From NCBI GenBank assembly GCA_964623395.1, contig CAZUSI010000003.1, positions 1-38,110 of the forward strand: DNA of 38,110 bases, written 5' to 3'. The number at the start of each line of letters is the position of its first letter. The first letter of the stretch is position 1. Positions 1 to 38,110 of this stretch are shown piece by piece. This DNA is from an uncultured bacterium. Its GTDB lineage: Bacteria; Hydrothermota; Hydrothermia; Hydrothermales; Hydrothermaceae. The translations under genes and the position numbers were made by a program. The notes under the pieces were generated by a model. It saw nothing but the letters and a program-made list of their open reading frames with translations, made no database searches and was not told where the DNA came from.

Positions 1-75
1 AATGAAAAATTAATTATAATGGATGAAATATTTTTTTACAAAACATTATAATTATAAACTTATAAGGAGGAAAAA

Positions 76-2625
76 ATGAAAATTTTCATTTTGCTTTTTA
101 TAGTAAATATAAAACCCTATTGGATTTCTTTAGAAGATTATAAAACAGGAATATCAATTTCAAAATGGGTTGAGGAAAATGGAGGAAGAAGAAGGACAAT
201 TTCAAAATTTCTAAATTCTTTTTCTCTTTTTATTCCTGAAAATGAAATTCAGAATTTAAGAAAATTTTCAAAAGATATAAAAAATGTAAAGGAATTTAAA
301 AGTTTTTCTAAGGATTTTAAAGAATTTGATGTTTCTGAATTTAATTATGAAGATTATCAAAAAGTTTTAAAAATAGATAAAGTTCATCAAAAGGGAATAT
401 TTGGAGATAATGTAAAAATAGGTATACTTGATGCAGGTTTTGATTTTAACCACCCTGCCCTAAAACATATTTCAAACCCGAAATATGAAAGATTATTATA
501 TACTCATGATTTTGTTTCAGGAGATCATATTTTTATAAAATTTGGAGCAAATGTTTTTAGAGAAATAAATTATAACAATTTTGGTTCTGCTTACATAAAT
601 AGTTTTGATTTTAAAAAATTTCAAAATGAGGTTATACTATTTTATAGTTATAGCCATGATTCAATAATTTATAACAAAAATTTATGGAAAATATATGGAT
701 GTAAGGTTAATGAATTGGGTGAATTTACATTTTTACCAAAAATTATTAAAAGAGATACTTTTGCAATAAACCCATCTTTTGAAATAATAGGAGATACAAT
801 ATTTTTGAGTTATAAGACAAAAAAGATAAAATGGAACATTAATTTTTTAAAAATTTCTCTTTCAAATTTTGATTTAATTTCTGATACAACACTTTTATCT
901 TCAAAAAACATTATAAATCCTGAAATTTTAAATGCCTTTAATAAATTAAATATATTTTTCATAGATACACAAGGATTTAAGGTTATTTATTCAGAAGATA
1001 AAGGAAATACATGGAATGAAAAATTAATTTTTGAAGGAAATTATATTAATTATAAATTGAGAAAAGATGAAAATGGATTTATTGGAATAATCGTAAAAGG
1101 ATTCCCATGGGAAAGAGACACAATTTTTCTTTTTAAAATTGATTCAATATATAATTCCACATTTTATAAAAAAATTGATATTGGAACTGAAGGAGATATT
1201 ATTGTAAAAAATGATACGATAAATTTGTGCTATTTTGATTATGAAAATCTTATTTTTTCTCAATACATTGATACAATTTTTTTAATTAAAAAAGAAATTG
1301 ATAAAGGAGAATTTATACATTCACCAAAATTTTATTTTGAATTAAACAATTTAAAACTAATTTATTCAAAGGATGGAATTCTTTTTTCATCTTCCTTATT
1401 TTTTAATTCAAAAGTTGAAATTGGATTTTTATATACAGACCTTATAAAATCAATTGATGATGTAATAATTATAAGGAGAAGGGGAGATGATGTCGTAACA
1501 TTTGAGAAGGAAAAAGATTATGATTTTTCAACCTTTTCTCATGGAGCAAGAGTTTTAAGTGTTATCGGTGGAATGTCCTATGAACTTACAGGTGTATCAC
1601 CTGCTTCTAAATTTATCCTTGCAAGAACAGAAAGGACTAAAAATATTTATGGAAATGAATTTGAAAATATTATTGAGGAAGATTTCTGGGTTGAAGGTCT
1701 TGAATGGTTAATATCAAAAGGAGCAAAAATAATAAATAGTTCCTTAGGGTATATTGGATGGTGGAATAAAAAGGACCTTGATGGAAAAACTGCACCTTCA
1801 TCAATTGCAGCAAGTAAAGCAATTAAAAAAGATGTTCTTGTAGTAAATGCAATAGGAAATTTAGGAGAAAATGAATATCACAAACAAATTGGTATTCCTG
1901 ATACAACATTACATGCACCTTCTGATGCAGATTCAATAATAAGTGTTGGTGGAATTGAAATTAATGAAGACACAATTTATGTTCATGAAAAATCTTGTTA
2001 TGGACCATCAGCAGATGGTAGAATAAAACCCGATTTAGTTGCTCCTTGGAAAGCAAAAGTTGCTATTATTTATTTTGAAAATGGTGATACAATAAAGGGT
2101 TATTCTTATGCAAGTGGAACATCCTATTCAACAGCAATAATAACAGGAATATGTGCATTAGCATTATCTGCACATCCTTCCTGGGATGCAAGAAAAATTT
2201 TAAAATATATAAAGAAAACAGCAATAAGATTGAGATATGAAAATTCTGATACAAATAGTGTTTCTGGATGGGGATATCCTGATGCTGAAAAATTTGTATT
2301 TTTAGAAAAACCTGAAATATCTATTCCAGAAGAAAAGGTTGAAAATGATGTTCTTTTTCCCCCTTATCCAAATCCATCAAAATATGGATATATAAATTTC
2401 CCTTATATAATTGTAGAAGGGGAAAGTTATGTAGAATTTAAAATTTATGATTTGTCAGGAAATTTGATCTTTGAAAAAAATTTTGAAAATATGCCATGTG
2501 GAAGACATTTATTTAAATGGAATTTAAAGGATAAGAATGGTAAAAGGGTTTTACCCGGAAATTATATTGCTGTTTTAAAAACCTCTTTTAATACTTCTTA
2601 TCAAAAGTTTACTATAATAAAGTGA
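76..2625 (+). CDS. Secreted subtilisin-family (S8) serine peptidase with a ~330-aa insert between catalytic Asp and His and a T9SS-type C-terminal sorting (FlgD-Ig-like) domain
   Basis: ATG at 76 with AAGGAGG at 64-70. Hydrophobic N-terminus MKIFILLFIV. Triad motifs KIGILDAGFD (Asp119), FSHGARVLS (His489), YASGTSYSTA (Ser683); oxyanion NSSLG. The last ~90 aa (YPNPS..FKIYDLSGNLI..LPGNYIAVLK) resemble a Por/T9SS CTD. Confidence 0.85.
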   Translation: MKIFILLFIVNIKPYWISLEDYKTGISISKWVEENGGRRRTISKFLNSFSLFIPENEIQNLRKFSKDIKNVKEFKSFSKDFKEFDVSEFNYEDYQKVLKIDKVHQKGIFGDNVKIGILDAGFDFNHPALKHISNPKYERLLYTHDFVSGDHIFIKFGANVFREINYNNFGSAYINSFDFKKFQNEVILFYSYSHDSIIYNKNLWKIYGCKVNELGEFTFLPKIIKRDTFAINPSFEIIGDTIFLSYKTKKIKWNINFLKISLSNFDLISDTTLLSSKNIINPEILNAFNKLNIFFIDTQGFKVIYSEDKGNTWNEKLIFEGNYINYKLRKDENGFIGIIVKGFPWERDTIFLFKIDSIYNSTFYKKIDIGTEGDIIVKNDTINLCYFDYENLIFSQYIDTIFLIKKEIDKGEFIHSPKFYFELNNLKLIYSKDGILFSSSLFFNSKVEIGFLYTDLIKSIDDVIIIRRRGDDVVTFEKEKDYDFSTFSHGARVLSVIGGMSYELTGVSPASKFILARTERTKNIYGNEFENIIEEDFWVEGLEWLISKGAKIINSSLGYIGWWNKKDLDGKTAPSSIAASKAIKKDVLVVNAIGNLGENEYHKQIGIPDTTLHAPSDADSIISVGGIEINEDTIYVHEKSCYGPSADGRIKPDLVAPWKAKVAIIYFENGDTIKGYSYASGTSYSTAIITGICALALSAHPSWDARKILKYIKKTAIRLRYENSDTNSVSGWGYPDAEKFVFLEKPEISIPEEKVENDVLFPPYPNPSKYGYINFPYIIVEGESYVEFKIYDLSGNLIFEKNFENMPCGRHLFKWNLKDKNGKRVLPGNYIAVLKTSFNTSYQKFTIIK

Positions 2626-3980
2626 AATTTAAAAGAATTTTAATTGCAAACAGAGGAGAAATTGCTGTAAGAATAATAAATGCGTGCAAGGAACTGGGTA
2701 TAGAAGCAGTTGCTGTTTATTCTGAAGCAGATAGGGATTCATTACATGTTCAATTGGCAGATGAATCAATTTGCATAGGTCCTCCACCCCTTTCTGAAAG
2801 TTATTTGAATGCATCAAGAATAATAAGTGCAGCAGAAATTACAGGATGTGATGCAATACATCCTGGATATGGTATGTTTGCTGAAAATCCTGATTTTGCT
2901 GAAATGGTTATTACATCAGGTTTTAAATTTATAGGACCTTCCCCTTCTATTATAGAGAAGATGGGAGATAAAATATATGCAAAGAATATCATGAAAAAAG
3001 CAGGAGTTAGTGTAGTTCCCGGTTCTGAAAATCCTGTTAAAGACATTAAAGAAGGAATTGAAATAGCAAAAGAAATAGGTTTTCCAGTTCTAATAAAAGC
3101 AGCAGGAGGAGGTGGAGGAAGAGGAATGAGAATTGCAAGAAATGAAAAAGACTTTGAAGTTAATTTTACTCTTGCAAAAGCAGAGGCACTTGCTGCTTTT
3201 AAAGATGAAAGAGTTTATATAGAAAAATTTATTGAAAATCCAAAACATATTGAAGTTCAAGTAGCAGGTGATGGAAAAGAAAACTATCTCCATTTTTTTG
3301 AAAGAGAATGTTCAATTCAAAGAAGACACCAGAAATTAATTGAAGAAGCACCAAGTCCTTCAATTGGTGAAAAAGAAAGAAAGAAATTAACAGAAATGGC
3401 TTTAAAAGGAATAAAATATCTTAAATATGATAGTGTTGGAACAATGGAGTTTATAATGGATGAAAATAAAAATTTTTATTTTATTGAAATGAATACGAGG
3501 ATACAAGTTGAACATCCTGTCACAGAATTTATAACAGGAATAGATTTGATAAAATTACAGATTAAAATAGCAGAAGAAGGAAAAATTGATTTAAAACAAG
3601 ATGAGATAAATATGAAGGGACATTCAATTGAATTAAGAATAAATGCAGAGGATCCAAAAAAAGGATTTTTACCATCACCAGGAAAAATTGAAATGCTTCA
3701 TTTTCCAGGGGGACCTGGTGTAAGAATAGATTCATATATTTATCAGGGATATAAAATTCCATCCTTTTATGATTCTTTAATTGCAAAATTAATAGTTTAT
3801 GGAATTAAAAGAGAGGAGGCAATAAAAAGGATTGAAAGATGCCTTAATGAAATTAAGATTGAGGGAATTCAAACAACCATACCTTTTTATGAATTCTTAA
3901 TTAAAAAGGAAAAATTTTTAAAGGGAACTTACACGACAAATTTTGTTGAAGAGATAATAAATGAGTATTTATCATTATAA
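2622..3980 (+). CDS. accC: Biotin carboxylase (acetyl-CoA carboxylase subunit AccC; alternatively the biotin carboxylase subunit of a two-subunit pyruvate carboxylase)
   Basis: GTG at 2622 overlaps the upstream TGA (GTGA). Motifs ILIANRGEIAVRII, ATP-grasp glycine loop AAGGGGGRGMR and EMNTRIQVEHPVTE. Length of 452 aa is typical. Confidence 0.9.
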   Translation: MKFKRILIANRGEIAVRIINACKELGIEAVAVYSEADRDSLHVQLADESICIGPPPLSESYLNASRIISAAEITGCDAIHPGYGMFAENPDFAEMVITSGFKFIGPSPSIIEKMGDKIYAKNIMKKAGVSVVPGSENPVKDIKEGIEIAKEIGFPVLIKAAGGGGGRGMRIARNEKDFEVNFTLAKAEALAAFKDERVYIEKFIENPKHIEVQVAGDGKENYLHFFERECSIQRRHQKLIEEAPSPSIGEKERKKLTEMALKGIKYLKYDSVGTMEFIMDENKNFYFIEMNTRIQVEHPVTEFITGIDLIKLQIKIAEEGKIDLKQDEINMKGHSIELRINAEDPKKGFLPSPGKIEMLHFPGGPGVRIDSYIYQGYKIPSFYDSLIAKLIVYGIKREEAIKRIERCLNEIKIEGIQTTIPFYEFLIKKEKFLKGTYTTNFVEEIINEYLSL

Positions 3981-4826
3981 ATAATTTTCTGGTAATTCTA
4001 TTGCTTCCAATATTTTTTTTGCTTCTTTTGTTTCTTTTACATCGTGAACCCTTATTATGTCAACTTTCTTTAAAATTAAAAAAGAGGTTATACAAATAGT
4101 TGCGTTTTTCCTTTCAGAAGGATTTTCTATATTAAGAACTTTACCTATAAATGATTTCCTTGAATGTCCTAAAAGAAGAGGATAGGAAAGTTTTTTAAAT
4201 TCTGAAACATTTTTTAAAATTAAAAGGTTATCATAAACCCTTTTACCAAATCCTATTCCGGGATCTATTATTATTTGTTCATCATCAATTTCAAAACTTT
4301 TTAAAAACTTTATTCTTTCCTTGAGTTCTTCTTTTATTTCTTCTATAGTATTTTCATAATAAGGATTTTTTTGCATATCTTTTGGTGTTCCTCTTATGTG
4401 CATCACCACACAACCAGCCCCATATTTTTTTATCACATAAGGCATTCTTTCATCAAATTTCATACCAGAAATATCATTTACAATGTTTGCTCCTTCTTTT
4501 AATGCCAGCTCCGCAACTTCTGATTTATAAGTATCTATTGAAATTGGAATATCACTTTTTTTCCTTAACTCCTTTATAACAGGTAAGACCCTTCTTTTTT
4601 CTTCCTCAACTTCAACAGGCTCAGCCCCTGGTCTTGTTGATTCTCCCCCTATATCAATTATATCTGCTCCTTCATCAATCATTTGAAGAGCTCTTTCAAC
4701 TGCAGCACTAAAATCAAAATATTTTCCTCCATCATAAAAAGAGTCGGGAGTAACATTTAATATGCCCATAATAAGAGGCTTATCTTTTAAAAGAATATAA
4801 CCATCTTTTATCTTTATTTTTTCCAT
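3975..4826 (-). CDS. folP: Dihydropteroate synthase
   Basis: Pterin-binding motifs GILNVTPDSFYDGG, DIIDIGGESTRPG, NDISG, DPGIGFGK. Stop codon overlaps the accC stop (TTATAA). Confidence 0.9.
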   Translation of the reverse strand: MEKIKIKDGYILLKDKPLIMGILNVTPDSFYDGGKYFDFSAAVERALQMIDEGADIIDIGGESTRPGAEPVEVEEEKRRVLPVIKELRKKSDIPISIDTYKSEVAELALKEGANIVNDISGMKFDERMPYVIKKYGAGCVVMHIRGTPKDMQKNPYYENTIEEIKEELKERIKFLKSFEIDDEQIIIDPGIGFGKRVYDNLLILKNVSEFKKLSYPLLLGHSRKSFIGKVLNIENPSERKNATICITSFLILKKVDIIRVHDVKETKEAKKILEAIELPENYL

Positions 4827-4827
4827 A

Positions 4828-4857
4828 TTGACTTTTTAAGATAATTTATTGTATAAT
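4828..4857 (+). promoter_or_regulatory. Sigma-70-type promoter candidate for tRNA-Met
   Basis: TTGACT (4828-4833), 18-nt spacer, TATAAT (4852-4857), 16 nt upstream of the mature tRNA 5' end. An AT-rich background makes chance matches possible. Confidence 0.45.
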
Positions 4858-4873
4858 TATATTCTTCTTTTAA

Positions 4874-4946
4874 GGGCCCGTAGCTCAATGGGTAGAGCAG
4901 CGGACTCATAATCCGTTGGTTGCAGGTTCGAGTCCTGCCGGGCCCA
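4874..4946 (+). tRNA. tRNA with CAT anticodon, elongator type (Met, or Ile2 if the C34 is lysidinylated)
   Basis: Hand-folded 73-nt cloverleaf: acceptor GGGCCCG/CGGGCCC fully paired, D stem GCTC/GAGC, anticodon stem GCGGA/TCCGT, loop CTCATAA, T arm GCAGG-TTCGAGT-CCTGC, discriminator A. No CCA encoded. Confidence 0.9.
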
Positions 4947-4950
4947 TCTT

Positions 4951-5322
4951 TTATTCTTCAAAAATTTTATTTATTTCTTTTTTTAACTCCTCAATAGAAA
5001 AGGGCTTTGGAAAAAATCTTTTCAAACCTTTTAGATTTTTAACTTTTTCTCTTAAATCGTAAGAATCATAGGCAGTAACTATTATGAATTTTATATCAGG
5101 ATATTCCATTTGTAAATTAGCAATTAATTCAAGACCTGATATATCTGGTAATCTTACATCTGTTACAAGAAGGTCATAAGGATTTTCTTTCCATTTCTGA
5201 ATAGCCTCTTTTCCTGTCCTTACACTTTCAACTTCATAGTCACTTCCAAGAATTTGACTTACAAAAAAAGCAAGGGGTGCTTCATCTTCTACAAATAAAA
5301 TTCTCTTTTTACTCCCTTTCAT
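4951..5322 (-). CDS. Stand-alone CheY-like response regulator receiver protein
   Basis: REC motifs ILFVEDE, phospho-acceptor context DLLVTDVRLPDISG, IVTAY, PKPF. ATG overlaps the upstream gene by 14 nt. Confidence 0.85.
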   Translation of the reverse strand: MKGSKKRILFVEDEAPLAFFVSQILGSDYEVESVRTGKEAIQKWKENPYDLLVTDVRLPDISGLELIANLQMEYPDIKFIIVTAYDSYDLREKVKNLKGLKRFFPKPFSIEELKKEINKIFEE

Positions 5323-6829
5323 GTTTTATCACCTCTATAAATTTATTAAGTATTTCTGGATCAAATTTTTTACCCGAATATTTTTTTAAAAATTCAATTG
5401 CTTCATCTTTTGTAAGTTTATTAGAATAAATTCTTTCATTTGTAATTGAATCATATACATCACATATTGATAGTATTCTTGCCCCAATAGGAATTTCTTC
5501 TCCTTTAAGTCCCTCAGGGTATCCTGTTCCATCATAATTTTCATGATGATGTTTAATAATAGGTATAGCATCTTTTAAAAATTTTAAAGGACTTAAAATT
5601 TCAATTCCTATTCTTATATGTTCCTTCATTTTTTCATACTCCTCTTCATCAAGTTCAAAAGGTTTTTCTAAAATATATTCCCTTACTCCTATTTTACCTA
5701 TGTCATGAAGTAAGGCAGCATATCTTAAAATTTTGAGCTCTTCATCGTTAAGATTAAGTTTTTTACCGAGAAGATGAACGAGTCTTGCAACTCTTGAAGA
5801 ATGCCCTTTTATACTTCTATCTTTTGCTTCCTGTGCTTTAACAAGGGAAAGAAGACTTTCAACATAGCTTTTTTCAACTTTTTCAAAAAGCATTGAATTA
5901 CAAAGAGCAATTGAAATTGTATTTAAATAAATATCAAAGATATCAATAATTTTTGAAAAAGAAAAATCTTCCTTCCTTGTTCCTATCATAAAAACACCAA
6001 AAGGTTCTCTATTTTTTGTTTTTAATAGACCAATGCATATTTCTTTTATTTCACCTTCCGGATATTCCACAATTTGTGGCTCTTTTTTTTCGTTCAATTC
6101 CCTGAAAAATGGGTGATAAAAATCAAATTTGAATTCAGGCTCAAAAAATTTCTCAAATCCAATGAAATGTTTAATATATAAAGTATCAGGATAATTTTCA
6201 TCTTTTAATAATATAGCTGCATCCTCAATTCCAAAAATTTCTTTTGCCCCTTTTAATATTCCTATAGAAAGTTTTTCAAAATCCAATTCTTCATTAAGGG
6301 AATCAGTTATTTTATGCAATTCGGAAAGAATTTTGAGTTTCTCCTCAAGTTCTTTATCTACTTCTTCTTTTGCCATTTCTAATTTCTTATAAGCAATTTT
6401 AAGTTCTTGATTTGCAATTTTAAGTTCTTCCAAAAGTTTTTTATTCTCCTTTAAAAGTTTTCTTTTAGTTAAAGCATTTTTAACTGCTATTTTTATCTGT
6501 TCCGCCTTAAAGGGTTTTAATATATAATCATATGCACCCATTTTTATTGCTTCAATAGAAGTGTCTAAGGATGCAAAAGCAGTCATCATTATAACCTGTA
6601 TATCTTCATCAAATATTTTTGCTGCTTTAAGAACTTCAATTCCAGAAATATCAGGCAATTTTATATCTTGAAGTATACAATCGGGATGAAAACCTTCAAT
6701 CATCTTTATTGCATCTTCTCCAGTATAAGCAGTTCTTATTTCATAATCAGGTGATTCTGTAGAAAGAAGCCTTGCAAGGAAAAGGGTTAAGGCTTCTTCA
6801 TCATCTACTATTAAAATTTTTTCCTTCAT
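5309..6829 (-). CDS. Response regulator with REC, coiled-coil/GAF-like middle region and HD-GYP domain (predicted c-di-GMP phosphodiesterase)
   Basis: REC motifs ILIVDDEE, ILQDIKLPDISG, LKPF. HD-GYP motifs GHSSRVA, LLHDIGKIGV, HHHENYDGTGYPEGL. ATGA overlap with the kinase gene. Confidence 0.85.
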   Translation of the reverse strand: MKEKILIVDDEEALTLFLARLLSTESPDYEIRTAYTGEDAIKMIEGFHPDCILQDIKLPDISGIEVLKAAKIFDEDIQVIMMTAFASLDTSIEAIKMGAYDYILKPFKAEQIKIAVKNALTKRKLLKENKKLLEELKIANQELKIAYKKLEMAKEEVDKELEEKLKILSELHKITDSLNEELDFEKLSIGILKGAKEIFGIEDAAILLKDENYPDTLYIKHFIGFEKFFEPEFKFDFYHPFFRELNEKKEPQIVEYPEGEIKEICIGLLKTKNREPFGVFMIGTRKEDFSFSKIIDIFDIYLNTISIALCNSMLFEKVEKSYVESLLSLVKAQEAKDRSIKGHSSRVARLVHLLGKKLNLNDEELKILRYAALLHDIGKIGVREYILEKPFELDEEEYEKMKEHIRIGIEILSPLKFLKDAIPIIKHHHENYDGTGYPEGLKGEEIPIGARILSICDVYDSITNERIYSNKLTKDEAIEFLKKYSGKKFDPEILNKFIEVIKHERE

Positions 6830-9800
6830 AAAGGCAGATAAATTCTAAAAATTGTTCCTTTTTCATATTCAGATTCTACTTCTATTTTTCCACCATGTTC
6901 CTCAACAATTTTATGCACAATCGCAAGTCCTAAACCTGAACCACCTTTTTTTGTTGAAAAGAATGGTTCAAATATGCTATGCAAATATTCTTCTTTTATA
7001 CCTTTACCATTATCCTTACACCATAAAATAGCATTATTCCCAAATCTTTTAACTCCAATTTCTATTTCACCTTCCTTTTCAATTGCTTCTATAGAATTTC
7101 TTAAAATATTTAAAATTACTTCTTTAAATTGATCAGGATCAAGGTAAAGTATTAGCTCTTCATCTTCAAAATTTTGTAAAATTTTTATCTCTTTTCCAAC
7201 TATCTCAGGAGTAATAAAAAGAATGCTCTCCTTTAATAAATTCACTATGTTTACAGGAATTTTTCTAACAGGTCTTCTACTTGCAAAAGATAAAAGATTT
7301 TTAATTAATCTATCCAATCTGTATATCTCTTTTAAAATCATATCTATATAAATTTTAATGTTTTCATCCTTTGGAAGTTTTTCACTTATGAATTCTATAC
7401 CTGTAGAAATACTTGCTAACGGATTTTTAATCTCGTGAGCCATATAGGCAGCAATTTTTCCCATAGCAGACAATCTTTCTGTCCTTCTAAGCTGTTCTTC
7501 AAGTTTTGCAACTTCCCTAATATCTTCAACAATTAATATTATTCCATTTATTACATCACCTGGACCGTATATAAAACTACTTGTTATAGCAAGTGGAACT
7601 GCCTCACCTTTTATATCAGTTATAAATTTTTCCCTAAAAAGTGGAGTTCTATTTACAAATGAATTCTCTATTTTACAAAATCCACCTTTTGGATGAGAAC
7701 AAATAAAATCACAAATTTTTTTCCCTATAAGTTCTTTTGCTTCTCTCTTTAAGAGTAAATTAAAACCTTCGTTTACCCTTTTTATGTTTAAATCTGTATC
7801 AGTGACAACAATTCCAACTGGAATATTTCTTAAAACCATTTCACTAAATTTTACTTCTTCTTCTAAAAAAGATAACATTTCTTCTCTTTGTTCTTTATCA
7901 AAAATATTTTCAATAAAAATAGAGATTTGAGATGCTAAATTTTCAAGAAATGCTATATCTTCTTCAGAAAAGTCATAAAAACGAGGAGAGGAAATAACAA
8001 TAACACCAATTTTTTCTCTTTCAGTTTTAAGGGGAATTGCAACTTCAGATTTTATTAGGTCTGAAACTTTTACATAAAAGGGAGATTTTGTTACATCCGG
8101 AGAATAAATTGTCTCTCCATTTTTAAAAGCAATACCTGAAAGTCCTTCTTCGCCTATTTTTAATCTTATACTTAAATCCCTATATTTTTCATATCCTGAA
8201 GAAGAAATGAGTTTTAAATAATCGTCCTCCTTTAAAAGTATACCTACAAAAGAATATCCAAAATTTTCTCTTATTATATTGCAAACTTCATCAAGGTATT
8301 CCTTTAAAGATGAAATTTCTATTTCCTTCTCGGTTAATCTTTTTAATGCCTGAAGTAAAATTTTGTTTTTATTATATCTTTCAATTTTAAAAAGAAATTC
8401 AAAGTAAGATTTTAGAAATTCCTTTACAATATAAATTCTTTCAATATTTTTTGGATTAAGAATATATAGGGCCATTAACGGTTTTTCTTTAAGAATTAAA
8501 AAAGCATATTCTTTTGAAATTCTTTCCTCTTTAATTTGAATTTCCTCTAAGGAAAAAATCTCTTCTTCTTGAGGAAAATGATAAATTAAAGATAACCTAT
8601 CCCCTTTTTCCCCCATTATAAGAATTTTTTCGCAATTAAAGATTTTACAAAGAGCTTCACAAATATTTTTGTAAACAATTTTAATGTCAGTTTCTTGAAT
8701 AAAGGAATCTATTAAAATACTTGTTAATTCCTTATGAATAGAGAAAATTTCTCTTCTTAAATTAATACTTAAAATTTTTTCAACAAATTCTACTTCATAT
8801 TCAAAACTTTTTATTTCTTTTTCAGATAAGACACTACTTGTTACAAAAACAATAAAGCCATTCTTGATTTTAAAAGGAATTATATAAAAATAATAATTAT
8901 TTAAAGAAAAATGTGCATTAATTATTTTTTCAGGAGATCCCTTTAAAACTTTTTCAAACTCTTGTTTCCCTTTTCCTTTCCAGAAATTAAAATTTTCATA
9001 ATTTAAGCCAACACCTTCAAAATTATAAATTTCAATAAAAAGATTAAGAATATTTTCAACATAACCTTCTAATGAAATTTCTTCCTTTTCAGTTTCTGGA
9101 AGCAAATAACAAAAATTAATTTCCTTTTCTCTCCTTATTATATCTTGATACAAATAGAGATTTTTTATAATTAAAAGTAAAAAATTGCTAATTTTTTCTA
9201 AAAATCTTATATCTACATCTTTAAAAGCATCTTCCTTTTCAGAACCTATACCTATTGTTCCATAAACCATTTCCTTATCTTTTATTGGAATGATAAGCTC
9301 TGATTTTTCTGCTTGAGAAGACCTATAATATTCTTTAACTTTTTCAACATCCGGTGCATAAAAGACCACACCTGTTTCAATAACTTTACCTGTAATTCCT
9401 TCTCCTATCCTAAAAATATTCTTTTTAAATTCTTCCTCTTTAAAAGGTGGCCTTGTAACAAGAGCAACCCTTTTATAAACCTTAAGTTTTTCATCGTAAA
9501 GAAAAATTGTAACTTTACCTGCTTTTGTAATATTCAATAAAAATTGAGAAAATTTTTGTAAAATCAAATTTGTATCCTGAATTTGGGAAATTTCAGAAAG
9601 AAAATTAACTAAATTTTCATGAAAAAATATTTCACTTTTCTTTTCAATAAAAATAGCCTTTGTATTATTTAAGAGCTCTATAATATTAACATTATAAATA
9701 TCTTTAATTTCTTTTAATTTTTCAAATTCATCTCCACGATATAGAGAAATAAAAAATTTTTTTAATTCTTCTTTTTCATCTCCAAAGAAATAATTTATAA

Positions 9801-9912
9801 ACTTATCTCCCTTTTCATTAGCATAAATCAATTTACCTTCAGAATTAAAAACTATTATAGGATTTGGTATATTTTCAATCAAAAGTAAAGTAAAATTACT
9901 AAAACCCTTCAT
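6826..9912 (-). CDS. Cytoplasmic multi-domain sensor histidine kinase (N-terminal PAS-like, several GAF-like modules, PAS, HisKA, HATPase_c)
   Basis: H-box MAHEIKNPLASI. N/G boxes ILRNSIEAI, DNGKGI, FEPFFSTKKGGSGLGLAIV. PAS-like VLRNIPVGIVVTDTDLNIKRVNEGF. No obvious transmembrane segment. Confidence 0.85.
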   Translation of the reverse strand: MKGFSNFTLLLIENIPNPIIVFNSEGKLIYANEKGDKFINYFFGDEKEELKKFFISLYRGDEFEKLKEIKDIYNVNIIELLNNTKAIFIEKKSEIFFHENLVNFLSEISQIQDTNLILQKFSQFLLNITKAGKVTIFLYDEKLKVYKRVALVTRPPFKEEEFKKNIFRIGEGITGKVIETGVVFYAPDVEKVKEYYRSSQAEKSELIIPIKDKEMVYGTIGIGSEKEDAFKDVDIRFLEKISNFLLLIIKNLYLYQDIIRREKEINFCYLLPETEKEEISLEGYVENILNLFIEIYNFEGVGLNYENFNFWKGKGKQEFEKVLKGSPEKIINAHFSLNNYYFYIIPFKIKNGFIVFVTSSVLSEKEIKSFEYEVEFVEKILSINLRREIFSIHKELTSILIDSFIQETDIKIVYKNICEALCKIFNCEKILIMGEKGDRLSLIYHFPQEEEIFSLEEIQIKEERISKEYAFLILKEKPLMALYILNPKNIERIYIVKEFLKSYFEFLFKIERYNKNKILLQALKRLTEKEIEISSLKEYLDEVCNIIRENFGYSFVGILLKEDDYLKLISSSGYEKYRDLSIRLKIGEEGLSGIAFKNGETIYSPDVTKSPFYVKVSDLIKSEVAIPLKTEREKIGVIVISSPRFYDFSEEDIAFLENLASQISIFIENIFDKEQREEMLSFLEEEVKFSEMVLRNIPVGIVVTDTDLNIKRVNEGFNLLLKREAKELIGKKICDFICSHPKGGFCKIENSFVNRTPLFREKFITDIKGEAVPLAITSSFIYGPGDVINGIILIVEDIREVAKLEEQLRRTERLSAMGKIAAYMAHEIKNPLASISTGIEFISEKLPKDENIKIYIDMILKEIYRLDRLIKNLLSFASRRPVRKIPVNIVNLLKESILFITPEIVGKEIKILQNFEDEELILYLDPDQFKEVILNILRNSIEAIEKEGEIEIGVKRFGNNAILWCKDNGKGIKEEYLHSIFEPFFSTKKGGSGLGLAIVHKIVEEHGGKIEVESEYEKGTIFRIYLPL

Positions 9913-10165
9913 TTTGTAATTTATTTAATCTTTCTTTTACATCTTTATTATCAGGTTCCTTCTCTATAATCTTCAAATAGATTTCTTTTGCTTTTTCATA
10001 TTCATTTATTGCTTCATATAAAATACCAAGATGAAATAGAGCATCTATATTTTCTTTATCCATCTTTAATATCTTTTTTAAAATTTTCTCCGCCTCTTCA
10101 TAATTATTAGTAAGTAAAAGCGTCTTTGCATGATCTAAAAGAGCATTGATATCTTCTTTCATCAT
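9899..10165 (-). CDS. Small TPR-repeat protein
   Basis: 88 aa with two TPR-like helical hairpins (NYEEAEKILKKILKMDKENIDALFHLGILYEAINEYEKAKEIYLKIIEKEPDN). Overlaps both neighbours (4 and 14 nt). Confidence 0.6.
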   Translation of the reverse strand: MMKEDINALLDHAKTLLLTNNYEEAEKILKKILKMDKENIDALFHLGILYEAINEYEKAKEIYLKIIEKEPDNKDVKERLNKLQNEGF

Positions 10166-10845
10166 ATATTCCTAAATTTTTCTATGTTCTCTTTTTTACC
10201 AATAAGTACAAGAAGATCTCCTTTTAAAATCTCCTCTTCGCCTCCAGGTGCCACTATGAGTTCTTCTTCAATAGAAGTTTTGCCATTCTCTTTTACAACA
10301 GGTTTATTCCTTTTTATTGCTAATATATGAACACCATAATCTGTTTTAAGTTTTGTTTCTTTTATTTTTTTATTTTCCATAAATTTAGGAGCAATCCTTT
10401 CAAGTATTTTATACTCTTCAGAAAGATTTATAATTTCAAATATGTAAGGTGACACTATACTTTGAGCAACACGATAAGCCATTTCCTGTTCAGGAAAAAT
10501 AACTCTATCAACTCCGATTTTCTGCAAAATTCTTTTGTGAAGTTCGCTTCCTGCTTTTGCCATAACTTTTTTTACCCCTTTTTCCTTCAATATCATACAT
10601 GCTAAAATGCTTGCTTCTATTTCATTCGTTATACAAACAACTGCTGTATCAGCATCTTCAATTCCAATAGAGCTTAAAACCTTTTCATTTGTTACATCCA
10701 TTGCATAAACCTTTGTTACAAATTCTTCAACCTCACTTATCTTTGCTTCATCTTTATCTATTGCAATTACTTCCACACCTTTTTCACTTAAAGCTTTTGC
10801 CAAAGCACTTCCAAATCTTCCAAGTCCTATAATAAAAATTGCCAT
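10162..10845 (-). CDS. trkA: RCK-domain K+ transport regulatory protein (TrkA/KtrA family, RCK_N + RCK_C)
   Basis: Rossmann motif IIGLGRFGSALAKAL...IDKD. C-terminal RCK_C-like region ending GDLLVLIGKKENIEKF. 227 aa. Confidence 0.8.
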   Translation of the reverse strand: MAIFIIGLGRFGSALAKALSEKGVEVIAIDKDEAKISEVEEFVTKVYAMDVTNEKVLSSIGIEDADTAVVCITNEIEASILACMILKEKGVKKVMAKAGSELHKRILQKIGVDRVIFPEQEMAYRVAQSIVSPYIFEIINLSEEYKILERIAPKFMENKKIKETKLKTDYGVHILAIKRNKPVVKENGKTSIEEELIVAPGGEEEILKGDLLVLIGKKENIEKFRNI

Positions 10846-10856
10846 TTTAAGTTATA

Positions 10857-10885
10857 ATTATAATATATTTTTAAAAATATTTCAA
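10857..10885 (-). promoter_or_regulatory. Sigma-70-type promoter candidate for the trkA-signalling operon
   Basis: On the minus strand: TTGAAA (10885-10880), 17-nt spacer, TATAAT (10862-10857). The ATG lies only 11 nt downstream and there is no Shine-Dalgarno. Confidence 0.4.
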
Positions 10886-10888
10886 TCT

Positions 10889-11971
10889 TCATTTTAAAAG
10901 GAGCATAGCATCTCCATAACTTAAAAATCTATAATTTTCCTTAATTGCGATTTCATATAATTTAAGGATTTTCTCCCTTCCTCCAAAAGCACAAACCAAA
11001 ATAAGATTTGTTGATTTTGGTAAATGAAAATTTGTTATTAGGGAATGAGTAAGATTGAATTTAAAACCTGGATAAATGAATAAATTTGTAAATCCCTTCT
11101 CTTTTTTTTCTAAAGCATATGTCTCAAGTGCCCTTACACATGTTGTTCCACATACAAAAATCCTTTTTCTTTCCTTTTTAGTCCTTTCAATTTCATATAT
11201 TGTTTCTTCGGGAATTTCATAATATTCTTCTTCCATCTTATGATTTCTTATATCCTTTACTTTTAATGGAACAAATGTTCCTTTACCAACTTTCAAATTG
11301 ATATATCTTATTTTTACTCCTTTATCTTCAATTTCTTTTAAAAGTTCTTCTGTGAAATGTAAGGAAGCAGTTGGGGCTGCAATTGAACCCTCTTCTTTTG
11401 CAAATACACTTTGATAGTAAATTTTATCAATTTCTTCTGGTTTTCTTTTTATATAAGGAGGCAAGGGAATATTTCCTTTCTCTCTAATTAAATCTTCACA
11501 TTTTCCATTCTCAATTTCAAAAATAAATTCATTTTTTTCTTTATAACATCTTAATATGTATTGACCTATGTAAATTTTTTTTCCAAAAGGATTTTTTCCT
11601 TTAACAAAGCCCTTAAATTTATTTTCACCTATTTTTTCAAGGAAAAATATTTCTAACTTCCCACCAGTTTCCTTTTTTGCAAAAATCTTTGCAGGAATAA
11701 CCTTAGTATTATTTAAAATAAGAAGGTCTCCCTTTTTAAAATAACTCACAATAAATTTAAATTTTGTATGCGCAATACTGTCAGAATTAATGTCATAAAC
11801 AAGCAATCTCGCCTCATCTCTTTTTAATAAAGGATACTGAGCAATTAAAGCTTTTGGAAGATAATAATCATAAGATTCTATGGAAAAAATTATTTCCTTC
11901 TTTTTATTATAAATCTTTCTGAAGGTTTCCCCTTCTTCCTTGTCTTCTTTCCTTTTGTATACCATCCCCAA
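10889..11971 (-). CDS. queA: S-adenosylmethionine:tRNA ribosyltransferase-isomerase
   Basis: Motifs [52 protein letters not shown]. The start is uncertain: the only canonical starts (ATG 11971/11965) overlap rplB by 76-82 nt, while homology begins near codon 30. Confidence 0.85.
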
Positions 11972-12711
11972 GGACTTTTTGGAATCTTACCTTTTGTTCT
12001 ACCTTCTCCTCCTCCGTGTGGATGATCACATGGATTCATTGCAGTTCCTCTTACATGAGGTCTTTTACCCATCCATCTTTTTCTTCCTGCTTTACCTATT
12101 ATAACGAGTTCATTATCAGGGTTGCTTACTCTTCCAATTGTGGCTTTACATTTTAAATTTATTAGTCTTATTTCTCCTGATGGAAGCTGCACATGAGCAT
12201 AATTACCTTCTTTTGAAAGTATAATAGCAGCACTTCCTGCTGATCTAACAAGTTTTCCACCTCCTCCTGGTATAAGTTCTATATTATGAATTTCTATTCC
12301 CTCTGGTATATCTGAAAGAGGCAAAGCATTTCCCGGTTTTAAAGGTGCTTGTGGACCTGATATAACTTCATCACCTACTTTAAGACCATCAGGTGCAATT
12401 ATATATCTTTTTTCACCATCCTTATATTGTAAAAGTGCTATCCAAGCAGTCCTATTTGGATCGTATTCTATACTTAAAACCTTTGCAGGAATTCCGTCCT
12501 TATCCCTTTTAAAATCTATAATTCTATATAATCTTTTATGTCCCCCGCCTCTAAATCTTACTGTTATTCTTCCTTGATTATTCCTTCCACCTGTTTTTTT
12601 CAAAGGCACCAAAAGGGATTTTTCAGGTTCCTTTTTTGTAAGCTCGGAAAAATCAAGGGTTGTCATAAACCTTCTTGAAGGTGTATAAGGTTTATATTTT
12701 TTTATTCCCAT
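11890..12711 (-). CDS. rplB: 50S ribosomal protein L2
   Basis: Motifs [22 protein letters not shown] and [13 protein letters not shown]. 273 aa. Confidence 0.97.
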
Positions 12712-12713
12712 TT

Positions 12714-13007
12714 TTATGCTCCTTCAAAAATTCTTATTCTATCCCCTTCTTTTAATTTAACATATGCCTTTTTCCAAGACGAAGTATAACCATATCTCCT
12801 TGTTCTAACTCTTCTTCTTTTCGGCTTCATATTTACTATCTTTACCTCCAAAACTTTCACCTTGAAAAGCTCCTCAATTGCTCTTTTTATCTCAGGTTTT
12901 GTTGCATTTCTTGCTACTTTAAAAGCATATTGGTTATATTTATCCCTTAAATAAACACTTTTTTCTGTAATAATTGGTTCAATAATTATATCATGCGCAC
13001 TTCTCAT
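12714..13007 (-). CDS. rplW: 50S ribosomal protein L23
   Basis: Motifs [10 protein letters not shown] and [20 protein letters not shown]. Operon position between L4 and L2. Confidence 0.92.
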
Positions 13008-13642
13008 TTTTTATTCCCCTGAAATTCAATATAATCTTCAAGCCCTTTTTTTGTAAAAAGAATATATTCTGAGTCAAGAACTTCATAAGCATTCAAATCC
13101 TTACCCATCATTATCTTTATTTTTTCAATATTTCTTAAAGGTAAAACAACATCATTTGACATTTTGTGAGTTGCTATAAGAACCTTTTTTCCATAAACTC
13201 CAATTTTTTCTAAAAGTTTCACACCCTCCTTTGTTTTTCCATTTGGAAAAGAAAAATCTTCAATAACGAGTATTCTTCCTTCTTTAGCTCTATCTGAAAG
13301 TGCATGCTTTGTAGCAAGCCTTTTTGCCTTTTTGGGCATTTGATAATGATAATCCCTTGGTTTTGGTCCAAATACAACCCCTCCTTTTCTCCATATAGGC
13401 GACCTTATAGAACCATGTCTTGCTCTACCCGTATGTTTTTGAGGCCATGGTTTTCTTCCTCCACCACTTACTTCTCCCCTTGTTTTAGTGGAGGCAGTTC
13501 CTCTTCTTTGATTCGCAAGATACATTCTAACATATTCCCATAAAAGATGAACATTAGGAGAAAAGCCAAATATTTCCTCTTTTAAATCGATCTCTCCTAT
13601 TTTTTCGCCTTCAGAATTAAAAAGAGGGGCCTTAATCCCCAT
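13004..13642 (-). CDS. rplD: 50S ribosomal protein L4
   Basis: Motifs TKTRGEVSGGGRKPWPQKHTGRARHGS and GGVVFGPKPRDY. Operon position. Confidence 0.94.
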   Translation of the reverse strand: MGIKAPLFNSEGEKIGEIDLKEEIFGFSPNVHLLWEYVRMYLANQRRGTASTKTRGEVSGGGRKPWPQKHTGRARHGSIRSPIWRKGGVVFGPKPRDYHYQMPKKAKRLATKHALSDRAKEGRILVIEDFSFPNGKTKEGVKLLEKIGVYGKKVLIATHKMSNDVVLPLRNIEKIKIMMGKDLNAYEVLDSEYILFTKKGLEDYIEFQGNKK

Positions 13643-14289
13643 TAAATTTTCCTCCTTTTTGCTTTTCTCACAATTACATAAGAACCAGAAGGACCGGGAA
13701 CAGCTCCTTTAACAAGAAGAACTTCTCTTTCTTTATCTATTTTTACAATTTCAAGATTATGAATCGTTATTTTTTCATTTCCATAATGCCCTGCCATTCT
13801 TTTGCCCTTCCATACTCTTCCAGGGTCTGTCGTTTGCCCTATGGAACCAGGTCTTCTATGAAACATGGAACCATGAGAGGCGGGTCCTCCTTTAAAATCC
13901 CATCTTTTAACAACTCCAGCAAATCCTCTACCTTTTGTTTTTCCGATAACATCAACTTTTTCACCGAGTTTAAAAATTTTATCAATATCTATTTTTTCTC
14001 CAGGTTTAAATTTATCTATTTCATCAGTTTTTATTTCTTTTATAATTCTCGCAGGATAAATTTCCTTTTCACCGAAAATTTTTTTAAAAATTCCCAAAGT
14101 AGGTTTATTGAGTTTTTTTGCTTTTACATTTCCACAACAAAGTCTAACAGCATTATATTTATCCTTCTCCTCTTTTCTCGTATCAAGAATATAACATTCA
14201 GAAAAATCCAAAACTGTAACAGGAACAACATCACCTTTTTCATTAAAAATCCGCGTCATTCCCAATTTTTTTGCAATTATTCCTCCCAT
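13642..14289 (-). CDS. rplC: 50S ribosomal protein L3
   Basis: Motifs KLGMTRIF, GKTKGRGFAGVVKRW, SHGSMFHRRPGSIG and VKGAVPG. Confidence 0.95.
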   Translation of the reverse strand: MGGIIAKKLGMTRIFNEKGDVVPVTVLDFSECYILDTRKEEKDKYNAVRLCCGNVKAKKLNKPTLGIFKKIFGEKEIYPARIIKEIKTDEIDKFKPGEKIDIDKIFKLGEKVDVIGKTKGRGFAGVVKRWDFKGGPASHGSMFHRRPGSIGQTTDPGRVWKGKRMAGHYGNEKITIHNLEIVKIDKEREVLLVKGAVPGPSGSYVIVRKAKRRKI

Positions 14290-14290
14290 G

Positions 14291-14599
14291 TCAAACTACC
14301 TTTATAACAATATCTATTCCAGCCGGTATTTCAACTTTTGAGAGTTTATCAATTGTATCAGGCGTTGGATTTCTTATCTCTATAAGTCTTTTATGCACTT
14401 TCAATTCAAATTGCTCTCTCGATCTTTTATCAATATGTGGTGAACGAATAACTGTAATAAGGGTTCTTTTTGTAGGAAGAGGAATTGGTCCTGAAACAAG
14501 GGCACCTGTAGTTTTTGCAGTTAATGCAATCCTTTTCGCAGACTTATCTAAAAGTCGCGGGTCAAAAGATTGTAATTTTATCCTTATTTTTTGTTCCAT
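14291..14599 (-). CDS. rpsJ: 30S ribosomal protein S10
   Basis: Motifs [17 protein letters not shown] and [18 protein letters not shown] junction with tuf. Confidence 0.95.
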
Positions 14600-15813
14600 T
14601 ATTCTATTATTTCTGTAACTATACCTGCACCCACTGTCCTACCACCTTCTCTTATTGCAAACCTCAATTCCTTTTCAAGTGCTACAGGATACATAAGCTC
14701 AACTTCAATAGTAACATGGTCACCTGGCATAACCATCTCTCTTCCTTCCGGAAGTTTTATTGTTCCTGTAACATCGGTTGTTCTAAAATAGAATTGTGGT
14801 CTATAACCTGTAAAGAAGGGAGTATGTCTTCCACCTTCCTCCTTTGTTAAAATATACACTTCTGCCTTAAATCTTGTATGAGGTGTAATAGAACCAACTG
14901 CTGCAACAACCATTCCCCTTTCTACTTCATCTTTCCCTATTCCTCTTAAAAGAAGTCCCACATTATCACCTGCAATTGCCTCATCAAGTGTTTTTCTAAA
15001 CATTTCAATACTCGTTACAACAGTTCTGCGAGTTGGTCCAAAACCAACTATTTCTACTTCTTGTCCCGGTGTAATTCTTCCTCTTTCAACTCTACCGGTA
15101 GCAACTGTTCCTCTTCCTGTAATTGAGAATATATCTTCTATTGCAAGAAGAAAAGGTTTGTCAATCTCTCTTTTGGGTTCAGGAATGAATGAATCCATAG
15201 CATCAAGAAGCTGCCATATTGGACCACAGTTAGGGCATTCCCTTTTGCCACATCCACATTGTAAAGCCTTTAAGGCACTTCCTCTTATAATTGGAGTTTC
15301 ATCTCCTGGAAATTCATACTTATTAAGTAGATCCCTTACTTCCATTTCAACAAGATCAATAAGTTCCGGATCATCAACCGCATCAGTTTTGTTTATAAAA
15401 ACAATTATATATGGAACATTAACCTGCCTTGCAAGAAGCGTATGTTCCCTTGTTTGTGGCATAACACTGTCAGTAGCAGCAACTACGAGAATAGAACCAT
15501 CCATTTGAGCAGCACCTGTAATCATATTTTTTACATAATCATGATGTCCCGGACAATCTATATGGGCATAATGTCTTTTTTCAGTCTCATACTCAATATG
15601 AGCAAGGTTCACGGTCAATATCTTTGTCTCATCCCTTCTAAAAAGTTTTGCATCTGCTTTTGCAACTTCATCATAGGATTTTTCTTGAGCAAGTCCCTTT
15701 GTTGCAAGAACTTTTGTCATAGCAGCAGTAAGAGTTGTCTTACCATGATCAATATGTCCTATTGTCCCCACATTAACATGGGGTTTTGTCCTTTCAAATT
15801 TCTGCTTTGACAT
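14599..15813 (-). CDS. tuf: Elongation factor Tu (with atypical switch I and a Cys4 insertion, see findings)
   Basis: G1 [10 protein letters not shown]3 DCPGH, G4 NKTD. C-terminal domains are near-canonical ([37 protein letters not shown]). AAGGAGGTG lies upstream. Confidence 0.95.
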
Positions 15814-15825
15814 TTTTGCACCTCC

Positions 15826-18347
<2,522 letters not shown>

Positions 18348-18722
18348 TTATTTTTTAGGCATTTTTGTTCCATATTTACTTCTACTCTGCTTTCTTCCCT
18401 CAACACCCGCACAATCATACTTACCTCTTATTATATGATATTTAACACCTGGCAAATCCTTAACCCTTCCACCTCTAACAAGAACAACTGAATGTTCTTG
18501 AAGATTATGTCCTTCTCCAGGAATATAAGCGATAATTTCTTTACCATTTGAAAGCCTTACTTTTGCTACTTTCCTTAAAGCGGAATTTGGTTTTTTTGGT
18601 GTAGTAGTATAAACTCTGATACATACTCCTCTTTTTTGAGGACAACCCTCAAGTGCAGGAGACCTTGATTTTTTCTTTTTAGGTTTTCTCCCTTTTCTTA
18701 CAAGTTGATTAATAGTCACCAT
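18348..18722 (-). CDS. rpsL: 30S ribosomal protein S12
   Basis: Motifs [32 protein letters not shown] and [21 protein letters not shown] lies upstream. Confidence 0.97.
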
Positions 18723-18787
18723 TTTCCCACCTCTTTAATTTTCAATTTTTAAACTTAATTTTTATTCTAAAATATTTGAAGTTTTAA

Positions 18788-18817
18788 ATTTTAATGTATT
18801 TTTCATAAATTTGTCAA
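18788..18817 (-). promoter_or_regulatory. Sigma-70-type promoter candidate for the str/S10 operon
   Basis: On the minus strand: TTGACA (18817-18812), 18-nt spacer, TAAAAT (18793-18788), ~65 nt upstream of the rpsL ATG. Confidence 0.35.
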
Positions 18818-18819
18818 AC

Positions 18820-18849
18820 TTGACATTAAATTCTTTTTTCCTTTATATT
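18820..18849 (+). promoter_or_regulatory. Sigma-70-type promoter candidate for initiator tRNA / trxA-gatCAB
   Basis: TTGACA (18820-18825), 18-nt spacer, TATATT (18844-18849), 23 nt upstream of the tRNA 5' end. Confidence 0.45.
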
Positions 18850-18872
18850 TATAAACTTACTATTCAATAAAC

Positions 18873-18946
18873 TGCGGGGTGGAGCAGCCTGGTAGCTCGT
18901 GGGGCTCATAACCCCAAGGTCGCGGGTTCAAATCCCGCCCCCGCTA
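18873..18946 (+). tRNA. Initiator tRNA-fMet (CAT)
   Basis: Hand-folded 74-nt cloverleaf, close to the E. coli initiator sequence as I recall it. It has a 1:72 mismatch (U:U) on top of the GCGGGG/CCCCGC acceptor, anticodon stem TGGGG/CCCCA giving G29-G31:C39-C41, loop CTCATAA, and T arm GCGGG-TTCAAAT-CCCGC. Confidence 0.92.
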
Positions 18947-18963
18947 TTTTAATTTTTTTTAAA

Positions 18964-19290
18964 ATGGCAATAGAAACTGTAAACGATGAAAATTTTGAAG
19001 AGAAAATATTAAAATCGGAATTGCCTGTAATTATAGATTTATGGGCAGAATGGTGTCATCCATGCAAAATGATAGAACCCCATTTAAAAGAACTTTCTGA
19101 AAAATACCACGATAAAATAAAATTCTATAAATTGAATGTTGATGAGAATCCAAAAACTCCTTCAAAATTTTCTGTCATGAGTATCCCTACATTGATCTTC
19201 TTTAAGGAAGGAAAGGAAGTAGGAAGAATAATAGGTGCTGTTCCTAAAAATCATCTTGAAGAAAAAATAAAAGAATTCTTCGGAATTTGA
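18964..19290 (+). CDS. trxA: Thioredoxin (active site WCHPC)
   Basis: 108 aa. Motifs DLWAEWCHPCKMIEP, NVDENP and SIPTLIFFKEGK match the thioredoxin fold pattern. Confidence 0.9.
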   Translation: MAIETVNDENFEEKILKSELPVIIDLWAEWCHPCKMIEPHLKELSEKYHDKIKFYKLNVDENPKTPSKFSVMSIPTLIFFKEGKEVGRIIGAVPKNHLEEKIKEFFGI

Positions 19291-19293
19291 ATC

Positions 19294-19587
19294 TTGAATA
19301 TAGAAAAAGAAATAGAAATTTTATCAAATTTACTTAGAATAGAAATAAAAGATAAAAAAAAATATGTGGAACACATTGAAAAAATGCTCAATTTTTTTAA
19401 AATTCTTGATGAAATTGATTTTAAAAATTATGAACCTTTTATACATTCTGGATTTAACAAATTGAATTTGAGAGAAGATAAAGCTTTAGAATTTGAAGAT
19501 AGAGATAAAATAATAAAAAATTTTCCTGATAAAATAGGAGATTTCTTAAAAGCATTTTCACCAATAAAAGAAATAAAGAAAAAGTGA
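19294..19587 (+). CDS. gatC: Asp-tRNA(Asn)/Glu-tRNA(Gln) amidotransferase subunit C
   Basis: 97 aa, TTG start, located directly upstream of gatA/gatB. Motifs LREDK...NFPDK...F..P typical of the GatC C-terminal part. Confidence 0.75.
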   Translation: MNIEKEIEILSNLLRIEIKDKKKYVEHIEKMLNFFKILDEIDFKNYEPFIHSGFNKLNLREDKALEFEDRDKIIKNFPDKIGDFLKAFSPIKEIKKK

Positions 19588-21023
19588 AAGAAATAGATTT
19601 TTCAATAGATTTTCTAATTCAAAAATATAAAAATCATGAGATTCTTCCAAGTGAAGTAATTGAAATATTCTTAAAAAGAATTAAGGAAAAAGATAAAGAA
19701 ATAAATTCTTTTATAACTCTTCTTGAAGAAAAGAGCTTTGAAAGAGCAAAAGAATTAGATAAAAAAATTAAAAATAAGGAAAATATGGGAAAACTTTTTG
19801 GTATACCTATAGGAGTAAAGGATAATATACTTGTAAAAGATGCACCATTAACTTGTGCTTCAAAAATCCTTAAAGGTTATATTGCCACTTATAATGCGAC
19901 CGCTATTGAAAAAATTTTAAAAGAGGATGCAATAATAATAGGTAAAACAAATATGGATGAATTTGCTATGGGTTCAAGCAACGAATATTCTCATTTTGGT
20001 CCTGTTCAAAATCCCTTTAAAAAAGGATATGTTCCAGGTGGTTCTTCAGGTGGTTCTGCAGCAGCAGTAGCTGCTAACTTTTGCACTTGTGCTCTTGGCT
20101 CAGATACAGGTGGTTCTGTAAGGCAACCTGCAAGTTTTTGTAATGTTGTCGGATTTAAACCCACTTATGGAAGGGTATCAAGATTTGGTCTTGTTGCATT
20201 TGCATCTTCTTGCGATCAAATAGGACCAATTACAAAAAATGTAAAGGATGCATGGACACTTTTTAAAATAATAGCAGGTTATGACCAAAAAGATAAAACA
20301 ACAATAGATTTTCCCTTAGAAGAAATACCTACTGAAAAAATTTCCTTTAAAATAGGATATCCAGAAAATTATTTAAAGGAAGGAGTTGATGATGAAATAA
20401 ATGAAAGGATTTTAGAAGTTTTGAAAGAATTTACAAAGATTAAAAATTACAAGTTAAAAAATATTGAAATAAAATCCTTTAAAATTGTGATTCCAGTATA
20501 TCATATTATAACAAGTGCAGAAGCATCTTCAAATCTTGCAAGATTTGATGGAATAAGGTATGGATTTAGAGAAAAGGGAAATGACCTTGATGAAACTTAT
20601 AAAAAAACAAGGGGGAATGGATTTGGAGAAGAAGTTTTAAGAAGGATAATAATGGGTGCCTTTGTTTTAAGAAGTGGATATTATGAAGAATATTATTTAA
20701 AGGCACAAAAGGCAAGAACTTTAATACTTGAAGAATTCATGGAGAAATTTAAAGAAGTTGATTTTATAATTACACCAACCTCACCATTTCCACCATTTAA
20801 AATAGGGGAAAAAATAAAAGACCCTTTAAAACTTTATCTTGCTGATATTTTTACAGTTTCTGCAAATTTAATAGGTGCTCCAGCAATTTCTATACCTTGT
20901 GGTAAAAATAAAGAAAATTTACCAATAGGGCTTCAAATTATGGCAAAACCCTTAGATGAACCAAGATTATTTAAATTTTCTCTTGAAATTGAAGAATTTA
21001 TAAAAGAAAAATATGGAAGCTAA
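19584..21023 (+). CDS. gatA: Asp-tRNA(Asn)/Glu-tRNA(Gln) amidotransferase subunit A
   Basis: Amidase signature: GIPIGVKDNI, GGSSGGSAAAVAA, GSDTGGSVRQPA. GTG start overlaps the gatC stop. Confidence 0.94.
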   Translation: MKEIDFSIDFLIQKYKNHEILPSEVIEIFLKRIKEKDKEINSFITLLEEKSFERAKELDKKIKNKENMGKLFGIPIGVKDNILVKDAPLTCASKILKGYIATYNATAIEKILKEDAIIIGKTNMDEFAMGSSNEYSHFGPVQNPFKKGYVPGGSSGGSAAAVAANFCTCALGSDTGGSVRQPASFCNVVGFKPTYGRVSRFGLVAFASSCDQIGPITKNVKDAWTLFKIIAGYDQKDKTTIDFPLEEIPTEKISFKIGYPENYLKEGVDDEINERILEVLKEFTKIKNYKLKNIEIKSFKIVIPVYHIITSAEASSNLARFDGIRYGFREKGNDLDETYKKTRGNGFGEEVLRRIIMGAFVLRSGYYEEYYLKAQKARTLILEEFMEKFKEVDFIITPTSPFPPFKIGEKIKDPLKLYLADIFTVSANLIGAPAISIPCGKNKENLPIGLQIMAKPLDEPRLFKFSLEIEEFIKEKYGS

Positions 21024-22401
21024 AATAGGACTTGAAATTCATGTAGAATTAAAAACAAAAAGTAAAATGTTTTGCTCTTGTAAAAATGAATATGGAGGGG
21101 AACCAAATACAAGAATATGTCCAATATGTATTGGAGAGCCTGGAACTCTTCCTTCTCCAAATAAAGAAGTCATTGAAAAAGCTTTAAAACTTGCACTTTC
21201 ATTAAATTCAAAGATAAATAAATTTTCTATATTCACAAGAAAAAATTATTTTTATCCTGATCTTCCAAAGGGATACCAAATAACTCAATATGGAATAAGT
21301 ATTGCAGAAGGAGGTTTTGTTGAAATAAATGCGAAAAAAATATTCATTGAAAGAATAAATATTGAGGAAGAAACAGCAAAATCAATTTATACTGAAAGTG
21401 GAGAAGTTCTTTTAGATTTTAATAGATGCGGAATACCTTTACTTGAAATAGTTACAGAGCCAATTATAAATTCACCAAATGAAGCAGTTATTTTTTTAAA
21501 GGAATTAAGAAAAATAATAAGATATATTGATATTTCGGATTGTGATATGGAAAAGGGAATGTATAGAGTTGATTCAAATATTTCAATCCAGGGAAATGAA
21601 AGGGTTGAGATAAAAAATTTGAATTCTTTAAAAGCTGTTTATGAAGCATTAAGTTATGAAATAGAAAGACAGAAAAAACTTCTTCAAGAAGGTAAAAAAA
21701 TTGAAAGAGAAACAAGATTATGGGACGAATTTAAAAAAGAAACAAGATCTACAAGAATTAAAGAGGAAGAATTTGATTATAGATATTTTCCAGAACCGGA
21801 TTTACCCCCTCTTTTAATAGATGAAAAGATTATTGAAGAGTTAAAAAATAATTTGCCCGAACTTCCAAATAGTAAAAAAAATAGATTTATAAAAGAATAT
21901 TCTTTAAAGGAAAAAGAAGCAGAAATACTTGTTTCAGAAATTGAACTTTCAGAATTTTTTGAAGAAACATTAAAGGAATATAATAATCCAAGAGAAGTTG
22001 CAAATTGGATTATAACAGAAATACTTGCTTATACAGAACCCGAAAATATAAAAAAACTTAAAATTTTACCTTTTGAACTTGCGATTCTTATAAAAAATGT
22101 ATGTGAAGAAAAATTTCCAAGAAATATTGGAAAAGAAATTCTAAAAAGAAAAATAAATGAGAATATAAATATTTTAGATTTGATAGAAGAGGAAAAGAAA
22201 AAAATTTTAAAAGAGGAACCACTTCTTGAAAAAATAATAAAAGAAGTTTTGAATAAAAATAAAGAGGTTGTTTTAAAATATAAAAGTGGAAAAGAAGGAG
22301 CGATAGGGTTTTTGATAGGTGAAGTAATGAAAAATTTGAAAGGGAAAGGAAATCCAAAGGAAATAAGGGAAAAAATTTTAAAAATTATTAAGGATTACTA
22401 A
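21013..22401 (+). CDS. gatB: Asp-tRNA(Asn)/Glu-tRNA(Gln) amidotransferase subunit B
   Basis: Motifs IGLEIHVEL, KMFCSC, CPICIGEPGTLP, YFYPDLPKGYQITQ, YRYFPEPDLPPL and a C-terminal GatB/YqeY tail. Confidence 0.94.
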   Translation: MEAKIGLEIHVELKTKSKMFCSCKNEYGGEPNTRICPICIGEPGTLPSPNKEVIEKALKLALSLNSKINKFSIFTRKNYFYPDLPKGYQITQYGISIAEGGFVEINAKKIFIERINIEEETAKSIYTESGEVLLDFNRCGIPLLEIVTEPIINSPNEAVIFLKELRKIIRYIDISDCDMEKGMYRVDSNISIQGNERVEIKNLNSLKAVYEALSYEIERQKKLLQEGKKIERETRLWDEFKKETRSTRIKEEEFDYRYFPEPDLPPLLIDEKIIEELKNNLPELPNSKKNRFIKEYSLKEKEAEILVSEIELSEFFEETLKEYNNPREVANWIITEILAYTEPENIKKLKILPFELAILIKNVCEEKFPRNIGKEILKRKINENINILDLIEEEKKKILKEEPLLEKIIKEVLNKNKEVVLKYKSGKEGAIGFLIGEVMKNLKGKGNPKEIREKILKIIKDY

Positions 22402-22606
22402 TCTTTTTCTTTTCTAATTTTTCCCTTATTGGTCTTAAAAATTCTTCTTCGGTTATAAAGGGATTTACTCTTAATGCCTTTTCAATTATTTTCCTCCTCT
22501 CTTCTTCTGTCTGAGCCATCAAATATTTTTTTCTCAATTTAACAATTTTTTCCCTTCTTTTTCTTCTTCTTTTAAGCTCGGTAACATGCAATCTTCCCTT
22601 TGGCAT
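22388..22606 (-). CDS. Small (72 aa) highly basic hypothetical protein
   Basis: ATG at 22606 preceded by AGGAGGG at optimal spacing, overlapping the upstream gene's stop. Sequence MPKGRLHVTELKRRRKRREKIVKLRKKY... is Arg/Lys/Glu-rich and helical-looking. I cannot name a family with confidence. Confidence 0.55.
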   Translation of the reverse strand: MPKGRLHVTELKRRRKRREKIVKLRKKYLMAQTEEERRKIIEKALRVNPFITEEEFLRPIREKLEKKKISNP

Positions 22607-22614
22607 TTTCCCTC

Positions 22615-23718
22615 CTATTTAAAAATTAAAGTAGCATAACTTACTATTGAATCTGTAAAACTCTCATAATATTTTTTATAATCAACAATTTCACCCTTTT
22701 TTGCACCGAGAAGTTTAAGAAGTTCAATAAAAAGAAAATTTGTATAAACACCATCAATTTTTGTAAAATTTTTATTTTTTTCAATAAAATCAAAGGCATT
22801 TTCATTTTCAAAATTTTTTAAATATTCAATATATTTAAGGTCAATTTCAGTTGTATCAAAAGAATTTTCATCCCCAAATTTTTTACCAACATGACTTAGA
22901 TCAACACTTGATATTAAAAATATATCTTCTTTAAATAAATTGAGGGATTCAAAAATTACATTTGCTATTTTTTTCAAATTCTCTTTTTCGCTTTTTGAAA
23001 CAAGAGATGGAACTATATAAAAATTTTCTTTTATAAGTGAAAGAAAAATTATTGGAAATTCAACTGAGTGCTCATTTTTAAAGGCAATAATATCTTTAAA
23101 AATATCAAATTCAAATTTATTTTTAAAATTTTTAATAATTTCTTCCTTTACTTCTATTATTTTGTCTAAAAATTTGTAATTCTTTGGAAAAACGGAGAAA
23201 ACATTTTCTGAATAAAAATGAGGAACACCGAGGATTAAAAATATTTTTTTATCCAAATTTTTTAAATATGAATAGGATTTTAAATAAGTATCAAATGCAA
23301 CATTTATATCAATATGCGGAACCATCATTCCTTTTATATCAGAAGATTTAAATTCATTTTTTTCAATCTCTTTTTTTATTTTTTCAAAATCAAAACTAAA
23401 TTTTATTTCTTTAAAGGGAATTTCCATCATTTTAATTTTTTCTTCTTCAATCTTTTTTAAAAAATTTTCATTTAAAAATATACAATTTTTATCCATTTCA
23501 TTAATAAAATTTATGATTTCAAAATCAGAAAGTATTATACCTGTATTTCTCAAAAATTTTGACTTTATATCTTCTATTTTTTCCTCACCATCAATCATTG
23601 AAAAAAGTAAAAAAGATTCTCTATTCAATATCATTTCTTTTGAAATACCAAGCGGATCTTTTATCAAAAACTTATTTTCAAAAGGAATTATTTCTAAATT
23701 TCTTATTTTAAAGGGCAC
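22615..23718 (-). CDS. Memo-like protein (AmmeMemoRadiSam system protein B family) with an extra N-terminal PqqD-like domain
   Basis: The C-terminal ~270 aa match the Memo pattern: MVPHIDINVA (cf. PHAGY), LILGVPHF, NEHSVEFPIIFL (cf. EHSLE..LPFL), SSVDLSHVGKKFGD (cf. SSDLSHY), SIVSYATLIF. GTG start with no SD, 11 nt after tRNA-Lys; the start is uncertain. Confidence 0.7.
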   Translation of the reverse strand: MPFKIRNLEIIPFENKFLIKDPLGISKEMILNRESFLLFSMIDGEEKIEDIKSKFLRNTGIILSDFEIINFINEMDKNCIFLNENFLKKIEEEKIKMMEIPFKEIKFSFDFEKIKKEIEKNEFKSSDIKGMMVPHIDINVAFDTYLKSYSYLKNLDKKIFLILGVPHFYSENVFSVFPKNYKFLDKIIEVKEEIIKNFKNKFEFDIFKDIIAFKNEHSVEFPIIFLSLIKENFYIVPSLVSKSEKENLKKIANVIFESLNLFKEDIFLISSVDLSHVGKKFGDENSFDTTEIDLKYIEYLKNFENENAFDFIEKNKNFTKIDGVYTNFLFIELLKLLGAKKGEIVDYKKYYESFTDSIVSYATLIFK

Positions 23719-23729
23719 TTTCTAAGAAA

Positions 23730-23802
23730 TGGGCCATGGAGGATTCGAACCTCCGACCCCCGGATTAAAAATCCGGTGCTCTGCCACCTGAGCTAATGGC
23801 CC
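23730..23802 (-). tRNA. tRNA-Lys (TTT)
   Basis: Hand-folded 73-nt cloverleaf on the minus strand: acceptor GGGCCAT/ATGGCCC, D stem GCTC/GAGC, anticodon stem CCGGA/TCCGG, loop TTTTTAA, T arm GGAGG-TTCGAAT-CCTCC, discriminator A. Confidence 0.92.
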
Positions 23803-23817
23803 AAAATAAAGTTTATT

Positions 23818-23846
23818 ATTATAAAGAAAATTTAAATGGAAATCAA
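23818..23846 (-). promoter_or_regulatory. Sigma-70-type promoter candidate for tRNA-Lys (and the downstream Memo-like gene)
   Basis: On the minus strand: TTGATT (23846-23841), 17-nt spacer, TATAAT (23823-23818), 15 nt upstream of the tRNA 5' end. Confidence 0.45.
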
Positions 23847-23852
23847 ATTAAC

Positions 23853-23881
23853 TTGACAATTTTAAAATTTTCTTGTATTTT
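23853..23881 (+). promoter_or_regulatory. Sigma-70-type promoter candidate for the Clp chaperone gene
   Basis: TTGACA (23853-23858), 17-nt spacer, TATTTT (23876-23881). GAGGTGG SD precedes the ATG at 23908. No CIRCE or CtsR-box-like repeat noticed. Confidence 0.45.
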
Positions 23882-23907
23882 TTAGAAAAACTTTTTGAGG
23901 TGGAAAA

Positions 23908-26297
23908 ATGAGGATTGATAAGTTTACTGAAGGTGCAAAAGAGGCAATTGCAAAAGCACAAGAACTTTTAATTAAACTTAAAAATTCTCAACTTGATGTT
24001 GAGCATTTATTTTATTCTCTTTTAGATGAGAATAGTGTTGTTTCAGAAATTTTTAAAAAATTATCTATTCCCATTTATATAGTTAGAGAGAGAATTTTAA
24101 AAAATTTAAAAAATTTACCATCCTTTGAAAAAGGGAGTTTTTCACCTTTGCAAATTTATATAACACCAAGACTACAAAGAGTATTTGAAATTGCTGAAGA
24201 AGAAGCAAAAAGGTTAAACGATGAGTATATTGCTCAGGAACACTTTTTCCTTGCAATGAGTGAAATTCCTGATGGTGAAACAGGAAAAATTTTTAGAGAT
24301 TACAATATTGATAAGGAAAAGATTTATAGAGCACTTTATGAAATAAGGGGAACACAAAAGGTTTCTGACCCATCTGCAGAGGCAAAATATAAAGCACTTG
24401 AAAAGTATACAACTGATTTAACAAAACTTGCAAAAGAGGGAAAAATTGACCCTGTTATTGGAAGAGAAGAAGAAATGACAAGAGTGATGCAAATACTTTT
24501 AAGAAAAACAAAAAACAATCCTGTTTTAATAGGTGAACCGGGTGTTGGTAAAACTGCAATTGTTTATGGAATAGCACAAAAGATAATATCTGGCATTGTT
24601 CCTGATGCCTTAAAAAATAAAAGAATTCTTGCACTTGATATGGGAGCGCTTGTTGCAGGTAGTAAATTTAGGGGAGAATTTGAGGAAAGATTAAAAATTG
24701 TTATAGAAGAAGTTAAAAGAAAAAAGGATGAAATAATACTATTTATTGATGAGATTCATACGCTTGTAGGAGCAGGTGCTGCTGAAGGTGCAATTGATGC
24801 TGCAAATTTATTAAAACCATCACTTGCTTCTGGAGAAATAAGGGTTATAGGAGCAACAACACTTGATGAATACAGAAAATATATTGAAAAAGATGGTGCT
24901 CTTGAAAGGAGATTTCAACCTGTTTATGTAAGGGAACCAACCATAGAGGAAACAATTGAAATATTAAAGGGATTAAAATCAAGATATGAAAATTTTCATA
25001 AAGTAAAGATAAAAGAGAATGCTCTAATTGCGAGTGCAAAACTTTCTGCAAAATATCTTTCTGGAAGAAAACTTCCTGATAAGGCAATAGACCTTCTTGA
25101 TGAAGCATGCAGTTATACAAAAATGAAATTTTCTGAAATGCCTGAAGATTTAAAATCTTTAAAAAAAGAAATTGAAAAACTTGAGGAAGAAGGAAAAATA
25201 AGTATTGAATATGGAAATGAAACAAGAGCAAAGGAAATAAAGGAAAAATTGGAACATTATAAAAAAATATTTGAAGAAAGGAAAAGGGAATGGGAAAAAA
25301 GTGTAAAAATTGATGATGTTGTTGATGAAAATGATATTGCTTTAGTTGTTTCAAAACAGACGGGCATACCTGCTATTAATTTACTTGAAGATGAAGCAAA
25401 AAAACTTTTAAGAATTGAAGAAGAACTTAAAAAGAAAGTAATAGGGCAGGATAAGGCAATTGAAGCAATTGCAAATGCAATAAGGAGAACAAGAAGCGGA
25501 ATAAGTGCCTATGAAAAACCTATTGGTGTATTTTTATTCTTAGGACCAACAGGCGTTGGTAAAACTCATCTTGCTAAAAAACTTGCAGAATTTCTCTTTA
25601 ATGATGAAAATGCCCTTATAAGAATTGATATGTCTGAATATATGGAAAAACATGCAGTTTCCCGATTGATAGGCGCTCCTCCAGGATATGTAGGATATGA
25701 GGAAGGGGGAACACTTACAGAAGCAATTAGGAGAAGACCATACCAAGTAATTCTTTTTGATGAAATAGAAAAGGCACATCCTGAAGTTTTAAACATTTTA
25801 TTACAGGTATTCGATGCAGGAAGATTGACTGATGCTCAAGGACACATTGTAGATTTCAGAAATACAATAATAATAATGACATCAAACATTGCAGGTGAAA
25901 AACTTATAAATGGAGAAAGAAGTTATGATGAAAGATATTTAATTGCAATGCAAGAAATAAGAGAATATTTTAAACCTGAATTCTTAAATAGAATTGATGA
26001 AATAATTCTTTTTAACCCATTGAAGGAGAAAGATATTTTAAAAATAATTGAACTTTTACTTGAACAAATTAAAGAAAATTTGAGAGAATTAGGCATTAAT
26101 ATTGAAATTAGTGACTCAGCAAAATTATTTATTTTACAGAGAGGATATGATCCAAATTATGGTGCAAGACCTTTAAAAAGAACCATATCAAGGTATATTG
26201 AAAATGAAATAGCAAAAATGATAATAGAGGGAAAAGTTAAAAAAGGTAATAAGATAAAGATTGATGAAAAGAACGGAATTTTGAATTTTGAAGTAGT

Positions 26298-26301
<4 letters not shown>
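23908..26301 (+). CDS. Clp/Hsp100 AAA+ chaperone (ClpB/ClpC family: Clp_N repeats, two AAA+ modules, short middle domain)
   Basis: Walker [10 protein letters not shown] and GPTGVGKTH. Walker B ILFIDEIH and [11 protein letters not shown]. Also [16 protein letters not shown] and GARPLKR. 797 aa. Confidence 0.92.
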
Positions 26302-29716
<3,415 letters not shown>

Positions 29717-29730
<14 letters not shown>

Positions 29731-31930
29731 AAACCAAAACCTCGTACACAAGTCTTAAAGGATGATTTTTAAAATAAAATTCCCCATCCTCTTTAATTTC
29801 AATTTCTTCAGGCACCTGCAAAATAAGTCCCCTTTCCTTATCTATTTCATCAAGTAAATCAGTACCAATTACTCTTATCTTTATACCTTTTAAGGGAAAA
29901 TCAAAAAACCAGAATTCTTCAAGTGTATCCAAATAAAATTTAATTCTTTCAAAAATATCCTTTTCCTCACATTCAATATCCCAATCAGATGAATTTAATA
30001 AGAATGATAAAAAAGTTACTGAATCTATATATATTAAAGAATTAAGGGGATCCTTTCCCTGTGCAAGTAGATTTGCTATATTTATTGCAGGACCTGCTGC
30101 ATCTATATCACCAAAACTATTATAATTTATAAAAATATCTTTATCAGGTTTTCCACCTGCAATACCTATTCCTATCCTAAAAAGTGCTTTTAAAGGTGGA
30201 TAATTTTCAACAACATCTGGGAACCAATCTCTATATTTTGAATAATTATTTCTTATAAATTCAAGAGATTTCTTATACATATCCCTTGCACATAAAATTG
30301 CTTTTACAGGAACCTCCCCTGAAGGAAGAATTTCAATTTCCTTTTCAAAAAGTTTTGGAATCCTTAAATTTCTTCCTTTTGGAAGTGTTGCTTCTTCAAA
30401 GATATTTTCAAAAATTTCATTTGAATTTTTACAAAATAGGATTATACCGCCATCACCAAGATCCTTTAAGGGAAATCCTCCATATTTTTTAATTATTGAA
30501 AGCATCTCCTTATTAAATTCATTTTTTATATAAAATTCCTTCGCAGGGTCTTTTAATTTAAGTGACATAAATGTTGAACCTCTTATATCGTAAACAAGAA
30601 CACAAATAATTTCTTTAAATTTTTGATAAAGATTTTGTGGAATTTCAAAGGGCAATGAAAATTTTAAATTTTCTAAATCTTTTAAGATATAATACTCACC
30701 CTTTGGTAATTTCTGAAAAGCTATCCAATAAGAAATATCCTTTAAGTTTTCATCATTAACTTCATAAGGCACTATTTTTACAAATTTGGTTAAAAGAGAA
30801 ATAATAAGATTTGGTATAAGTAATTCTTCAAAGAAATAAGAAAGTTCTTTTTCAAATTCTACAAAATCCATTTCAAGTTTTATAAATCCTTTTTTTATAA
30901 AATCTTCAAGTAATTCATAATTCTTTTTTTCTTTTTTCTTATAAAGATAATATTCAAAAAATATACTTTCAAAATTTCTTTTAAATTTTATATCATCCTT
31001 TAAAATATTTTTTTTAACTTCTTCCCACTCTTTAATTAATATATAAAAAGAAGGTAAACCATAAGAAGGTTCTTTAAGGGCAATTTCTTTAAATTTTTCT
31101 TCATATTCTTTTTTAACTTTTTGAATAGCATTATAATCGCTTAAAATTATTCCAAAAGAACGAAGCCACTTTGCGCTTTTTTCTTTTATATAAGGCAAGA
31201 AAAGGTTTAATTTCTTCTTTGAAACTATCTCCTTTAATTCTTTTGAAAAATCTTCCAGTTCTATATTTAAACTTTCCCTTAAATCATCAATTAATTTTTT
31301 TTCCTGAATTTCTATATTTTTAAAAAATAAATCATTTTCTTTAGAAATTTTTATACTTTCGATATTTTTCTCAAATTTAATTCTATATTTTTCAGGAATT
31401 GTAAAACCGGTTAGATATTTTGAAATATTCTCTTTATCATTCATAATTATGTCTTTAAAATAAAAATCAACATAAAAAGTATGAAGTATCTTTAAGAGAT
31501 CTAAAAATTTTTCGGGAATTTTCTCTGGTAAATTTTCTGCATTTAGAAGGTAAGAAATAAATTCCTTTAAAGATTTATCTTTGAAAATTGAAAGAATTTT
31601 CTCTTTATACTTTTTTATATCCTCTTCTTTAAATTTTAAATTTTTCAATTTAATTAGAAATAAAAAATAAACAAATTTTTCTTCTTCACTGATTCTATCA
31701 CCTGAATTTATTAAATGTGTCAAAAAATCTTCAAAACTTTTTGATTCATAAGTTTCAATCACAAAAATCTTTGGTCTTTCATCACTTTCAAAAAAGAAAC
31801 TTTTATTCTTAATTTTTTCAGAAATATATTTTTTAAAGAAATTTAACTCTTCTTCATTCCATAAATTTTCAAAATTTTTTATCTTTAAAGAAAAGGGGAT
31901 TAAAGATTTTTCTAAGTAAGGGGTGAGCAA
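29717..31930 (-). CDS. Hypothetical 737-aa protein: unknown N-terminal ~440 aa plus a diverged class III nucleotidyl cyclase-like domain
   Basis: Uninterrupted 737-codon ORF tightly coupled to pilT (2-nt gap) and the GGDEF gene (14-nt overlap). Cyclase-like strings: VLVYDIRGSTFMS, LKDLGDGGIILF, FRIGIGIAGG, GDIDAAGPAINIAN. TTG start. Confidence 0.6.
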
Positions 31931-31932
31931 TT

Positions 31933-33009
31933 TTACTTCGTAATCGGTGTTTTTTCCCTTATCATCCTTTCAAGTTCATCAGGGTCTCTTGAAAAAGAAA
32001 GAGCAGTTTCAAGTGTTATTTTCCTTTGCATATATAATTTATAAAGGGATTGATTCATAGTTTGCATACCATATTTCTGCCCTGCCTGCATTAATGAATA
32101 GATCTGGTGAGTCTTATTGTCTCTTATCATTGCTCTAACAGCAGGAGTAGCAACAAGAACCTCACAGGCTAAAACTCTTCCTCCACCAATCTTTGGAAGA
32201 AGTGCCTGTGTAATAATTCCTAAAAGAACAAAGGAAAGCTGTGTTCTTACCTGTTGCTGTTGGTGAGGAGGAAAAACATCTATAATCCTGTTTATTGCTT
32301 CAACTGCTGAATTTGTATGAAGTGTAGCAAGGGTAAGATGGCCTGTTTCAGAAATTATAAGGGCTGATTCAATTGTTTCAAGATCCCTCATCTCACCTAT
32401 CATAACAACATCGGGATCCTGTCTCAAAGCATATTTTAAAGCCCTTGCAAAACTCTTTGTATCTGACTCAACTTGCCTTTGTGTTATATATGCCTTTTTA
32501 TTCGCAAATAGATATTCTATTGGATCCTCAATTGTTAAAATATGGCATCTTCTTTCATTGTTTATCTTTTCAATTATTGAAGCAAGTGTTGTAGATTTAC
32601 CATGACCTGTAGGACCTGTAACGAGGACAAGCCCTTTTGTTCTTGAAGCAAATTCTTCAACAACAGGAGGAAGACCAAGTTCTTCAAAATTCCTAATTTT
32701 ATAAGGAATTGTTCTTATTGCTATACTTATTGAGCCTCTCTGTTTATAAGCATTTGCCCTGAAACGAGAAAGACCTGTTATACCAAAAGAGAAATCAACC
32801 TCCCATTCCTCCTCAAGTTTTTTCTTCTGCTCATCTGTCATAACAGAATAAACAAGTTGCTGTGCTTCTTCTTTTGTAAGAACATCATAATTTGATGGAA
32901 CAAGCACACCATCTATTCTAAAAAGTGGAGGCGAACCTGCTGAAATATGAAGGTCAGTTGCCCCCCTATGAACCATCTCCTCTAATAACTGTTTCATTGT
33001 AACCGGCAT
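31933..33009 (-). CDS. pilT: Type IV pilus retraction ATPase PilT
   Basis: Walker A GPTGHGKSTT, Walker B DVVMIGEMRD, His box TGHLTLATLHTN, PilT signature AVRAMIRDNK. AGGAGG SD. 358 aa. Confidence 0.92.
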   Translation of the reverse strand: MPVTMKQLLEEMVHRGATDLHISAGSPPLFRIDGVLVPSNYDVLTKEEAQQLVYSVMTDEQKKKLEEEWEVDFSFGITGLSRFRANAYKQRGSISIAIRTIPYKIRNFEELGLPPVVEEFASRTKGLVLVTGPTGHGKSTTLASIIEKINNERRCHILTIEDPIEYLFANKKAYITQRQVESDTKSFARALKYALRQDPDVVMIGEMRDLETIESALIISETGHLTLATLHTNSAVEAINRIIDVFPPHQQQQVRTQLSFVLLGIITQALLPKIGGGRVLACEVLVATPAVRAMIRDNKTHQIYSLMQAGQKYGMQTMNQSLYKLYMQRKITLETALSFSRDPDELERMIREKTPITK

Positions 33010-33028
33010 ATTAACCTCCTTTAAATTT

Positions 33029-34750
33029 TTAAAATTCTGTTGTTATCCTTAAAACCTCCTCAACAGTTGTTATACCTTTTTTAATTTTAATTATACCATC
33101 TTCTCTTAATGTATGCATACCTTCTTCTCTTGCCTTCTCTCTTATCTCATCTGAAGAAGCACCTCTTAAAATAAGTTCTCTTAAACTCGGTGTTATTGGC
33201 ATAACCTCAAATATGCCTATTCTTCCTTTATAACCTGTTCTTCCACATTCTTGGCATCCCCTTCCTTTATAAAATTTCATATCCTTTAGAAATTCATCAG
33301 AAACTCCAAGTTCCTTTATTATTTTTTCATCATAGGAGGTTTCTTCAATACAATTTTTACATATTTTTCTAACAAGTCTTTGGGCCTGAATCAAAATCAC
33401 ACCAGAAGCAATTAAATAAGGTTTTATTCCAAGGTCAACAAGTCTATCAATTGTTGTTGGTGCATCATTTGTGTGAATTGTTGAAAAAACTAAATGCCCT
33501 GTTAAAGCTGCTCTTATTGCAATCTCTGCTGTTTCATGGTCTCTTATCTCACCAACAAGTATTACATCAGGAGATTGTCTTAAAAATGCTCTTAATGCCT
33601 CTGCAAAATCAAGACCAGCTTCTCTATTTACCTGAACCTGATTTATTCCCTCAATATTATACTCAACAGGGTCCTCAACTGTAATTATCTGTTTATCAGG
33701 AGTATTTATTGTAGATAAAGCAGAATATAAAGTTGTTGTCTTACCACTACCTGTTGGTCCTGTAACAAGGATTATCCCATAAGGTGAACGGATTGCCTTT
33801 TCAAACTTTTTAAGGTCCTCTTCTTCAAAACCAAGTTTTGTTAAATCAAGTTGAAGTCCTGATTTATCAAGAATCCTCATAACAACCTTTTCCCCATAAA
33901 CAGTCGGAATAACTGAAACTCTAAAATCTATAATTCTATTATCAATTCTCATATTTATTCTTCCATCCTGTGGTTTCCTTCTTTCTGCAATATCCATCTC
34001 AGAAAGCAATTTTATTCTTGAAACAATACCTGCTTTCATATGATAAGGGAGATTCATTACCTCTCGTAATACCCCATCAATTCTATATCTTATTCTTAAT
34101 GTTCTTTCATAAGGCTCAATATGAATATCTGATGCTCTTAATTTTACCGCCTGAAATATTATATGATTAACAATTTTTGTAATAGTTGTATCTTCACCAA
34201 GTTTTTTAAGGTCCTCTATTTTTTCCTCTTCAATTTCACCTTCTATAAATTCAAAATCCTCAACCGCTACCTTCAATTCGTCTTTCTCCTCTTCTTTTTT
34301 AACCTCTTTAATTATTGTTTCCATTTGAGGATAAAATTTTCTCAAAGCCTCATTTAAAGCAGATTCAAGGGCAATAGCAGGAGATACTTCAAGTCCTGTA
34401 GAGAACCTAATTTCATCTATTGCTATAATATTTGTAGGGTCAACCATTGCAAGGAAAAGAACATTACCCTTTCTTGCAAGTGGTAAAACTTGATATCTAT
34501 AGGCAGTTTCAGGAGGAACAAGTGAAAGAACATCTTCAGGAATTGTTTTAAGTGTTGAAAGGTCAACAGGTGGAACACCGAGTTGTTTTGCCAAGAATTT
34601 AACAAGTGTTTTTTCATCAATCACACCCATTTCAACGAGGGTTGAGCCAAGCCTTTTACCAGTTTCCTTCTGCCTTTTTAAAGCTTCTTCAAGGTCCTTT
34701 TCCTTTATAAGTCCTGCCTTTAAAAGCATTTCACCAATTCTAAGTGCCAT
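33029..34750 (-). CDS. pilB: Type IV pilus assembly ATPase PilB/MshE-type (GspE family) with N-terminal MshEN domain, copy 1
   Basis: Walker A GPTGSGKTTT, DVILVGEIRD, TGHLVFSTIHTN, tetra-Cys CKNC...CQEC, N-terminal double RLGxxLLxxGLI...Q motif. 573 aa. Confidence 0.92.
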   Translation of the reverse strand: MALRIGEMLLKAGLIKEKDLEEALKRQKETGKRLGSTLVEMGVIDEKTLVKFLAKQLGVPPVDLSTLKTIPEDVLSLVPPETAYRYQVLPLARKGNVLFLAMVDPTNIIAIDEIRFSTGLEVSPAIALESALNEALRKFYPQMETIIKEVKKEEEKDELKVAVEDFEFIEGEIEEEKIEDLKKLGEDTTITKIVNHIIFQAVKLRASDIHIEPYERTLRIRYRIDGVLREVMNLPYHMKAGIVSRIKLLSEMDIAERRKPQDGRINMRIDNRIIDFRVSVIPTVYGEKVVMRILDKSGLQLDLTKLGFEEEDLKKFEKAIRSPYGIILVTGPTGSGKTTTLYSALSTINTPDKQIITVEDPVEYNIEGINQVQVNREAGLDFAEALRAFLRQSPDVILVGEIRDHETAEIAIRAALTGHLVFSTIHTNDAPTTIDRLVDLGIKPYLIASGVILIQAQRLVRKICKNCIEETSYDEKIIKELGVSDEFLKDMKFYKGRGCQECGRTGYKGRIGIFEVMPITPSLRELILRGASSDEIREKAREEGMHTLREDGIIKIKKGITTVEEVLRITTEF

Positions 34751-34751
34751 A

Positions 34752-36563
34752 TTACTCTATTTTTGTTTCTTTTATAACTTCTTCAACTGTTGTAATTCCT
34801 GCTTTTATTTTTCTTATCCCTGATTCCCTTAATGTTATCATACCTTCTTCTATTGCTGCCTTTTCAATCACATGTGTTGGAGCTTTTTCAAGGATTAATT
34901 CCCTTATCCTTTTTGTACAAGGTAAAACCTCAAAAAGAGCAATTCTTCCTTTATAACCTGTCCCATGGCATGCTTTACAACCTGTTCCCTTATAAAATGT
35001 CACACCCCTAAAAACTTCATCAGGATTTGGAGATAATTCATATAAAATTGATTTTTCTGGCTGATAAGGTGTTTTACATTTTTCACATATTTTTCTAACA
35101 AGTCTTTGAGAACTAACAACAAGAAGTGTTGAAGCAATTAAAAATGGTTCTATTTCCATATTTATAAGCCTTGTAATTGTTGCAGCAGCAGTATTTGTAT
35201 GAACAGTTGAAAGAACTAAGTGTCCTGTAAGTGAAGCCCTTATAGCAATCTCTGCAGTTTCAAAATCCCTTATTTCACCAACCATAATTATATCAGGGTC
35301 CTGTCTTAAAAATGCCCTTAATCCTGACGCAAAGGTCATCCCAACCTCTTCTTTTACTTGAACCTGATTTATTCCCATAAGTGTAAATTCAACAGGATCT
35401 TCAACTGTTGAAATATTAACTTCAACTGAATTAAGTTCTGTTAATGCAGCATAAAGTGTAGTTGTTTTACCACATCCTGTTGGTCCTGTAACAAGAATTA
35501 TACCATTTGGACTTCTTATTGCTTTTCTGAAAAATTCAAGTGACTCTGGTTCAAAACCAAGTAAATCAAGTTTTAAAGGAATTTGTGTCCTATCTAAAAC
35601 TCTTATCGCAACCTTTTCCCCAAAAACTGTTGGAATGGTTGCTACTCTTAAATCAACCATTCTATCCCCCATTCTTACCCTTATTCTTCCATCCTGTGGC
35701 TTCCTTTTCTCCTCCAATTTCATCTTAGCCATTATCTTAATTCTTGCAACCATTGGAGGAGCAAATTTTTTTGGTTTTCTGAAAATTTCATGTAAAACAC
35801 CATCTATCCTATATCTAACCCTAACATCATTTTCATAGGGTTCAATATGAATATCAGATGCATTTCTTGCAACAGCATCAGATATTATCATGTTGACAAG
35901 TTTAACAATTGGACCACTCTCAATTTCAGCAGTAATATCACTTATTTCTTCCTCTTTAACTTGTGGTCCTTCCTTAATGATTTCATAAGATTCTATTAAA
36001 GCCTTTATTTCTTCATCCTCTATTAAAGCAGAACTTAAACTACTTTCAGAACTTTTTGAAATATCACCTTTACCAATAACTTCAATTTCACCTTCCTCAT
36101 AAGTTTTTGCAAGTTCTCCAATAATATCTTCAATTCCATAATATTTTTTAATTGCTTCTCTTATATTATCCTCAATTGAAACAACAGGAATAATATCAAG
36201 TCCTGTTACAAACTTAACATCTTCTATTGCAAATTGGTCAAGGGGATTAACCATTGCAAGGATTAAATTTTTTCCCTTTCTTGCAACAGGAACAACAAGA
36301 TATCTTGCAACTAAATCCTTTGGAAGAAGTTTGATAATATCTTCACTTATATTTTCAAGTTCTTTTTTAGTAGCAACAGGAACATTAAATTGTTTTGAGA
36401 GAACCTTTAATATGTCCTTTTCCTTTACAAGACCAAGTTCAAGTAATACTGAACCCAATCTTTTACCATTTTTCTTTTGATATTCAAGTGCTTTTTGAAG
36501 GTCTTCTTCCTTTAAAAGACCTTCTTCAATAAGCATTTCCCCTAATCTTTTTATTTTTTTCAT
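34752..36563 (-). CDS. pilB: Type IV pilus assembly ATPase PilB/MshE-type (GspE family) with N-terminal MshEN domain, copy 2
   Basis: Walker A GPTGCGKTTT, DIIMVGEIRD, TGHLVLSTVHTN, tetra-Cys CEKC...CKAC, N-terminal double MshEN motif. 603 aa. Confidence 0.92.
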   Translation of the reverse strand: MKKIKRLGEMLIEEGLLKEEDLQKALEYQKKNGKRLGSVLLELGLVKEKDILKVLSKQFNVPVATKKELENISEDIIKLLPKDLVARYLVVPVARKGKNLILAMVNPLDQFAIEDVKFVTGLDIIPVVSIEDNIREAIKKYYGIEDIIGELAKTYEEGEIEVIGKGDISKSSESSLSSALIEDEEIKALIESYEIIKEGPQVKEEEISDITAEIESGPIVKLVNMIISDAVARNASDIHIEPYENDVRVRYRIDGVLHEIFRKPKKFAPPMVARIKIMAKMKLEEKRKPQDGRIRVRMGDRMVDLRVATIPTVFGEKVAIRVLDRTQIPLKLDLLGFEPESLEFFRKAIRSPNGIILVTGPTGCGKTTTLYAALTELNSVEVNISTVEDPVEFTLMGINQVQVKEEVGMTFASGLRAFLRQDPDIIMVGEIRDFETAEIAIRASLTGHLVLSTVHTNTAAATITRLINMEIEPFLIASTLLVVSSQRLVRKICEKCKTPYQPEKSILYELSPNPDEVFRGVTFYKGTGCKACHGTGYKGRIALFEVLPCTKRIRELILEKAPTHVIEKAAIEEGMITLRESGIRKIKAGITTVEEVIKETKIE

Positions 36564-36572
36564 AAATTTTAA

Positions 36573-36601
36573 ATAATAAAGTATTTTAAAAAATTTGTCA
36601 A
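36573..36601 (-). promoter_or_regulatory. Sigma-70-type promoter candidate in front of pilB copy 2
   Basis: On the minus strand: TTGACA (36601-36596), 17-nt spacer, TATTAT (36578-36573). The ATG lies 9 nt downstream with no SD. Confidence 0.4.
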
Positions 36602-36611
36602 TAATCTTTTA

Positions 36612-37148
36612 TTAAAATTCATAATCAATTTTTCTTATTTTAAGTTTAATTTTTTCATCAAAATAGTTAAAATTTATCTCCTTAGGAAAATATTTTTCAA
36701 AATCCAAAAAATTTATACTCCCTTTTTCAAACAAAATTTTTTCTATTAAAAGTTCTTTATTAAAAACTATTATAAAATTCTCAATTTCAACTTCATAAAA
36801 TTTTTCACTCTCTTTTAAATTTAAAACCTTATATTTTTCAAAAAAAATTAAAGGATTAAAAAATAAATAAATTGCATCTTTTAAAAATTTATCATCAATA
36901 TCTTTTACAAAAAAAGGAGGAGAAAAAATTCTTATAAAAAAAGTATCTTTTTTAAAATTCAAAATAAAAAATCCCCTCATATAATTTGTTCCATAACTTT
37001 CAAAATCACCTTCTGCATAGATATATTTAATTTCCCTATTTTCATACTTATTCAAAATTATTTTTTTAAAATCATAAAAATTAATTTCCTTTTTATAAAC
37101 TCTTGCACATGAAAAAACTATTAAAAAAATTAAAAAAATTTTTCTCAT
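36612..37148 (-). CDS. Putative lipoprotein, function unknown
   Basis: Signal peptide with lipobox-like LIVFSC (MRKIFLIFLIVFSCARVY). 178 aa, beta-rich-looking. 4-nt overlap with pdxJ. Confidence 0.6.
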   Translation of the reverse strand: MRKIFLIFLIVFSCARVYKKEINFYDFKKIILNKYENREIKYIYAEGDFESYGTNYMRGFFILNFKKDTFFIRIFSPPFFVKDIDDKFLKDAIYLFFNPLIFFEKYKVLNLKESEKFYEVEIENFIIVFNKELLIEKILFEKGSINFLDFEKYFPKEINFNYFDEKIKLKIRKIDYEF

Positions 37149-37867
37149 TTTCTTTCAAGAATCCTTAAATATTCACTAACTGCTTTTGGGAGTCCAAAAA
37201 TAAGTGCATCAGAAATAAGTGCAAAACCTATTGAAACTTCTTCAATTTCTTCAATTTCAAGAATTCCATATAAATTTTTTCTTGAAAGGGCATGACCTGC
37301 TCTAACAATTAATCCCTTTTCCTTTGCAAATCTTGCTGCCTTTTTTAATCTCTCAATTTCCTTTTCCCTTCTTTTTCCTTTTGAAATTGCATAACTATTT
37401 GTATTAAGTTCAACAGCATCACAATTTGCTTCAAAACACTTTTCAATCTGTTCTATATCTGGTTCAACAAAAATGCTAACCTTTATTTTTTTTGATTTTA
37501 ATCTTTCAACTGCCTTTTTAACATTTTCAAAATTATTTATAACATCAAGTCCACCTTCTGTTGTAACTTCATTTTCCCTTTCAGGAACCAAAGTTACCCA
37601 ATCAGGTTTTATTTTTAATGCAAAATCTATCATTTCCTTTTCAAAACAAATTTCAATATTAAGTTCTCCCTTAATTATTTTTTTAAATTTCAAAATATCT
37701 TCCTCTTTTATATGTCTTCTATCAAGCCTTAAATGACATGTAATTCCAGAAGCACCATAATGTTCACAAATTATTGCAGCCACAGAAGGGTCAGGAAATT
37801 TTTCCTTTCTTGCTTCTCTTAAAGTTGCAATATGATCAACATTTACACTTAATTTTATAGGTTTCAT
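37145..37867 (-). CDS. pdxJ: Pyridoxine 5'-phosphate synthase
   Basis: Motifs LSVNVDHIATLREAR, GITCHLRLDRRHI, VTLVPE and EVSIGFALI. 240 aa. Confidence 0.93.
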   Translation of the reverse strand: MKPIKLSVNVDHIATLREARKEKFPDPSVAAIICEHYGASGITCHLRLDRRHIKEEDILKFKKIIKGELNIEICFEKEMIDFALKIKPDWVTLVPERENEVTTEGGLDVINNFENVKKAVERLKSKKIKVSIFVEPDIEQIEKCFEANCDAVELNTNSYAISKGKRREKEIERLKKAARFAKEKGLIVRAGHALSRKNLYGILEIEEIEEVSIGFALISDALIFGLPKAVSEYLRILERK

Positions 37868-37889
37868 ATTTTAATTATAATTTTTTTGT

Positions 37890-37926
37890 TTGCAATTTTG
37901 CAATTGATATTTGCAGTTTTGCAATT
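37890..37926. repeat. Four TTGCA[A/G]TT octamers arranged as two adjacent pairs with 21-bp phasing
   Basis: TTGCAATT at 37890, 37898 and 37919; TTGCAGTT at 37911. The TTGCAA core is self-complementary. Located in the pdxJ/pilin divergent intergenic region. Confidence 0.7.
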
Positions 37927-38018
37927 AAAATCATTAAAATTTAATTGTAAATTAATGATAAAATTTTTGGCATATTTTTTTCATATAATAAAGTAGAAAA
38001 AGTGAAAGGAGGTGAAAG

Positions 38019-38110
38019 ATGAAAGCAATAAATAAAAGCAAAAAGGGGTTCACATTGATTGAACTCCTAATAGTGGTCGTAATCATAGGTATTCTTGCAG
38101 CAATAGCAAT
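38019..38110 (+). CDS. Type IV pilin / pseudopilin, N-terminal fragment (runs off the window)
   Basis: AGGAGG at 38007-38012 and ATG at 38019. MKAINKSKKG/FTLIELLIVVVIIGILAAIA is the prepilin peptidase cleavage/methylation motif. Confidence 0.88.
   Translation, partial: MKAINKSKKGFTLIELLIVVVIIGILAAIA

Follow-up and report, generated by a model that had tools for sequence, protein, structure and literature searches.

An uncultured WOR-3 bacterium carries, between the gene for a pilus retraction ATPase and that for a diguanylate cyclase, a gene of 737 codons that belongs to a family absent from Pfam and NCBIfam. What its product does, and whether its place between pilus and c-di-GMP genes has a functional meaning, is the question raised by this locus. 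The gene, here called X, lies at 29717..31930 on the minus strand of the window, the whole stretch of 38,110 nucleotides that was analysed, and its translation comprises an N-terminal helical part and, at the C-terminus, a diverged cyclase homology domain (CHD) of class III. As the first-pass annotation had it, the reading frame opens with a TTG at 31930, 2 nt past the pilT stop codon (TAA at 31935-31933), and its next in-frame ATG falls at codon 163 (31444-31442). The TTG is favoured as the start because the alignments with homologues (56-91% identity) begin at residue 1 (MLTxxLEK...), where several of those proteins have Met. No rival open reading frame of at least 80 aa overlapping X was found on either strand. 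At the other end, the stop codon (TAG at 29719-29717) lies within the GGDEF gene, whose ATG at 29730-29728 gives an overlap of 14 nt. Both this overlap and the neighbours first named were borne out: upstream lie the genes for a PilT-family ATPase and two PilB proteins, and downstream a GGDEF gene that is intact.

A class III cyclase-like core had been proposed for X from four motifs. Standard domain models gave no sign of it: a Pfam scan returned sub-threshold noise only (BRCT_2 at E 0.02, and RM8_Med14), NCBIfam and PADLOC scans of X gave no match, and the Pfam Guanylate_cyc model (PF00211) matched neither X nor 10 homologues even at E<=10. It was the profile of the family itself, built from 48 sequences, that connected X to known cyclases. 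Compared with PDB sequences it matched the class III cyclase CyaB (E 7.1e-6), and class III cyclases made up 10 of its 16 matches; hhalign of the family against six CyaB-like CHDs gave a probability of 90% and an E of 1.6e-6 over 212 columns. An AlphaFold (AF2) model of residues 425-737 (pLDDT 81.7, pTM 0.86) was then compared with the PDB by Foldseek. The best 50 matches were all class III cyclases, with a best E of 2.6e-9 and TM scores of 0.77-0.78, normalised to the target, against CyaB. The best 50 matches of the lower-quality full-length model were likewise all class III adenylyl or guanylyl cyclases. Family profile, hhalign and AF2/Foldseek agree: X contains a true CHD of class III, though one that has diverged strongly. 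One X paralogue also showed a weak match to the PycC cyclase models (PADLOC, E 2e-5), which reflects common CHD ancestry.

The domain, as delimited by AF2, Foldseek, the profile against PDB and hhalign, occupies residues 436-737 with its extra segments (29720..30625, minus strand). The last ~90 aa had been set aside as a separate, unrecognised part, but residues 425-737 fold as one globule, as the pTM of 0.86 indicates, and the Foldseek alignments to CyaB span ~300 of the 313 residues of the model. The best structure and profile matches are Pseudomonas aeruginosa CyaB (3r5g) and Spirulina CyaC (1wc0/1wc1), which have their fold in common with X. Unlike these enzymes, X carries an insertion of ~30 aa after beta3/alpha2, additional residues after alpha3 (YRDWF motif) and an elaboration of ~70 aa ahead of the last hairpin. 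The first insertion (~505-536; 30323..30418, minus strand) comprises a beta-hairpin at 511-525 and a loop between beta3/alpha2 and alpha3 in the AF2 model, and corresponds to a gap in the CyaB-like profile. The second elaboration, seen with AF2 and Foldseek, extends over ~648-733 (29732..29989, minus strand), with a helix at 659-668, strands at 675-692 and a terminal beta-hairpin at 718-733; the ~300 alignment columns here stand against a CyaB of 195 residues. The terminal hairpin (FKNHPLRLVYEV) closes the CHD sheet in the AF2 model and carries the basic residues K721 and R726, and the tail pattern D-K-G..K.LYEV is conserved in the X family. We infer that this hairpin is the equivalent of the canonical KG hairpin.

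Upstream of the CHD, residues 1-430 (30641..31930, minus strand) are K/E-rich and all-alpha, AF2 model 1 being nearly all helical with a pLDDT of about 50-85. Conservation in this region is low and the family consensus almost blank. The earlier statement that the N-terminal ~440 aa resemble nothing recognisable still holds, since Pfam and NCBIfam scans of residues 1-430 gave no match and comparison of their family profile with PDB produced nothing beyond non-significant matches to helical bundles and coiled coils (apolipoproteins, designed repeats). In place of a known sensor domain, X has a helical region of 430 aa.

If X is a cyclase homologue, does it retain an active site? The four quoted motifs are all present, ICVLVYDIRGSTFMS at 442-456, GGFPLKDLGDGGIILF at 484-499, LFRIGIGIAGG at 583-593 and FGDIDAAGPAINIANLL at 606-622, and conservation in the X family peaks in their columns. 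YDIRGSTFM (447-455; 30566..30592, minus strand) forms beta1 and the phosphate-binding turn with the first metal Asp, D448; it is invariant and aligned to SDIRGFTEL of CyaB. LKDLGDGG (488-495; 30446..30469, minus strand), also invariant and aligned to DKFVGDCV of CyaB, provides the substrate-specifying K489 and, in the beta2-beta3 GD, the second metal Asp D493. FRIGIGIAGG (584-593; 30152..30181, minus strand) is the beta4 strand, in which the hhalign register places IGIAGG on MGINTG. The canonical beta4 Arg position is thereby G587 in X, and R585 stands two residues earlier. The last group, D610...G613...N617...L621 (30068..30103, minus strand), holds the second substrate residue and, on helix alpha4, the transition-state Asn and the Arg position according to hhalign and the family table: D610 pairs with a Thr of CyaB, G613 with Gly, N617 with the Asn of VNLASR and L621 with the Arg. 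Assignments in this second half of the domain are based on hhalign and the secondary-structure register, and its profile alone (residues 576-650) had no match among PDB sequences. The profile-profile alignment confirms the roles first given to these positions: D448 and D493 as metal ligands, K489 as the substrate Lys and N617 as the Asn. It also pairs L621 with the transition-state Arg that had been described as not evident. The GD strand and RIGI do lie unusually far apart, somewhat farther than the ~80 aa first given, with 92 residues from D493 to R585. That annotation had overlooked D610, the residue with which the ATP-type Lys/Asp pair is complete.

The positions at which X lines up with CyaB thus include the two metal Asp residues, the Lys and the second residue that specify the substrate, and the Asn, and the DIRG(F/S)T turn hardly differs between them. 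Further differences from CyaB and CyaC are the Arg position, which is Leu/Phe/Ile, the Gly at the beta4 Arg position and the blindness of Pfam Guanylate_cyc to X. Across 47-48 diverse members Y447, D448, I449, R450, G451, S452, K489, G492-G495, G587, G589, G593, N604, D610 and G613 are invariant, and D448, K489, D493, D610 and G613 are so in 105 members. Position 621 is L, F, I, V or T (Val and Thr being rare), and Arg was found there in 0 of the 105. The Asn at position 617 belongs to the window clade, whereas other members have R, A, S, D, G or H there. Throughout the family R585 and R617 are mutually exclusive, and one of the two is always Arg. An Arg at 617 would stand one helical turn ahead of position 621.

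The pair that specifies GTP is Glu/Cys-like. Lys/Asp is the ATP-specifying pair of class III cyclases and N-R their transition-state pair, and guanylyl cyclases have a Glu at the substrate-Lys position (PMC4215837). An altered Asn position has a precedent in Ma1120 of Mycobacterium avium, which is active with Ala164 at this site and whose D157/A164/R168 (PMC4215837) are spaced D(+7)N(+11)R, just like D610/N617/L621 of X. Ma1120 keeps its Arg (R168), whereas the X family never does. A computationally recognised diverged class III-like family, DUF2652, has been described from Actinobacteria, Bacteroidetes and Proteobacteria (Ramakrishnan et al., 2016; PMC4886424). Membership of X in DUF2652 was considered and rejected, as the DUF2652 Pfam model gives no X match and the taxonomic range differs. 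In canonical enzymes, according to Tesmer et al. in 1997 and 1999 and to later mutagenesis, loss of the transition-state Arg reportedly lowers activity strongly.

X had been taken for an orphan, but at least 100 homologues were found in 74 loci of species-representative genomes, spanning the candidate phyla WOR-3, Stahlbacteria, TA06 and Edwardsbacteria as well as Cloacimonadota. Some of them had already been named 'class 3 adenylate cyclase' by JGI. Overall identity among the 105 members is only about 25-35%. When 1.84 billion representatives were searched exhaustively by HMM, only 50 relatives and no canonical cyclases came up; because of this, and of the missing Guanylate_cyc match, the X family is regarded as an isolated outlier. 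Searching with a full-length alignment of 47 sequences returned the same 10 proteins again, and a domain-only alignment worked better; low-complexity words probably saturated the candidate list of the full-length search. Literature searches yielded no publication on these proteins, nor any on WOR-3 signalling through cyclases or c-di-GMP.

Most WOR-3 and Stahlbacteria genomes encode two tandem paralogues, Xa with Q585 and R617 and Xb with R585 and A/S617, and the window lineage has one copy with R585 and N617. This arrangement recalls the heterodimers formed by C1/C2 of mammalian adenylyl cyclases and by the alpha and beta subunits of soluble guanylyl cyclase, as Xa and Xb likewise carry complementary residues. 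By this analogy, Xa/Xb may form an asymmetric heterodimer in which one site is complete and the other degenerate. C1 and C2 split the metal Asp and substrate-pair roles between them, whereas Xa and Xb have each retained the two metal Asp residues together with the Lys/Asp pair. On the same analogy, the single-copy X of the window would need to act as a homodimer.

The most constant feature of the X loci is the gene that follows. In the window this is a diguanylate cyclase of 294 aa (28846..29730, minus strand; Pfam GGDEF 3.9e-35, NCBIfam TIGR00254) whose RYGGDEF motif is intact; it lacks an RxxD I-site and has an N-terminal domain of ~125 aa. Among the loci with enough downstream sequence, a GGDEF gene lies directly 3' of window-type (R585) members in 54 of 57, so the suggested link between X and the GGDEF gene extends well beyond this genome. 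The spacing of the two genes varies from about -91 to +6 nt, with a single locus at +103, and their adjacency was seen across WOR-3, Stahlbacteria, TA06 and Edwardsbacteria. By its genomic arrangement, then, the GGDEF gene is the conserved partner of the family, and X appears translationally coupled to it. Exceptions are a locus where X is followed by a PRK/uridine-kinase-family gene (L039) and one where it is followed by rho on the opposite strand (L047); Q585-type single members precede valS. No other cNMP-receptor effector was found downstream in the loci that lack the GGDEF gene.

The GGDEF domain was present in 28 of 28 partners, with G206, G207, D208 and E209 invariant. In the sister lineages, where two tandem X paralogues are followed by a (REC)-GAF-GGDEF gene, a GAF domain was recognised (22 of the 28 partners), and many partners also have REC. 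Against PDB, the profile of these GAF domains matched PDE5 (4.7e-40) and Lcd1 (5W10; about 5e-39 to 6e-39), the latter with the top single-domain score of 136.8 bits. CyaB2, PDE2 and PDE10 followed, and GAF domains that do not bind cyclic nucleotides scored 1e-16 or worse. As judged from these profiles, the sister-lineage GAF domains are of the cyclic-nucleotide-binding type and closest to Lcd1. To our knowledge, Lcd1 has not been described as encoded beside a dedicated cyclase. It is the Leptospira interrogans protein of structure 5W10, a cAMP-activated diguanylate cyclase in which cAMP acts on the GGDEF domain (PMC11800159; PMC8846402), and its GAF-GGDEF architecture is matched by the partner genes in most X-family loci. 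Unlike Lcd1, these partners are overlapped or abutted by the cyclase-like gene(s), and many of them add REC. The window partner differs from Lcd1 further, having a short N-terminal domain without a recognisable GAF. Neither Pfam nor profile comparison with PDB nor hhalign against the partner GAF domains detected a GAF in this N-terminus. A reduced GAF was considered for it, as a MAFFT alignment looked GAF-like, and was rejected since the hhalign and PDB profile searches were negative.

Because the X-GGDEF coupling is conserved and the sister-lineage GAF domains are of the Lcd1-like cNMP type, the module can be read as a relay. On this reading, to which we give about an even chance, X is most likely a divergent adenylyl cyclase that feeds a cAMP-to-c-di-GMP relay and plausibly tunes the pilus in the window lineage. 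X would be soluble and putatively dimerise like other class III cyclases, whose active site is formed by a head-to-tail dimer. Its product would be a cyclic nucleotide, most likely cAMP, formed with an activity that may be low or partner-dependent, and this product would switch on c-di-GMP synthesis by the co-encoded diguanylate cyclase. The X operon suggests the logic known from Lcd1, in which cAMP activates the synthesis of c-di-GMP. The c-di-GMP made may in turn tune pilus extension and retraction through MshE-type PilB, which is the least certain step of the model.

The candidate targets lie immediately upstream. The PilT-family retraction ATPase (31933..33009, minus strand; TIGR01420 498 bits, T2SSE) is preceded by two PilB paralogues with MshE-type c-di-GMP-binding N-termini, paralogue 2 (33029..34750, minus strand; TIGR02538 727 bits, NF053729 73.5 bits, MshEN Pfam) and paralogue 1 (34752..36563, minus strand; TIGR02538 669 bits, NF053729 68 bits, MshEN Pfam). 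Both pass the cutoff of 38 for NF053729, the model of the MshE c-di-GMP motif, and MshEN is a receptor that binds c-di-GMP with high affinity (PMC5013675). The best promoter-like match of the region (36601-36573, 11/12), which is weak evidence, lies just upstream of pilB1; promoter and terminator scans of the AT-rich window DNA were otherwise uninformative.

The position of X after pilT could also result from genome compaction, with no link to the pilus and an output directed only to the diguanylate cyclase or to unrelated targets. Of the pilT-X-GGDEF adjacency, the X-GGDEF part proved widely conserved but the pilT part did not, as pilB-pilB-pilT was found upstream of X only in Hydrothermales-like genomes, and most relatives lie elsewhere. 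Outside these loci RuvX and YceG genes lie ahead of the module and CBS and Na+/H+ exchanger genes behind it, and the neighbour of the Q585-type singles is valS. Moreover, the co-directional gene string of the window includes the housekeeping genes pdxJ and ligA, so the adjacency of X and the pil genes could be incidental. Against this, the order PilB-PilB-PilT-X-GGDEF is kept in two divergent Hydrothermales-like clades (X identity 38-67%), even where X is only about 38% identical, the gap between pilT and X is merely 2 nt, and the c-di-GMP receptor motifs on both PilB proteins give the GGDEF output a local target. An incidental position is somewhat unlikely.

Within the relay reading X is an enzyme, and this is where it meets its next rival, in which X is a pseudo-cyclase whose CHD, for want of the catalytic Arg, binds ATP-metal without cyclising it; as an NTP sensor or scaffold subunit, X would steer the diguanylate cyclase, and perhaps the pilus ATPases, by direct contact. 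The universal lack of Arg at 621 and the restriction of Asn617 to part of the family are what such a protein would be expected to show. So is the window GGDEF protein, whose lack of a detectable cNMP-type GAF would leave a diffusible cyclic nucleotide without an obvious local receptor. The overlapping genes suggest stoichiometric co-production, expected for a complex, and the large helical N-terminus could serve as an interaction platform. However, the metal Asp residues, the phosphate turn and the Lys/Asp pair have stayed invariant over deep divergence, which would be unusual in a non-catalytic protein, and the Arg always present at 585 or 617 could stand in for the missing one. The cNMP-binding type of the sister-partner GAF domains also implies that a cyclic nucleotide is made within the module. 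The pseudo-cyclase is on balance a fairly improbable explanation. A composite version appears more doubtful still: a CHD that has lost the canonical Arg for good and either works with a relocated Arg (R585/R617, supplied in trans in Xa/Xb) or serves as an ATP-sensing pseudo-cyclase complexed with the co-translated diguanylate cyclase, and that in Hydrothermales directly gates the c-di-GMP supply reaching MshEN in both PilB motors.

It is very unlikely that X is an active cyclase with another product (cGMP, a pyrimidine cNMP or another nucleotide) sensed by the GAF-GGDEF protein or another receptor: the partner GAF domains do score equally for cGMP-binding (PDE5, PDE2) and cAMP-binding (Lcd1, CyaB2, PDE10) relatives, the bacterial cUMP synthase 7r65 is among the fold matches beside the weak PycC match of the paralogue, and the odd active site, with its Arg gone and two insertions, could alter the chemistry, but K489 and D610 are invariant and form the Lys/Asp signature of ATP-using cyclases, and the window X has no defence-island context, no nearby Pycsar effector and no PADLOC match. 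A Pycsar-like defence role was rejected on the gene context and the PADLOC result, the neighbours being housekeeping or signalling genes.

WOR-3 bacteria and their relatives lack a cultured model, and hardly any of their signalling proteins have been characterised; if the relay model is true, the module would give them a concrete, testable pathway. Cross-talk between cAMP and c-di-GMP would then be encoded as one co-translated module of cyclase-like gene(s) and a GAF-GGDEF gene, and in Hydrothermales-like bacteria the pathway would end at type IV pilus motors with c-di-GMP receptor domains. Should the composite reading be the right one, this uncultured phylum would possess an operon-encoded converter of second messengers that is dedicated to controlling the pilus. 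The X family is also a natural experiment for cyclase enzymology, in which the metal- and base-recognition residues are kept and the transition-state Arg is gone. Its tandem paralogues, with an Arg elsewhere, could reveal how much of the canonical six-residue site matters, and a family model for X would improve the annotation of several candidate phyla.

Gene X, which is found on the reverse strand (29717..31930) between a PilT-family gene and a diguanylate cyclase (GGDEF) gene, comprises 737 codons, and its TTG start codon comes 2 nt after the TAA that ends the upstream neighbor. No in-frame ATG is reached until codon 163, and the final 14 nt are shared with the GGDEF gene, whose ATG is at 29730. 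The TTG start is credible because homologues at 56-91% identity can be aligned right from residue 1, and several of them start with Met. No overlapping ORFs of notable size were found across X, and its G+C content of 24% is low, yet inside the range of the AT-rich window. X had been described as an orphan, but relatives were found at 74 loci of species-representative genomes, from WOR-3 (including Hydrothermus and Hydrothermales MAGs), Stahlbacteria, TA06, Edwardsbacteria, and Cloacimonadota. The closest named relatives belong to WOR-3 MAGs, and the Hydrothermus pacificus protein is 57% identical. A literature search for the family found no paper, and the cyclase-like DUF2652 proteins were rejected as its identity, being a different family.

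The first-pass annotation had read a class III cyclase core in X, and the four motifs it quoted are all present and match invariant family columns. Even at E<=10, neither X nor any of ten homologues matched Pfam Guanylate_cyc; an NCBIfam scan of X likewise gave no match. When a first profile of 11 sequences was compared with PDB sequences, the class III adenylyl cyclase CyaB (3r5g) ranked first, at an E-value of only 0.045. With a 48-sequence domain alignment from the 74 loci, CyaB reached 7.1e-6 and class III cyclases made up 10 of the 16 matches listed. Profile-profile alignment to six CyaB-like domains from plasmid records gave a probability of 90% (E 1.6e-6, 212 columns). Overall, the full-length model was of low quality (pLDDT 58), yet class III cyclases accounted for every one of its best 50 matches in the PDB. 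Residues 425-737, modeled on a 35-sequence alignment, gave a good model (pLDDT 81.7, pTM 0.86) that matched class III cyclases only (best E 2.6e-9). Profile, profile-profile alignment, and predicted structure thus agree on the cyclase core. About 300 query columns of this model aligned to the 195-residue CyaB (TM 0.77-0.78), so the domain runs to the C-terminus of X. In this model the last 90 residues, previously regarded as unrecognizable, comprise an elaboration peculiar to the family and the beta-hairpin that closes the cyclase fold. The long spacing noted earlier between the GD strand and the RIGI strand (beta4) was traced to two additions: an insertion of ~30 residues (~505-536) forming a beta-hairpin and loop in the model and alignment, and residues after helix alpha3 that include a conserved YRDWF motif. 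Because only 50 relatives, none of them a canonical cyclase, emerged when 1.84 billion representatives were searched exhaustively with an HMM, the family is a small, sharply separated outlier of the class III superfamily. In relative L002 (17142-18073, reverse strand), about 7 kb from the X-GGDEF module, a canonical Guanylate_cyc domain (Pfam) is joined to a STAND-type NTPase in a product of 894 aa that the end of the locus truncates; therefore these organisms own ordinary class III cyclases too.

Among 105 family members, Arg is found at position 585 or 617 (numbering of X), never at both: 46 have Q585/R617, 58 have R585 with another residue at 617, and one has K585/H617. This pattern follows a split into two subfamilies and may therefore reflect few evolutionary events. 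Three main gene arrangements were seen. In Hydrothermales-like genomes the order is PilB-PilB-PilT-X-GGDEF and the GGDEF protein is short (~300 aa); this holds for two clades whose X sequences share only about 38% identity. In most WOR-3 and Stahlbacteria genomes, tandem paralogues, Xa (~805-837 aa, Q585/R617) and then Xb (~754 aa, R585), precede a REC-GAF-GGDEF gene; the overlaps are 0-4 nt, and pilus genes are absent nearby. Other lineages have a single R585-type X of ~840 aa and then a GAF-GGDEF gene. In 54 of the 57 loci with enough downstream sequence, the gene immediately after the R585-type member encodes a GGDEF protein; therefore the window-type protein has a diguanylate cyclase as its conserved partner, not the pilus ATPases. 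In a TA06 MAG (L039, 9288-10856), an R585-type X is followed instead by a gene for a 522-aa protein bearing a phosphoribulokinase/uridine-kinase-family domain. Single Q585-type genes have valS next and a GGDEF gene in 0 of 11 cases, a second conserved adjacency of the family. Lone Q585/R617-type members of Cloacimonadota and unclassified MAGs (L046, 7035-11857; L049, 6672-11956; L058, 5432-10729; L003, 461-4999) have valS or a class I aminoacyl-tRNA synthetase gene directly downstream, sometimes overlapping, and no GGDEF gene next. In L074 (974-3389), Xa is split into ORFs of 685 and 193 aa, possibly by a frameshift, pseudogene formation, or assembly error, and Xb and the GGDEF gene are intact. 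WOR-3 QZM1.Bin.7 holds two X-GGDEF modules (L005, CBFGJR010000085.1; L033, CBFGJR010000267.1), one per Hydrothermales-like clade, with X of 741 and 694 aa; unless the bin is mixed, the whole module may have been duplicated within the genome.

Upstream of X are two full-length tandem PilB paralogues of 573 and 603 aa (33029-36563, reverse strand) and one PilT. A link to pili had been proposed; the PilB-PilB-PilT adjacency holds in Hydrothermales-like clades, where the tandem duplication is kept in all loci, but not in other lineages, and the emphasis on pili was too strong. One PilB copy in L002 is apparently split into MshEN-only and T2SSE-only genes. Independently of how X itself is read, the pilus adjacency could be incidental, since it is clade-specific and the same co-directional string holds pdxJ and ligA. 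This is unlikely on balance, though a serious prospect: both PilB proteins pass the NCBIfam model of the MshE-related c-di-GMP-binding motif (73.5 and 68 bits, cutoff 38), so a predicted local target for GGDEF output exists. MshEN is described as a high-affinity c-di-GMP receptor (PMC5013675). The top-scoring promoter-like site is found immediately upstream of pilB1 (36601-36573, an 11/12 match), weak evidence in AT-rich DNA, where a similarly weak scan found no terminator-like sites on the coding strand from pilB1 to the GGDEF gene. This match sits between pilB1 and a 178-aa ORF (36612-37148, reverse strand) that follows pdxJ, has no Pfam match, and keeps its position in L004 (175 aa). Elsewhere, a 1028-aa GAF-PAS-HisKA-HATPase sensor kinase (6826-9912), a REC and HD-GYP-type (HD_5) protein (5309-6829), and a stand-alone REC (4951-5322) form a second c-di-GMP-related cluster on the reverse strand (4951-9912), which probably supplies a two-component-controlled c-di-GMP phosphodiesterase too. 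Three tRNA genes (4874-4946, 18873-18946, 23729-23803; two tRNA-Met (CAT), one tRNA-Lys (TTT)) were the only Rfam families found within the window.

Residue equivalences to CyaB-like domains, taken from HMMER and hhalign alignments, bear out the earlier assignments. D448 and D493 correspond to the pair of metal-binding Asp, and K489 and D610 to the first and second substrate-specifying residues; D610, whose counterpart in CyaB is Thr, stands three residues ahead of G613. N617 is the transition-state Asn, and L621 stands at the transition-state Arg position, where, as the first reading had it, Arg is missing (0 of 105 members). D448, R450, K489, D493, N604, D610, and G613 are invariant in all 105; position 617 is variable. 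In the hhalign alignment, the canonical beta4 Arg pairs with invariant G587, and R585 stands two residues earlier on the same strand. A less likely reading is that X is a pseudo-cyclase, which would bind ATP and control the diguanylate cyclase through direct contact. N-R is the usual transition-state pair of class III cyclases, but Ma1120 is active although Ala replaces Asn (PMC4215837); its D157/A164/R168 have the same D(+7)N(+11)R spacing as D610/N617/L621. An Arg at 617 would lie one turn of the helix ahead of 621 and could extend to the same spot. It is improbable that X is a cyclase making some other product, as the Lys/Asp combination marks ATP-using cyclases (PMC4215837).

In all 28 downstream partners examined, a GGDEF domain is present and its GGDE core is invariant; in 22 of them a GAF domain directly precedes it. 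Against the PDB, the partner GAF profile scored cyclic-nucleotide-binding GAFs far above all others: PDE5 (4.7e-40), 5W10 (5e-39; best single-domain score, 136.8 bits), and also CyaB2, PDE2, and PDE10, compared with 1e-16 or worse for GAFs of other kinds, among them PtsP, Nlh1, and DevS. 5W10 is the GAF domain of Lcd1 (PMC11800159), a diguanylate cyclase switched on by cAMP binding to that domain (PMC8846402). Judged from sequence, this match speaks most strongly for a cyclic nucleotide that the cyclase-like genes would make and the product of the next gene would sense. The partner in the window has an intact RYGGDEF motif and lacks the RxxD I-site; no GAF was detectable in its ~125-residue N-terminus by Pfam, hhalign, or PDB profile searches, and in a multiple alignment this region looks vaguely GAF-like. 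The preferred reading, to which we give about even credence, is that X is a divergent adenylyl cyclase. Its cyclic nucleotide would be sensed by the downstream diguanylate cyclase and so relayed into c-di-GMP, and in this lineage the relay would be placed beside c-di-GMP-responsive pilus motors.
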